Source: an uncultured Chloroflexia bacterium (lineage in GTDB: Bacteria > Chloroflexota > Limnocylindria > Limnocylindrales > CSP1-4). From it: a DNA stretch of 64,000 nucleotides. The stretch is from the NCBI GenBank assembly GCA_963828165.1, contig CAWHDR010000001.1, positions 1,248,001 through 1,312,000 on the forward strand. Direction: 5' to 3'. The position numbers were made by a program, and so were the translations under genes. Shown piece after piece: positions 1 through 64,000 of the stretch. The notes below the pieces were generated by a model, which was not told the origin of the DNA, searched no databases, and saw nothing but the letters and a program-made list of their open reading frames with translations. How positions within the stretch are numbered: the first letter of the stretch is position 1; the number at the start of each line of letters is the position of its first letter.

Positions 1-1
1 C

Positions 2-1399
2 GCCGTCGGACCGATCGTCGCCGCTCGTGATCGGGCGCAGGACCTGCTGGGTCGCTACGCGCCGCTCATCGCGAGCTACGCGGAGATCGATGACGTCCTA
101 CCGAGGATCCTGGGCTGGGAGGGTCGGCGACGGTACCTCGTCCTCGCCCAGAACCCCGCCGAGCTGCGCCCATCCGGGGGCTACATCGGCACCTACGGCA
201 TCATCGAGTTCGAGGCCGGGAGGCTCGTGAGCCACGAGTTCCACGACACGGAGCAGCTCGACAGCCAATCCGGTCTCGCATACGTCGAACCGCCGGAGCC
301 GCTGCGCAACCATCTGCTCGGCGACCGACCCTGGCGGCTCTCCGACGTCAACTGGGATCCGGACTTCCCCACCACCGCTCGCCACGCCATCGACCTGTAT
401 CGTCTGGAATCGGGCGGCGATGAGGTCGATGGGGTCATCGCCCTGACGACCTATGCGCTCGATGAGCTCATGACGGTCCTTGGTCCGATCGAGGTGCCCG
501 ATTTCAATGTGACGGTCGCCCCCGGCGAGACCACGCTCACGGCATTCGCCCAGACCCGACCCACGGACCAGCCCGGCGTGGACCGGAAGGCGTTTCTCCA
601 GAGCTTCGCGTCCGAGCTGCTCGACCGTCTCCTGTCGCTGCCGGTGGGGCAGCTGCCCGACCTGCTGCCCGCGTTCCAGACGATCGCCGCGGAGCGACGC
701 GCCAGCGCGTGGCTCGTGGACCCCGCCGCGCAGGCCTTCATCGAAGGGGGCGGCCTGGATGGCGGCGTCCGCACCGTGGACGGGGACTTCCTGTACATCG
801 TCGATGCGAACGTCGGGCCGGTCTCGAAGCTGAATCTCGTGACCGAACGGCGGTCGGAGCTGGAGGTGCGACTCGACGAGTTCGGCAACGCCCACCACGC
901 GCTGACCGTGACGTGGCTGAACCGGATCGGCGAGCCCGGCCTGCTCCGGGACATGCTCCTCGCGTACCAGCGGCGAGAGACCATGGGGTCGTATATCCGG
1001 GTCCTCGCGCCGGAGCTCAGTCGCCTCGAGTCGGTCGAAGGCGAGTCCGATCGGTCTCGATCACGCGGCGCGGACAGCGTCGGCGTCGAGGGCGGGCGCG
1101 CCGTCTTTGGCGCGTATCACATCGTCCCACCGGGCACCGCCACCATGCGCATGACGTGGGTGGCTCCCTACGTCGTCGACGCCCCCGACGCCGCGGAACA
1201 TCGGCGGTACCGGCTTACCCTGCAGAAGCAACCGGGGACCGTGGCCGACGACATCGCGATCCGGATCGTCGCGCCCGACGGCTTCACGATCCTCTCCGCG
1301 GTGGATGGCATGACGGTCTCGCCGACCGGGGATGTCGCGGAGATCTCGACCGACATGAGAACGGACCTTGAGGTCTGGGTGGAGCTCGGCCCGGCTTGA
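2..1399 (+). CDS. DUF4012 domain-containing protein (5' truncated by window edge)
   Basis: The frame of ORF 227..1399 is open back to base 2. It reads ...GRRRYLVLAQNPAELRPSGGYIG (DUF4012-type motif), then DVNWDPDFP, DGVIAL and C-terminal YRLTLQKQPG. Confidence 0.8.
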   Translation, partial: AVGPIVAARDRAQDLLGRYAPLIASYAEIDDVLPRILGWEGRRRYLVLAQNPAELRPSGGYIGTYGIIEFEAGRLVSHEFHDTEQLDSQSGLAYVEPPEPLRNHLLGDRPWRLSDVNWDPDFPTTARHAIDLYRLESGGDEVDGVIALTTYALDELMTVLGPIEVPDFNVTVAPGETTLTAFAQTRPTDQPGVDRKAFLQSFASELLDRLLSLPVGQLPDLLPAFQTIAAERRASAWLVDPAAQAFIEGGGLDGGVRTVDGDFLYIVDANVGPVSKLNLVTERRSELEVRLDEFGNAHHALTVTWLNRIGEPGLLRDMLLAYQRRETMGSYIRVLAPELSRLESVEGESDRSRSRGADSVGVEGGRAVFGAYHIVPPGTATMRMTWVAPYVVDAPDAAEHRRYRLTLQKQPGTVADDIAIRIVAPDGFTILSAVDGMTVSPTGDVAEISTDMRTDLEVWVELGPA

Positions 1400-1745
1400 A
1401 GGCGTGCGCTCAGGCCCGTCGGGCTGGGCTGCGGACAACCAGCCCACTGAAGGGTCCCATCGCGAACGTAAAGACCCAGGAACCCCGCCGAGGCCGCCGC
1501 CCGGCCCGGCTGAGCCTGATCCATGCGCGGCGATCGCGCAGGGCGACGGGGTCGAGCGGGCACGTGACCTCAGGGTGTGGGTGTCTCACGAGTGTGGGGT
1601 GGTGCGTGCCGTCCACGCCTGGCTGATGGTCCGGCGCCTGCGCTTGGATGGCGGGCGCGCGATCCACGTCCCGGCGACCGTGTCCGCTACCAAGCGGTGT
1701 GGTAGATCGTCCGGTCTTGCCACCGCCCGAGGACTCTGCCCAGTC

Positions 1746-2492
1746 TCACAGCCGGGATTTCAGCACGGCGACCTCGGGCATCTCCTCGAGCGGACCGAAG
1801 CCATGCTCGACCAGCCAGCGGACGTTGAGCAGGCATCGCAATGACCACCATGCGCGGATCACGTCAAGGTCCACGTCGGTGCCGTAGCCGGCGACGACGT
1901 CGGGGAGGTTCTCCTCGTGTGCGAGCGTGAGGGTGGCGAGGTCGAACAGCGGGTCGCCCTGGCACGCCTCGGACCAGTCGATGACGCCGGTGACCTCGTC
2001 ACCGTCGACGAAGACGTGGGTGATCTGCAGGTCGCCGTGGGTGAAGACGGGTGTCCACGGCCGGAGCGCAACTTCGGCGATCCGGCGGTTGCGCGTGACC
2101 ACGTCCGCCGGAAGGACGTCATTGGCGATGAGCCACTCGCACTCGCTATCAAGTTGCGATGCGAACTCGTCGAGGCTCGGACCGGGCCAGGGTGGCAGCG
2201 GCGCTTCGTGCAGCAGCCGTGCGGCCGCACCCGCCGCGGCCCACGCCGCCGGCGACGCGATGGACGGCTCCTGGAGGCGGCCGAGCGCCGTTCCCGGAAG
2301 GGCCGCGAGGGCGAGCACGGGCGGCTTTCGCCACAGGATCTCGGGTGTCGGGATCGGCGCCATCGCCATCGCCTCGACCTCGACGTCGGTGCGCGTCTGA
2401 TCGGCATCGATCTTGAGGAACAGGTCGCCGACCCGCAGCGTCGCGCGCTCGCGATGGGCGACGACGACCTCGACCTCCTCCACGTCGGCCAT
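1746..2492 (-). CDS. Aminoglycoside phosphotransferase (APH/choline kinase) family protein
   Basis: Contains LFLK, the HGDLQITHV catalytic loop, GVIDWSEA and GDPLFDLA. ATG at 2492 chosen as start. Confidence 0.85.
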   Translation of the reverse strand: MADVEEVEVVVAHRERATLRVGDLFLKIDADQTRTDVEVEAMAMAPIPTPEILWRKPPVLALAALPGTALGRLQEPSIASPAAWAAAGAAARLLHEAPLPPWPGPSLDEFASQLDSECEWLIANDVLPADVVTRNRRIAEVALRPWTPVFTHGDLQITHVFVDGDEVTGVIDWSEACQGDPLFDLATLTLAHEENLPDVVAGYGTDVDLDVIRAWWSLRCLLNVRWLVEHGFGPLEEMPEVAVLKSRL

Positions 2493-2557
2493 TATCGCGG
2501 GGAGGACCACCGACGTTACCCTGGTCGAGGCGCTGCTTCGCGGGGCGAAGGAGGATG

Positions 2558-2933
2558 TGGTGGAGATGGGGGAGAGTCGAACTCCCCGTCCAGAACCCTT
2601 CGCCGGAGACCACTACGAGCGTGTCCGATGATTTGTCGTCAACCGCCCGAACGGGCATCGGCACCCTGCCGGACGGTCCAGTCACGTGCCCCTAGATCGG
2701 GCTTGACTCCGGACTACGTGACACTTGTCCGGATCGCAGCTCCGCTGCATGACGCTTCCACTACCCGCGAAGCGGAGGTAGCTTCCACGCTCACCTTACT
2801 GCCTAAGCAGCGAGGGCGAGAGTCGACTGGCGGTTGCCAGGTACTTCGTTTTGCTGCCTGATTAACGAGGCCTGAGCAGCATCCTCGGCTCGCGCTCTCC
2901 GGTAACTGGGCCCTGTCGAAACCACGCATCCCC
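2558..2933 (-). ncRNA. ssrA: tmRNA
   Basis: 5' GGGGAUGCGUGGUUUCGAC and 3' GGGGAGUUCGACUCUCCCCCAUCUCCACCA form a tRNA-Ala-like acceptor stem with a G3-U pair and encoded CCA. Internal tag frame 2838..2803 reads GNRQSTLALAA*. Confidence 0.97.
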
Positions 2934-3022
2934 ACAGGACCGAACACCGGTTCGGTTTCGAATGGTACCACGAAGGCGCCGGCACCCCGGACGACCGAGC
3001 CATCCGCGACGAAGCCAATCGC

Positions 3023-3031
3023 TGCTATCGT
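3023..3031 (+). promoter_or_regulatory. Extended -10 promoter (TGc-TATCGT) upstream of the riboswitch
   Basis: TGnTAnnnT lies about 6 nt before the 5' end of the aptamer. Confidence 0.5.
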
Positions 3032-3035
3032 AGGC

Positions 3036-3143
3036 AGTGGCCGAACCTCCTCATCCGAGGACGGGGGACCCACACTTCGGGGCGAATCGCGCGACGCGAC
3101 GGCGGACCCACGCCGAGCCCGACAGCTCACCTCGCAGGCCAGC
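3036..3143 (+). promoter_or_regulatory. Cyclic di-AMP riboswitch (ydaO/yuaA class)
   Basis: Consensus blocks occur in order: GCCGAA-[CCUC..GAGG hairpin]-ACGGGGGACCCA...GGGGCGAAUC...[GGCG..CGCC]-GAGCCCGACAGCUCACCUCGCAGGC, closed by UGGCC/GGCCA. Recognised by eye, not scored with Infernal. Confidence 0.88.
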
Positions 3144-3161
3144 AGGGCTGCTTCGAGGTAC

Positions 3162-4412
3162 GTGGTGTTCCGGTCGCCGTCATTCAACCCGTCACCGAGC
3201 CGGCGTGCGCTCGGGCGCAATCTCGCGCTCGACCTCGTCGCGGCCACGGGCGTCGGCGTCTCGATGGCGCTCGTCACCGCCCTCTTGCCGACGATCGCGC
3301 GACGCGGTGGCCTCGAACCACTGGGCCTGTCCGCGCTGGCGGCGGCGCCGTTCGTCGCCAACCTCCTGAGCGCGTTCGCCGGACGGTTCGGGCCGCGCTC
3401 CTCGGCGCAGTTGGCGATGATCCGTGGTCTCGGCGCAGCCTCGCTCCTGCTGGTGTTCGTCGTGCCGGTCGCGCCCGTGATGATCGCCGTGGCGTTCGTC
3501 TTCTGGATGAGCCTCTCGTTCGGCGGGCCGTTCCACCTCCGCCTGTGGGGCGCCATGTACCCGGCTCGGCTGGTCGGGCGCGTGGTGGGCTTCATCGGGA
3601 TGGGCCGTGCCGCCGCCGGCGCGCTCGCCGCGTTCGGCGGAGGCGTCATCGCCGATCGGCTGGGTGGGCCGTCCGCCGTCGCGATCGCCGGAACCGTCGG
3701 GATCGCGTGTGCGCTCGCGTATGCGGGTCTGCGCGCGCGGTCCGCCGAGCGGCCGCCGTCGTATTCGGCCCGCGGATCCATTCGCGCGCTTCGTGAGCGA
3801 CCACTGCTCGGGAAGGTCGCGCTGGCCCAGGGCTTTTACGGCGGCGGCCTCATCGCGGCCGTGCCGCTGTACGCCCTCGTCCATGTCGACCGGCTCGACC
3901 TGCGGCTCTCCGACGTCGGCGTCATCGGGATCATGGCCGCCGTCGCGACCACGATCTCGTTCCCGATCTGGGGTGCGGTGGCGGACCGCCACGGCGGGCT
4001 CTGGGCGCTCCGCCTGGGCAGCAGTCTCGGAGTGATCGGACTCATCGGCTACGCCCTCGCTCCAGACGTCGCGATCCTGTGGGTCATGGCCGTCGGTTAC
4101 GGAGCGGCGAGTGCGGCGGTCGACGTCGGCATCGCCTCGATCGTCAGCGACCAGACGTCGCTGGCGTCGCGCGCCGCCGCGATGGCCGGCTGGAACGCGA
4201 TCACCGGAGCTCGCGGGATCGCGGCCGCGTTCCTCATGAGCGCCCTGCTGCAGCTCGGGGTGGTGGACGTGACATCCGGGCTGCTCCTGTGCGCGGTCGT
4301 GTCGGCGGTGGGCGTGGTGCTGTTCGCGCGCGTGAACGCCAAGGCGCCGGAGCCCGTGCCCGCGCCGGCACCCCGGTCCGTGCCCGCTGGGTCGACGGTG
4401 CCGACCGGCTGA
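3162..4412 (+). CDS. MFS transporter
   Basis: About 12 hydrophobic segments with MFS loop motifs GVIADRLG and WGAVADRHG. The start may be the GTG at 3165. Confidence 0.85.
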   Translation: MVFRSPSFNPSPSRRALGRNLALDLVAATGVGVSMALVTALLPTIARRGGLEPLGLSALAAAPFVANLLSAFAGRFGPRSSAQLAMIRGLGAASLLLVFVVPVAPVMIAVAFVFWMSLSFGGPFHLRLWGAMYPARLVGRVVGFIGMGRAAAGALAAFGGGVIADRLGGPSAVAIAGTVGIACALAYAGLRARSAERPPSYSARGSIRALRERPLLGKVALAQGFYGGGLIAAVPLYALVHVDRLDLRLSDVGVIGIMAAVATTISFPIWGAVADRHGGLWALRLGSSLGVIGLIGYALAPDVAILWVMAVGYGAASAAVDVGIASIVSDQTSLASRAAAMAGWNAITGARGIAAAFLMSALLQLGVVDVTSGLLLCAVVSAVGVVLFARVNAKAPEPVPAPAPRSVPAGSTVPTG

Positions 4413-4459
4413 TCCGGGTTCCGAGAGCCGGATCGTTCCAGCCTGCCAGGCCCGCCCGG

Positions 4460-4619
4460 ATTCATCGACAGTGAACGATTGCAGGGCGAGAAGCCTCGCG
4501 TGACGACTGGGTGACCGCTGGCGTCACGCTTGTTCACCAGTGCTGAACGTCCCGACGCGAGCATTCCCGATCTGGAGGTTCGCGAGGCTTGACCGTGTGA
4601 ACGTTCACTGTCCGTGAAT
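4460..4619. repeat. Long nested inverted-repeat element (MITE/REP-like)
   Basis: Terminal arms ATTCATCGACAGTGAACG (4460-4477) and CGTTCACTGTCCGTGAAT (4602-4619) are 16/18 complementary. Inner arms AAGCCTCGCG (4491-4500) and CGCGAGGCTT (4581-4590) are perfect. Confidence 0.7.
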
Positions 4620-4698
4620 GCGAAACCCGGCCGACGTTGCGTCTCGGGCTCAGGCAGCAGCCTCACCAGGCCCGTCGCCCCACCAGTACGATGCGGCC

Positions 4699-5268
4699 AT
4701 GCGATTGACGGCCTGGGAGGAGGAACGTCTCCTCATCTTCACAGCGGCCGAGCTGGCGCGGCGGCATCGCGATCGCGGTCTGCTCCTGAACGCCCCGGAG
4801 GTCGTCGCGATCATCTGCGATGCCATGCTGGAGACCGCCCGGGCCGGCGCGACGTACGAGGAGGTGGAGGCCGCGGGCCGCGATGCGGTCACCGCTGAAC
4901 AGGCACTCCCCGGGGTACCCGCCCTGGTCGACGAGGTCCGGCTCGAGGTCCTGCTCGACGACGGCGTCCGCCTGGTCGTCCTCATCGAGCCGCTCGGTTC
5001 GTCCGGGGACGCTGCCCCCGGGGCGATCCGGGGAGCTCCCGTACGCGACGGTGACGACGTCGGTCGTGACCGCATCCGGTTGGAGGTCCGAAACGCGTCG
5101 ACCCGCGTCGTCCGGGTGTCAAGCCACTATCCGTTCGAGCGGGTCAACCAACGGCTCGAGTTCGATCGGCGCGGTGCGGCCGGCTTCCGGCTCGACCTCC
5201 CGGCGGGCTCGACGGAGCGCTGGGAGCCCGGCGAGACGCGGACCGTGGACCTGGTGCGGCCGGGGTGA
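4699..5268 (+). CDS. Urease-like fused gamma/beta subunit
   Basis: MRLTAWEEERLLIFTAAELARR..RGLLLNAPE (gamma) is followed by VRNASTRVVRVSSHYPFERVN..L.FDR..AAGFRLDLPAGSTERWEPG (beta). ATG 4699 lies 6 nt after TACGAT. Confidence 0.9.
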   Translation: MRLTAWEEERLLIFTAAELARRHRDRGLLLNAPEVVAIICDAMLETARAGATYEEVEAAGRDAVTAEQALPGVPALVDEVRLEVLLDDGVRLVVLIEPLGSSGDAAPGAIRGAPVRDGDDVGRDRIRLEVRNASTRVVRVSSHYPFERVNQRLEFDRRGAAGFRLDLPAGSTERWEPGETRTVDLVRPG

Positions 5269-6929
5269 AGCGCCTCTCCCCCGCCGAGCGACTCGCCCGC
5301 TATGGTCCCACGAGGGGCGATCGCGTCCGCCTCGGTGACACCGACCTGTGGGTCCGCGTCGAGGACGACCGCCAGGCTCCGGGCGATGAGCCCATCTGGG
5401 GCTACGCCAAGACGCTTCGACCTCGATCCCTGCAGGGTCGCTCGAGCGAATTGGAGCTGGACGTCGTCATCGCCGGCGCGCTCGTGCTCGACCCGGTCAT
5501 CGGTGCCGTCAAGGCCGACATCGGGATCAAGGACGGGCGCATCGTCGGCGTCGGGCGAGCCGGGAACGAGGGGATGAGTCCCGGGATCGAGCTGCGCGTC
5601 GGCCCGCACACCCAGCCGATCATGGGCTACGGCCTGATCGCGACACCAGGTGCCATCGACAGCCATGTCCATCTGATCTCGCCGGAGCTGCTGCCCGCGG
5701 CGCTGTCCGGCGGCGTCACGACGCTGATCACCGCCGGATTCGAGGAGCCGCCGTGGGCCATGGCACGCACGCTCGCGGCCATCGCCGACTGGCCGCTCAA
5801 CGTTGGGCTGCAAGCGTGCGCGCGGGCGGAGCAGGACGCCTCGCTCGACGCGCTCCTGGAAGCCGGCGCGTGCGGATTTAAGATCCACGAGGACTACGGC
5901 GCCCATCCGGAGCTCATCGATCACACCCTCCGCTACGCGGACGGGCACGACGTGAGCGTCTCGCTTCACACGGACGGACTGCACGAGAGCGCCGAGCTCG
6001 AGGACACGGTCGCGGCGATCGCGGGCCGGACCGTCCACGCCTATCACGTGGAGGGCAGCGGCGGCGGTCACGTGCCCGACGTCATCGGTCTCGTCCGCGA
6101 GCCGAACGTGATCTGCTCCTCCACGACCCCCACCGTGCCGTGGGGCGTCAGCGCCGCCGCCGAGCAGCTCCCGATGATCGTCCTCAACCACGGGGCGTCG
6201 TTCGCGGTCGCCGAAGACGTCGACCTCGTCCGCGAGCGCGTGCACCCGGCCACGATGGCCGCAGAGGGGCCGTTGCACGAACTGGGCGCGATCGGGATCG
6301 TGAATTCGGACTCGCAGGGCATGGGCCGGATGATGGAAACCGTCCGCCGGACGTTCCAGCTCGCCCACGTGATGGCGTCGTGGTCCGGGACGGCGCCGGC
6401 CGCCGATCCGTACGACGCGAACGAACGCGTGCTGCGCTACCTCGCGAAGGTCACCATCGAGCCGGCGATCACGCACGGCATCGCCGGGCATGTTGGCTCG
6501 CTCCGGCCGGGCCGCCTGGCCGACATCGTCCTGTGGCAGCCGGCCTACTTCGGCGTGAAGCCGGCGGTCGTGCTGAAAGCAGGCATCGCCGCCTGGGGAC
6601 CGCTCGGCGAGGGCAACGCCACGGTCGAGGGCGCGGAACCCACCCGCTATCGGCCCGACTGGGGCGGGCTCGGCCGGTCGGCGGCGTCGCTGTCGACGAC
6701 GTTCGTGTCGTCCCGGGCGGTGGGATCGCCGGATCTGCGGCGCCATGGTCGAACGCTGATCGCGGTCAAGGGGACACGCGGCCTGACGCGCGAGTCACTG
6801 GTCAGGAACCGGGCGGTCGCCGCCATCGACGTCGATGTCCGCGACGGGACGGTGACCCTGGACGGACGGCCGCTTGCCGTCGATCCGGTCCGCGAGGTGC
6901 CGCTGAGTCGTCGCTACCTGCTGAGGTAG
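5265..6929 (+). CDS. Urease alpha-subunit-like amidohydrolase (divergent)
   Basis: RYGPTRGDRVRLGDTDL N-terminus. Metal-ligand motifs DSHVH, GFKIHEDYG, LHTDGLHES, YHVEGSGGGH and SDSQGMGR. C-terminal LSRRYLL. GTGA overlap with the upstream gene. Confidence 0.92.
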   Translation: MKRLSPAERLARYGPTRGDRVRLGDTDLWVRVEDDRQAPGDEPIWGYAKTLRPRSLQGRSSELELDVVIAGALVLDPVIGAVKADIGIKDGRIVGVGRAGNEGMSPGIELRVGPHTQPIMGYGLIATPGAIDSHVHLISPELLPAALSGGVTTLITAGFEEPPWAMARTLAAIADWPLNVGLQACARAEQDASLDALLEAGACGFKIHEDYGAHPELIDHTLRYADGHDVSVSLHTDGLHESAELEDTVAAIAGRTVHAYHVEGSGGGHVPDVIGLVREPNVICSSTTPTVPWGVSAAAEQLPMIVLNHGASFAVAEDVDLVRERVHPATMAAEGPLHELGAIGIVNSDSQGMGRMMETVRRTFQLAHVMASWSGTAPAADPYDANERVLRYLAKVTIEPAITHGIAGHVGSLRPGRLADIVLWQPAYFGVKPAVVLKAGIAAWGPLGEGNATVEGAEPTRYRPDWGGLGRSAASLSTTFVSSRAVGSPDLRRHGRTLIAVKGTRGLTRESLVRNRAVAAIDVDVRDGTVTLDGRPLAVDPVREVPLSRRYLLR

Positions 6930-6943
6930 GGCTTGGGGAGCGG

Positions 6944-7408
6944 CTAACGCCCGCGCTGGATGTCCGCGAGCTGGCGGGCGATGTCCCGCTTCGAGTCACG
7001 GTCCGCGATATCGCGTCGCTTGTCGTGGAGCTGCTTGCCGCGGGCGAGCCCAAGCTCGATCTTGGCCTTACCGCGGGTGATGTACAGGCGCAGCGGCACG
7101 ATCGTCTGACCCTTGGCCTTCGCCCGTCCCAGCAGCTCGTCGATCTGCTTTCGGTGGAGCAGCAGCTTGCGGGTTCGCTTGGGGTCGTGGTTGTACCGAT
7201 TGCCCTGCTCGAACGGCGCGATGTCCGCGCCGATGAGCCACGCCTCTCCCCGCTCGATGCGAGCGTAGGCGTTGGCGATGTTGGCCTTGCCGGCCCGGAT
7301 CGACTTGATCTCCGTGCCGGTCAGCACGAGACCGGCCTCGAATGTGTCGTCGATCGTGAATTCGTGGCGGGCTTTTCGGTTGAGAGCGACGGTCGAATCG
7401 TCGCGCAT
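6944..7408 (-). CDS. smpB: SsrA-binding protein SmpB
   Basis: NRKARHEF, EAGLVLTGTEIKSIR, RKLLLH and GKQLHDKR motifs; AGGAG SD. Confidence 0.98.
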   Translation of the reverse strand: MRDDSTVALNRKARHEFTIDDTFEAGLVLTGTEIKSIRAGKANIANAYARIERGEAWLIGADIAPFEQGNRYNHDPKRTRKLLLHRKQIDELLGRAKAKGQTIVPLRLYITRGKAKIELGLARGKQLHDKRRDIADRDSKRDIARQLADIQRGR

Positions 7409-7456
7409 GGATGGCTCCTGTCGGACGTGGCTGGAAGGATAGGTGCCGAAGGCGCA

Positions 7457-7487
7457 CGAACGCCGGTCCTATTCGGACCGGCGTTCG
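7457..7487 (-). terminator. 13-bp perfect hairpin, probable terminator of the small unit upstream of smpB
   Basis: CGAACGCCGGTCC-5 nt-GGACCGGCGTTCG; the U-tract is weak. Confidence 0.65.
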
Positions 7488-7516
7488 AGTTGCTTACCCA
7501 CCCACAGGGTGTCCGA

Positions 7517-7567
7517 CTAGACGGCCATCTCCTGCGAGGTGGTGCAGCTACGCGTACTGTCGATCAC
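7517..7567 (-). CDS. Putative 16-aa small ORF (MIDSTRSCTTSQEMAV)
   Basis: GTG is preceded by GAAAGGAGGTGAT and has its own promoter and a downstream hairpin. Too short for the ORF track. Confidence 0.55.
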   Translation of the reverse strand: MIDSTRSCTTSQEMAV

Positions 7568-7595
7568 TGCACATCACCTCCTTTCGTTCTCAAGA

Positions 7596-7624
7596 ACCGT
7601 ACCTGAACGCCGTAGCGAGCGCAA
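7596..7624 (-). promoter_or_regulatory. Sigma70-type promoter TTGCGC-N17-TACGGT
   Basis: Exact 17-nt spacer, about 10 nt upstream of the strong SD. Confidence 0.55.
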
Positions 7625-7651
7625 GCGTGGGAAGACCGCCGTTTCGAGTGC

Positions 7652-9019
7652 TCAAGCAGCCGCGCGGAACGACCGCCCGGTCGCAGATCCGGCGAGCAGC
7701 TCGAGCGCGCGGTCGAGCGTCGGATCCGTGTTGGGGTCCAGCTCCGCGGGGAGCTCGACCAGCACCTGTGGCTCCAGCCCGATGTCGTGGATCCAGCGTT
7801 TGCTCGGCGTGAGCCAGCGGGCGATCGTCAGGCGGAATGCGCCGCCTTCGCCGGTCAGCTCCTGCCACTGCTGGACGGTCCCCTTGCCGAACGACGTCTG
7901 GCCGACGAGGGTGGCCCGCCCGGTGTCCTGCAGCGCTCCGGCCACGATCTCGCTGGCGGACGCACTGCCGCCGTCGATCAGGCAGGCGATTTGCAGGTCC
8001 GGGCTCGTCGCCACACCGCCCGGTTGGGCGTCGGTCGAGACCTGCGTGCCGTCCGCATCTTCCTCCCAGAACACGGGTCCGGACGCGATGAACTGGCTGG
8101 CCACGGCCCGTGCAGCTGTCACATAGCCGCCGGGATTGCCGCGGAGGTCGAGGATGAGCTTGGTCCGATCCGCATCCAGGTGTCTTCGCAGGGCGGAGGC
8201 GAGTTCCGTGGCGCCCCGATCGGAGAACCCGTTGAGCCGGACGTAGCCCACGGTACCGTCGGCGTAGTCCCGGGAGACGACCTCCTCCTGGAGGATGACG
8301 TCTCGGACGATCTCGAGCGCGAAGGACTCCTGGCCGTCACGCTGGATGCTCAGCGTGACGATGCTGCCCTTCGGTCCGCGGATCCGCTCACGCGCGCCGT
8401 CCACGTTCTGTCCATCGAACGACACGCCGTCCGCGGCCAGGATCAGGTCCCCGGTCCGGAGGTCCGCCCGTTCCGCCGGCGAGCCCGCCAGCGGCGCCAC
8501 GACCACCAGCCGGCAGTCCGGGCCGAGCGTCGCGCAGCCCTGGGTGCCATCGGCCGCCTGGGTCGCGATCTCGACGCCGATGCCCTCGAATTCGCCGCTG
8601 ATGCCCTGGAGCGTGTCGTGGTACTCGTCCGAGGTCAGATACGAGGAATACGGGTCGCCGAGCGCGTCGATCATCCCGCGGATGGCGCCCTGGACGATGG
8701 CGTCGCGGTCGACCTCGCCACCCGCATAACGGTCGTTGATCGAGTGGTACGTGTCCCAGAACGGCCGGAACGCCGCGTCCTCGCTGACCGGGGTGCCCGG
8801 CTCGAGCGCCGTCTGGCGACCCATCGAGTAGCCGGACATGAACAGCGCGCCGCCGGCCAGCAGCGCGACGACGACGATAGCGGTCACCAGGACCGGGGAG
8901 GTGGGACGGGCCACCGGAGGCGACGGAGGCGACGGAACCGGGGTGAGCGGGACGCCTGGTGGCGCAGGAGCGTGAGGAAGTTCGGGAGGCTCAGGAGGCT
9001 CGGGATCGCTTGACTGCAT
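7652..9019 (-). CDS. ctpA: S41 family carboxyl-terminal processing protease
   Basis: N-terminal TM segment, LGDPYS, PDZ (FEGIG), LILDLRGNPGG, SASASEIVAGAL and SFGKGTVQ. Confidence 0.93.
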   Translation of the reverse strand: MQSSDPEPPEPPELPHAPAPPGVPLTPVPSPPSPPVARPTSPVLVTAIVVVALLAGGALFMSGYSMGRQTALEPGTPVSEDAAFRPFWDTYHSINDRYAGGEVDRDAIVQGAIRGMIDALGDPYSSYLTSDEYHDTLQGISGEFEGIGVEIATQAADGTQGCATLGPDCRLVVVAPLAGSPAERADLRTGDLILAADGVSFDGQNVDGARERIRGPKGSIVTLSIQRDGQESFALEIVRDVILQEEVVSRDYADGTVGYVRLNGFSDRGATELASALRRHLDADRTKLILDLRGNPGGYVTAARAVASQFIASGPVFWEEDADGTQVSTDAQPGGVATSPDLQIACLIDGGSASASEIVAGALQDTGRATLVGQTSFGKGTVQQWQELTGEGGAFRLTIARWLTPSKRWIHDIGLEPQVLVELPAELDPNTDPTLDRALELLAGSATGRSFRAAA

Positions 9020-9044
9020 GGCTACGTGGTACGGCCCCCGGGCA

Positions 9045-9929
9045 CTAGCGGATGAGGTACGTGCGGACGGACACCCATGATCCGAGGATGCCCAGCCCGA
9101 CGCCGGTGCCCATCACCAGCGTCACGAGATCGCGCGTCAGCGAGCCGACCTCGAGGGGCAGCACGCGGAAGAACTCGACCATGAAGCCGCTCAATGGATC
9201 GGCCGCGGCGGCGAGCACCGCCAGCGTGAGCGCCGCGCCCAGAAACCCGACGAAGGCGCCTTCGAAGATGAACGGCCACCGAATGAATGCGTCTGACGCC
9301 CCGACGAGCCGCATGATCTCGATCTCCTCTGCCCGCGCGAACACGGCCAGGCGGATCGTATTGACGATGATGAACAGCGCGATGACCCCGACGACCAGGA
9401 GCAGGACCGTCCCCGCGGTGCGCAGGATGTTCGTGACGGTGAGGACGCGCTCGACGAGGTCCTCGATGTTGATCACGTTGCGAACGGCGGGGTCCTCGCG
9501 CATCGCCTCGCCCACTGTGCGGACGGCGGACGGGTCGACAAGCTTCACTTCCAGGCTGGCATGGAGCGGGTTGCTTTCGAGGTACTGCGTCAGGTCCTCA
9601 CGACCCTGCGCCTTCATCCTCTCCCGGAAGCGCTCGAGTGCGACGTCGCGGGTGATGTACTCGACGGTGTCCACCTGGGGCATCGCCTCGAGCTCGGTCC
9701 GAAGCTCCGACACCTGCCGGTCGCTGACGTTGGGATGGAGGTACGCGACGACCTCGACCTTCTGCTCGGTGAACTCGAGCCCGGCCAGCAATCCCGCCTG
9801 GATGATGAAGAAGCCGGCGAGCAGCAGCAGCATCAGCACCATGGTCGCCGTGGCCGCCAGGCTCATCAACGCGTTCCGCCAGAAGCCCTGCCACGCGCGC
9901 CGGATGCTGAAGAAGAGGAACGAGATCAC
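9045..9929 (-). CDS. ftsX: Cell division permease FtsX
   Basis: IVNTIRLAVFARAEEIEIMRLVGASDAFIRWPFIFEG; downstream of ftsE. Confidence 0.96.
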   Translation of the reverse strand: MISFLFFSIRRAWQGFWRNALMSLAATATMVLMLLLLAGFFIIQAGLLAGLEFTEQKVEVVAYLHPNVSDRQVSELRTELEAMPQVDTVEYITRDVALERFRERMKAQGREDLTQYLESNPLHASLEVKLVDPSAVRTVGEAMREDPAVRNVINIEDLVERVLTVTNILRTAGTVLLLVVGVIALFIIVNTIRLAVFARAEEIEIMRLVGASDAFIRWPFIFEGAFVGFLGAALTLAVLAAAADPLSGFMVEFFRVLPLEVGSLTRDLVTLVMGTGVGLGILGSWVSVRTYLIR

Positions 9930-9935
9930 CGGCGG

Positions 9936-10712
9936 TCAGTCCTCACGGTGATACGCGCCACCGACCTCGTCGCGGATGATCCGGCCCTCCTCGAGGGCCA
10001 CGACGCGCTTGCGGAGCGCCGTCACGACCTCCGCGTTATGCGTGGCCATGAGGACCGTGACCCCGAGCTCGTTGATGCGCAGGAGCAGCTGCAGGATCTC
10101 CCAGCTGATCAGTGGGTCGAGGTTGCCGGTGGGTTCGTCCGCGATGATCAGGCGCGGGTCGTGCACGAGCGCACGGGCGATCGCCGTTCGCTGCTGCTCG
10201 CCGCCCGACAGCTGGTTGGGGGTCTGCTTGGCCTGCGCGGAGAGGCCGACGATCGCCAGCACCTGGTCCACGGCGGGCCGGATCCCCCGACGCGGGTAGC
10301 CGGTCACCTCGAGCGCGAATGCGACGTTCTCCCAGACGGTCTTGGTCGGCAGCAGCTTGAAGTCCTGGAAGATGATCCCGATCTTGCGGCGCATGCGCGG
10401 CACCTGCCGCCGCGGCAGGCGGGCGAGATCCTGGCCGTCGAGGACGACGTCCCCGCGCGTGGCGATCTCATCGCGGATCAGCAGCTTGATCAACGTCGAC
10501 TTGCCGGCGCCGGACGGCCCGACGAGGAACACGAAGTCGCCCTCGGGGATCACGAGGTCGACGTCGCGCAGTGCGACCTTGCCGTTCGGATACCGCTTCG
10601 TGACGTCGTGCAGGACGAGGACCGCTCGATCCGGGACGGCCTGGTCACGGCCACGGTCGAGGATCCGGCGGCGAAGCGAGCGGGTTGGCGATGGCGGAGG
10701 GGCGACGGTCAC
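9936..10712 (-). CDS. ftsE: Cell division ATP-binding protein FtsE
   Basis: GPSGAGKST, IFQDFKLL, LSGGEQQR, ADEPTGNLD and ATHN. Confidence 0.96.
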   Translation of the reverse strand: MTVAPPPSPTRSLRRRILDRGRDQAVPDRAVLVLHDVTKRYPNGKVALRDVDLVIPEGDFVFLVGPSGAGKSTLIKLLIRDEIATRGDVVLDGQDLARLPRRQVPRMRRKIGIIFQDFKLLPTKTVWENVAFALEVTGYPRRGIRPAVDQVLAIVGLSAQAKQTPNQLSGGEQQRTAIARALVHDPRLIIADEPTGNLDPLISWEILQLLLRINELGVTVLMATHNAEVVTALRKRVVALEEGRIIRDEVGGAYHRED

Positions 10713-10875
10713 TCAGGACTCCGTGAGCGAGGCAGGGCGACGCGAGTCGCCGCCGACTCGGGTCGGCTCGACTCCATCCGCGGGCACGGCAAGAGGAGCC
10801 ACGTAGGTCCCGAGGCTACCACCGGGTCCATGACCGGGCAAACAGGACGATGGTGCCCCCAGGCACCGCCTCTCG

Positions 10876-11907
10876 TCAGAGGAGACCGGGCGAAATCGGC
10901 AGGTAGCGGGTCAGGTCCGCGAAGGGTTGGTCCCAGCACAGCAGGACCGGAAACTGGTCAAGCCGGAAGCCGGACTGGAGTGCCGGTACGACCGCGCGAT
11001 CGGCCGTCCCGGGCAGCCACAGGGCGAAGGCGCCGCGCGGGATCACCGCGCTCGAGAGGTGGCCAAGGATCGGGGCGAGCAGCGCCGGATCGTGAACGGC
11101 CACCGGGCCGATCCGGCCGGCCTCGGACGCGTAGCCGTAGCCCACCGCGGCACCGTCGGGGCCGCGGTACAGCCAGCCGGTGCGGTTCTCCTGGCGCAGG
11201 AACCGGTGGTCCGCCGGATGGGCGACGCCGAGGACTTCGCGATCGAGCGCATCGATCGCGTTCGCCAGGTGCCGATGCCCCTCACCATCGGGCTCGTCGA
11301 TGACATCAGAAAAGGCCGTGGGGACGACCCCCGACGGCAACGTGCCGAACGCATCGGGGTGCTGCGGCAACCCGATGAGGTTGAGGAGGGGGATGCGCGG
11401 CACGATGCCCGCCGAGGCATATAGCGCGTTGCTGATCGGCTGGGCGCTGTCGGTCGCCGTGGCCCGGAACGACGCCTCGCCGTCCCCCGGGGCGACGTGT
11501 GCCAGGAGCGCGCGGCCCAGGCCGGCGCCCTGGAGCCCGGGGCGCACGAAGAGCATCGAGAGGAACCACAGGCGCTCGCGCATCACGGCCGCGGCGAACG
11601 CGACGATCCGCTCGCCGCCCTGTCCGTTCTCGCCGGTGGCGCCGTCGTCCCCCCCGGCGGCGGTCGCATCCGCGGGCATCGTGGCGACGACGAACCGCTC
11701 CGGGTCAGTGGACTGGAGGTGTGCGTAGAGTCTGAGCAGCGAGGCCGTCTCGGGCGGCACGTCCGGCTGGTTGAGCCGTCGTGTGTAGTCGTTGATCCCG
11801 TCACGCCAGACCTCGGCGCAGTCCGCCAGCTCGTCGCTGCGGACGGGGCGATACGAGATGCCGACGCCCGTCCCTCCGCCCGCGATGACCGGCGACGCCT
11901 CGGTCAC
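10876..11907 (-). CDS. GNAT family N-acetyltransferase
   Basis: LSMLFVRPGLQGAGLGRALL acetyl-CoA motif. GTG 11907 overlaps the prfB stop. Confidence 0.85.
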   Translation of the reverse strand: MTEASPVIAGGGTGVGISYRPVRSDELADCAEVWRDGINDYTRRLNQPDVPPETASLLRLYAHLQSTDPERFVVATMPADATAAGGDDGATGENGQGGERIVAFAAAVMRERLWFLSMLFVRPGLQGAGLGRALLAHVAPGDGEASFRATATDSAQPISNALYASAGIVPRIPLLNLIGLPQHPDAFGTLPSGVVPTAFSDVIDEPDGEGHRHLANAIDALDREVLGVAHPADHRFLRQENRTGWLYRGPDGAAVGYGYASEAGRIGPVAVHDPALLAPILGHLSSAVIPRGAFALWLPGTADRAVVPALQSGFRLDQFPVLLCWDQPFADLTRYLPISPGLL

Positions 11908-13032
11908 GCGGCGTCGCCCGTATCGTCCCCGCGCCACTCCCCGCCGGTGGCGAGCCGCTCCAGCTCGGCCTGCATGAAGGCGTCGAGGTCGCCATCGAGC
12001 ACCGCGGACGTGTTGCCGGTCTCGTGACCCGTTCGCAGGTCCTTGACCATCTGGTACGGGTGCAGGACGTAGCTCCGGATCTGGTTGCCCCAGCCGGCCT
12101 CGACGTGCTCGCCCTTGAGCTCGCGAAGCTCGGCCTCCTTCTCCTCCAGCGCGCGCTCGAGGAGACGGGACTTGAGGACCTTGGTGGCATTCTCCTTGTT
12201 CTGGACCTGCGAGCGCTCGTTCTGGCTCTGGACGACGATCCCGGTCGGGGCGTGGGTGAGACGCACGGCCGAGTCGGTCTTGTTGACGTGCTGGCCGCCG
12301 GCGCCCTGAGCCCGATACGTATCCACCCGGATCTGGTCCCAGTCCAGCTCGATCTCGATGTCGTCGTCCGCCTCAGGCAGGACCTCGACGAGGGCGAAGG
12401 TCGTCTGGCGCCGGTTCTGCGAATCGAACGGGCTGATGCGCACCAGGCGATGCACCCCGCGTTCAGCGCGCAACCAGCCGTAGGCGCGTCGCCCGGCCAC
12501 CTCCACGGTCACGCTCTTGAGCCCGGCCTGCTCACCCTCCTGCTGATCGATGATCTCGGTCTTGAAGCGATGAACGTCGGCCCAGCGCAGGTACATGCGC
12601 AGGAGCATCTCCGCCCAGTCCGTGGCCTCCGTCCCGCCGGCCCCGGCGCTGATCGACAGGATCGCCGAGCGCTCGTCGTGCACACCGGAGAACAGGAGGG
12701 CCGTCCGTTCTCGCCCAAAGTCCTTCTCGAGCGCGCCGGCATCCCGTTCCTGCTCCGCTTCGAGGTCCGCGTCCGGAGCTTCGTCGAGCAGCTCGAGCGC
12801 CGCCTCGAGATCGTCGGCGCGAGCCAGGAGGTCCTGCCACGTGTCGAGCTCGGAACGAAGACCATCGGCCTCGCGCAGCACCTTCTGGGCGCCGCGCTGG
12901 TCGTCCCAGAAGCCCGGTTCCTGGGTCAGCGCCTCGAGCTGGCTGACGCGCTCGGATTTGGCCTCGAGGTCAAAGGCGCCCCGAGGTCGACCGGATCCGT
13001 TCGGCCAGGTCGCGGATGGCGGACGAATCCAC
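11904..13032 (-). CDS. prfB: Peptide chain release factor 2 with programmed +1 frameshift
   Basis: GTG 13032 opens MDSSAIRDLAERIRSTSGRL, then CTT TGA C, and continues in +1 as DLEAKSERVSQLE..PGFWDD. SPF and GGQ motifs are present. Confidence 0.96.
12969..12982 (-). promoter_or_regulatory. prfB frameshift site GGGG-CGC-CTT-TGA-C
   Basis: Canonical CUU UGA C with an internal SD-like GGGG 3 nt upstream. Confidence 0.93.
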
Positions 13033-13256
13033 TAGTTCCGGACCTGGAGATCCTGGAGCAGCAGCGGCCGCAGCTCGATGAGCCGCAGGGCCGTCTTGCT
13101 CCGCGCGACGACGGGGTTCACGCATGGACAGTAGCTGTTGTGCGGGCACACGCCGCAGTTTCCGTCGCAATCCAGCGCCGCGGCGTAGCTGCAGGAGCGA
13201 CAGTCGCGCTCGCAAGCGATCAGATCGACGAACGCGGCATCTTCTGCCTGCTTCAC
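13032..13256 (-). CDS. Cysteine-rich 74-aa hypothetical protein (two CxxxCxxC motifs plus CxC)
   Basis: SD AGGGAG before GTG, its own promoter, and a stop overlapping the prfB start (TAGTG); 8 Cys. Confidence 0.75.
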   Translation of the reverse strand: MKQAEDAAFVDLIACERDCRSCSYAAALDCDGNCGVCPHNSYCPCVNPVVARSKTALRLIELRPLLLQDLQVRN

Positions 13257-13367
13257 GGACTCTCCCTATCTACGCGCTGGGCACAAGCGGTGTGGGCTGG
13301 GAGCGACCTGCCTTGGGGCGACCTGCCTGGGGGGCTCGGGTGGCCTCGGGGCGACAGGTTTTGGCAC

Positions 13368-13396
13368 AGTATACGAGGCCAATCCCCCACCGCCAA
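13368..13396 (-). promoter_or_regulatory. Sigma70-type promoter TTGGCG-N17-TATACT
   Basis: Near-consensus -10 with a 17-nt spacer, about 110 nt upstream of the Cys-rich ORF. Confidence 0.7.
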
Positions 13397-13474
13397 GAGG
13401 GTACTTTCCGGCGGCCCGCTGCCCGGGACGTCCGGGCCGCCGATCGCCGACACGCGGCCGACGGCGGGCGGCAC

Positions 13475-14071
13475 CTAGGGCGATTCGCCGGTGACGAAGT
13501 ACAGGGCGAGGGCCCCCAGCTCGTGCATGGTCGCGTCGACTCGTGCCGCGGCATCGTCCTCGAGCGGACTCGTGCGTGTCGGGGAACCGTACGCGTCGAT
13601 CCCGACGTCGGCGGCCATGCGCAGCACCCGCAACATGTGCGTCGGGTCGGAGACGAACACGGCGCTGTGCAGGTCCTCGTCATCCATGAGTGCCGCCACC
13701 CGCCGGATCGACTGGAGGGTCGTCCGGCTCGTGTCCTCGGCGAGGATCGCGCCCTCGGGCACGTCGTGGCGGATGGCGTACTCGCGGGCGCTCGCGGCCT
13801 CCGTGGTCCGGTCGCCTTCGCGCTTGCCCCCGGTCACGATGATCCGCGGGGCGACCCCCTCGTGGTAGAGCGCGATGGCGTGATCGAGCCGGGCCGCGAA
13901 CAACCGGGAGGGGCGGCCGTCGTACTGGGCCGCGCCCATGACCACGATGGCGTCCGCGGCGCGGCGCTCATCACGGCCGGCCTGGTCCCAGATCCGGTAC
14001 GCGGCATACCCGACCACGGCGGCGGAGCCGACGACCCCGATCAAGACGATGCGAACAAGACCCCGCGACAA
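13475..14071 (-). CDS. YdcF/ElyC/SanA family (DUF218) protein
   Basis: N-terminal TM segment, ADAIVVMGAA, ARLDHA..LY, IIVTGG, TEA and VSDPTHMLR. Start uncertain (TTG 14071 assumed). Confidence 0.88.
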   Translation of the reverse strand: MSRGLVRIVLIGVVGSAAVVGYAAYRIWDQAGRDERRAADAIVVMGAAQYDGRPSRLFAARLDHAIALYHEGVAPRIIVTGGKREGDRTTEAASAREYAIRHDVPEGAILAEDTSRTTLQSIRRVAALMDDEDLHSAVFVSDPTHMLRVLRMAADVGIDAYGSPTRTSPLEDDAAARVDATMHELGALALYFVTGESP

Positions 14072-14082
14072 TCCGCCGGCGC

Positions 14083-17121
<3,039 letters not shown>

Positions 17122-17167
17122 GGAACGGTGAGTATACGGTCAGAGCGCCGGAAGCCCCTCGTTCGGA

Positions 17168-17419
17168 CTAGCCCCAGAAGCCGGTCCCGTAGCCCAGGAT
17201 CAGGATCAGGAACGTCAACGCGCCGAGGCCCAGCCAGAACAGGACGGACATGAATGCCGACGTCGGGTTCATCTCCGGGTTCTTCAGGTCGGGCAGGCGC
17301 TTGCGCCGCAGGCCCACGCCCCAGCGTGGCGACCGCAGCTGATCCTGCCAGTCCCGTTCGCCGACGGGGCTCGGCTCCAGGCCGCCCTCGCCGTCGGGTC
17401 GATGCAGCTGCAGGCTCAT
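17168..17419 (-). CDS. Small hypothetical membrane protein (83 aa, C-terminal TM)
   Basis: ATGA overlap with the prs stop, one clear C-terminal hydrophobic helix, and it fills the prs-secA gap. Confidence 0.7.
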   Translation of the reverse strand: MSLQLHRPDGEGGLEPSPVGERDWQDQLRSPRWGVGLRRKRLPDLKNPEMNPTSAFMSVLFWLGLGALTFLILILGYGTGFWG

Positions 17420-18528
17420 CGCTCGCTCGCGGGTACGCCGCCGGCAAGGGCCGCTCTTGAGGGCTCCTCGTCGTCGGGGGCCGGTCCGTTCCCGGCGGGA
17501 GGCAGGTCGCCGCCCTCATCCCAGAGGAGCATCTCCTGGGTGAAGGAGACCTCGCTCGAGAACAGGGCGCCGACCGACTCGCCGCGGTGGATGCGCTTGA
17601 TCGCCTCGCCGATGAGCGGCGCGACGGACAGCACGGTCAGCTTGGGGATGCGCTTCGACGGGGCAAGCGGCACGGAGTCCGTGATCACCACCTCGCGCAC
17701 CGAGCTCTCGCGGATGCGCTCGATCGCGGGGTCGCTCATGACGCCGTGGGTGGCACACGCGTACATCTCGGTCACGCCCTCGCGTTCCAGTGCGCGGACG
17801 ATCTCGACGAGCGTGCCCGCCGTGTCGATCTCGTCGTCGACGATGACCACGCGCTTGCCGCGCACCTCGCCGATGACGTTCATCAGCTCCGCTCGATCGA
17901 GGTTGCCGACGCGGCGCTTCTCGATGATCGCGAGCGGTGCATCCAGCAGCTCGGCGAACGCGCGAGCGCGTTTTGCGAACCCGAGATCCGTCACGACCAC
18001 CAGATCGTCGAGGTGTTTGTCGATGAAGTAGCGCGACAGCATGTGGACCGCGGTCAGCTCATCGACCGGGATGTTGAAGAAGCCCTGGATCTGGCCCTGG
18101 TGAAGGTCCATCGAGAGGACCCGGTCCGCGCCGGCCACGGTGATCATGTCCGCGATGAGGCGCGCCGTGATCGGCACGCGCGGCTGGTCCTTCTTGTCCG
18201 ACCGACCGTACGCGTAGAAGGGGATGACCGCCGTGATCCGGCCGGCCGACGCCCGTTTGAAGGCGTCGATCATGATCAGGAGCTCCATGATCGACTGGTT
18301 GACCGGGTGCGAGGTCGGCTGGACGATGAAGACGTCCTTCTCGCGCACGTTGTCCAGGATCTTGACGAAGATGTTCTCGTTGGCGAACTGGAACACCTCC
18401 GCCTTGCCCGGTTCCGTGCCGAGATAGCGGGCGATCTTGTGGGCGAGATCGGGGTTGGCGTTCCCGTGGTAGATCTCGAACTGGTCCGCGTACAAGGGCG
18501 CCGCCTCCCGTTGGCCGAAGACCGTCAT
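17416..18528 (-). CDS. prs: Ribose-phosphate pyrophosphokinase
   Basis: MELLIMIDAFKRASA, PFYAYGRSDKK, MDLH..QIQGFF and VDDEIDTAGT. ATG 18528 follows the gyrA stop. Confidence 0.96.
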   Translation of the reverse strand: MTVFGQREAAPLYADQFEIYHGNANPDLAHKIARYLGTEPGKAEVFQFANENIFVKILDNVREKDVFIVQPTSHPVNQSIMELLIMIDAFKRASAGRITAVIPFYAYGRSDKKDQPRVPITARLIADMITVAGADRVLSMDLHQGQIQGFFNIPVDELTAVHMLSRYFIDKHLDDLVVVTDLGFAKRARAFAELLDAPLAIIEKRRVGNLDRAELMNVIGEVRGKRVVIVDDEIDTAGTLVEIVRALEREGVTEMYACATHGVMSDPAIERIRESSVREVVITDSVPLAPSKRIPKLTVLSVAPLIGEAIKRIHRGESVGALFSSEVSFTQEMLLWDEGGDLPPAGNGPAPDDEEPSRAALAGGVPASER

Positions 18529-18532
18529 CAGC

Positions 18533-21097
18533 TCACGTCCCGCTCGGACCGGCCTGACCTGGGCCGCCCGGTTCGGGGGCGCCATCGTCGCCGATGCCGT
18601 CGCGCTCCGCAAGTCCAGGCCGGAACGCCGCGATCGCCGCGACCTGGTCGCCTTCGGCCAGGCGCATGACGATCACGCCGCGGGCGCCGGGCGAATAGCG
18701 GTTGATCGTGTTCGTCTCGGTTCGGATGACCTGTCCGCCCTGCGAGATCAGGACCAGTTCCTCGTCATCCTCCGTCACCTGCTGGACGGCTGCGACGAGA
18801 CCGGTCTTGTTCCCCTCCAGGGCGATCAGACGGACGCCCTGCCCGCCGCGGTGCTTGCGCCGGAACTCCCCGATCCCGACCCGTTTGCCGTAGCCCGTCG
18901 CGGTGAGGACCAGCAGGTCGGCATCTGGCTCCACCACGCTCATGGCGACCACGGTGTCCCCCTCGCGCTTGAGGAGTCGGATGCCGATGACCCCGGCAGC
19001 GTCACGCCCCATCGGGCGCACTTCGTTCTCCTCGAACCGGGCGAGCATGCCCTGCGCGGTGGCGATGATGATGTCGTCCTGCCCGCCGGAGACGTCCACC
19101 CACGCGAGCTCGTCGTTCGGGTGGATCGTGATCGCCCGGATACCGGTCGCGCGGACCCGTTCGAACTGCTCGAGCGGGGTCTTCTTGATGTGGCCGCGGC
19201 GGGTCGCCATGACCAGGAACTTGCCGGGTTCGAAGTCCTTGAGGACGATGGTCGCGACCGGCACCTCGCCCGATTCCACTTGTACACCGGGCAGGTTGAT
19301 GATGGCCATGCCCTTGGCCTGGCGACTCGCATCCGGGATGGCATGGACCTTGGCGCTGAAGACGCGCCCGCGGTTCGTGAAGAACAGCGCCCAGTCGTGG
19401 GTATTCGCGACGAGCAGGTGCTCGACCGCGTCCTCCTCGCGGGTGACGTGCCCGATGATCCCCTTGCCGCCGCGGTGCTGGCGGCGGTAGGTGTCGACCG
19501 GCTGGCGCTTGATGTAGCCACGCCCGGAGATCGTGACGACCACGTCCTCGTCGGCGATGAGGTCCTCGTCCGTCATCTCGCGGCTCGCGTCGTCCGCGAC
19601 CTTCGTCCGCCGTTCGCCGGCGTACTTTCGCTTCAGCTCGACGAGCTCATCGCGGATGATGCCCATGACCCGGGCCGGGTTGCCGAGGATGTCCTCGAGC
19701 TCGGCAATGAGCTGGATGACCGAGAGGTACTCGTCCTCGATCTTCTTGCGCTCGAGCGCGGCCAGGCGCGCCAGCCGCATGTCGAGGATCGCCTGGGCCT
19801 GCAGCTCGGACAGGTCGAACCGCTTCATCAGGTTCGCCCGCGCGACATCGACGTCGGCCGACTCGCGGATGGTCTTGATGACCGCATCGAGGTGATCGAG
19901 GGCGATCTTGAGGCCCTCGAGGATGTGCGCCCGCGCCTGCGCCTTGCCCAGGTCGAATTCGGTTCGGCGGCGGATGATCTCGCGTCGGTGGTCGAGGTAG
20001 TGGACCAGCACGCTGCGCAGCGGCAGGGTCTGCGGCTGCCCGTCGACGAGCGCCAGCATGTTCATGTTGAAGGCGAGCTGCATCGGCGTGTGCTTGAACA
20101 GGTTGTTGAGGACCTTGTGCGGGTTGAAGTCCCGCTTGATCTCGATGTAGATGCGCATCCCGTCGCGATCGGACTCGTCGCGCAGGTCGCTGATGCCGTC
20201 GATCCGCTTTTCCTTGACCAGGTCGGCCATCTTTTCGAGCAGGGCCGCCTTGTTCACCTGGTACGGGAGCTCGTTGACGATGATGGCCGTGCGGTCGTCG
20301 CGGACTTCCTCGAACACGACCTGGGCGCGCATGACGACCCGGCCCCGGCCGTGGGCGTACATCTGGCGGATCGCGTCGACGGTCTCCCACTCCCCGGTGA
20401 GCGCGTTGCGCTGCTTCTCGAAGCGGAAGATCGTGCCGCCGGTCGGGAAGTCCGGCCCGGTCACGTGCTTGCAGAGGTCGTCCGACGTCAGCTCGGGATC
20501 GTCGATCAGCGCGACCGTGGCATCGACGATCTCCCCGAGGTGATGCGGCGGGATATTGGTCGCCATCCCGACGGCGATGCCCGAGCTGCCGTTGATGAGC
20601 AGGTTCGGGAGCTTGGCCGGCAGGACCTCGGGCTGCTTCTGGGTCCCGTCGTAGTTATCGACGAAGTCGACGGTCTCCTTGTCGATGTCGGCCAGCAGCT
20701 CGGCGGCGATCCCGGTAAGACGCGCCTCCGTGTAGCGCATGGCGGCCGCCTGGTCGCCGTCGACCGAACCGAAGTTGCCCTGGCCGTCGACCAGCGGGTA
20801 GCGCATCGAGAAGTCCTGGGCGAGACGCACCAGCGCGTCGTAGATGGACTGGTCACCGTGCGGGTGGTACTTGCCCATCACCTCGCCGACGATCGCGGCG
20901 CACTTGCGGAAGGAGCTCGTGGCGGACAGGCCCATCTCGCCCATCGAGTAGAGGACCCGTCGATGGACCGGCTTGAGCCCGTCGCGCACGTCCGGCAGGG
21001 CGCGGGCGACGATGACGCTCATCGCGTAGTCGAGGTACGAGACGCGCATCTCGTCCTCGATGCGAATGGCGCGGACGTCTCCCAGGTCGTCGGTCAC
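18533..21097 (-). CDS. gyrA: DNA gyrase subunit A
   Basis: [22 protein letters not shown] and the GyrA-box QHRGGKG. Confidence 0.98.
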
Positions 21098-21113
21098 GGT
21101 GTGCTACTCCTGC

Positions 21114-22088
21114 CTAGGTCAGCGGTGGTTCGGGGTGGTTGATGGGGTCAGGCAGCGCTCCGAAGCGGGCGGCGGTCGTGGCCGCCGCGGACGTCGATGG
21201 AGCACCGCTGCGCCGGTGGATCCCGGCGAGCCGCGCGCGCAGCTCGTCGGCGTCGCGAGGCGCGAGCTTCGTGAGGCTGTCACGAACGACCCACGCGCGG
21301 TGGCCGTCTGCCCCTTCTGCGGCGAGGTCGGCCTGGCGGTGAAGGGCGGCCGTCGTGGCTTCGCGGTCGCGCTGTGCAAGCGAGCGATACGCCCATGCGA
21401 GAGCCTTCTGGACGTCGGGCTCCGCGTCCCCCATCAACTGGTCGAGGAGCCCGAGCGCGGTCGGGACGAGATCCGGACTGCGGCCGGTTCGCCGGTTGCC
21501 GTGGGTCATCGTCGCGATCGTGGACGCGATCAATCGCCGCTCCCAGCGCGACGGGGAATACACGAGCTGTTCGAGCTCCGCCCAACGGTAGGACTCGGCG
21601 GCGATCCCGATACCGTAGGGGTGGGCGAGGTCGTCGACGGTGACCCAGTCGCCCGCCTCACGCGCCGCCCGTCTGAGGAGCTGCCAGGTGCGTTCCGGGT
21701 CGGCGGCGAGGGTTCGCTCGAGCAACCCGAAGGCGAACCAGCGTGCCTCGAGATGTGGCTCGCGGAACATCCGGTCCGCGATGAACAGCAGCTGGGTGGC
21801 CCGCTCGCCACGCGTCTCGTGCCGGAACCCGCGACTCACGGCGGCCAGGAGCGGCCGCCGCACGCCGTGGACCGGGCCGATCCCGGGGGCCACGGACTGC
21901 ACGCCCTCCTGGTACTCCGGGTCGGCGAGGCCCTCCAGCCCGCGGCGAAGCGCGATCGCGAACGCATCCGGGTCTCCAACGTGGTCCGCGAGGGAGCTGC
22001 CGAGCGCTTCCGCTGCCGGCTTGCGAGCGGACACGAAGGCGACCGCGCGCTGGGTGGTCGGGCTCGGGGAGGCCGTGGCGGTGCTCAC
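21114..22088 (-). CDS. DNA alkylation repair protein (AlkD-like HEAT-repeat)
   Basis: GVRRP, DWVTVDDLA, SPSRWERR and DVQKALAW motifs typical of the AlkD-like family. Confidence 0.8.
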   Translation of the reverse strand: MSTATASPSPTTQRAVAFVSARKPAAEALGSSLADHVGDPDAFAIALRRGLEGLADPEYQEGVQSVAPGIGPVHGVRRPLLAAVSRGFRHETRGERATQLLFIADRMFREPHLEARWFAFGLLERTLAADPERTWQLLRRAAREAGDWVTVDDLAHPYGIGIAAESYRWAELEQLVYSPSRWERRLIASTIATMTHGNRRTGRSPDLVPTALGLLDQLMGDAEPDVQKALAWAYRSLAQRDREATTAALHRQADLAAEGADGHRAWVVRDSLTKLAPRDADELRARLAGIHRRSGAPSTSAAATTAARFGALPDPINHPEPPLT

Positions 22089-22579
22089 GGGGGCGTCCCG
22101 GCCGGGATCGTGCCGGAAAGTGGAACGTACCCGTAGCGCTGCCGAAGCTCGTGCTTGCGGGCCTCGTCGGCGGCGACGTAGACACCCGTGGCCGTGGCGA
22201 AGACGCCATCCGTGCGTGGGTCGACGATGTGGGCGGCCGTGTCAACCAGCCGACGGCGGGATCTGGTAATCCACCCCTCCGCGCGAATCGCCTCGCCGAT
22301 CGCCACGGGCTTCTTGAATTCGACGCTGATCCGGGCCGTGAGGCCCCAGTTGTCCTCCCCGACCAGCGACCAGGCCATCACCTCGTCGAGGATCGTGCAC
22401 AGGATCCCGCCGTGGGCGATGCCGTCCCAACCCTCGAAGCGTCGCTCGAGCGTGAGCTCCGTCCAGCAGCGCCGAGGCTCGACGTGGAGCGCGAGGCCCA
22501 TGCCGCTCGTGTTCAGGGAGCCGCAGGCGAAGCAGTGGTGCGGGGCGACCTCGAAGCGCGGGACCCCAGGCACGTCCAC
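22085..22579 (-). CDS. PaaI family (hot-dog fold) thioesterase
   Basis: HHCFACG..N..G, FEGWDGIAHGGILCTILDE and TARISVEFKKPV. Start placed after the gyrB stop. Confidence 0.88.
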   Translation of the reverse strand: MDVPGVPRFEVAPHHCFACGSLNTSGMGLALHVEPRRCWTELTLERRFEGWDGIAHGGILCTILDEVMAWSLVGEDNWGLTARISVEFKKPVAIGEAIRAEGWITRSRRRLVDTAAHIVDPRTDGVFATATGVYVAADEARKHELRQRYGYVPLSGTIPAGTPP

Positions 22580-22595
22580 GACGCGCGCCCCGGCT

Positions 22596-25419
<2,824 letters not shown>

Positions 25420-25423
<4 letters not shown>

Positions 25424-26247
25424 GACATCACCATGCTTGCGGTGCGGACCTCGGTCTCCGGGGGCGCCGCCGCCGGCAGCCCCCGACCCGAACGAGCGCG
25501 GAATTCCCGTGCGAGCTCTGCGTACGCCGCCGCGCCGCGCGACTCCGGTGCGTACTGACTGATCGGCAGGCCGTGGCTAGGTGCCTCGGACAGCCGAACG
25601 CTGCGGGGGATGATCGTTTCGTAGACGGAGTCTCCCAGGTGCCGCCGCGCCTCCGCGGCTACGTCGGCGGACAGGTTCGTCCGGGCGTCGTACATCGTCA
25701 GCACCACACCGTCGAGCTTCAGGTGCGGGTTCAGGTGGTCTCGGACGAGATCGATGGTGGCTAGCAACTGGGTCAGGCCCTCGAGTGCGTAGTACTCGCA
25801 TTGGAGCGGGATCATCACCGCATCGGCGGCTGTCAGGGCGTTCACGGTCAGGAGCCCGAGCGACGGCGGGCAATCGATGAAGATGACGTCGTATTCGTGC
25901 GCCAGAGGCTCCAGGAGGCGCCGCAGGCGACGCTCGCGCGCCATCACGCCGGCGAGCTCCAGTTCGGCCCCCGCGAGGGCGATGGTGGACGGGACCACGT
26001 CGACGCCGTGGGCGGCTCCCTGAACCAGGAGCTGTTCGAGCGGGACGTCGTCGACGATGGCGTCGTAAACGGAATGCACGACCGTCGAGCGGTCGACCCC
26101 GAGTCCGCTGGTGCCATTGCCCTGTGGGTCGAGATCGATCACCAGGACGCGGTCACCAAGGAGCGCGAGGTAGCTCGCTAGGTTCACCACCGTCGTGGTC
26201 TTGCCGACGCCGCCTTTCTGATTTGCGCAGGCGATCGTCTGGCCCAC
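25420..26247 (-). CDS. parA: Chromosome partitioning ATPase ParA/Soj
   Basis: NQKGGVGKTT, DLDPQGN, DCPPSLG, QCEYYALEG and EAPSHG. Confidence 0.97.
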
Positions 26248-26372
26248 TCAGTGGCCTGCCCGGGGCGATCTCACGAGAACGAATTCTACCATTGTTGGCC
26301 GAACGACCTCCGGTCCGGGGCGGGCGATCAGGTTCGCACGACGTCCGTAGCTGTGCCTTACCGAGCCCTCGT

Positions 26373-26388
26373 TGTTTCACGTGAAACG
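26373..26388. promoter_or_regulatory. parS centromere-like site
   Basis: TGTTTCACGTGAAACG matches 15/16 of the consensus TGTTTCACGTGAAACA and lies about 125 bp upstream of parA. Confidence 0.92.
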
Positions 26389-26559
26389 GTGCATGGGACG
26401 GCTGGCTCGACGGGCCGGGGGACCATCGAACCGTTGCCCGAAGCACCGGTCCGTGGGATACTCCGCCGAGACGTCGCCGCCGATCCGGTCGTTCAGAGAG
26501 CAGTACCGGGCAGGCGGGCGCAACCTTCTGGCCGATTCGCCCGAGGAACACGACCGTCC

Positions 26560-27060
26560 ATGACCCTGCTACTCGCTGCGGTCGGCGCGGTGGTGACGGC
26601 CCTGATCGAATTGTCCGTCGTTCCATACCTCCGCATCGGAGATGCGCAGCCACATCCCGTGCTCGTCCTGGGCGTGATCCTTGCGATCGCCGTCGGTGTC
26701 GAAGCCGGGCTGGTCTGGGCCTTCGTGGGGGGCCTCGCTCTTGATGTCTTGGCACAACGACCACTTGGCTCGACCGCGTTCGCGCTCCTGGTGTGTATCG
26801 GTGGCGCGTCGGTCCTGGCGCGCTCTTTCGCTCGATTGCGCCCGATCGTCCCGATCGGTGCCGTGTTCGTCCTCAGTCTCGGGTACTCGATGATCTTGTT
26901 CGTCACCTTCGGTGCGCTCGGCACGCCGCTTCCCATCGCCGATCCCTTCGGGACCGTGCTTCCCAGTGCCGTGTACGACGCCGTGCTCGCCGCGATCGTC
27001 GGACCATTGACGATCGCGGTGCATGATCGGCGGATGGAACAGGAACGGGTCGACTGGTGA
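26560..27060 (+). CDS. mreD: Rod shape-determining protein MreD
   Basis: 166-aa hydrophobic protein with P..VLV and G...AFVGGL.LD.L...PLG motifs, directly upstream of PBP2. Confidence 0.88.
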   Translation: MTLLLAAVGAVVTALIELSVVPYLRIGDAQPHPVLVLGVILAIAVGVEAGLVWAFVGGLALDVLAQRPLGSTAFALLVCIGGASVLARSFARLRPIVPIGAVFVLSLGYSMILFVTFGALGTPLPIADPFGTVLPSAVYDAVLAAIVGPLTIAVHDRRMEQERVDW

Positions 27061-28955
27061 ACACGTACCTCGACCGCAGCACGGTCCCGGACCGCCGCTT
27101 CTCCCGGTTCATCGTGTTCGGTCTCGTGGTCGTGCTCGCGGTGGGCGCGTTGACCGCCCGGCTCTTCTACCTCCAGATCGCGAACGGCTCCGAATATGCG
27201 GCGATCTCCACCCGCCAACGCACGGTCCTCGAGCCGATCCCTGCGCCCAGGGGGTTGATCTACGACCGCAACGGGCGTCTGCTCGTGGACAACGTCCCGA
27301 CGTTCGCGGTGAAGGTCCGCCCGGCCGACCTCCCGAACACCCAGCGTGACGACGTCGTGGCTCGACTCGCCGCCCTGCTCGGAACGGACGCCTCCGAGAT
27401 CCACGGCGCCATCGACGGGAACCCTGGATCGGCGTTCGATCTCGTGCGCGTGGCCCAGGACGTCGATCAGTCGACCGCACAGCTGATCTCGGAAGCCGGC
27501 TACCAGTTGCCTGGCGTCGAGGTCGTCGTCGAGGCGCGCCGCCAGTACACCGACGGTCCCCTGACGTCGCATCTGCTGGGATACACGGGACCCGTGTCAG
27601 CCGAGCAGCTGCCCGACCTTCGCGAGAAGGGCTACCAGCCCGACGATCTGCTCGGAAAGGTTGGTCTCGAGGCCCAGTACGAGACAGAGCTCCGCGGCAC
27701 GTACGGCTCCGAGAGCGTGGCCCGCGACGCGACCGGCCGTCGAACGCAGACCCTCCAGACGGTCCAGGACGCCGAGCCGGGCGCGTCCCTCACGCTGACG
27801 ATCGACACGAAGGCGCAGCGGAACGCCGAGAAGGCCCTGAAATGGGCGATGAAGAAGATCGGGATGACACGGGGCGTCGTGATCGCGATGAACCCCCAGA
27901 CCGGCGAGATCCTCGCGATGGTGAGCCTGCCGACCTACGACAACAATCGGTTCGCACGGGGAATCAGCACGACCGATTACGCGAAGTTGCTCAAGGACAA
28001 GGACAAGCCGCTGCTCAACCACGCGATCCAGGCGCATTACGCACCGGGCTCCACGTACAAGCTCGTGGCCGGCACCGGCGCCCTGGCCGATCGCAAGATC
28101 AGCGACTCGACACGGGTCATGACCCGTCCCTATCTGACCCTCGGGGACACGAAGTTCTACGAGTGGAACCGGCGCGGCTGGGGAGCCTGCACCATCTATT
28201 GCGGTTTCGGACACTCGAGCGACACCTTCTTCTACCAGCTCGCCGGCATGCTCGGGATCGATCGGCTCGGTTACTGGGCCAAGCAGTACGGCTTCGGGGA
28301 GCCGACCGGCGTCGACCTTCCGAGCGAGGTCGCCGGCATCGTCCCGACCAACGCCTGGAAGCAGGACGCGCTCGGCGCCGAGATCTTTCCCGGCGAGACG
28401 TACCAGGCCGGCATCGGCCAGGGCTACGACGCGGTGACGCCGCTGCAACTCATCAATGCCTACGCGGCGCTCGCCAACGGCGGAACGCTCTACCAGCCGC
28501 AGATCGTGCGCGAGATCATCGGGCCAGACGGCGAGATCGTCCGCCCGTTCGAACCGAAGGTCATCCACAAGCTGAAGGTCAAGCCGAGCGTGCTCCGGAT
28601 CATGCGCAACGCCGCCCGCGAGACCGTGACGCTGCGTCACACCTACAACCTCGTGGATCTCCCGATCAAGGTAGCCGGCAAGTCCGGGACCGCCGAGTTC
28701 GGCACCCCCGACTCGAGGGGCCGCCTGCCGTACTCCTCGTTCTTCGTGGGCTTCACCCCGAAGAACGCGCGAACGGGATCGTTCGACAAACACGATTCAG
28801 AGCTCGTCGTCATGGCCTTCGCCCACGATTCGCGAACCGTCGGCAACGCGGCGACCGAGATCGTCAAGTACTTCCTCCAGCTGCATTACGGGATCAAGAA
28901 GGACTACCGCATGCCCGAGCTCCTGGAGCGCGGCAACTTCTACCAGAACGACTGA
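27057..28955 (+). CDS. mrdA: Penicillin-binding protein 2
   Basis: RG.IYDRNG, GK.GLE..YE..LRG, PGSTYK (SxxK), SSDTFFY and AGKSGTAE. Confidence 0.95.
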   Translation: MNTYLDRSTVPDRRFSRFIVFGLVVVLAVGALTARLFYLQIANGSEYAAISTRQRTVLEPIPAPRGLIYDRNGRLLVDNVPTFAVKVRPADLPNTQRDDVVARLAALLGTDASEIHGAIDGNPGSAFDLVRVAQDVDQSTAQLISEAGYQLPGVEVVVEARRQYTDGPLTSHLLGYTGPVSAEQLPDLREKGYQPDDLLGKVGLEAQYETELRGTYGSESVARDATGRRTQTLQTVQDAEPGASLTLTIDTKAQRNAEKALKWAMKKIGMTRGVVIAMNPQTGEILAMVSLPTYDNNRFARGISTTDYAKLLKDKDKPLLNHAIQAHYAPGSTYKLVAGTGALADRKISDSTRVMTRPYLTLGDTKFYEWNRRGWGACTIYCGFGHSSDTFFYQLAGMLGIDRLGYWAKQYGFGEPTGVDLPSEVAGIVPTNAWKQDALGAEIFPGETYQAGIGQGYDAVTPLQLINAYAALANGGTLYQPQIVREIIGPDGEIVRPFEPKVIHKLKVKPSVLRIMRNAARETVTLRHTYNLVDLPIKVAGKSGTAEFGTPDSRGRLPYSSFFVGFTPKNARTGSFDKHDSELVVMAFAHDSRTVGNAATEIVKYFLQLHYGIKKDYRMPELLERGNFYQND

Positions 28956-30115
28956 TGGGCGTCATCCGAGCCGAGCCGGTCCGCGTCACCGATTGGGCGG
29001 CCAAATCGGTCGGGGCCGCGTGGCGGGCGTTCGACCTCCAGCTGGCCACCTTCGCCGGCCTCCTGGCCGCTGTCGGGCTCGTGATGGCCTACACCAACAG
29101 TGTCGAAAACGGCGTCAGCCCCCTCGACGCGGGGACGACGTTCACGCGTGGCCTCATGTGGGCGGGGATCGCGGCCGTCGCGTTCATCCTCGCCACCGCG
29201 TTCGACTACCGCTGGTTCAAGACCCTGTCATGGCCGGTCTACGCGCTGCAGCTGGGTTTGCTGGTGCTCACGCTGGCGATCGGCGACGGGGTCGGCGGGT
29301 CGGCCCGCTGGATCACCTTCGGTCCGTTCACGTTCCAGTTCAGCGAGCTCGCCAAGATCCTGATGATCATCGTGCTCGCCCAATACCTGGCCAGTCGCCA
29401 GGCCAAGCTGGATTCCCTTCGGGCCATCCTGGGTGCCTGTGTGCTCGTGGGACCGCCGCTGGCGCTGGTCATGCTCCAGCCGGACCTCGGTACCTCCCTG
29501 GTCTTCGCGGGGATCCTCGCCGGCATGCTCTGGATGTCGGGTGCGAGCCTCATGTGGCTGGGTGCGCTAGCCGCAGGCGTCGTCGCGATGGTCCCGATCG
29601 CGTGGAACTACCTCCTGCGCGACTATCAAAAGGAACGCCTGTCGTCGTTCCTGAACCCGACGCCGGACATCACCGGCTCCGGCTATCAGCTCTATCAGTC
29701 GCAGATCGCCGTCGGATCGGGCGGGATGTTCGGGCGTGGCCTCACGAACGGCACCCAGGCACAGGGCGACTTCCTTCCCGTGCAGACCACGGACTTCGTG
29801 TTCTCCGTGCTCGCCGAGGAACTTGGCTTCGTCGGCGGTCTGGTGCTGTTCGTGTTGTTCGCGCTGCTGCTGTGGCGGGTGCTGATGGCCGGCTGGCGCT
29901 CCCGCGACCCGTTCGGGACGCTGTTCGCGGCTGGGTTCGCCTCGATGATCCTCTTTCAGCTGGTCGTGAACGCCGGCATGGTGATGGGGGTCATGCCCAT
30001 CACCGGGATCCCGCTCCCCTTCGTCACGCACGGCGGCGCATCGCTCGTGAGCATCGCGATCGGTCTCGGCATCCTGCAGAGCATCAACATCCGCCAGACG
30101 CGCGCAGAGTGGTGA
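28955..30115 (+). CDS. rodA: SEDS family protein RodA
   Basis: RWI, FQFSELAK, QPDLGT, GYQ..QS.IAVGSGG, TDF.F...AEE.G and PITGIPLPF. TGATG coupling to mrdA. Confidence 0.94.
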   Translation: MGVIRAEPVRVTDWAAKSVGAAWRAFDLQLATFAGLLAAVGLVMAYTNSVENGVSPLDAGTTFTRGLMWAGIAAVAFILATAFDYRWFKTLSWPVYALQLGLLVLTLAIGDGVGGSARWITFGPFTFQFSELAKILMIIVLAQYLASRQAKLDSLRAILGACVLVGPPLALVMLQPDLGTSLVFAGILAGMLWMSGASLMWLGALAAGVVAMVPIAWNYLLRDYQKERLSSFLNPTPDITGSGYQLYQSQIAVGSGGMFGRGLTNGTQAQGDFLPVQTTDFVFSVLAEELGFVGGLVLFVLFALLLWRVLMAGWRSRDPFGTLFAAGFASMILFQLVVNAGMVMGVMPITGIPLPFVTHGGASLVSIAIGLGILQSINIRQTRAEW

Positions 30116-30158
30116 CCCCGCGCGTGGTCCGGTCCCACGGGGCGATTCGCCCGGCCAG

Positions 30159-30677
30159 GTGGTCGAGCGTCGCGTGAGTGACGCCACGCGCCAGGCGCGA
30201 CAAACCCCAGTCTCCGTCTGCGCCAATCTCCTGCCCATCGAGCCGTTGCTCGTCGAACAGGACGCCGATCCTCTGTCGATCGTGAGGACCGCAGCAGCGC
30301 GACCAGAGACGCGACTCATCGGAGTCGTCGATTCGAGTGGCGTTCTGGTTGGGGTCATTCCCACGCTTCGGCTCGCCGAGACGGTCGTTGCCCGTGTCTC
30401 TCCGGAGACCCTCCTGGCCGGACTCGCCGACCTCGACGAGGCGGCTCGGTTCGGGCTCGAGGTCGGCGCACGACGTGTAGCCGACGTCATGCTGCCGCCA
30501 GCCTCGATCAAGGGAACGGCGACGGTCGATGAGGCCTTCCGCCTCATGCACGCAAGGCATCTCTCGGGCCTGTACGTCGTGGACGACGACGGTCGACCGA
30601 CCGCGTATCTCGATCTCCTCGAAGTGAGCATCCGCTACCTCGAGGCCCTCGAAATCAGCCCACCCGAAGCAGACTGA
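30159..30677 (+). CDS. CBS domain-containing protein
   Basis: VVDSSGVLVGVI and VADVM....EAFRLM...HLSGLYVVDDDG form a tandem CBS pattern. Confidence 0.85.
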   Translation: MVERRVSDATRQARQTPVSVCANLLPIEPLLVEQDADPLSIVRTAAARPETRLIGVVDSSGVLVGVIPTLRLAETVVARVSPETLLAGLADLDEAARFGLEVGARRVADVMLPPASIKGTATVDEAFRLMHARHLSGLYVVDDDGRPTAYLDLLEVSIRYLEALEISPPEAD

Positions 30678-30687
30678 GGCCGATCGG

Positions 30688-31953
30688 TTGGAGGTCGCGC
30701 TCGCCGGCGTCATCTTTCTCGTCACGTACGCACTCATCGCGACGGACCGCGTCGACAAGACCGTGGCCGCCCTGCTCGGTGGTTCGCTCGTCGTCATCCT
30801 CGGGATCGTCGACCAGGAAGAAGCGTTCGCCGCGATCGACCTCAACGTCATCTTCCTGCTGGCCGGGATGATGATCCTCGCGGGGATCCTTCGACAGACG
30901 GGCTTCTTCCAGTGGGTGGCGATCCGCTCGGTCAAGTGGGCTCGAGGCGAGCCATATCGCCTGCTGCTGATCCTGAGCGTGGTCACCGCGATCCTGTCGG
31001 CCTTCCTCGACAATGTCACGACGGTCGTCCTGCTGGCGCCGGTCACGCTCTACATCGCCAACGTCCTGCGAGTATCCCCGCTGCCGTTCCTGATCAGCGA
31101 GGTCCTGGCCTCGAATATCGGTGGTGCCGCGACACTGATCGGCGATCCCCCCAACATCCTCATCGGCTCGGCCGCAGACCTCGGGTTCGACGACTTCCTG
31201 ATCAACATGGCACCGGCGGCCGCGCTGGTGTTCGCTGCGTTCGTAGCCATGACGTACTGGTTCTTCGGACGCGATCTCTATGTCGATCCCGCGACCCGTG
31301 ACAGCGTCCTGGCTCTCGATGAACGGGAGGTCCTGACCGACCCGGGTCTGCTGCGCCTGAGCCTCGGGGTCATCGGTGCCACGGTCATCGGATTCCTGCT
31401 GGCCAAGCCGCTCGGCCTGGAGCCAGGCGCGATCGCCTTGCTCGGCGCAGCGGCCCTGCTGCTGCTCGCGCGGTCGGACGTCGAGGAGGTGCTCCACGAG
31501 GTCGAGTGGGCAACGCTCTTCTTCTTCGTCGGGCTGTTCATGCTCGTCGAGGCTGTCGTGCATGTGGGCATCGTCGGTGCGGTCGCGGACGGCCTCTTCG
31601 ATGCGACGGGTGGGGATGCAGCCGTCACGACCCTCGCTCTCGTCTGGCTGAGCGGCATCGCTTCGGCGATCATCGACAACATCCCGTACACGGCCGCGAT
31701 GATCCCGGTCGTCCAGGATCTCGGCGCAGCAGGCATCCCGATCGAACCACTTTGGTGGGCCCTCGCTCTGGGAGCCTGCTTCGGCGGGAACGCCACGATC
31801 ATCGGAGCCTCCGCCAATGTGGTCGTCGCGAACCTTGCCGGACGGGCAGATCACCCGATCACATTCCGCGCATTCCTTCGCTATGGCATCCCGGTCACGT
31901 TCGTCTCGCTCCTGATCTCGACGGGGTATGTGTTCGTGCGCTACCTGGCCTGA
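30688..31953 (+). CDS. ArsB/NhaD (SLC13-like) ion transporter
   Basis: SAFLDNVTT, SNIGGAAT.IGDPPNI.I, SAIIDNIP and GGNAT.IGASAN. Confidence 0.9.
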   Translation: MEVALAGVIFLVTYALIATDRVDKTVAALLGGSLVVILGIVDQEEAFAAIDLNVIFLLAGMMILAGILRQTGFFQWVAIRSVKWARGEPYRLLLILSVVTAILSAFLDNVTTVVLLAPVTLYIANVLRVSPLPFLISEVLASNIGGAATLIGDPPNILIGSAADLGFDDFLINMAPAAALVFAAFVAMTYWFFGRDLYVDPATRDSVLALDEREVLTDPGLLRLSLGVIGATVIGFLLAKPLGLEPGAIALLGAAALLLLARSDVEEVLHEVEWATLFFFVGLFMLVEAVVHVGIVGAVADGLFDATGGDAAVTTLALVWLSGIASAIIDNIPYTAAMIPVVQDLGAAGIPIEPLWWALALGACFGGNATIIGASANVVVANLAGRADHPITFRAFLRYGIPVTFVSLLISTGYVFVRYLA

Positions 31954-33209
31954 TGGGCCCATTTCCTGCGTTTTCCTTCGTTCTGCCCCAAGTCACCGGC
32001 GGTCACGCGCCGTCCGCCGCCGGGGCACCGCTCGATATCATGCTTGGGCTCTTCCTTCTGTTCGTGGGGGCCAAGTTCGGCGAGGAGGTGGCCCGCCGGT
32101 TGGGTCAACCCGCGGTCGTCGGGGAGCTGGTCGGCGGGTTCCTGGTGGGTCCCGCCGCCTTCGGGCTGGTTGTTCCCGGGGAGACGGCGTTCGTTCTCGC
32201 GGAGATCGGCGTAGTCATCCTGCTGTTCTCCGTCGGCCTCGAGGTGCGTCTCGACGATCTACTCGCCGTCGGGAGGCCGGCGTTCCTCACGGCGATCGTG
32301 GCGATGATCCTGCCGATGGGGGCCGGTGTCGCCATCTCGCTGATCGGTGGAGAGGCTCTGACGACGGCCGCCTTCGTCGGACTCGCCTTGGCGGCTACCA
32401 GCATCGGGATCACAAGCCGGGTCCTTGCCGACATGGGCGTGCTCGACAGGACCTTCGCGCGGGTCGTGCTGGGCGCCGCCGTGATAGATGACGTCCTCGC
32501 GCTGATCCTCATCGGACTCATATCGGGTGCCGCGGCGGGCGACGTGTCGGGATCCACGCTGCTCGTTGCGGTCGCTGCGATCGGATTGGTCGCGCTCGGG
32601 TTCGCCGCCGCACGGCGCGCGCGCGGGCTGCGTCGAGAGGTCTTCACCTGGCCGCTATTCGCGGACACGCCGCTGGTCCCCGCGTTCATCCTCATGTTCG
32701 CGGTGGCGCTCGTCTCCGCCGCGATCGGGCTGGCGGCCATCATCGGCGCGTTCGTGGCCGGCCTGATCGTGGCGGAAACCGAGGCGCAGGACGAGCTGGA
32801 GAACGAGATCCGGCCACTCGGACAGATCTTCACCCCGTTCTTCTTTGCGGTCACAGGCGCCCAGGTGGACCTGGGTGCCCTGTTCGATCCTGGGATCGCG
32901 GTGCTCGCGATCGTCCTGACTGTCGCCGGCGTGGTCACCAAGGCGGCAGGTGGTGTGATCGGAGCGCGGTCCATCGGCCGCTGGGGTTCGGCGGCCGTCG
33001 GGTTCGGGATGGTGCCTCGAGGCGAGGTGGGCATCGTCGTGGCGAACCTCGGCCTCGCCGCGGGGTTGCTCTCGGCCGGCCTTTTCAGCGCCGTGCTCGT
33101 AGCGGTCGTTGTCACGACCGTCATCGCGCCATATCTACTGGCCTGGGTTATCCCGCGAGCGGCCGCCGAGGCGCAGGGGCATGCCGCTGCGGAGCTCCCT
33201 CAAGCCTGA
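31953..33209 (+). CDS. Cation:proton antiporter (CPA2)
   Basis: QPAVVGEL, EIGV..LLF.VGLE, ATSIGIT, AVIDD and GMVPRGEV. TGATG coupling. Confidence 0.92.
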   Translation: MGPFPAFSFVLPQVTGGHAPSAAGAPLDIMLGLFLLFVGAKFGEEVARRLGQPAVVGELVGGFLVGPAAFGLVVPGETAFVLAEIGVVILLFSVGLEVRLDDLLAVGRPAFLTAIVAMILPMGAGVAISLIGGEALTTAAFVGLALAATSIGITSRVLADMGVLDRTFARVVLGAAVIDDVLALILIGLISGAAAGDVSGSTLLVAVAAIGLVALGFAAARRARGLRREVFTWPLFADTPLVPAFILMFAVALVSAAIGLAAIIGAFVAGLIVAETEAQDELENEIRPLGQIFTPFFFAVTGAQVDLGALFDPGIAVLAIVLTVAGVVTKAAGGVIGARSIGRWGSAAVGFGMVPRGEVGIVVANLGLAAGLLSAGLFSAVLVAVVVTTVIAPYLLAWVIPRAAAEAQGHAAAELPQA

Positions 33210-33213
33210 GGCC

Positions 33214-33897
33214 CTACCGCCGGCGGAACAGCCCCCGCCGGTCGCGCGTTTCGTCCGTCGCCGAGCGACGCCGGCCCGTCTGCCGCAGGATCGCGTCGAT
33301 CTCATCGCGATAGGGGCGCCCGATCGGCATCCGGTCGAGCCATTCGAGGTACTCGAGGTCCGAACGCGCGATCTCTCCGAGCGACCAGCCGTCGTAGCGC
33401 CCGAAGTTCATGACGCTGCCCGATGGATTTCCCGGCGGTTGGCCAGCGGCTCCCATGTGGTCTGGCGTGCGCATGGATGGGTCGTAGCCGCCACCGAGCG
33501 ATGAGCGGCCACTCGACCAGTCGCTCGAGACCGTCTCTGGCTCGGGTGACCGAGGTCGAGACCCGTCCCGGGGCGCGGACCCCGGTCTCGCGGCGCCCTG
33601 GGGGGCATTCGGAGCCGTGGCGGCGGACCCGCCAGTGGCGGCGTCCGCGGGCGACCCTGCACTGCTTCGGGAAACTGCCGCCTGAAGGGCTCGCTGTCGG
33701 TCGTGGGCGGCGCGCCGCCGCGGGTCCCCGAGCACCTCCCACGCGGCGTTGATCGCCTCCATCCGCCCGCTCGACTCGGGCCCCGTCGCCGTGTCCGGGT
33801 GGTACTTGCGGGCGAGGCGTCGATACGCGGCGGCGATCACCTCGTCCTCCGCCTCCGGGTCGACCTGGAGGACCTTGTACGGATCCGAGCCAGTCAC
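33214..33897 (-). CDS. J-domain protein with small C-terminal FGRY..W..E....D..YLEWL domain
   Basis: DPYKVLQV..AYRRLARKYHPD..INAAWEVLGDP.RR; HPD motif intact. Confidence 0.9.
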   Translation of the reverse strand: MTGSDPYKVLQVDPEAEDEVIAAAYRRLARKYHPDTATGPESSGRMEAINAAWEVLGDPRRRAAHDRQRALQAAVSRSSAGSPADAATGGSAATAPNAPQGAARPGSAPRDGSRPRSPEPETVSSDWSSGRSSLGGGYDPSMRTPDHMGAAGQPPGNPSGSVMNFGRYDGWSLGEIARSDLEYLEWLDRMPIGRPYRDEIDAILRQTGRRRSATDETRDRRGLFRRR

Positions 33898-35220
33898 GCC
33901 GATGCGCTCTCGGTGGTCGCCGGGCCCTCGACGGTCGGCACACCCGGGTGCGACTCCAGCCCCAGGGTCGCGATGGAGTCGGCAAGCGCGGTCGAATCAC
34001 CCGGACTGGCACGGCGGAACAGGTAACGCACGACGTCGCGGGCCGCGGCGGTCACCGGCAGGGCAAGGATCGCCCCCAGGAGACCCGCCAGCGCCCCGCC
34101 GATGATGATCGCGAACATGACCGCCGCGGGATGCATCTCAACGGCGTCACCCTGGATCTTGGGCACGAGGAGGTTGTTCTCGATCTGCTGGACGAGGGTG
34201 TAGAGGACGAGCGCGGCGATGACGGGTTCGATCCCGGCCGTCGCCGCGAGCAGGACCGCCGGCACGGCCGAGATGATCGGCCCGATGATCGGGAGCAGCT
34301 CCAGGATGCCAGCCGTCACGGACAGCAGGATCGCGTAGCGCCCGAACACGGGATCCACCAGCTCGCTGAGCACGGACAGGCCGACGAACGTGAACACACC
34401 GACCGTGATCCCGAGCACGAGCTGTGCCCGGACCCACTGGCCGAAGACCCGCCGGCCGATGCGGAGGACCGCCCAGACGTCGAACCGCCAGGCTGCGGGC
34501 AGGCTTCGGTCGAATTGGCCGGTCAGCACGCTCCGGTCCTTGAGGATGTAGAAGACCCAGACCGGGCAGCAGCAGGTAGCCGAAGATCGCCCCGATGAAG
34601 CTGCCCGCACCGGTCAGGACCGGGAGGAAGATCGAGAAGTCGATCGCCGGCGAGCCTCCGTCGCCCTGGCCGATGCCCGCGATCACCGAATCGATGTAGT
34701 CGCGGAGCGCCTCGGGCAGTTGCAGCCGCGCGTAGATCTCGGACAGCCGTTCGATCTGGAGCTGGAGCTGCACCGTCAGGGCGGGGAAGTCCTGGACGAA
34801 CCGGACGAGCTCGTTCACCAGCGGGGTAAGGGTGAGACTGACGATCTCGACGATCGCCACGATCGTCACGACGTAGACGAGCAGGATCGCCAGGGTCCGT
34901 CGCATGCCTCGTCGGACCAGCCAGCGCACCGGCGGCTCGAGCAGGTAGACGAGCAGCAGGCCGACGACGAAGGGGCGCACGGCGTCGCGCGCCATCCAGA
35001 GCAGCACGCCGAGGACGATCGCAGCGGCGATGAGCACGGCGACGCGCGGCGAAAGCGCGGCGAATCGGGGTTCGGTCGGGCTGCTGGCCGGGTCGATGAA
35101 GGGTGGTGGTGGAAGCGTGGCGACCCAGGCGGTCGACGCCGACGTTGCCCCCGCTGCACCAGGTGTCGCTTCCGTCGGGGCGGGCTCACGGCCTGCCGGC
35201 GACCGCTCGCGCTCGTCCAT
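33894..35220 (-). pseudogene. AI-2E family transporter split by one extra base (pseudogene or sequence error)
   Basis: The 5' frame runs MDERE..PFVVGLLLVYLLEPPV..GYLLLP. The 3' frame continues VWVFYILKD..LLPIIGP..QQIENNLLVPKI. Extra base at about 34562-34566; total length is 3n+1. Confidence 0.85.
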
Positions 35221-35240
35221 CGTCGGGCAGACTACCAGAC

Positions 35241-35936
35241 GTGTCCGAGCGTCCCGCGAACACGCCCGAGCCGCGCCAGCGCTGGCGTCTCGTGGTCGCG
35301 CGTTCCGCCGCCGCGCCCGAACAGCCGCAGCGGGAAGTGACCGACAGCTGGCTCGCGGCCATCGCGGATGCCGGGTTGCCCGTGGCCTGGACCGAGGGCG
35401 CGCGATCGCGGGCGCGGGTCGCGTTCGGGGCGCCGCTCCCCATCGGGATGGCCGCAAATGCGGAACTCATCGACGTCGTCCTGACCGAGCGCTGGCCCGC
35501 GTGGCGCCTTCGCGAGACCCTGACTGGGCACGTGCCGGCCGGCTGGCGTCTCGTCGACGTGCAGGACGTGTGGCTTGCGGGCCCAGCTCTCGCCGGCCGG
35601 GTCGCCGCGGCCGACTATCGGGTGGTCCTCGCAGGGGATGTGCCGATCGACCGGCTCCGCGCGGCCGCCGACGCGTTGCTCGCAGCCCCGAGCCTGCCAC
35701 GCAGCCGTGCCCGGGGCGACGAGAGCGTGAAGTACGACCTGCGTCCGTTACTGATCGATGTCGCGATCGAGGGCGGCCCACCCGTGACCGTGGCCACCCG
35801 TACCCGCTTTCATCCCGAGCTCGGGACGGGCAGACCCGAAGAGGTCGTTGCCGCCCTTGCGGACCGCATCGGCGAGAGGCTCGAGACGTCGTCGATCGTC
35901 CGCGAGCGCCTGGTCCTCGCCGAGGACCTCACCTGA
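35241..35936 (+). CDS. DUF2344 (TIGR03936 radical SAM-linked) protein, divergent
   Basis: AGLPVAWTEG...R.AFGAPLPIG...AELID, YDLRP and GTGRPEEV. Confidence 0.8.
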   Translation: MSERPANTPEPRQRWRLVVARSAAAPEQPQREVTDSWLAAIADAGLPVAWTEGARSRARVAFGAPLPIGMAANAELIDVVLTERWPAWRLRETLTGHVPAGWRLVDVQDVWLAGPALAGRVAAADYRVVLAGDVPIDRLRAAADALLAAPSLPRSRARGDESVKYDLRPLLIDVAIEGGPPVTVATRTRFHPELGTGRPEEVVAALADRIGERLETSSIVRERLVLAEDLT

Positions 35937-36211
35937 GCCCAAATTCCGCGATCTGGCGCCGACCAAGGGCTTCCTTGCCGGCCCCGCTTGGCAATCCTTG
36001 TCAGAAGTGCGCGAAGCCAGCACGAGACGAAGGCGCATCGTCCCTCGGACGCTCGATCAGCCCCGATTCGTGGCAACGAGCCGCGAGCACAGACATCTGA
36101 GCAGAATTCAAGCGCGAGAGCCTCTCCAAGGCACGCCATCGACCGTGAGTCATCGGCGCGTGCCGGCCACACGAGCACATGACAAGAACACGGGCATCGC
36201 ATGCCGCTCGA

Positions 36212-36240
36212 TTGACCCGTTCGGGGTTCGGTCGTACACT
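36212..36240 (+). promoter_or_regulatory. Sigma70-type promoter TTGACC-N17-TACACT for rplU-rpmA-rpmE
   Basis: Near-consensus hexamers with a 17-nt spacer. Confidence 0.75.
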
Positions 36241-36327
36241 TCCCGTTCGCGCTTGGCTCGGCCAGGCGTCTTTCCCTGTCCGTCGTGCAGTGGCCGCGTG
36301 CCACCGCCACCAACATCCTGAGGATCC

Positions 36328-37002
36328 ATGTACGCAGTCATCGAGACCGGCGGGAAGCAGTACCGCGTCGAGGTCGGAACCGAACTCGAGGTCGAGCTGC
36401 TGGACGCTGAGCCGGGCAAGACCGTCACGCTCGATCGCGTGCTGCTGGTCGCCGACGGCGACGACGCCTCGATCGGCCAGCCGGTGGTCGATGGCGCCGC
36501 CGTCAGCGCCGAGATCGTCCGACGCGACCGCGGGCCCAAGCTCATCTCGTTCAAGTACCGCCCCAAGGCCCGCACCCGGGTCAAGAAGGGCCACCGCCAG
36601 GAGCTGACGATCCTGCGCATCAGCGACATCACGCTCAACGGCAAGAGCGCCGCGAAGTCGGCAGCCAAGGCGGAGTCGGACGCCAAGACCGAGCGACAGC
36701 GTCTGGAGGAGGCCGCCTCGGCCCAGGCCGCGAAGGACGCCGAGCTCGCCGCGAAGTTGGCAGCGACCAAGGAGCCAACGAAGAAGTCGAGCACCAAGGC
36801 ATCGAGCGCCAAGGCATCGAGCGCCAAGGGCGCATCCGACGCCAAGGCTGAGACGAAGGCCGACACGAAGGCCTCAGCCAAGGCCGATGCCAAGACGGCG
36901 CCGAAGAAGACGACCACCAAGGCGAAGGCCGCCGACGCCGACGAGGCCAAGGCCGCGCCCAAGAAGAGCGCTCCGAAGCGCGCCACCAAGAAGGACGAGT
37001 AG
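36328..37002 (+). CDS. rplU: 50S ribosomal protein bL21 with long Lys/Ala-rich C-terminal extension
   Basis: [14 protein letters not shown]...KKGHRQ followed by about 120 low-complexity residues. Confidence 0.97.
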
Positions 37003-37007
37003 GACCC

Positions 37008-37283
37008 ATGGCACACAAGAAGGCGGGCGGCAGCGTCAAGAACGGCCGTGACAGCGCCGGCCAGCGCCTGGGCGTGAAGGCCGGCGACGGCCAGCTCGTC
37101 CCGGCAGGCTCGATCATCGTGCGCCAGCGCGGGATGACGTTCCTCGCGGGCCCCGGCACCGGGCTGGGACGCGATTACACCGTGTTCGCGACCGTGGCCG
37201 GCAAGGTCAAGTTCGAGCACGCCACCAAGGACAAGAAGCGCATCCGGGTCGAGGCGGTCGAAACCGCCGCGACGACCGCCTAG
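37008..37283 (+). CDS. rpmA: 50S ribosomal protein bL27
   Basis: [30 protein letters not shown]. Confidence 0.99.
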
Positions 37284-37367
37284 GTCGCCCACGCACACCC
37301 GGAACAGCCGGCGACCACCGGCGGGGCGATGGCCCTGCACGGAAGGCGTCGGAGGAGAGAATCACCC

Positions 37368-37580
37368 GTGAAGCCCGATATCCATCCCACGTATTACGAA
37401 GCCAAGGTCCATTGCGGCTCGTGCGGCACCGAGTGGACCGTCGGGTCCACCCGACCCGAGCTGCGCGTGGACGTGTGCAGCAACTGCCACCCGTTCTTCA
37501 CGGGCACGCAGAACATCATCGACACGGCCGGTCAGGTCGAGCGCTTCCAGAAGCGCCTGGAGCGCCAGACCCGCAGCTAG
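37368..37580 (+). CDS. rpmE: 50S ribosomal protein bL31 (zinc-ribbon form)
   Basis: MKPDIHP, CGSC and CSNCHPFFTG; SD GGAGGAG. Confidence 0.98.
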   Translation: MKPDIHPTYYEAKVHCGSCGTEWTVGSTRPELRVDVCSNCHPFFTGTQNIIDTAGQVERFQKRLERQTRS

Positions 37581-37603
37581 GCGCCCGATCTCGACCACAC
37601 AAG

Positions 37604-37629
37604 ACGACCGGCCCGCGAGGGCCGGTCGT
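37604..37629 (+). terminator. Hairpin terminator after rpmE
   Basis: ACGACCGGCCC-GCGA-GGGCCGGTCGT is a perfect 11-bp stem with a GNRA loop. Confidence 0.75.
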
Positions 37630-37680
37630 TGCGATTCCGGGTTGCCGCAACGCCGGTACAACGCCGGTAGACTTGCCGGG

Positions 37681-38712
37681 ATGTCAGCCACCCCCGCACC
37701 GCCGGTCGCGTCCGACGGCCGTCCTCGGTACGCCTACGGCGGCCAGGCCCTCATGGAAGGCGTCCTCATGCGCGGTCGCGACGCGATCGCGGTGGCGCTA
37801 CGCCATCCGGACGGTCGCATCGTCATCGCCACCGAGCGGCTGGACAAGGGAGTCCACGCGTCCCCGGCCGCGAAATGGCCGTTCGTGCGGGGATTGGTCC
37901 TTCTCTACGAAACCCTGGTCATCGGGACGCGTTGGCTGATCCGCAGCGCGAACGTGCAGGCCGAGGAGGACGAGGTCGAGCTCGGCAAGGGCTCGATCGT
38001 CGTGATGCTCCTGATCACGTTCGCGGCGGCGATCGCGGCCTTCACGCTGCTGCCGTTGTTCATCTCGAGCGTCGCGACGTCCGGCGCCACCCAGGGTTGG
38101 GCCCAGCCCGCGCTCGAGGGCATCATCCAGGTCGGTCTCTTCCTGGGGTACCTGACGCTGGTATCGCGCGCACCCGACATCCATCGGGTCTTCCAGTACC
38201 ACGGCGCCGAGCACATGACGATCCACGCCCTCGAGGCCGGCGATCCGTTGACGGTCGACGCGGTCCGCAAGTACCCGACCGCCCACCACCGCTGCGGCAC
38301 CGAGTTCCTCGTGATCCTGATCCTCCTGTCGATCTTCACGTTCTCGCTGGTCGGCAAGCAGGAGCCGCTGGTCATGATCGCGAGCCGGATCCTGCTGATC
38401 CCGGTGCTCGCCGGGGTGGGCTACGAGATCCTCAAGCTGGGGGCCAAGTTCCGCCACAACCCGATCGTCCGCGTGATCATGTATCCGGGCATCCTGGTCC
38501 AGATGATCACGACCAAGCGTCCGACCGACGACATGATCGAAGTCGCCATCACGTCCATGGAAGAAGCCCTCGTCGCCGACGGCAACGAGATCCCGGCCGG
38601 GTCGACCGATTTCGACCGATCGCCGATGGAGCTGAGCAAGCCAACGGACGAGCCCGGATCACCCGATGCGGTCGGAACGGCGAAGCCGGGCGAGTCGCCA
38701 CCGCTGACATGA
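37681..38712 (+). CDS. DUF1385 membrane protein
   Basis: [28 protein letters not shown] and TTKRP; usual position next to prfA. Confidence 0.92.
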
Positions 38713-39809
38713 GCGACCTCGACGCCACGCTGGCCGAGATCGCGCTCCAGTACGACGACCTCCAGGCCCAGCTCTCGCGGCCGGAGACCAGCACCGATCC
38801 GAACCTGATCCGCAAGCTCGGCAAGGAGCTCGCCCGGCTCGAGCCCACGGTCGCGGCGTACCGGCGTCTCGAGGCCATCCGATCGGAGCTGGCCGGCGTG
38901 CGGGAGCTCAACGATGCCGGCGATGGCGACGACGAGATGCGGGCCATGGCCCGCGAAGAGATCGATCGGCTGGAGCTCGAGCAGACGCGCCTCATCGACG
39001 AGCTGAAGGTGCTCCTGCTGCCGCGCGACCCGAACGACGACCGCGACGTCATCCTCGAGATCCGCGCCGGTGCCGGTGGCGACGAGGCCGCCCTGTTCGC
39101 GGCGGAGCTGCTCCGGATGTACACGCGCTATGCGGGCCGGCACCGGTACAAGCCGGACGTCATGAGCATGAACGAGACCGGCATCGACGGGATCAAGGAG
39201 GCCATCGTCCAGGTCCGAGGCGATGGCGCCTACAGCCGCCTCAAGTTCGAGGGCGGCGTCCACCGCGTGCAGCGCATCCCTGCGACGGAGTCGAGCGGTC
39301 GGATCCATACCTCGACGGTCACGGTCGTCGTCCTGCCGGAGGCCGACGAAGTCGAGGTCGAGATCGACGAGGAGAAGGATCTCCGGATCGACGTCAAGCG
39401 TTCATCCGGACCCGGTGGTCAGTCCGTCAACACGACCGACTCGGCCGTTCGCATCACCCATCTGCCGAGCGGGCTCGTGGTCGAGATCCAGGACGAGAAG
39501 AGCCAGCACAAGAACAAGGCGAAAGCCCTCGCCGTGCTGCGCTCGCGCCTGTTCGATCTCGAGATCCAGAAGCAGCGGGCCGCCGACTCGGCCGCCCGGC
39601 GATCGATGGTCGGATCGGGCGATCGGAGCGACAAGGTCCGGACGTACAACTACCCGCAGGATCGCGTCACGGACCACCGCATCGGCAAGACCGTGCACAA
39701 CCTGCCGGGTGTGCTCGCAGGCGATCTCGATGAGCTCATCGACGCCCTGATCATGGTGGACCAGGCGGAGCGGCTGTCCGGGGTGGTGGGAAACGATGAC
39801 GCCGCCTGA
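38709..39809 (+). CDS. prfA: Peptide chain release factor 1
   Basis: [24 protein letters not shown] (PxT), GPGGQSVN and RTYNYPQ.R.TDHR. Confidence 0.98.
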
Positions 39810-42078
39810 GGCCGCCGACGTCCGGTTCCTGCCGGCACGCGACGTCCCGATCGAGCGGGCGACCGACCTTGGCTCCGTCCAGGTCCTCAAGCACGGCAAC
39901 CGGTATCTCCTGACGGATTCGTTCGGCGACATCCATCCGGATTCGCGCGGGCTCGGCCTGTACCAGGGAGACAGCCGGTCGCTGTCGTGCGCCGTGCTCC
40001 GGGTCGGAGGCGTCCGGCCGGTGCTGCTCCAGACGTCGGTAGGGGGCAACTACCGCGGCAGCATCCAGATGACGAACCCATCGGCCGACCGCAACCCGGA
40101 CGCGAAGGTCCATCCGCTGGACGAACTGGTGGGGCGGACGATCGGCATCAGTCGCGAGCGGCTCATCGGTGCGGACGGCTACGAGGAGCGCGTGCGGATC
40201 GTCAACCACGCGGCCCTGCCCGCCAGCCTCCCGCTCGAGCTCGAGCTCGGCATGGACGGCGCCGACATCTTCGAGGTTCGGGGGTTCCCGCGGACCGAAC
40301 GCGGCCGGCTCCTGCCGATCGCCATCACCGACCGGCGGATCACCTTCCGCTATGACGGGGTCGATGGCGTCCAGTGCCTGACCCATATCGAGCTTTCGGA
40401 GCCGGTGCAGACCATCGACCTGGTCGCCGAGGTCGCGCCCGATGGCCGGAACGCGGGCGCCGCGATCCGCCTGAAGTGGGCGCTGACGATGGGTCCCGAC
40501 GAGACACGCGAGGTGTGCTGGACGGTCTGGACCTCGCAGCGCGAGGCCCCGGGCGCGGATCGCGATGAGGTGACCGATCGCCGGGAGCTCGACGTCCTGT
40601 TCCCGTCGGCGCCTCGCGTCTCGCGCGACGAGGGAGCGGCTGCGTACCACGCCTGGGAGCGCGGCACGACATCGGTCGATAGCGACCACGAGCTGTTCAA
40701 CCTCGTGCTCAAGCGGTCCGTCTCCGATCTCCGGCTGCTCGTCAACGACGGGCCTGGCCCGGGTGAGCGCTACATCGCGGCGGGGGTGCCGTGGTTCACC
40801 ACGCTGTTCGGACGCGATGCGTTGATCACGGCCTTCCAGTCGCTGGCATTCCGGCCGCAGATCGCCGTGGAGACTTTGGAAGTGCTGGCTGCCCACCAGG
40901 CCACAGAGGACGATCCCTGGCGGGACGCGGAGCCGGGCAAGATCCTCCACGAGCTGCGGACCGGCGAGCTGGCCCGGGCCGGTGAACTGCCCCACACGCC
41001 CTACTACGGCTCGGTCGATTCGACGCCGCTGTGGCTGATCCTCCTGGGTGCCACGTTCGATTGGACTGGAGACCGCGCGCTCGTCGACCGCTTGTGGCCC
41101 AACGCGCTCGCGGCGCTCGAGTGGATCGACAAGAGCGGCGACCACGACGGGGACGGCTTCGTGGAGTACGCGCGGCGCTCCGAACGAGGCCTCCTGAACC
41201 AGGGCTGGAAGGATTCCAGCGACGCCATCCGCGACCGGACGGGTGCCGCAGCAGAGGCGCCGATCGCCCTGGCCGAGGTCCAGGGCTATGTGTTCGATGC
41301 CAAGCGGCGGATGGCGGACCTTGCCCGGGTGCGGGGCGAGGCCGAGATGGCGGCACGGCTGGACGCCGAGGCGGAGACGCTGGCCGCCCGCTTCGAGGCC
41401 GCGTTCTGGGTCGAGGACCAGCGCTACTACGCGATGGCGCTCGACGGCGACAAGCACCAGTTCGATGCGATCGCGAGCAACGCCGGGCAATGCCTGTGGT
41501 CGGGCATCGTCTCGCGCGATCGAGCGCGCGATGTCGTCGACCAGCTCCTGCAACCCTCGATGTTCTCGGGCTGGGGGATCCGGACCCTCGCAGCGGGGCA
41601 GCCAGGCTACAACCCGATCGGCTATCACACCGGGACCGTGTGGCCGCACGACACATCACTGATCGCGGCCGGGTTCAAGCGCTACGGCTTCGACGATGCA
41701 TCGAATCGGCTGGCCGGCCAGATGATGGAAGCCGCTCAGCGATTCACCGACTACCGCCTGCCCGAGCTGTTCTGCGGGTTCGACGACACCGACTCGCACA
41801 CGCCGGTGCCCTATCCCGTCGCCTGTTCCCCGCAGGCCTGGGCGGCAGGCGCCTCGTTCCTCTTCCTTCAGACGATGCTCGGGCTGCGCGCGCACGCCGA
41901 CCGCGGCGAGCTCGAGCTGTTCCACCCGCACCTGCCGGATTGGATCGGCAAGGTCACGCTGACGGACCTGCGGGTGGGCGACGCCTCGGTCGACCTGCTC
42001 TTCCACCGCTGGCGCGGCACGACCAGCGCGGAGGTCCTGCGCAAGGTCGGAGACCTGGCCATCACGATCCGGCTCTGA
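39796..42078 (+). CDS. Amylo-alpha-1,6-glucosidase / glycogen debranching family protein
   Basis: [54 protein letters not shown] and ACSPQAW. Confidence 0.92.
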
Positions 42079-42091
42079 TCGCATCGCCGCG

Positions 42092-43000
42092 ATGACGTCG
42101 ACGCGAGCGCTCCTCGACGAGGGTGTCGACCGCCTGCGAGCGCTCGGCTTCGAGACCCCGCGACTGGATACCGAGCTGTTGCTGGCGCATGCGATCGGCG
42201 TCGAGCGCACGGCCGTCGTGGCCCACGGCGATGCACCCGTGGGGGCGGACGCCGAGGCCGCGTTCAGGGCATCCCTTGCCCGCCGTGCCGACGGGGAACC
42301 GGTCGCCTACATCCGCGGCATCAAGGAGTTCCACGGCATCGCGCTGGCCGTCGACAAGCGGGCGCTCATCCCTCGACCCGAGACCGAGCACGTCGTGGAC
42401 CTCGTCCTGGCGGAAGTCATGGCCCGGCTCACGGCTCGGGCCGGGGCGGGAACGACGGAGCCCCTGCGGATCGTCGATGTCGGAACGGGGAGTGGCGCCA
42501 TCGCGATCGCCCTGGCCGTTGGCTTGCGCGCCCGGCGGGTGCCCGTGGACGAGGTCGCGATCGTGGCCGTGGATGTGTCGGCCGACGCACTCGATCTCGC
42601 CCGCGAGAACGCCGTGGGCCACGCCGTGGGCGATCGCGTGACGTTCGAGGAGGCCGACCTCCTGCCGCCGACGTCGTCGGCCGCGCCGTGGGACGTCGTG
42701 GCGGCGAACCTGCCGTACGTCCGCTCCGGTGCGATGGCCTCGCTCCCGACGCCGACCACGTTCGAGCCCGCGGCGGCGCTTGATGGCGGACCCGACGGGC
42801 TGGCGGTGATCGCGCGCCTGCTGGACGAGCTGCCCGACGGCCTCGCCCGGGACGGGGTCGCATTCCTGGAGATCGGTGCGGACCAGGGAGAAGCGATCGT
42901 CGCGCTGGCCGGCCAGCGACTGGCGGGCTGGACATGCCGGGTCGAAACGGACCTTGCAGGTCTCCCGCGCACGGCGGTACTGCGTCGGCCGGCGGCATGA
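42092..43000 (+). CDS. prmC: Release factor glutamine methyltransferase PrmC/HemK
   Basis: GEPVAYI, LIPRPETE, DVGTGSG, NLPY and ALDGGPDGL. Confidence 0.95.
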   Translation: MTSTRALLDEGVDRLRALGFETPRLDTELLLAHAIGVERTAVVAHGDAPVGADAEAAFRASLARRADGEPVAYIRGIKEFHGIALAVDKRALIPRPETEHVVDLVLAEVMARLTARAGAGTTEPLRIVDVGTGSGAIAIALAVGLRARRVPVDEVAIVAVDVSADALDLARENAVGHAVGDRVTFEEADLLPPTSSAAPWDVVAANLPYVRSGAMASLPTPTTFEPAAALDGGPDGLAVIARLLDELPDGLARDGVAFLEIGADQGEAIVALAGQRLAGWTCRVETDLAGLPRTAVLRRPAA

Positions 43001-43920
43001 CGGAGCTCGTCGCCACGGCGCCCGCTCCCGAGTTCCCGATCCGCCTGATCGCGCTGGACATCGACGGGACCTTGATCGGCGACGAACACGAGATCGGCCC
43101 TCGAACGGTGGCGGCGGTCCGAGCGGCCATGCAGCGCGACGTCGCGGTCTCGCTGATCACCGGCCGGATGGTGTCGTCGGCGCTGCGGTTCGCCCGGGAG
43201 CTGGACCTGACCGGACCGCTGGTCGGCTACCAGGGCGGTCTGATCCGGGCGATGCCCGATCCCGGATCGCGCCGGCTCGGAAAGCTGCTCCTGCACACGC
43301 CGCTCCAGCCCGATATCGCCCGGGAGATCATCGCGTGGACGCGCGACCATGGGATGGACCCGCACGTCAATCACCTCGAGCGGTTCATCCTGCGAGCGGA
43401 CGATCCGCGCGCCGACGACTACTCGGCGTTCATGGGCGCCAAGGCCGAGCTCGTGACCGACCTGCTGACCGCGATCGACCATCCAGTCACGAAGGTATTG
43501 GCCGTCGGGGAGCCACCGATCCCGATCGAGGTCGCCCCCGTCGCCCGCGGGCACTTCGCCGGGCGGGCCGACGTGACGATCTCGCACCCCCGGTTCCTGG
43601 AATTCGTGGCGCCAGGCGTCTCGAAGGGCCGCGCCGTGCGTTGGCTCGCCAGGCGACTGCGCATCCCGCTCGGGGCGACCCTGGCAATCGGCGATCAATG
43701 GAACGACCTCGAGATGCTTGCCGAGGTCGGACATGGCGCAGCGATGCCGACGGCGCCCGCGGGTGTGCGCGCGGCGGCGCGCTACGTCGCGCCCCCGCTC
43801 GAGGACGAGGGCGCGGCGCAGGTCATCGAGCAGCTGGTCCTCGCGGACCCAGCCGACGTGCTTGCGGCGTCGCAGCGGCTGGCTGCCGAGGCCGGGGAGC
43901 GGCGGAGGCGATCCGCGTGA
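42997..43920 (+). CDS. Cof-type HAD-IIB hydrolase
   Basis: DIDGTL, TGR, SKG and GDQWND.EM. Confidence 0.93.
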   Translation: MTELVATAPAPEFPIRLIALDIDGTLIGDEHEIGPRTVAAVRAAMQRDVAVSLITGRMVSSALRFARELDLTGPLVGYQGGLIRAMPDPGSRRLGKLLLHTPLQPDIAREIIAWTRDHGMDPHVNHLERFILRADDPRADDYSAFMGAKAELVTDLLTAIDHPVTKVLAVGEPPIPIEVAPVARGHFAGRADVTISHPRFLEFVAPGVSKGRAVRWLARRLRIPLGATLAIGDQWNDLEMLAEVGHGAAMPTAPAGVRAAARYVAPPLEDEGAAQVIEQLVLADPADVLAASQRLAAEAGERRRRSA

Positions 43921-44564
43921 CAGCGCGGGTCGTCGCGGACGATGCAGAGGGTCGTGCCGTCGCTGTGGGCGTCCTGCGTGAAGGCGGCGTCGTCGCCATT
44001 CCCACCGACACGGTCTATGGCATCGCCGTCTCCCTGGCCACGCCGGGCGGGATCGAGCGGCTCTACCGCGTCAAGGAGCGTCCGCCGGACAAGGCCGTGA
44101 TGTTGCTGCTCGACGACGTGTCGCAGGCGGCCCGGGCCGGGCGCATCACGCCGGCGGCGGCCGTCCTTGCCGCCGCGTTCTGGCCGGGTGGCCTGACGCT
44201 CATCGTCCCGCAACGCCCCGACGTCCCGTGGCCCGCCGTCCTGACGGGCGGGAGCGCCACGATCGGCCTGCGCGTGCCCGACCACGACGCCCCGCGGACA
44301 CTCGCCCGCAGCGTGGGACCGCTGCCCACGACGTCGGCAAACCGCTCGGGCGTCCCGGAGGCGACCGACGCTGCGGGCATCGTCGCGCAGCTCGGCGAAG
44401 CGATCGACCTCGTGCTCGATGGTGGCCCGGCCCGGGGCGGACTCGCATCGACGATCGTCGACTGCTCGGGGGCGCGGCCGACGATCGTCCGGGCCGGCGC
44501 GATCCCGCCGGAATCGGTCGCCGAGGTCCTCGCCCGCGCCGGCATCGACCTCGCCGTGGGGTGA
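43917..44564 (+). CDS. tsaC: L-threonylcarbamoyladenylate synthase (Sua5/YrdC domain)
   Basis: PTDTVYG, KERP..K, WPGGLT, TSAN.SG and STIVD. Confidence 0.93.
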
Positions 44565-44653
44565 CTCGTTCGTGGGAAGATAGGCCGCGAGCGTGCCGGC
44601 GAGGGGAGCGTCGATACGGGGCGCACGTCCGGGCAGGGAAGGAGTCGGCTGTC

Positions 44654-45982
44654 ATGACCATCTCCGAGACGCGCGGGCTCGGGCTCGAGTCGATCGCTGA
44701 CGTGGATCCTGTGCTGTGGGAGGCGATGCAGGGCGAGCGCCGCCGCCAGCACGACAACATCGAGCTCATCGCGAGTGAGAACTACGTGTCCGCTGCGGTC
44801 ATGGAAGCCCAGGGCAGCTGGCTGACCAACAAGTACGCGGAGGGCCTGCCCGGAAAGCGCTATTACGGCGGCTGCGAATTCGTCGACGTCGCCGAGCAGC
44901 TGGCGCAGGAACGGGCCCTCGCGCTCTATCCCGGGTCCGAGCACGTCAACGTCCAGCCGCACTCAGGTGCGCAGGCGAACATGGCCGCCTACTTCAGCGT
45001 CCTCCGTCCCGGCGACCGCATCCTGGGCATGAACCTGGCCCACGGCGGTCACCTGACGCACGGCATGGCCCTCAATTTCAGCGGCAAGCTGTACGAGGTC
45101 TCGGCCTACGGGGTGCGGCAGGACACCGAGCTGATCGACTACGACGCGCTCGAGGTGACGGCCAAGGAAGCACGTCCCAAGCTCATCGTGGCCGGCGCCA
45201 GCGCCTACCCCCGCCTGTGGGATTTCGAGCGGATGGCTGCCATCGCCCACGGCGTCGGAGCGCTGCTGTTCGTCGACATGGCCCATGTCGCGGGACTCGT
45301 CGCCGCCGGGGTGCACCCGAGTCCCTTCCCGCACGCCGACATCGTGACGACGACGACCCACAAGACCCTGCGTGGACCACGCGGCGGTCTGATCTTCGCC
45401 CGACATGAGCTCCCCGAGGGGATCGATCCGGCCGACTTCCCGGCGCTCAAGGGCTCGCTCGGTGCGGCGGTGGACAAGACCGTCTTCCCGGGCGTGCAGG
45501 GCGGACCGTTGATGCATGTGATCGCCGGCAAGGCGGTCGCGCTCAAGCTGGCGGCCGAAGAGCCGTTCCGGGAGGCCCAGCGGCGCACGGTCAGCAACGC
45601 CGCGGTCCTGGCGCAGACGCTTGCCGATCAGGGTGCCCGGGTCGTCTCGGGTGGGACGGACAATCACCTGATGCTCGTCGACGTGACCCCCTTGGGCGTG
45701 ACCGGCAAGGAAGCCGAGCACCTGCTCGACGAGATCGGGATCACGGTCAACAAGAACGGCATCCCGTTCGACCCGCTGCCGCCCAACACGGCGTCGGGCA
45801 TCCGTCTGGGCACGCCGGCCACGACGTCTCGTGGCTTCGGCGAAGACGAGATGCGTGCCGTCGGTAGGATCATCATCGAAGCGATCACCGCCCGTGACGA
45901 CGACGCCGTCCAGCGCCGGCTGGCCTCGGAGGTGGCCGGGATCGTGGCGCGCTTCCCGGTCCCGGGGCTGCCGGCCGCGTGA
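44654..45982 (+). CDS. glyA: Serine hydroxymethyltransferase
   Basis: [34 protein letters not shown] and FPG.QGGP; SD AAGGAG. Confidence 0.99.
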
Positions 45983-47181
45983 TCACGGCCGCGACACGGG
46001 ACGGCGTACGGTTCATCGAGGAGGTCGGGTCCAGCATCGGTCCGATCCTGGCGGTATTCGCCGTCGCCGCGCTCCTCGCGGCGATCCTGACGCCGCTCAT
46101 CCGGCGGGTCGTGCTGCGACACCGGATCGTCGACCGCCCCAACGCCCGCCGGGTGAACACGCGTCCCATCCCGCGTGCCGGCGGCCTGGCGATCGCGGCC
46201 GCGTTCCTGATCGTGGCCGGCGGGTTCGTGCTGCTCAACCAGCGCGCCGGCTGGGTCCCGACGCCGTTGAACCTCGGATCCTCGGATTTCCTCGCGCTGT
46301 TCCTGGGTGGCGCGGCCGCCGCGGCGCTCGGCGGCGTCGACGACCTGTTCAACCTCCGCGCTCGCTGGCAGCTGGCGGGTCAGGTCGGGCTGGCGCTCCT
46401 CGCAGTGGCCCTTGGGATCGGGATCACCGTGATCAACAACCCGTTCGCCGACGCGCCGATGCGGTTCATCGAGCCCTTTTCGGTGGGGTTCACGGTCTTC
46501 TGGATCGTCGGCATGATGAACAGCATCAACTGGATCGACGGGCTCGACGGCCTGTCCACCGGGATCGCGCTGATCGCCTGCGTGACCCTCGGGCTCATCA
46601 GCCTCACGACGCAGGTCAGCCAGCCGCTCATCGCCGTCCTGTGTTTCGCCCTCGCCGGAGCTCTGGCGGGCTTCCTGCGCTGGAACTTCCATCCGGCCAA
46701 GATCTTCAGCGGAACCAGCGGCGTCCAATTCGTGGGCTACACGCTCGCGGTGCTGTCGATCCTCGGTTCGGCCAAAGTGGCGGTGGCGCTGCTCGTGCTC
46801 GGCGTCCCGATCATCGACACGTTCTGGATCATCGTCGGGCGCGTGAGCCGGGGCGCCTCGCCGTTCGCGCCGGATCGATCGCACATCCATCACCGGCTGC
46901 TCGATTTCGGCTTGTCCCACCGCAACACGGTGCTCGCGATCTACGGGATCTGCGCCGCGCTCGGGGTCCTCGCGCTGCTCGTTTCGGAAGTCACGACGCT
47001 GTACGCATTCCTCGGCGTGTTCATCGTGTCGGGGTTGATCCTCTTCGCACCGACACGTGGCGCCTTCCGCCGGCCCGAGGAGCTCGAAGCCGAGGCGTAT
47101 GAGACGCCCGAACGAGACGCGACCCCCGAACGAGACGCGACCCCCGAACGAGGTGAGACCCCCGAACGAGGTGACCTCTAG
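45979..47181 (+). CDS. MraY/WecA/TagO family polyprenyl-phosphate HexNAc-1-P transferase
   Basis: [26 protein letters not shown] and [10 protein letters not shown]. Confidence 0.92.
47104..47175 (+). repeat. 18-bp tandem repeat x4 in the 3' end of the WecA-like gene
   Basis: ACGCCCGAACGAGACGCG, ACCCCCGAACGAGACGCG, ACCCCCGAACGAGGTGAG, ACCCCCGAACGAGGTGAC. Confidence 0.9.
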
Positions 47182-47228
47182 AGAGGGCCATTTTCGCCGC
47201 TGGGGCGGGTGCTAGCATCGCCGCCACC

Positions 47229-48095
47229 ATGGACCTGCCGATCCTCCTGGTCATCGCGGCGCTCGCCGTTCTGGCCGCGCTCGCCGTCTTCGTCCGGACC
47301 GATGGGACGTCCCAGGCGCATCGGCGCAACGTCCTCGAGGGTGCGGCGGGCATTCTCGATTCCTCGATCGCGATGTACCTGGTCCGTAAGGCGCTGGGGC
47401 GTCCGACGTCGACCAGGGCCGAGCGGGCCGCCGAGCGTGCTCGCCTCGCCGTCCTCGCCGAGATGGATCGCCGGCAAGCGGGCGCAACCGGGCCGGCCGC
47501 CGTGGCGCCGACGCGGCTCGTGGTCGCCGGTACCGCGGCGTCGCACTCGCCCCGCGACCTGCCGGATCGCCAGGCCCATCCGGTCGCCGCCGGCCCCGTG
47601 GTTCCGTCGTGGGCCGGACGTCCGACCCTGCCGCGCGAGGGCGTGGTCGCGCTCGCGGGTCTGGTCGTCGTGATGGTCGCGGCGTTCGCGATCTGGCCCC
47701 GAAATGCCGGCGGAGTGTTGTCGGCCACGGGTACGCCCGGGGAATCCAGCCCAGTGAACGCGGTGTCGCCTTCGACACCGATCTCCTCCCCGAGGCTGAC
47801 CGTGGAGCCGACGGCCACCGCCACCGCCACGCCGTCCCCGATGCCTACGCCCGAGCCGAGTCCGACGCCGACCCCGACCGCCACGCCCCGGCCCACGGCC
47901 CGCCCCACGCCTCGTCCGACGGCACGCCCGACGGCCAGGCCGACCGCGACTCCCACGCCGACCCCGGAGCCCACGCCCGAACCGACGCCGACGCCGACGC
48001 CCACGCCGACCCCTGCGCCCACGCCCGAACCGACACCGGCGCCAACGCCGACCCCCACGCCAGAGCTCAGCGTGTCACCGTCGTCAGCGCCCTGA
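47229..48095 (+). CDS. Hypothetical membrane protein with Pro/Thr-rich C-terminal tail
   Basis: Two hydrophobic segments followed by a (PT)n/TPEP/PTAR low-complexity tail. Confidence 0.7.
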
Positions 48096-48174
48096 GCACC
48101 CCGGCCACGTCCGCGTGCCGGTGGCGGCCTCGCGCGCGCAGCTGCTACACTTCCGCTGCCTTGACAGGTCGCCC

Positions 48175-48396
48175 ATGATCGAGCCCGGCCGAGGGTTGGC
48201 TTATCTCGCCCTCTTCTCGGAGATCGGTCTCAGCCTCCTGGTGACGACCCTGATCGGCGTGCTTGCCGGCTACTGGGTCGACGGGCAACTCGGGACCCTC
48301 CCGATCTTTCTGATCATCGGCTTCTTCATCGGCGCCGGAGCCGGGACGTTGATGATCTACCGACTGGTCAGCAGGTTCCTCAAGACGATCGAATAG
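48175..48396 (+). CDS. AtpZ/AtpI family membrane protein
   Basis: G..GY.VD..LGT.P.F..IG...G pattern at the head of the atp operon. Confidence 0.85.
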
Positions 48397-48463
48397 CCGG
48401 CCGATGCGGCTGGACGACGGAACGAGCGCGGCGACAGGCCGCGCTCCTGTGTGTGGAGGCAGC

Positions 48464-49501
48464 GTGTCGAGCGAGCAGGCCGCGACCGACCCGGTCGCGG
48501 AGCCGTCCGGAACGGCGCCGGCGCCCGAAGCGAAGTCGGGCCGCGGGCTGTCCTCCCGATGGTTCCTCCTGATCGGCGCCGTGATCGTCGTCGACATCCT
48601 TGCCTTCATGCTGTTCCCGCCGTTCCCGAAGGGTGGCGTCCCCGGCGAAGCCTGTTCGTTTCCCGTCTGCTTCATCGAGAGCACTTTGCACTTCCCGGCC
48701 CCGCACACGGTCATCGGCGCGCACCCGCCGGAGGGACTCGTCGTGTTCTCGCCCGGCATCAGCGACACCATCGTGACGATGTGGATCGTGATGGCGATCG
48801 TCCTCGGCGGGGCCATCCTCATGACCCGCGGCGGGAAGCTCGTGCCCGGGCGGGCGCAGAACATCTTCGAGGCGGTCTACGAAGGCCTGAGCGACTTCGG
48901 GGTCGGACTGGCTGGGCCCGCGGCTCGGCCATACATCCCGATCTTTGCCGCCTTCTTCCTGCTGATCCTGTTCAACAACTGGGTCGGCCTCGTGCCGTTC
49001 GTCGGCAGGGTCGATTTCCTGCGAGCGCCCTCCAGCGACGTGAACATCACCATCGGGCTGGCCCTGATCAGCTTCCTCATCTTCCACATCGAGGGCTTCC
49101 GTCACCTCGGTGCGGGCGGGTACCTCGGGAAGTTCTTCCCGATCTACGAGTTCAAGCACGGCATCGGCGCCGGGATCATCGCCATGTTCGTCGGCCTGAT
49201 CGAGCTCATGCTCGAGTTCGTGAAGCCGGTGACACTGTCGATGCGGTTGTTCGGCAATATCTACGGCGGCGAGGTCGCGCTCGGCGTGATCACCTCGCTG
49301 ACGATCGCGATCATCCCCGTGGGATTGATCGGACTGGAACTGATGCTCAACGCGATCCAGGCCCTCATCTTCAGTGTCCTGACCCTCATGTTCATCGTGC
49401 TCGCGATCGAGAGTCACCATGGGGAGGAAGGCCAGGTCGCCGAGGAAGCGCTCGACGCCGTCGATGGCCGGGAGCCATCCGGGCTACAGCCCGCTCACTG
49501 A
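48464..49501 (+). CDS. atpB: ATP synthase F0 subunit a
   Basis: NNW.GL.P, KPVTLSMRLFGN..GGE and IQA.IF..L; SD GGAGG before GTG 48464. Confidence 0.96.
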   Translation: MSSEQAATDPVAEPSGTAPAPEAKSGRGLSSRWFLLIGAVIVVDILAFMLFPPFPKGGVPGEACSFPVCFIESTLHFPAPHTVIGAHPPEGLVVFSPGISDTIVTMWIVMAIVLGGAILMTRGGKLVPGRAQNIFEAVYEGLSDFGVGLAGPAARPYIPIFAAFFLLILFNNWVGLVPFVGRVDFLRAPSSDVNITIGLALISFLIFHIEGFRHLGAGGYLGKFFPIYEFKHGIGAGIIAMFVGLIELMLEFVKPVTLSMRLFGNIYGGEVALGVITSLTIAIIPVGLIGLELMLNAIQALIFSVLTLMFIVLAIESHHGEEGQVAEEALDAVDGREPSGLQPAH

Positions 49502-49580
49502 CGCGCCGACACACGGCGCAACCAACCACGGTCCAATGAACCCGAGCGGACCGCTCGGGGAGTAGGAGGAACTGAACGAC

Positions 49581-49799
49581 ATGGAGTACATCGGCGCCGG
49601 ACTCGCTGCTCTCGGGGTGCTCGGCCCCGGCATCGGCATCGGCATCCTCGGCGGCCTGTCGGCCACGGCCATCGGTCGTAACCCCGACGCGGCCGGACAG
49701 ATCCGCGGTATCGCGATCATCCTCGCGGCCTTCGCCGAGGGCCTCGGCGTCCTCGCGATCGTCGTCGGCCTGCTCGCGATCTTCATCCAGCCCGCGTAG
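49581..49799 (+). CDS. atpE: ATP synthase F0 subunit c
   Basis: GxGxGxG helix, RNP loop and FAEGL carboxylate; no Na+-type Q..ES/T motif. Confidence 0.97.
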   Translation: MEYIGAGLAALGVLGPGIGIGILGGLSATAIGRNPDAAGQIRGIAIILAAFAEGLGVLAIVVGLLAIFIQPA

Positions 49800-49824
49800 T
49801 CGTCCCGGCACGGAGTAGGCAATC

Positions 49825-50397
49825 GTGGACATCCTGTCCGTCACGTCCGAGATCGGGCGTGAGGTCGTCCGCCTGACGACCGAGGCGGAAACCGGGCCGC
49901 TCTTCCAGGTGAACCTGTTCCAGGTCATCATCGCCGCGGCGAACTTCCTGCTGTTCCTCGCGATCATCTGGACGTTCGCGTTCAAGCCCGTCTCGAGGAT
50001 GCTCGCGGACCGCAAGGAGCGGATCGAGCAGGGCCTCAAGGACGCCGAGCAAGCCAGGAGCGATCGCGAGAACGCGGAGGCGGAGCGCGTCGCGACACTG
50101 GCGGAGGCGCGTCGCGAGTCGAACGAGATCCTGGCCCGCGCCCAGAAGGTCGCCCAGGAGACCCGTGACGCGGACATCGCCGCAACGAAGGAAGAGCTCG
50201 AGCGGCTGCGTGCCCGCGCTGCCGCCGACATCGAGGCGGAGAAGGTCCGGGCGATCACGGAAGTCCGTGCCGAGGTCGCCGACCTGGCCCTTCGGGCCGC
50301 CAGTAGCGTCGTCGGCGAGACGATGACCAGCGAACGGGAGCGTCGACTCGTCGATGAATTCCTGCGCAGCACGCCCACCGGTGGGTCGAACAACTGA
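49825..50397 (+). CDS. atpF: ATP synthase F0 subunit b
   Basis: NF.......FAFKP...L..RKERI followed by a coiled coil. Confidence 0.95.
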   Translation: MDILSVTSEIGREVVRLTTEAETGPLFQVNLFQVIIAAANFLLFLAIIWTFAFKPVSRMLADRKERIEQGLKDAEQARSDRENAEAERVATLAEARRESNEILARAQKVAQETRDADIAATKEELERLRARAAADIEAEKVRAITEVRAEVADLALRAASSVVGETMTSERERRLVDEFLRSTPTGGSNN

Positions 50398-50942
50398 TGG
50401 CACGTCGCAAGCCGGGCGCCCGCCGCTACGCCGAAGCCGCCTTCGAGGTGGCCCAGCGTGACGACACGATCGACGCCTGGCGCCGCGAGCTGGACAGTGC
50501 CGCCGCGATCGTCGCGGAGGAGCGGATCGGCCGTGCCCTCGCCAACCCGGCGATCCCCCTCGAGACACGGATCGCCACGGCGGGGGCGACGTTCGGCCCG
50601 ATGGTCGGGGCCAAGGTCCTCAACCTGATCGGCCTGATGCTCCGGCGCGGCCGGATCCAGGAGCTCCCGCGCCTCGCGGCGGAGTTCCGCCGCCTCGACG
50701 ACGAGCGCCGGGGGATCGCCCGCGCCACCGTCACCAGCACCCTGCCTCTCGAGCCCGACGAGGTGTCGGCGCTCAAGGAACGGCTCGCCGGTTCCACGGA
50801 CCGTCGCGTCGAGCTCGACCTCAAGGTCGATCCCAGCCTGTTGGGCGGACTCGTGGTTCGGCTCGGCGACCGTCTGGTCGACGGAAGCGTGCGAAGCCGC
50901 CTCGAGCGCCTGCGCAATCACCTCGTTTCGGGCGCCCTCTAG
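50397..50942 (+). CDS. atpH: ATP synthase F1 subunit delta
   Basis: ARRYAEA and [12 protein letters not shown]...DGS. Confidence 0.96.
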
Positions 50943-50956
50943 GAGATCTGAGACCC

Positions 50957-52660
<1,704 letters not shown>

Positions 52661-52837
52661 CGACTGCGGCCGGCCGCACTGGCGGTCCAGGGCAAGGCGG
52701 AGCCGAGCACGTGAGCGAGCGCACCCTGTTGGGTCTGCCCGCTCGGAGGGTCGAGGCGACGCTCCTGCGCGCCATCGACCCGAGGATGGCGACAACGCCG
52801 CCATGGGCCGATCAGGGTGGTCGCCAGAGATCAAGGC

Positions 52838-55134
<2,297 letters not shown>

Positions 55135-55145
55135 GGGGCGTGATG

Positions 55146-55237
55146 GCGGGTCCTGTCACCGGGCGCCGCCCGGCCTCCGGTCGCTCCGGCGCCACGCCTA
55201 ACGCTCCCTCCGCCGGACGCCGCCCGGTGCCACCCGC
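55146..55237. repeat. 92-bp structured intergenic repeat, copy 1
   Basis: Aligns without gaps to 58059..58150 (about 73/92 identical by hand count) and has self-complementary ends. Confidence 0.85.
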
Positions 55238-55267
55238 TCGCCGGCCTCCGGCCCGGAGCGCGGTCTG

Positions 55268-55696
55268 ATGGCCATCCTGCTCGAGATCGTCACCCCGGAG
55301 CGTTTGGCCTACTCCGACGAGGTCGATTCCGTGGTGCTTCCCGGGTCCGAAGGGGAGATGGGTGTCCTGCCGCACCATGCGCCGCTCGTGTCGACGCTCG
55401 GGATCGGGGAGCTCCGGATCCGAAAGGGTGGGACCGAGGAGTCGTTCGCGATCGTCGGCGGGTTCGTTCAGGTTCGACCGGACAAGGTCGTCGTGATGGC
55501 GGAGACCGCCGACATGGCCAGCGAGATCGATCTCGAGAAGGCGCAGGAAGCCCGACGCGAGGCGGAGCGCGCGCTCGAATCGGGCTACCACGAAGCCGCC
55601 GACATGGCCGCAGCGCGGGCCGCCCTGCAGCAGGCGCTCCTGCGGATCCGTGTCGCCGAGCGACGCCACCGGGAGGGCCCGCGGCGCCGCGGGTAA
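55268..55696 (+). CDS. atpC: ATP synthase F1 subunit epsilon
   Basis: EIVTPE, GEMGVLPHHAP and GGFVQV. Confidence 0.97.
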   Translation: MAILLEIVTPERLAYSDEVDSVVLPGSEGEMGVLPHHAPLVSTLGIGELRIRKGGTEESFAIVGGFVQVRPDKVVVMAETADMASEIDLEKAQEARREAERALESGYHEAADMAAARAALQQALLRIRVAERRHREGPRRRG

Positions 55697-55699
55697 CCA

Positions 55700-57046
55700 G
55701 TGGCGGACGCAAGACCGTTCCACTGGGAGTACGTCCCGGAACCGGTCCAGCAGGAATTCTTCCGTATCGAGGGCGGTAAGCCCCTATCCGGGAGCGTCGC
55801 GATCAGTGGGGCGAAGAACGCCGCCCTCAAGATGCTCGCTGCGGCCACGCTGACCGGCGAGCGTTGCCGGTTCACGAACGTCCCGGAGATCGAGGACGTC
55901 CGCGTCATGGCCCAGACCCTGACGGAGCTGGGGGTCGTCGTCGAACAGCCCGAACCGAATGTGTACGAGGTCGCGGCCGGCGACGTCGAATGGCAGTTCG
56001 TGCCCCTCGAGGCGGCGGCCAAGATGCGCGCCTCATTCATGCTGCTCGGCCCGCTGCTGGCCCGCTGCGGCCGGGTCATCATCAGCAACCCGGGCGGCGA
56101 TCGGATCGGGCGGCGACCCGTCAACCTCCACGTCGAGGCGATGCGCACGCTCGGTGCCCAGATCGAGTACCGCAACGGCTACTACTTCGCCACGGCTCCC
56201 GGGCGGCTGCGTGGGGCGGAGATCCGCTTCCCGTTCGTGTCCGTCATGGGCACCGAGAATGCGATGCTCGCGGCCACCCTGGCCGACGGCCACACGGTCC
56301 TGCGACCCGCCGCCCAGGAGCCCGAGGTCGACGATCTGATCGCGTGCCTCCAGAAGATGGGCGCCGAGGTCGAGCGGACGTACCCAGACACCATCGAGAT
56401 CGAGGGCAAGAAGCGGCTGCGCGGCGCGGAGCACCGGGTCATCCCCGACCGCATCGAGGCCGGCACGTTCGTCGTGGCCGGTGCCGTGACCGGGGGCAAG
56501 ATCACGTTGACCGGCGCCCCATGCGAACACCTCGGTGCGTTCGTCGAGACCATGGGTCGCGCCGGGGTCGGCGTCTCCTGTGGCAAGGACACCATCGAGG
56601 TCGACGGGAGCGCCCTCGAGGCCGGGGGCTTCACCGCCGTGGATATCGAGACCGCGGCGTACCCAGGCCTGGCCACGGATCTCCAGCCCCCGACCTCCGT
56701 GTTGCTCACCCAGGCGAAGGGCACGTCACACGTTCGCGAGACCATCTTCGAAGACCGTCTCGAGTGGATGAGCGAGCTGCGCCGGATGGGCGCATCGATC
56801 GACATCAAGGACAGCCACACCGCCGTGATCAAGGGTCGAAAGCGTCTGCACGGCGCCGACGTCGAGATCGGCGACCTGCGCGCCGGCGCTTCCCTGATCC
56901 TCGCCGCGCTGGCCGCGAACGGCACGACCACGATCCACGGTGCACACCACGTTCACCGGGGCTATGAGAACATCGAAGGCAAGTTCCTGGACCTCGGCGC
57001 CAGGATCGAGCGCCTGGCAGAAGGGAACGACGCGTCCAGCTCATGA
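55700..57046 (+). CDS. murA: UDP-N-acetylglucosamine 1-carboxyvinyltransferase
   Basis: [44 protein letters not shown] and RGYE. Confidence 0.97.
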
Positions 57047-58041
57047 AGATCGGCATCGACCTCGGCACCGCCAACGTCCTCGTCTACGTCAAGGGCAAGG
57101 GCATCGTGATCACGGAACCGTCCGTCGTGGCGGTATCGGACGACAACCGCATCGTCGCCGTCGGCGAGGAAGCGCGAGCGATGATCGGTCGCACGCCCGG
57201 CAACATCACGGCCATCCGGCCCATGAAGGACGGCGTGATCGCCGATTACGTCATCACCGAGGCGATGCTGCGGTTCTTCATCGCCAAGGCGACGAAGGGC
57301 CGGATCGGTCTGAACCGTCCCGAGGTCATGATCAGCGTGCCGGCCGGCGTCACGTCGGTCGAGAAGCGGGCCGTCCGCGACGCCGCGCTCAAGGCCGGGG
57401 CCAAGGAGGCCTACCTGATCGAGGAGCCGCTGGCGGCCGCCATCGGCGCCAACGTCCCGATCAGCGGCCCGTCGGGGAACATGATCATCGACATCGGCGG
57501 CGGGACGTCCGAGATCGCGGTCATCGCGCTGGGCGGCATCGTCGTCTCGCATTCGCTCCGAGTCGGGGGCAACAAGTTCGATGAGGCGATCGCGACCTAC
57601 ATCCGCAAGAAGTACAACCTCATGATCGGCGAGCGCACCGCCGAAGAGGTCAAGATGCAGATCGGGACCGCGCTCCCGCTCGAGCGCGAGCTCACGATGG
57701 AGGTTCGCGGCCGCGACCTCATCGCCGGGCTGCCGCGGACCATCCCGATCACCTCGTCCGAGGTCATGGAAGCCATCGAGGCGCCGCTTCAGCAGCTGGT
57801 CGCCGCGGTCCGGACCGTACTCGAGCAGACCCCGCCGGAGCTCTCGTCCGACATCATCGACAAGGGCATGGTCATGTCGGGCGGTGGCGCGCTGCTGCGC
57901 AACGTCGACAAGCTGCTCACGCAGGTCACGGGGGTGCCGTGTCACGTCGCCGAGAACTCGCTCGACTGCGTGGCCCTGGGGACGGGGCTGGCTCTCGAGC
58001 ACTTCGATTTCTTCAAGAAGTCCCTCGTCCAGACGATCTGA
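57043..58041 (+). CDS. mreB: Rod shape-determining actin homolog MreB/Mbl
   Basis: [38 protein letters not shown] and GGGALL. Confidence 0.96.
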
Positions 58042-58058
58042 TGGTGCGGGCCCTAGAC

Positions 58059-58205
58059 GCGGGTCCTGTCGCCGGGAGGCTCCCGGCCTCCGCTCGCTGC
58101 GGCGCATGCGCCGGCGCTCGCTCCGCCGGAACCCTCCCGGCGCCACCCGCGGGCCTGACCGCCAGTCGCGATCGCTGTGGTCGGCGCTGCCCGGCGACAG
58201 GACCC
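58059..58205. repeat. 92-bp structured intergenic repeat, copy 2, with an extra 16-bp inverted arm
   Basis: 58059..58150 is homologous to 55146..55237. GGGTCCTGTCGCCGGG (58061-58076) is perfectly complementary to CCCGGCGACAGGACCC (58190-58205). Confidence 0.85.
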
Positions 58206-58212
58206 CCGGCGC

Positions 58213-58905
58213 ATGACCAGGGCGTTCATCGACCTGCACTGCCATACGTCGGCTTCCTTCGACAGTCTGGCGCGGCCAGGTGACGTCGTCCGGGCGGCGG
58301 CCGAGCGGGGGCTGACCCATCTCGTCATCACCGACCACGATCGGATCGAGGGAGCGCTCGAGGCGCGTGATCTGGCTCCCTCCGGGCTGACCGTCATCAT
58401 CGGGGAAGAGGTCAGGACTGCGGACGGTGACCTCATCGCGGCGTACCTGGATCAGGTCGTTCAGCCCGGGATGTCGGCGCCCGACACCGTGGCGGCGGTG
58501 CACGAGCAAGGGGGCCTCGTCGGGATCCCGCACCCGTTCGATCGGCTGCGAGGTTCGATGCTCCTGGATCCGGAGATGTCGGCCGTGGTCGAGCTCGTCG
58601 ACTGGATCGAGATCCACAACGCCAGGCTCGTGGGCAGCGGAAACGAGCGCGCGGCCGTCCTGGCGAGAGAGCACGGGCTGGCCGGCGTCGCCGTATCGGA
58701 CGCGCATTCGGTCATGGAGGTCGGGGTCGCGTATACGGCCCTCGATGGCGACCCCTCCACGGCCGCCGGACTGCTCGCGGCGCTCGCCGGTGCAGAGAAC
58801 GTGTCCGGGCGAGCGAGCTACGCGGTCCGCCTGTGGACGCCGATCGCGAAGTCCGTGAATCGCCTTCGCGGCAACCGGCGGATCCAGCCCGGGGCGCGCG
58901 AATGA
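58213..58905 (+). CDS. PHP domain phosphoesterase
   Basis: DLHCHT..S.D, ITDHD, GEE, HPF and SDAH. Confidence 0.92.
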   Translation: MTRAFIDLHCHTSASFDSLARPGDVVRAAAERGLTHLVITDHDRIEGALEARDLAPSGLTVIIGEEVRTADGDLIAAYLDQVVQPGMSAPDTVAAVHEQGGLVGIPHPFDRLRGSMLLDPEMSAVVELVDWIEIHNARLVGSGNERAAVLAREHGLAGVAVSDAHSVMEVGVAYTALDGDPSTAAGLLAALAGAENVSGRASYAVRLWTPIAKSVNRLRGNRRIQPGARE

Positions 58906-60140
58906 CGACCTCCCGCGGCCCGAACGGGGGCGAGCAGGACCATCGACCGATGGAAGCCGGGACCGGCAGCCCCGTACCGTCCGGGGACATGGAGTTGACC
59001 CCGACCCTCGACCCTCGCGCCCCGGTTCCGGGCGCGCCCGCCGCCCACCCGCCCGATCTGCCGCCCTACCCCGCGGTCACGACCGATCTCGAGCGTGAGC
59101 CCGATGCGGAGCAGATGTCGCTCGCGCGGCGCATGCGCCAGCCGCGAACCCTCATCTCGATCGCGGTCCCCGTTGCCGTCATCGCTGTCTTCCTGGCGAT
59201 CAACGGCGATCTGCTCGCCATCGTGCCCGGTCTCGTGCTCGCCGCGGACCCCCTCCTCGTGCTGGTGGCGTTCGCCGTGTTCTACCTTGGCTTCCCCATC
59301 CGCGGCAAGCGCTGGTCGCTCCTGCTGCGTGGCACGGGGATGCGCATCGGAACGAAGGACGCCACGGAGATCATCTTCCTGTCCTGGCTCGTCAATTGCG
59401 TGGTCCCGGCCAAGCTCGGCGACGTCTACCGGGCCTATCTCCTGAAGATCAACAGCACCGCGTCGCTGTCGAGGACCTTCGGGACGGTCTTCATCGAGCG
59501 CGTCCTGGACCTGTTCGCGATCGCGATCATTGGTCTCGCCGCCGGCTACTGGAGCTTCCGCAGCGGGCTGCCGCCCGCCATCCAGGTGGTGTTCGGGATC
59601 GGGGTCGCCGTCGTCGCCGCGCTCGCGGTCGGGCTGTTCACGATGCGGAACTTCGGCCGGCGGATCATCGTGGCCTTGCCGTTGCCGCATCAGTTGCGCG
59701 ACCTGTACGACCGGTTCGAGGAGGGCGTCTTCGGCGCCCTGGTGCCGCGCCAACTGCCCGTGTTGGGCGTGTTGACCGGCCTGATCTGGCTCACCGAGGG
59801 GCTTCGCCTGTTCCTCGTCGTGCAGGCGCTCGGATTCCCCGACGTGTCGCTCGGCCTGTCGGGCGCGATCTTCGTGGCGCTCATCGGCTCGCTGTTGACT
59901 GCCGTGCCCCTCAGCCCCGCGGGTCTTGGCATCGTCGAGGCCGGCGTGGTCGGTGTCCTGACCATCGCGTACGGCGTCCCGCTGCCGGAAGCGACCGCGA
60001 TCGCGCTGCTCGATCGGGTCATCAGCGTGTTCTCGATCATCGTGTTCGGATCGATCGCCTACGCGCTGTCGTCGAAACCGCGCGGGATGGGCCGGATCCC
60101 CGGACCTGCGGACGCCCCGGCACGCACCACGACAGCCTGA
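58902..60140 (+). CDS. Lysylphosphatidylglycerol synthase TM-domain (flippase-like) protein
   Basis: RW..LL, N...PAKLGD..R, TV..ER..D and P.SPAGLG..EA. Confidence 0.9.
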   Translation: MTTSRGPNGGEQDHRPMEAGTGSPVPSGDMELTPTLDPRAPVPGAPAAHPPDLPPYPAVTTDLEREPDAEQMSLARRMRQPRTLISIAVPVAVIAVFLAINGDLLAIVPGLVLAADPLLVLVAFAVFYLGFPIRGKRWSLLLRGTGMRIGTKDATEIIFLSWLVNCVVPAKLGDVYRAYLLKINSTASLSRTFGTVFIERVLDLFAIAIIGLAAGYWSFRSGLPPAIQVVFGIGVAVVAALAVGLFTMRNFGRRIIVALPLPHQLRDLYDRFEEGVFGALVPRQLPVLGVLTGLIWLTEGLRLFLVVQALGFPDVSLGLSGAIFVALIGSLLTAVPLSPAGLGIVEAGVVGVLTIAYGVPLPEATAIALLDRVISVFSIIVFGSIAYALSSKPRGMGRIPGPADAPARTTTA

Positions 60141-60490
60141 GCGCGCTTCAGGACCATGTTCGGGCGTCCCAGACGCGATCGGCAAGCAAGACAGACCGTG
60201 CGTGGCCGTTCCGACCGTCACGCACCCGCAACGCCCCTTGCAACATCTGTTTTGCATCCGTGCGGTTCCAGGGGGCGTACCTTGGTCATGGCGGACCTCG
60301 CCCGGGGCACTGCGACGCACCGTCGTACACCGCACCGGAATCGACCGCTCCGTCCACGTGCGCGCCACGAACGCCCGGTACCAACGGGGGATACAGGCAG
60401 GTACCGGGCAACCGCATCATCGTGGCATCGAGTCACCCATCGATGGGTTCCAGACGCACGCGGACCAGCCGCTAGGAGCGCGCAGGCAAC

Positions 60491-61060
60491 ATGACCAGCC
60501 AGAACGGCCGAGCGTTCAACGAATGGCTTCGAGCCCAGCTCAAGGCCAAGAAGATGTCCCAGCGCCAGCTCGCCCAGCAGTCCGGCGTCGACCACTCGAC
60601 CATCTCCCGGCTGATCCGCGGTGACCGCATGCCGTCCCTTGGGACGGCCACGAAGCTCGCTCGCGGGCTCCGTGAGCTGCGTGACGACGCCGATACCCCC
60701 CAATACCTGGGTCTCGTCGCCTCCGGAGCCGCCAATCCGACCGCTCGCGTCGAGTACGCCTTGCGTGCCGACGAGCTTCTTTCGGAGCCGCAGGTCCGGC
60801 AGATCATGGAGTATTACCTCGCCGTTCGGATGCGACGCTTCGGGCGTGCGTACCCGTCAGGCTCCGGCACCGGCTCGAACGAGCACGGGAACGAACGATC
60901 GATGAGCTCGCCCAACGTCGGCGGCCGACCGATGTCGGCCGGAGGCACCAACGGTGGCCGTACCGGTGGGCCGCTGCCGAGCGTCGGCGGAACGGCCACG
61001 GCAGTCAGTACCGTCCGCACGGTCACCCGTGGCACGGGCCGCGAGTCGGGCCGCTACTAA
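60491..61060 (+). CDS. XRE-family helix-turn-helix transcriptional regulator
   Basis: MSQRQLAQQSGVDHSTISRLIRGDRMPS HTH; SD AGGAG; G/S/T-rich tail. Confidence 0.9.
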   Translation: MTSQNGRAFNEWLRAQLKAKKMSQRQLAQQSGVDHSTISRLIRGDRMPSLGTATKLARGLRELRDDADTPQYLGLVASGAANPTARVEYALRADELLSEPQVRQIMEYYLAVRMRRFGRAYPSGSGTGSNEHGNERSMSSPNVGGRPMSAGGTNGGRTGGPLPSVGGTATAVSTVRTVTRGTGRESGRY

Positions 61061-61149
61061 GCATTTCCAGGGCTCGACCCGGACTGCCCTCCACCGTCCG
61101 GGTCTCGGGGACTGCGAACGCCGGCGTCTGGGGCGCCGGCGTTCGCGAT

Positions 61150-62757
61150 TCACGCGGGATCCAGTGCCGGTCCGTAGACCGAGACGAACCGGTCGGGAGC
61201 GGCCTCGAACCGTTCCAGCAGCGGTCCCCACGTCCCGCCGCCGGCATCCGGCGTCACGGTCGTCTCGGCAGGGCCGCCGCACGGCGCGCCGGTCACCTCC
61301 CGGAACCGGTCGTCGCACAGGAGCACCAGGCCGTCGAACGCCCCGAATGAGGTCACCGCGGCGGGGTCGAGGCTGCCCGGGGCCACGCCCTTCGGCACGT
61401 CACCCAGGTAGAGACGCCCGAGGCGGGCCAGCGGATAGACCATGGCCTCGGTCGACTTGAAGTCGGGTACCGACTGGAGCCGGATCGCATCCGAGCGCTC
61501 CACGCCGGCCGCGGTCAGGACCGCGTCGACGCGCGCGCCGGCCGCCTCCCCCGCCGGAAAGCCGCCGTCGGGATGGATGGCGGGCGGCAGGTGGGCCAGG
61601 TTCCAGCTCAAGAAGGCCACCACGCCGGCACCGGCCAGGATCGGACCGATCGTGCGGGCAGGCGTGTGCCCGCTCCGGGTCGGAACGGCCGCAGTGAGCG
61701 CCGCAGCCCCGAGTCCGACCAGCGTGAAGACCATGGGGTCCGCGAACGCGTGGTAATGATCGTTGGGCAGTCCGGGAACGATCGAGGCCAGGCTCGGTGC
61801 CGTGACCGTGAGAAAGGCCGTCGACCAGAGAAGTCCGAGGCCAAGCCACCGAGCGGCCAGCCGATCCGGGCCATCCACGCGTGATCGCCAGACCGCGATC
61901 GCGATGACGACGGCGCTCGCCACCACGCCGGCAAGGAAGCCGTCCGTGAGGAGTCCGGTCAACGGCCAGCTCAGCAGCCGGAGCCCCACGATCACGAATC
62001 GCACGGGGAGCGCCGTCTCGCTGCCCGCCCGGCCCGCGGCCAGGTACTCGAGCGCCGCTCGCAGCTCCGAGCCACCCGTCGTCAGCTCGCTGACGAGCAA
62101 CGGCACGTAAGCCACGGCGAAGATCACGATGATCCCAACGTGCACTCGCCCGAGAGCGCGGCGTCTCGCATCGAGCACATAGGGCACCGCGACGACCGGC
62201 AGCAGTGCGATGCCAAGGACGTGACATTGCATGGTGATGGCAGTCCCGACAGCTGCCAGCAGCCACCAGCGACGATCGTGCCCGTTCCAGGCCCGCCACG
62301 CACCGGCCAGGGCCAACGCGCTCGACAGCGCGATCAGGTTGGGGTTCCAGATGAACGTCGACTCATCGATCGCCGCGCCGGACATGGCGGCGGCGAGGCC
62401 CGCGACGGCCCCCGCAACTGGCCCGCCGATGTCGCGCGCAAGCCACCACACGACCCCTACCGCGGCGATGCCTGCCAGCGCGATCAGGGCGACCACCGCG
62501 AGCGGCGAGTCACCACCGGTGACGGCGGCGGCCGGGCTCAGGAGGTAGTAGTACCACGCTCCATGGTGCACGTCTCCGATCGACGTCGGCGGCCCGAGCA
62601 GTGGCACGATCCCGTCCTGGACCAGTGCTCGAAGCGTGAGCATGTCGTGGCCCTGGTCCGCTTCCCACGTGCCGCGCGTCGGCAGGTTGACCAGGCGCAT
62701 GGCCGCCGCCACCGCCAGGAGCACGGGGAGGGTGTACCGATCCAGGCGGTCCCTCAC
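61150..62757 (-). CDS. GT-C fold membrane glycosyltransferase (GT39/ArnT-like)
   Basis: R......W..DQG.D, PLLGPPTS....HG..YYY and S...WNPN motifs with many TM segments. GTG 62757 overlaps the nfo stop. Confidence 0.8.
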   Translation of the reverse strand: MRDRLDRYTLPVLLAVAAAMRLVNLPTRGTWEADQGHDMLTLRALVQDGIVPLLGPPTSIGDVHHGAWYYYLLSPAAAVTGGDSPLAVVALIALAGIAAVGVVWWLARDIGGPVAGAVAGLAAAMSGAAIDESTFIWNPNLIALSSALALAGAWRAWNGHDRRWWLLAAVGTAITMQCHVLGIALLPVVAVPYVLDARRRALGRVHVGIIVIFAVAYVPLLVSELTTGGSELRAALEYLAAGRAGSETALPVRFVIVGLRLLSWPLTGLLTDGFLAGVVASAVVIAIAVWRSRVDGPDRLAARWLGLGLLWSTAFLTVTAPSLASIVPGLPNDHYHAFADPMVFTLVGLGAAALTAAVPTRSGHTPARTIGPILAGAGVVAFLSWNLAHLPPAIHPDGGFPAGEAAGARVDAVLTAAGVERSDAIRLQSVPDFKSTEAMVYPLARLGRLYLGDVPKGVAPGSLDPAAVTSFGAFDGLVLLCDDRFREVTGAPCGGPAETTVTPDAGGGTWGPLLERFEAAPDRFVSVYGPALDPA

Positions 62758-63743
62758 GCTGGCGCCGTGCGCGCCTTGGCGCTGCCTCGCAGCTGAAAGG
62801 CCCCATCCGGCAGGGGCTCCAGCGGCCGACCCGCGGCCAGGGCCCGGGCACGCCGCATGTTGATCGCGTCGTAGCCCTCGTCCATGCCCGGCGTCTCCAG
62901 GATGAACGTCGCGTGCGCCAGGCCGGGGTGACACAGGACATGCGAGAGGCCCGCCGGCCCGATCCGTCCCGCGCCCAGGTGCTCGTGCCGGTCCGTGCGG
63001 GAGCCGCGCTCGGATCGCGAGTCGTTGAGGTGGACCATGACCAGACGGCGCAGCCCGATCCGGTGATCGATGTCGACCAACAGGTCGTCGATCGCCGCCG
63101 GCGAGCCCATGTCGATCCCGGCCCCCCAGGCATGTGCGGTATCCAGGCAGAAGCCGACCCGCTCATCCGTGATCCCGAGCGCGGAGACCGCCGCCGCGAT
63201 CCCCGCGAGCTCATCGACGCTCGTGCCCAGGCCGCCGCCGCTGCCGGCCGAGTTCTCGAGCACGAGCATCGTCGGACGGGCTGCCCTTGCATCGCCCGCG
63301 GGCGAGTCTTCGGAAGGTGAGGCCTCGTCGACGGCGCGCAGCGTCCGGTAGATGCCGTCGGCGAGTCGCTGGATGCCGGCCGTGACCCCGAGGCCCAGGT
63401 GGGAGCCGATGTGCACGTTCACGTAGCTGGCCCCGAACGTGGATGCGTGCCGAAGCTCGTGGGCGAGGAGGTCGACCGAGCGTTCGAAGAATTCGGGATG
63501 CGACCCGGCGAGGTTGACCAGGTAGGACGCGTGGATCGACACGGGCCCGATGCGGTGTTCGCGCAACCGCTCCCGGAAGGCGGCCAGCTCTGGTGGGGGT
63601 TCGGCACGTCGTTTCCAGGCCGTCGGGTTGTCGGTGAAGATCTGCAGCGCGTCCGCGCCGATCTCGTGCGCACGGTCGACCGCCTTGACCATGCCGGTCG
63701 CGAGGGGCAGGTGCGCACCGATCCGCCGGCCTTCGGGGAACAT
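62754..63743 (-). CDS. nfo: Endonuclease IV
   Basis: IGAH, QIF..NP..W, HASYLVNL, LEN.AG, CLDTAH, HLNDS, DRHE and ILETP. Confidence 0.96.
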   Translation of the reverse strand: MFPEGRRIGAHLPLATGMVKAVDRAHEIGADALQIFTDNPTAWKRRAEPPPELAAFRERLREHRIGPVSIHASYLVNLAGSHPEFFERSVDLLAHELRHASTFGASYVNVHIGSHLGLGVTAGIQRLADGIYRTLRAVDEASPSEDSPAGDARAARPTMLVLENSAGSGGGLGTSVDELAGIAAAVSALGITDERVGFCLDTAHAWGAGIDMGSPAAIDDLLVDIDHRIGLRRLVMVHLNDSRSERGSRTDRHEHLGAGRIGPAGLSHVLCHPGLAHATFILETPGMDEGYDAINMRRARALAAGRPLEPLPDGAFQLRGSAKARTAPA

Positions 63744-63793
63744 GGGCCGCATCGTACGCTGGAGGGGGCCCTGACCGGGCCTGCGTGAATCGC

Positions 63794-64000
63794 TCAGCGT
63801 CCCTCGCCCGTGCGCCCGTACGAGCGGTCACCCGGCTCGCGGCCGTTCCCGTGCTGGCGCCCGGTCGCGTAGTCGCCGCCGATCACCGGCTCGATCATGC
63901 CCAGATCGCCATCGTCGCGGGCGTACAGGATGGCGATCCGCTCGGTCTCGGCGTTCACGAACACGAAGAAGCGGTGCCCGAGCTCGTCCATCGTCGCGGC
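63794..64000 (-). CDS. hpf: Ribosome hibernation promoting factor (long HPF/RaiA), C-terminal part only
   Basis: MDELGHRFFVFVNAET....LY.R.DG..G.IEP matches the S30AE C-terminal domain. The gene starts beyond the window. Confidence 0.85.
   Translation of the reverse strand, partial: AATMDELGHRFFVFVNAETERIAILYARDDGDLGMIEPVIGGDYATGRQHGNGREPGDRSYGRTGEGR

Follow-up and report, generated by a model that had tools for sequence, protein, structure and literature searches.

Surveys of soils and waters commonly take the gene for the alpha subunit of urease, the classic nickel enzyme, as their standard marker of ureolytic potential. The window analyzed here, a DNA stretch of 64,000 nucleotides from a soil Chloroflexota genome, carries a gene pair from a large and conserved branch of the urease family in which the catalytic machinery is kept, the pocket has been rebuilt, and a maturation system was not found. 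The pair comprises the following genes.

4699..5268, + strand: ureAB-like gene for a fused urease gamma and beta subunit (189 aa counted from Met28)
5265..6929, + strand: ureC-like gene with a GTG start, for a 554-aa homolog of the urease alpha subunit

The first gene lies within an open reading frame (4618..5268, + strand) that encodes 216 aa if the upstream ATG at 4618 is used, wherein Met28 (nucleotide 4699) coincides with the start of the gamma domain. Pfam matches to Urease_gamma (residues 28–125, E 1.5e-26) and Urease_beta (residues 149–214, E 9.3e-22) fall within this one protein, which confirms the gamma/beta fusion. Against the NCBIfam model named “bifunctional urease subunit gamma/beta”, it scores 198 bits, under the cut-off of 243. 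The ureAB stop and the ureC start overlap by 4 nt, and the UreC homolog consists of a Urease_alpha N-domain (8–118) followed by an Amidohydro_1 domain (125–441, E 5.6e-41). All of these Pfam matches exceed their cut-offs, as expected for a structural member of the urease family. Among 80 related genome loci, ureAB is located immediately 5′ of ureC in 77, and in the subclade of the query the pair is set between the tmRNA gene and smpB with no other informative conserved neighbor. A search of the window’s genome revealed no second UreC homolog. Scanning positions 2500–7600 for promoters and terminators gave no signal exceeding shuffled sequence, and among the read sets listed for sampled words of the sequence, none was RNA and all 20 DNA sets had a word share of at most 0.15.

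The UreC homolog is readily recognized as a relative of urease. A phmmer comparison with Helicobacter pylori UreB (1e9y_B) yields an E-value of 6.9e-137, and an AF2 model (pLDDT 86.4, pTM 0.92) matches the urease alpha subunits of H. pylori and Klebsiella aerogenes in Foldseek with a TM score of 0.94 at 41% identity, with hydantoinases and allantoinase as the next structural neighbors. The protein fails the urease-alpha equivalog model TIGR01792 (537.2 bits, cut-off 680) and NF009685 (538.7 bits, cut-off 907), and the sole NCBIfam alpha model that it passes is the subfamily model NF009686 (615, cut-off 354). Both NCBI and JGI annotate this branch of the family as “urease subunit alpha”.

Motifs were compared in the phmmer alignment with UreB of H. 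pylori (1e9y_B) and in two MAFFT alignments. Conservation was assessed in 188 Limnocylindria-type sequences (69–95% identity) and in a set of 121 sequences, hereafter the P0124 set, comprising the query and P0124 together with the 119 homologs listed for the latter. The positions of interest are as follows.

5664..5672, + strand: H134-V-H136, the first two metal ligands by alignment
5730..5753, + strand: shortened pocket loop T156-A-G-F-E-E-P-P163, at an 11-residue alignment gap
5880..5894, + strand: K206-I-H208-E-D210 (FKIHED), with the Lys that is carbamylated in ureases, the substrate-binding His and the Asp
6183..6197, + strand: flap L307-N-H309-G-A311 versus canonical V-C-H-H-L, with Cys replaced by Asn and the second His by Gly
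6243..6245, + strand: H327, which occupies the place of an active-site Arg (R336 in K. aerogenes, R339 in Sporosarcina pasteurii); SRIRP becomes ERVHP in the alignment
6309..6329, + strand: D349-S-Q-G352-M-G-R (NSDSQGMGR), with the Asp metal ligand and a Gly that replaces the pocket Ala363/366

The alignment also places H235 (LHTD) and H261 (YHVEG) among the metal ligands. Thus, six ligands (H134, H136, K206, H235, H261 and D349) align with those of urease, and the HxH pair, bridging Lys, two His residues and Asp are arrayed on a TIM barrel in the manner of dinuclear amidohydrolases that use a carbamylated lysine. H134 and H136, as well as the K206-I-H208-E-D210 site, are present in all 188 and all 121 sequences. 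As the flap changes from MVCHHL to VLNHGA, the catalytic His is retained: H309 pairs with the first of the two His residues that follow the Cys, which is H320 in K. aerogenes (numbering from the PDB titles of C319 and H320 variants), and is found in every sequence of both sets, with G310 in 188/188. Position 349 is Asp in 187 of the 188 Limnocylindria-type sequences and Asn in one, and G352 occurs in all of them. Apart from this single D349N, the ligands, the His and Asp of KIHED and the catalytic His of the flap are invariant in both sets, which indicates purifying selection on the catalytic apparatus.

The region surrounding this apparatus has been remodeled. The canonical counterpart of TAGFEEPP is a loop of approximately 19 residues, GGGTGP..GT.ATT.TPG, which includes Ala167 in K. 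aerogenes and Ala170 in S. pasteurii. The AGFEEPP loop is present in 186 of the 188 Limnocylindria-type sequences and 119 of the 121 in the P0124 set, and F159, E160 and E161 are found in all 121. Position 327 is His (184), Ile (3) or Leu (1) in the former and His (99), Arg (21) or Ser (1) in the latter. PMC7433671 lists the K. aerogenes pocket residues as Ala167, His219, Glu220, Asp221, Gly277, Cys319, His320, Arg336, Ala363 and Met364. By this list, four of the ten are altered or deleted (the Ala167 loop, Cys319, Arg336 and Ala363), and His219, Asp221, His320, Met364 and the Gly-rich loop are retained, such that the pocket departs from that of ureases acting on urea. The same paper states that the carbonyl of Ala167/170 binds the NH2 group of urea and that the Arg belongs to an Asp-His-Arg flap triad.

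These results largely agree with the original prediction, made from the sequence of the window, which held that gamma and beta are fused, that the dinuclear-site ligand motifs are kept, that a loop about 10 aa shorter (measured here as 11) replaces GGGTGP..TPG, and that the flap has lost its Cys and second His in going from VCHHL to LNHGA. The Arg-to-His change is a fourth alteration that it had not included. Two of the differences that it named are real but not diagnostic, because the change from SQAMGR to SQGMGR and the absence of the flap Cys are also seen in plasmid ureases of Ancylobacter and Klebsiella. As these ureases are encoded beside annotated accessory genes, neither feature is a marker of accessory independence.

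In two phylogenetic trees, sequences with a loop shortened by 10 or 11 residues, along with other short-loop homologs, are split from the canonical ureases. The −10/−11-loop sequences form one clade (SH-aLRT 98), and the UreC homolog, rather than nesting among canonical ureases, belongs to a clade distinct from every accessory-linked urease sampled. This clade is marked by the invariant AGFEEPP, an x-H-G flap and, in most members, a His where other ureases carry the active-site Arg, and it is frequent in Limnocylindria and other soil MAGs. Its three subclades form a polytomy; support for the one linked to a PAD_porph deiminase gene, described below, is SH-aLRT 90. Among the titles and abstracts listed by full-text searches of the literature outside the subscription journals, none deals with the AGFEEPP clade, a urease-deiminase operon or divergent ureases that work without accessory proteins, and passages of PMC12901349 hold nothing relevant.

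The lack of ureD, ureE, ureF and ureG noted earlier for the window extends to the whole assembly, in which neither profiles for UreD, UreF, UreG and UreE_C nor tblastn with Ancylobacter UreD/E/F/G gave a match. Because the assembly is 87.7% complete, these genes are described as not found rather than as proven absent. The same pattern is evident across the genus, where the homolog occurs in 50 of 81 genomes (E < 1e-30), 46 of these 50 are without any UreG-like match, and the urease-alpha equivalog cut-off (680) is exceeded in none of the 81. Likewise, tblastn with UreD/E/F/G gave zero matches across 128 related loci totaling 1.44 Mb. As a positive control, the same queries recover ureF, ureG and ureD adjacent to the canonical ureC of G011 and of G072, two genomes of the window’s genus that carry the variant pair plus a canonical urease cluster. 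This co-occurrence suggests that the two are non-redundant. The window also has no nickel or urea transporter, as originally noted; UrtA and UT urea transporters were not found in the genome, and its one NicO-family match is located 316 kb away, outside the window.

Two neighboring genes were evaluated as partners and rejected. An MFS gene (3162–4412) might have served as a substrate importer, but it has its own c-di-AMP riboswitch upstream and thus forms a separate module. This riboswitch-MFS module is present without ureABC in G010, G006 and G008 and is missing at six of the eight ureABC loci scanned, an MFS gene was detected in only 54 of 80 loci, and the NCBIfam match, to an oxalate/formate antiporter, is only 19 bits. 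An APH-family gene (1746–2510) is present in just 5 of 80 loci. Separately, a proline-racemase-family gene lies between ureC and smpB in the four more distant loci that were scanned, with no evident link.

The most informative gene context comes from the sister subclade. In 23 of its 48 metagenome loci, a PAD_porph gene adjoins ureC, and in 20 of these 23 it abuts ureC on the same strand with a gap of −9 to +39 bp. The order ureAB-PAD-ureC was verified by Pfam in five loci, which are those with all genes scanned. The PAD gene matches its Pfam family with an E-value of about 1e-103 and encodes the C-terminus GGGGPHCITQQ. Its scores of 311–321 bits against the agmatine deiminase model TIGR03380 are below the equivalog cut-off of 381.8, and thus the substrate of the deiminase is itself a prediction. 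A different, divergent deiminase arrangement is found in L144 and in G019, a genome of the window’s genus. Loci of subclade (a) are flanked by genes for a class-III aminotransferase, an aldehyde dehydrogenase and an ABC transporter, and none of 65 neighbor proteins scanned is a CN_hydrolase (AguB-type) or urease accessory protein.

We propose, with roughly even confidence, that ureAB-ureC encode a urease-fold metallo-amidohydrolase that is catalytically active at a dinuclear site, self-assembles its metal center and hydrolyzes an N-substituted urea. N-carbamoylputrescine would be the best candidate, since an agmatine-deiminase-family gene lies beside or between ureAB and ureC in the sister subclade. 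The query and PAD-linked subclades have in common the AGFEEPP loop, the ligands, the H-G of the flap and, for the most part, the Arg-to-His change. This argues that both act on the same class of substrate, and we infer that the function carries over to the gene in the window. The metal center would be assembled without UreD/E/F/G, as in other carbamylated-lysine amidohydrolases. Catalysis would then follow urease chemistry, wherein the carbonyl oxygen is held by metal 1 and the terminal NH2 by metal 2, and a bridging hydroxide attacks with assistance from the flap His. N-carbamoylputrescine, or a similar cationic ureido-amine, would be converted to the amine, CO2 and NH3, which is the reaction of AguB performed by an unrelated fold. 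The 11-residue deletion may free space for the substituent, and a tail with a positive charge would be well accommodated by the two new conserved Glu residues in the absence of the Arg, if the geometry of the pocket is as the alignment implies. Somewhat less confidently, the whole AGFEEPP clade, which is abundant in soil Chloroflexota as well as other soil MAGs, may represent a previously unrecognized family of self-maturing, possibly Ni-free ureido-amine hydrolases that replace AguB on the route from agmatine to putrescine. Counting against an N-substituted urea as the substrate, every residue with a known part in urea hydrolysis is kept except the Arg, and no transporter is reliably linked to the UreC homolog.

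The window’s genome also complicates the assignment. PAD_porph (PF04371) has no match there or in 79 of the 81 genus genomes searched, and tblastn revealed no arginine deiminase; thus, no internal source of N-carbamoylputrescine is seen for the query subclade. Coupling to agmatine deiminase is seen in the sister subclade, at 23 of its 48 loci, and in G019, but not in the window’s genome. The genome instead encodes an agmatinase (TIGR01230, 186.8 bits, over the cut-off of 174.3) and a second arginase-family gene. Because agmatinase releases urea and no allophanate hydrolase in the genome scores above cut-off, a urease would have an obvious job. The best match to the AguB model is a nitrilase-family protein of 267 bits against a cut-off of 410, so AguB should not be taken as missing. 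The earlier suggestion of substituted ureas as substrates therefore draws support from the deiminase gene inserted in the sister-subclade operon, but not from the genome in which the pair was found.

For these reasons, a serious rival, which we judge plausible if somewhat doubtful, is a genuine urease that is activated without the known accessory proteins, by low-efficiency spontaneous assembly or through use of a non-Ni metal, and that recycles the urea released by agmatinase. Its precedents are Bacillus subtilis, in which ureABC yields some active urease without accessory genes, and the H. mustelae Fe urease UreA2B2, which is made without accessory proteins. The six ligands, the His that binds the urea oxygen, the Asp of KIHED and the catalytic His of the flap are all invariant, the modeled fold appears indistinguishable from that of ureases, and this genome offers no other UreC homolog for the task. 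However, a genuine urease would have to operate with the urea-binding loop shortened and with the triad Arg replaced by His or, in a few sequences, by Ile or Leu. It would also stand apart from all accessory-linked ureases sampled, have no urea transporter found in its genome, and be accompanied in two genus genomes by a canonical cluster, and the deiminase of the sister-subclade operon would yield a substituted urea rather than urea. The original alternative of an accessory-independent enzyme or one with another substrate thus fits a lineage that retains the gene without UreDEFG and lies outside the canonical ureases, but with an agmatinase and no such deiminase found in the genome, ordinary urea hydrolysis stays plausible.

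An unlikely third explanation is that the enzyme hydrolyzes a different small C-N compound outside the deiminase pathway, be it an amide, a carbamate, hydroxyurea or a biuret-like or guanidino molecule, and that the deiminase link of the sister subclade is not transferable. The query subclade has no informative conserved neighbor except ureAB, and the flap residue preceding the His is Asn in one subclade versus Val in another. Moreover, a related short-loop clade resides in an NRPS cluster on Streptomycetaceae plasmids, indicating that this branch of the superfamily has already been recruited to other chemistry. The pocket features common to both subclades argue against such a divergence. Finally, it is very improbable that the pair is a catalytically dead or decaying remnant left when a urease operon was stripped of its accessory genes. 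Truly degenerate urease homologs occur elsewhere in the family, only some of the genus genomes carry the pair, and G006 has a clean empty site at the locus. However, both reading frames are intact, and the residues of the active site are invariant in both sets down to about 60% identity. In addition, the new loop is itself conserved, and the frameshifted copies occur in long-contig assemblies whose other genes also show breaks.

On the preferred reading, the likely substrate of the enzyme is a substituted urea and not urea itself, and the gene is probably being miscounted as urease. If so, the reaction scope of the urease fold widens, polyamine metabolism gains a case of non-orthologous replacement, and ureC-based nitrogen-cycle inventories need correcting for Limnocylindria-rich soils. 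Should the AGFEEPP clade consist of ureido-amine hydrolases, a sizeable share of the “ureC” in soil metagenomes would not be urease. If the protein does hydrolyze urea as its true substrate, it would represent a natural and widespread instance of accessory-free activation.

Compared with known systems, the homolog shares with the Ni ureases (K. aerogenes UreABC, S. pasteurii, H. pylori UreAB) its subunit set, fold, ligands, KIHED His and Asp and flap His, at ~41% identity. It differs from them by a loop 11 aa shorter, Asn for Cys319, Gly for His321, His for Arg336 and Gly for Ala363, and by its scores under the equivalog cut-off, its separate clade and the lack of any UreDEFG found. H. mustelae UreA2B2 (PDB 3qga) has the same fold and a gamma/beta fusion, but at E 2.1e-132 and 40% identity it is no closer than any Ni urease, and the analogy drawn to it in the original prediction finds no backing in the sequence.

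The plasmid ureases of Ancylobacter (L099) and Klebsiella (L097) also have fused gamma/beta subunits, SQGMGR and no flap Cys. Unlike the homolog, their loop is only 3 aa shorter, the flap HH and the Arg are retained, ABC transporter genes are adjacent, and the tree places them on its canonical side. The former adjoins annotated ureG, ureD, ureE and ureF, and the latter adjoins ureG and ureF in an incompletely annotated record. Streptomycetaceae homologs with a loop shortened by 4 residues (L095, L096 and L098) share the major non-canonical branch (a 17-row clade, SH-aLRT 98) and the two-gene layout of gamma/beta plus alpha with no adjacent accessory genes. They differ in having the loop QNFGPTWGCGVT, SQAMGR, the Arg and an FHVEGCGGGH motif, and in lying amid adenylation, condensation, phosphotransferase and 2OG-oxygenase genes.

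The remaining point of comparison is AguB, a nitrilase-superfamily enzyme (EC 3.5.1.53) that catalyzes the reaction proposed here; its usual partner, agmatine deiminase, has a family member in the urease-like operon of the sister subclade. The homolog is tied to this reaction only by gene context, with agmatine deiminase not found in the window’s genome, and its fold and mechanism are unrelated to those of AguB, which uses a Cys-Glu-Lys triad where the urease fold has a dinuclear metal center.

The window, with its urease-like genes, spans positions 1248001-1312000 of contig C1 (G000) in a 3.31-Mb assembly of 6 contigs that is 87.7% complete. GC content is ~69% over the whole length of the window, and the names on close homologs and related loci are Chloroflexota and Candidatus Limnocylindrales. 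The ORFs for P0001 (ureAB) and P0002 (ureC) run in the same direction and overlap by 4 nt. As the original prediction held, P0001 is a fusion that carries the Urease_gamma and Urease_beta domains on a single chain, and P0002 comprises a urease alpha N-domain and an amidohydrolase barrel. The local gene order is as follows.

Features around the ureAB-ureC pair (window coordinates)
1746-2510, minus strand: APH-family gene
2558-2933, minus strand: tmRNA gene (Rfam, 119.6 bits)
3029-3154, plus strand: riboswitch of the c-di-AMP (ydaO/yuaA) class, at 65.4 bits against a gathering score of 38
3162-4412, plus strand: MFS gene directly downstream of the riboswitch, with no assignable subfamily
4699-5268 (ORF also from 4618), plus strand: ureAB (P0001)
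5265-6929, plus strand: ureC (P0002), 554 aa
6944-7408, minus strand: smpB
Further downstream beyond smpB, minus strand: S41 protease, ftsX, ftsE, prfB and secA

A scan of GTDB species genomes yielded 476 relatives, and neighbours were counted in the best 80 loci, which derive from MAGs only, nearly all labelled Chloroflexota or Limnocylindria. The neighbours in these 80 loci are ureAB (77), smpB (73), the S41 protease (69), ftsX (66), ftsE (65), prfB (58), MFS (54) and APH (5). Because smpB recurs in this way and an Rfam scan places a tmRNA gene just upstream in 8 of 8 loci, the ureAB-ureC pair is a cassette between ssrA and smpB. The interval from the tmRNA gene to smpB spans ~4 kb in the window, filled by a riboswitch-MFS module and the cassette; in relatives it holds the MFS gene only, ureABC only, both, or a proline-racemase-family gene as well. 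We rejected the MFS gene as part of the ureABC unit. It is a separate module with its own c-di-AMP riboswitch, is missing from 6 of the 8 ureABC loci scanned, and occurs without ureABC in genomes G010, G006 and G008 of the genus. In G006, 66 bp separate the end of the MFS gene from smpB, leaving a cleanly empty site for ureABC, and the riboswitch-MFS pairing is kept in L019, L041, G010, G006 and G008. Thus, no functional neighbour emerges for the query subclade.

All ligand motifs named in the original prediction are found in P0002 (H134, H136, K206, H235, H261 and D349), as are the three changes it listed: TAGFEEPP replaces the canonical loop GGGTGP..GT.ATT.TPG with a loss of 11 residues in three independent alignments, the flap MVCHHL becomes VLNHGA, and SQAMGR becomes SQGMGR. 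The kept flap His aligns with the catalytic H320 of K. aerogenes (numbering taken from the PDB titles ‘C319A’ and ‘H320N’). A further change had been overlooked, wherein H327 stands in the alignment at the active-site Arg position of ureases (SRIRP to ERVHP). The review PMC7433671 gives the K. aerogenes pocket walls as Ala167, His219, Glu220, Asp221, Gly277, Cys319, His320, Arg336, Ala363 and Met364, has Ala170 and Ala366 (S. pasteurii numbering) hold the metal-bound urea nitrogen through their carbonyls, and describes a flap lock of Asp224-His323-Arg339. Comparison of the P0002 motifs with this residue list shows that 4 of the 10 pocket residues are altered, with the catalytic core untouched. 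The AF2 model of P0002, built from a 28-sequence alignment (pLDDT 86.4, pTM 0.92), superposes on ureases with a TM of 0.94. Its pLDDT falls below 50 only at residues 265-268, a Gly-rich SGGG stretch adjoining the ligand H261, and at residues 450-459.

Among 188 Limnocylindria-type sequences that are 69-95% identical (67 taken from loci plus 121 proteins, one of them the query), H134, H136, K206, H208, D210, H235, H261, H309, G310, G352 and M353 are invariant, position 349 is Asp in 187, position 327 is His in 184, and AGFEEPP is found in 186. The sole exception at the Asp ligand is the ureC of L039 (8001-9707), which has Asn (VNSNSQGMGR). A second set, comprising the query, its homolog P0124 and the 119 listed homologs of P0124 (121 sequences, about 60-68% identical to the query), keeps every ligand, the flap His and F159-E160-E161 without exception, and carries His (99), Arg (21) or Ser (1) at the Arg position. 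The pattern in these alignments is that of a live enzyme whose new pocket is conserved. In the precomputed Pfam list, P0335, a 678-aa relative of P0124, has its alpha subunit fused to a Urease_beta domain.

The original prediction had reported no maturation genes in the window, and profiles for UreD, UreF, UreG and UreE_C likewise matched nothing in the 87.7%-complete assembly. Searches by tblastn with Ancylobacter UreD/E/F/G gave no match in this assembly, nor did UreD/E/F/G in 128 related loci (1.44 Mb in total). UrtA and UT urea transporters were sought in the window's genome and not found, and a NicO-family gene lies 316 kb from ureAB-ureC. Within a sample of 81 genomes of the genus, including the window's own, 50 hold a strong UreC-like match (E < 1e-30), 0 of which exceed the equivalog cut-off, and UreG matches (E ≤ 0.001) occur in 4, with 1 passing its cut-off. 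The two real ureG genes (G072 and G011) lie beside ureF, ureD and a second, canonical ureC with the full loop and SQAMGR, and these genomes hold the variant and canonical types together. Their canonical ureC-ureF-ureG-ureD clusters (L158, G011:C3:114000-128000; L159, G072:C37:14000-28000) are split over frames or carry stops, which could reflect assembly errors or gene decay. A true urease that works free of accessory genes is one reading of the pair, which we hold as a serious, though less probable, rival to the substituted-urea reading below.

P0002-type proteins are labelled ‘urease subunit alpha’ in databases; P0002 scores 537 bits on TIGR01792 against a cut-off of 680, and only a subfamily model was passed. 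Full-text searches of non-subscription literature listed no title or abstract on the AGFEEPP clade, a urease-deiminase operon or accessory-free divergent ureases. Of 1.84 billion representatives searched, 3765 matched, and the aligned full-length ones fall into loop classes that are canonical, shortened by 3 with accessory genes, shortened by 4, shortened by 10 or 11, or degenerate without ligands. In a family tree of 34 rows (8 of 42 were removed as fragments or broken sequences), the -10/-11 sequences form a single clade (SH-aLRT 98); with the -4 group, to which urease-like pairs of Streptomycetaceae plasmids belong, it makes up a 17-row clade (SH-aLRT 98). Canonical, -3 and degenerate sequences fall on the opposite side. 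Because this non-canonical clade stands apart from the canonical side, P0002 does not nest among characterised ureases, the placement that the original prediction had named as evidence against itself.

Six full-length alpha homologs (P0150, P0169, P0176, P0187, P0200 and P0217) lack one or more of HxH, the Lys of KIHED and the Asp of SDSQ; they form one clade adjoining the canonical ureases (SH-aLRT 99) and look like pseudo-enzymes. On plasmids of Streptomyces sp. NBC_00637, S. anulatus and Embleya sp. (L095, L096, L098 and L102), a gamma/beta fusion and alpha pair with a loop shortened by 4 aa and FHVEGCGGGH lies co-directionally within an NRPS-type cluster, and no accessory genes adjoin it. 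The cluster runs from an FkbM-like methyltransferase through two adenylation proteins, a condensation protein, a phosphotransferase, a 528-aa hypothetical protein, ureA, urease alpha and a 2OG-Fe(II) oxygenase to a phosphotransferase.

In a second tree, of 36 rows, the AGFEEPP clade splits into three subclades joined in a polytomy: (a) P0124, L103, L105 and L107; (b) the Limnocylindria including the query (SH-aLRT 99); and (c) a group of 20 rows (SH-aLRT 90) including all 13 that are linked to an agmatine-deiminase-family gene (PAD). The relatives of P0124 are Actinomycetota and Verrucomicrobiae MAGs where named, and 48 metagenome loci were obtained. A PAD_porph gene adjoins ureC in 23 of these, lying on the strand of ureC and abutting it in 20 (gap -9 to +39 bp); L144 has a divergent arrangement, and L148 and L150 are partial. 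The order ureAB-PAD-ureC holds in 5 of 5 fully scanned loci. The other 25 loci comprise 16 with at least 1.1 kb upstream and no PAD, and 9 with less upstream. In Pfam, the PAD proteins hit agmatine deiminase at an E of about 1e-103; they have the C-terminus GGGGPHCITQQ and score 311-321 bits on TIGR03380, under the cut-off of 381.8. Within the window's genus, a PAD gene in G019 divergently adjoins a ureAB-ureC pair 59% identical to the query. Subclade (a) loci have genes for class-III aminotransferase, aldehyde dehydrogenase, FAD oxidase and ABC transporter proteins on their flanks, and an arginine deiminase lies near one subclade (c) locus; the 65 scanned neighbours of sister-subclade loci include no nitrilase-type hydrolase or urease accessory gene. 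Divergent beside the pair of P0124 lies a gene for a 989-aa protein in which an APH-type phosphotransferase domain is fused to a class-III aminotransferase (L103:4360-7329, minus strand), with a two-component system beyond it.

The product of agmatine deiminase is N-carbamoylputrescine, a mono-substituted urea from which the nitrilase-fold AguB normally takes the carbamoyl group. For this step, the obvious candidate is a urease-fold enzyme whose genes surround that of the deiminase, and the opened pocket, the two new conserved Glu residues and the lost Arg would suit a cationic ureido-amine. We favour, at even odds, a reading of ureAB-ureC as a substituted-urea (ureido) hydrolase. By analogy, the deiminase-linked function may carry over to the window's gene, a step we take with reserve. 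The pocket signature common to the query subclade and the PAD-linked one speaks for it. Against it, searches found no deiminase in the window's genome or in 79 of the 81 genomes of the genus, the window's genome encodes a urea-releasing agmatinase, and an allophanate hydrolase above cut-off was sought there and not found. A nitrilase-family protein of this genome reaches 267 bits on the model for AguB, whose cut-off is 410. Hydrolysis of another small C-N substrate is unlikely. That the pair is a relic is very improbable, given that the ligands, flap His and new loop are conserved as in an active enzyme across both sets (188 + 121 sequences).

Plasmid-borne ureases of Ancylobacter polymorphus (L099) and K. 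aerogenes (L097) have a loop shortened by 3 aa, SQGMGR, and Ser in place of the flap Cys. The former is flanked by annotated ureG, ureD, ureE and ureF, ABC transporter genes and a nitrilase-family gene, and the latter, in an incompletely annotated record, by annotated ureG and ureF and ABC transporter genes. SQGMGR and the lost Cys, which the original prediction took as distinguishing marks, are thus not diagnostic, since both are present in these accessory-linked enzymes. The closest solved relatives of P0002 are Ni ureases, at ~41% identity, and H. mustelae UreB2 is no closer to it than these.

Follow-up and report, generated by a model that had tools for sequence, protein, structure and literature searches.

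A conserved 137-nt mini-cistron with an extended Shine-Dalgarno sequence upstream of smpB in Ca. Limnocylindria (Chloroflexota)

Between ctpA and smpB, in a 64,000-nt stretch of a Chloroflexota genome (this whole stretch is called the window here), lies a mini-cistron that is real, single-copy, independently promoted and about 137 nt long. Its family is named in no RNA or protein library. A homologous module reaches other classes of the Chloroflexota. Ca. Limnocylindria, a class often encountered in soils and lakes whose members include some with streamlined genomes of 1 Mb, keeps one 137-nt copy of the unit, and a covariance model of the family is now available.

We favour, at a probability of roughly 0.4, the reading that the mini-cistron is translated, holds ribosomes and acts on its own RNA, and that it serves as a leader of smpB in this class. 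This reading is preferred because the selected properties all concern the ribosome: an invariant extended Shine-Dalgarno (SD) sequence near the 5' end, a start codon whose spacing is fixed, a frame of constant length, and an SD-like motif at a set distance from a stop codon held in a loop. The layout of the unit, its conservation, the selection on its frame, the covariation, the placement of SD2 and the occurrence in RNA libraries are shown by the data. Translation itself, the holding of ribosomes, stabilization of the RNA and any control over smpB are what we infer, and the unit may further have a role in ribosome rescue. If the reading is true, the unit is an example from nature of an mRNA made for holding ribosomes and, in Ca. 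Limnocylindria, the first described leader for the trans-translation factor smpB, as far as the abstracts returned by a literature search allow, in which no other was found.

Layout and transcription of the unit

A preliminary description had assigned to this interval a promoter, a long SD sequence, a short ORF and a hairpin, and all of these were recovered on re-reading the sequence, at the coordinates given below; they lie on the minus strand, as do the two flanking genes. The −35 hexamer TTGCGC (7624-7619) and the −10 hexamer TACGGT (7601-7596), which is of the TAnnnT type, are separated by 17 nt. A simple sigma-70 consensus scan made no call for this promoter. In the same-genus alignment CTTGCRC is kept at the −35 block, and GGTACGGTT, at the −10 block, is kept across 38 aligned sequences, while the 17-nt spacer and all of the sequence upstream vary among the relatives; the claim that the mini-gene has a promoter of its own is borne out by this pattern. 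The homologous unit in other classes has a promoter of the form TTGACA-N17-TGnTAcAAT, which is near the consensus.

Conservation in the same-genus alignment sets in abruptly at the −35 block, lapses in the spacer and returns at the −10 block, from which the sequence is near-invariant up to the end of the hairpin tail, where conservation stops sharply. The match of the covariance model, which begins at the predicted 5' end and stops where this tail ends, delimits a conserved transcribed unit of 137 nt (7453-7589), in agreement with the transcript of about 135 nt that had been proposed. The 5' end is a prediction, made from the −10 box and the start of one RNA contig.

The extended SD, GAAAGGAGGTGAT (SD1, 7573-7585), is a perfect complement of the 3' tail of 16S rRNA and begins about 5 nt after the predicted 5' end. 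It is followed by an ORF of 16 codons, MIDSTRSCTTSQEMAV (7517-7567), whose GTG start (at 7567) stands 9 nt after the GGAGG of SD1, and whose stop is a TAG (7519-7517). RNAalifold predicts a possible helix, P1 (7536-7580), in which SD1 and the start region are paired with codons 7-11. A hairpin supported by covariation, P2 (7504-7535), extends over the last six codons and carries the TAG in its apical loop, UCUAGU; within it lies a second SD-like motif, AGGAG (SD2, 7529-7533), with its GGAG 9 nt ahead of the stop codon. The GGGUGG next to P2 (7498-7503) extends that hairpin in the minimum free energy (MFE) fold and is an alternative partner of CCACC(U)C, a look-alike of the anti-SD sequence. 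The unit is closed by a terminator-like hairpin (7457-7487) with a perfect stem of 13 bp and a 5-nt loop, GAAUA, which was recognized by folding and by covariation. In the copy of the source genome the tail of this hairpin is GUGCGCC, with no U-tract, and a consensus scan called no terminator here.

On the same strand, 45 nt downstream of the unit, smpB (6944-7408) is identified by a Pfam SmpB match of 198.8 bits. The gene upstream (7652-9019) encodes a CtpA-type S41 C-terminal processing protease, with Pfam Peptidase_S41, PDZ and CtpB_N-like matches. Three plus-strand ORFs that lie over the unit (6140-7606, 7411-7812 and 7539-8126) have no Pfam match and were treated as GC-driven artefacts.

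In all four of the soil metatranscriptome runs compared, which come from four studies, contigs cover the unit and smpB and leave the 3' part of ctpA almost bare; since these data are contigs, no ends, strand or level can be read from them, and DNA carry-over is possible. One contig spans 7453-7589 with one mismatch, another bridges 7335-7524, from the unit into smpB, and a third stops at 7581 and continues with adapter letters. All 21 of the sequencing runs listed show small shares, 0.06-0.14 of the 1.2-kb query, which is about the size of the unit, and these shares are not used for any statement on habitat. Most of the interval 7597-7900 has no RNA contig cover, and this was not counted as evidence of absence.

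Distribution and neighbouring genes

A DNA search found the unit in all 36 genomes of the genus, at 81-98% identity; two of these genomes have a second copy, on another contig. A covariance model made from the genus sequences recognized it in 144 of the 151 genomes of the order, in all 27 genera. With a broader model it was found in 131 of the 151 genomes of the class Ca. Limnocylindria (Chloroflexota), a count that includes five unpublished genomes (126/146 without them). By family, this model found it in all genomes of f1 (44/44), f2 (6/6) and f5 (1/1), in 49 of the 50 of f4 and in 30 of the 49 of f3. The covariance-model searches gave one full match per genome. Ca. Limnocylindrus, a streamlined genus with genomes of about 1 Mb, retains the unit in 35 of 42 genomes. 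The preliminary description had proposed a comparison of relatives for conservation of the SD, the ORF and the hairpin, and all three are kept.

Of the 44 loci studied in the order, all have ctpA upstream and 43 have smpB downstream, the remaining locus being cut by a contig end. Among 20 loci from the other three families of the class, smpB is downstream in all 20 and ctpA is upstream in just 14, so that the connection to ctpA and proteolysis that had been drawn from the position of the unit does not hold across the class. In 100 of the 120 loci from a scan of public genomes, a co-oriented smpB follows within 500 nt; most of the remaining loci are cut by contig ends. At two loci (L160 and L161) the unit and smpB are in opposing orientations.

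Of 401 genomes sampled over the phylum, 72 contain the 5' module of the unit, GAAAGGAGGTGRTGTGNNNTG, each of them once, and the reversed control gave no match. Outside the class it was found in five of six genomes of family f6, two of five of f10, five of five of f17 (one of them unpublished), nine of 28 of f25 and nine of 11 of f29, plus one more. There it is accompanied by a near-consensus promoter, a small ORF, further helices and a U-tract terminator, and it precedes genes for birA-type biotin ligases (f10, f25 and f29), greA (f17) or mreB. The proposed link of the unit to smpB is thus upheld throughout Ca. Limnocylindria, and fails in other Chloroflexota, where birA, greA or mreB stands beside the module, and in the orientation of the two loci named above. 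Because the neighbours differ in other classes, the unit is an autonomous gene whose link to smpB is specific to one class. Where the pattern matched outside the Chloroflexota (in Halopseudomonas, Eubacteriales, KSB1 and others), nothing like the rest of the unit follows, and the number of such matches fits chance.

Ribosome-binding sites and reading frame

In the window, the 13-mer of SD1 has one exact match and one match with a single mismatch, and shuffled sequences are expected to give 0.04 (up to one mismatch). In the whole 3.31-Mb assembly it is present twice, once in the mini-gene and once, in reverse complement, at the 3' end of the 16S gene, of which a single one was found. The complementarity had been claimed from a typical 16S tail, and when the 3' end of this genome's own 16S gene was used, all 13 nt matched perfectly. 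SD1 had also been singled out as the longest SD of the window, and this extends to the assembly, which has no other site with at least 13 nt complementary to the 16S tail and three sites with 12 nt. Twelve of the 13 positions lie inside the end of the Rfam 16S model, and the thirteenth hinges on the position of the mature 3' end. SD1 is invariant across the order, with an A/G alternation at position 12 that preserves pairing with a U of the 16S tail. The core GAAAGGAGGUGRU is invariant across classes, while the remainder of the unit drifts.

Two features newly found here mark the other end of the ORF: the position of the stop codon in the loop of a covarying hairpin, and SD2. The stop codon lies in a hairpin apical loop in 51 of 84 MFE folds, against a background of 10% for the triplets of the same RNAs; because the relatives are not independent, the nominal P value overstates this enrichment. 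A GGAG, GAGG or AGGA begins 12-15 nt before the stop in 80 of the 84 sequences, in all lineages (40/41 in the order, 19/20 in the rest of the class and 21/23 in other classes), and is found almost nowhere else in the ORFs. In all three of these groups, the duplex energy with the 16S tail has a trough of about −8 kcal/mol at SD2 and rises to nearly 0 on both flanks. The mini-gene of the source genome is symmetrical in this respect: a GGAGG placed 9 nt ahead of the GTG has its counterpart in a GGAG placed 9 nt ahead of the TAG. The earlier proposal of an RNA that engages the 16S tail gains support from this second, precisely placed SD-like motif before the stop.

The same two sites could belong to an abundant and stable ribosome-binding RNA that acts in trans, in which SD1 and SD2 would hold 30S subunits or 70S ribosomes (for storage, protection of the 16S 3' end or buffering of subunits), or in which CACCUC would target the SDs of other mRNAs. 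The invariant core and the fixed positions of two sites complementary to the anti-SD are consistent with this. So are the near-consensus promoters and strong terminators of the homologues, the promoter and hairpin that are kept beside different neighbours, and the retention of the unit in streamlined genomes of about 1 Mb. However, one RNA holds one or two ribosomes, and a very high copy number would be required; in addition, a pure decoy needs no start codon, no fixed frame and no stop at a fixed place. We regard this explanation as unlikely.

The frame is intact in 77 of 78 relatives from the order, with 14-17 codons; the exception, L007, has a 1-nt insertion. Start codons in these 78 sequences are GTG (73), ATG (4) and TTG (1), always 9 nt past SD1, and the stops are TAG (59), TAA (15) and TGA (4). 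The distance from the start codon to the anti-SD look-alike is 20, 23, 26 or 29 in 76 of the 78, that is, indels in the ORF come in 3-nt steps. All lengths from 60 to 68 occur between the stop and the 3' end, and with them all residues modulo 3. In other families, the ORF has 13 codons in all 13 sequences of f4, 26-28 codons in six of seven of f3 and f5 (the seventh, L247, is frameshifted) and 24 codons in all 18 of f25 and f29. The reading frame is under selection, as judged from these alignments, and because of this selection the mini-ORF is probably translated.

It is extremely unlikely, then, that the unit is a purely non-coding structured small RNA in which an open frame is accidental. 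The helices covary strongly (see below), there is a sub-threshold likeness to the CC2171 small RNA, and frameshifts were found in L007 (1/78) and L247 (1/7), all of which would suit such an RNA. The 3-nt-step indels, however, are confined to the ORF, the starts are limited to GTG, ATG and TTG at fixed spacing, all three stops are used in frame, and the ORF length is constant within families.

The peptide itself is poorly conserved. There are 51 distinct peptides among the 78 sequences of the order, with no universal codon, and the Cys codon is replaced by a codon for Arg, Ser or Ile in several of them. Between families, the peptides differ in both length and sequence (13, 15-16, 24 and 28 residues). 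Within families they are quite similar. The residues that persist are those specified by helix strands (ACCACC giving TT, CACACC giving HT, and UGCRCAGGCAGC giving C-A/T-G-S) or by SD2. The non-polar end MAV, to which attention had been drawn, is not kept, as relatives end in AA, SA, RR, GE or AD. Of the 74 distinct sequences of the order, 57 have GTG-CAG-TGA, an alternative mini-frame suggested from the same SD, and 17 lack it; this mini-frame does not count as conserved. A collection of 15 billion proteins contains none of the five 24-residue peptides that were looked up, which shows only a lack of annotation.

These data bear on the possibility of a functional micropeptide, in which a highly expressed gene would yield a Cys/Thr/Ser-rich product of 13-31 residues that acts in trans, the strong SD serving output. 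Such a gene needs neither an SD of 13 nt nor an SD-like motif before the stop, the length and sequence of the peptide vary from family to family, and outside the residues encoded by helix strands and SD2 the other positions change freely and non-conservatively. On the other hand, the frame is conserved, the f4 peptides fit M[SD]S[SP]x[HY]ATTEAVx in 13 of 13 cases, those of f25 and f29 always have 24 residues, an end of the form T-(x)-E-[AVM]-[AV] recurs across the class, and Cys is over-represented. We consider the micropeptide unlikely. Most likely, the peptide is mostly a by-product, and ribosome entry, a fixed run and a fixed stop are what is selected.

RNA structure, possible function and known systems

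The 137-nt RNA has a folding energy of −62.7 kcal/mol (z = −4.8), and none of 200 shuffles folds as well. In 44 sequences of the order, compensatory changes are seen in 10 of the 11 pairs of P2 and in 12 of the 13 pairs of the terminal hairpin. P1, in which GAGGUG and GUGCAGU are paired with GCUGCAC and CACCUC (the anti-SD look-alike), has 95-99% of its cells paired, and only one of its 13 pairs is changed on both sides in these sequences. This near-absence of double changes is as expected if the 16S tail fixes one strand. In the MFE fold of the source RNA, the look-alike is paired with the GGGUGG after P2, and two extra pairs covary. A masking of the SD finds no statistical support and was dropped: in partition-function calculations GGAGG has a mean pairing probability of 0.64, and tail-shuffles reach 0.67 (n = 85, one sequence being from an unpublished genome). 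The value for the source genome's RNA is 0.33, below that of 28 of 30 shuffles. In other classes, codons 6-10 are paired with a strand that lies about 100 nt further downstream, R/Y compensation having been recognized by eye. The homologues in f3, f4 and other classes have U-tracts after the terminal hairpin. No conserved antiterminator, nor any other conserved pairing of the ORF with either arm of the hairpin, was found by eye, in the folds or by covariation; a 6-bp antiterminator candidate in the source copy is not kept in relatives.

Attenuator leaders such as trpL, bmrB and the whiB7 uORF are the precedents for a classical ribosome-dependent attenuator, in which stalling in the leader ORF during amino-acid shortage or translation stress would disable the hairpin and induce smpB. 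The unit resembles these leaders in the succession of a short ORF with a variable peptide, a structured leader, a terminator-type hairpin and a gene. The order of promoter, uORF, hairpin and co-oriented gene is found here with smpB downstream throughout the class, one RNA contig reads through, and the anti-SD look-alike has alternative pairings. It differs from them in that no regulatory codon run and no conserved arrest peptide were found among the 78 sequences and their 51 peptides, the Cys codon being among those that change. No conserved structure competes with the hairpin, and the hairpin of the source copy has no U-tract after it. With the stop codon lying about 30 nt ahead of the hairpin, a terminating ribosome cannot reach that hairpin, and the homologous module precedes unrelated genes in other classes. 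An attenuator of this kind is very unlikely. A leader RNA may also occur as a small RNA, as is reported for rnTrpL.

The longest SD of the assembly, a frame conserved in length rather than sequence, the spacing of SD2 and the looped stop together point to a device that works through the ribosome itself. In the favoured reading, that of a ribosome-holding mini-cistron, a ribosome would be captured a few bases from the 5' end through the 13-nt pairing with its 16S tail, would initiate at the GTG 9 nt further on, and would translate 16 codons through two helices. At the stop codon, in its hairpin loop and 9 nt past SD2, the ribosome would be held a second time. The effect would probably be exerted on the RNA that carries the unit: P1, P2 and the extension of P2 would be remodelled, and a ribosome bound at the 5' end would shield the RNA, as in STAB-SD elements and in leaders stabilized by stalled ribosomes. 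In Ca. Limnocylindria the transcript would run partly through the U-tract-less hairpin into smpB, and the unit would be the leader of that gene. The U-tract terminators of most other lineages fit a discrete small RNA better than a leader, and the birA, greA or mreB downstream outside the class and the opposite orientation at L160 and L161 count against the leader part of this reading.

A wider reading, which we hold to be quite unlikely, is that of a phylum-wide mini-mRNA in which ribosomes are parked: a 70S ribosome would be loaded, make a fixed run and be held at termination, and the RNA would report or buffer the pool of free, intact ribosomes, a read-out that in Ca. Limnocylindria would be wired to smpB. 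SD1 and SD2 would then bracket a minimal ORF, 9 nt before its start and its stop, respectively, the stop being shown in a hairpin loop. If this were true, ribosome availability and rescue capacity would be in feedback via smpB in Ca. Limnocylindria, which would be comparable in its logic, not its parts, to the arfA-tmRNA circuit.

The closest counterparts of the favoured ribosome-holding mini-cistron at the 5' end are the stabilizers of Firmicutes mRNAs. As described in PMC4113751 and in a related paper on 5' mRNA stabilizers (PMC5737220), RNase J is kept from degrading an RNA in the 5'-3' direction when a 30S subunit or ribosome is bound, as at the cry3A STAB-SD, at the hbs SD and in the ermC leader, where the ribosome is stalled. 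An RNase J gene is present in the genome studied here (613.6 bits, cut-off 400). The likeness consists in the unusually long complementarity to the 16S tail (13 nt), about 5 nt from the predicted 5' end. However, the STAB-SD does not direct initiation, whereas the mini-gene has a start at optimal spacing and a conserved frame, to which it adds SD2, a stop codon covered by a hairpin and, in most cases, a terminator ahead of the following gene.

A motif comparable to SD2 is familiar from the recoding site of prfB (RF2) and from junctions of overlapping genes, at which an SD-like motif just before a stop pairs with the 16S tail of the elongating ribosome. Unlike these sites, the mini-gene has no slippery site, no conserved downstream frame and no start at the stop codon. 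Recoding of the stop, by read-through or frameshift, is rejected because the 3' lengths take any residue modulo 3. In the abstracts of the literature on smpB leaders, small RNAs that engage the anti-SD and SD-like motifs before stops, the unit is not described.

In a search with Rfam 15, no family reached its gathering score over 7450-7624. The only family that scores at the mini-gene, below threshold, is CC2171 (RF01867), with 18.4 bits (E = 0.26) for this copy and 27.8 bits for the homologue at f3 locus L245, against a gathering score of 75, and it was rejected as a match; only the SD and the terminator align. Its consensus opens with ..GAAAGGAGGUGA..CAGUG and closes with a GC-rich terminator, like the unit. 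CC2171 is presented in bioRxiv 10.1101/2022.01.24.477521 as an alphaproteobacterial small RNA of unknown function, validated by Northern blot. It was not found in two non-Chloroflexota genomes that have chance pattern matches (L129 and L163). In a permissive Rfam search of the unit and its homologues, a match of Acido-1 to the terminator of an f3 homologue (33.4 bits, threshold 50) was discarded, and matches to miRNA families are noise on hairpins. The 6S model has no match in the genome, and the translation signals speak against the mini-gene being a 6S RNA. A CsrA-titrating small RNA was likewise rejected, because the assembly (87.7% complete) gave no match to CsrA. The SRP RNA lies elsewhere in the genome, and the Rfam matches at threshold in the window are a tmRNA (2558-2933) and a c-di-AMP riboswitch (3029-3154).

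Complements of the 16S rRNA tail and a metatranscriptome contig end

Besides the conserved 137-nt unit, three other complements of the 16S rRNA 3' tail, each of 12 nt, were found in the genome assembly from which the window derives. One of the three (contig C2:63575, plus strand) is followed, with a spacing of 8 nt, by an ORF of 62 codons, which may likewise be a small gene with strong translation. In the window itself, a copy of the unit's 13-mer (the extended Shine-Dalgarno sequence) with one mismatch, GAAACGAGGTGAT, is located at 50917-50929 on the minus strand. A contig of depth 18 from a soil metatranscriptome run (X4) ends at window position 7581 (minus strand) and then continues into sequencing-adapter letters. 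This position is the first G of the GGAGG within the 13-mer. The contig end could represent the 5' end of an RNA that had been trimmed as far as a 30S subunit bound there; one contig by itself is no proof.

Possibly rearranged loci and homologues in other lineages

In two contigs of public Limnocylindrales MAGs, the orientation of the locus is altered: the unit alone is flipped between ctpA and smpB in L160, and smpB is flipped downstream of the unit in L161. The ORF and hairpin of the unit are undamaged in both, and the orientations could be genuine or could have arisen from misassembly at the hairpin. In other Chloroflexota classes (loci L258-L275), the homologous unit spans 190-290 nt and has a near-consensus promoter with an extended -10 and an ORF of 24 codons. 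Codons 6-10 of this ORF form a long-range helix with a strand immediately preceding a U-tract terminator. For the terminator region of a homologue from another family of Ca. Limnocylindria (L245:2007-2067, minus strand), the match to the Acido-1 RNA motif reached 33.4 bits, below the gathering score of 50, which probably reflects the resemblance of GC-rich hairpins.

Gene order and neighbouring RNA elements

On the minus strand, the local gene order is ftsE (9936-10712), ftsX (9045-9929), ctpA, the unit and smpB, and the plus-strand genes for a fused urease gamma/beta subunit (4618-5268) and the urease alpha subunit (5265-6929) are convergent with smpB. About 4 kb past smpB, a full tmRNA was recognized by Rfam at 2558-2933 (minus strand, 119.6 bits); ARAGORN called neither tmRNA nor tRNA over window 2000-3500. 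Rfam also matched a c-di-AMP (ydaO-type) riboswitch aptamer at 3029-3154 on the plus strand (65.4 bits).
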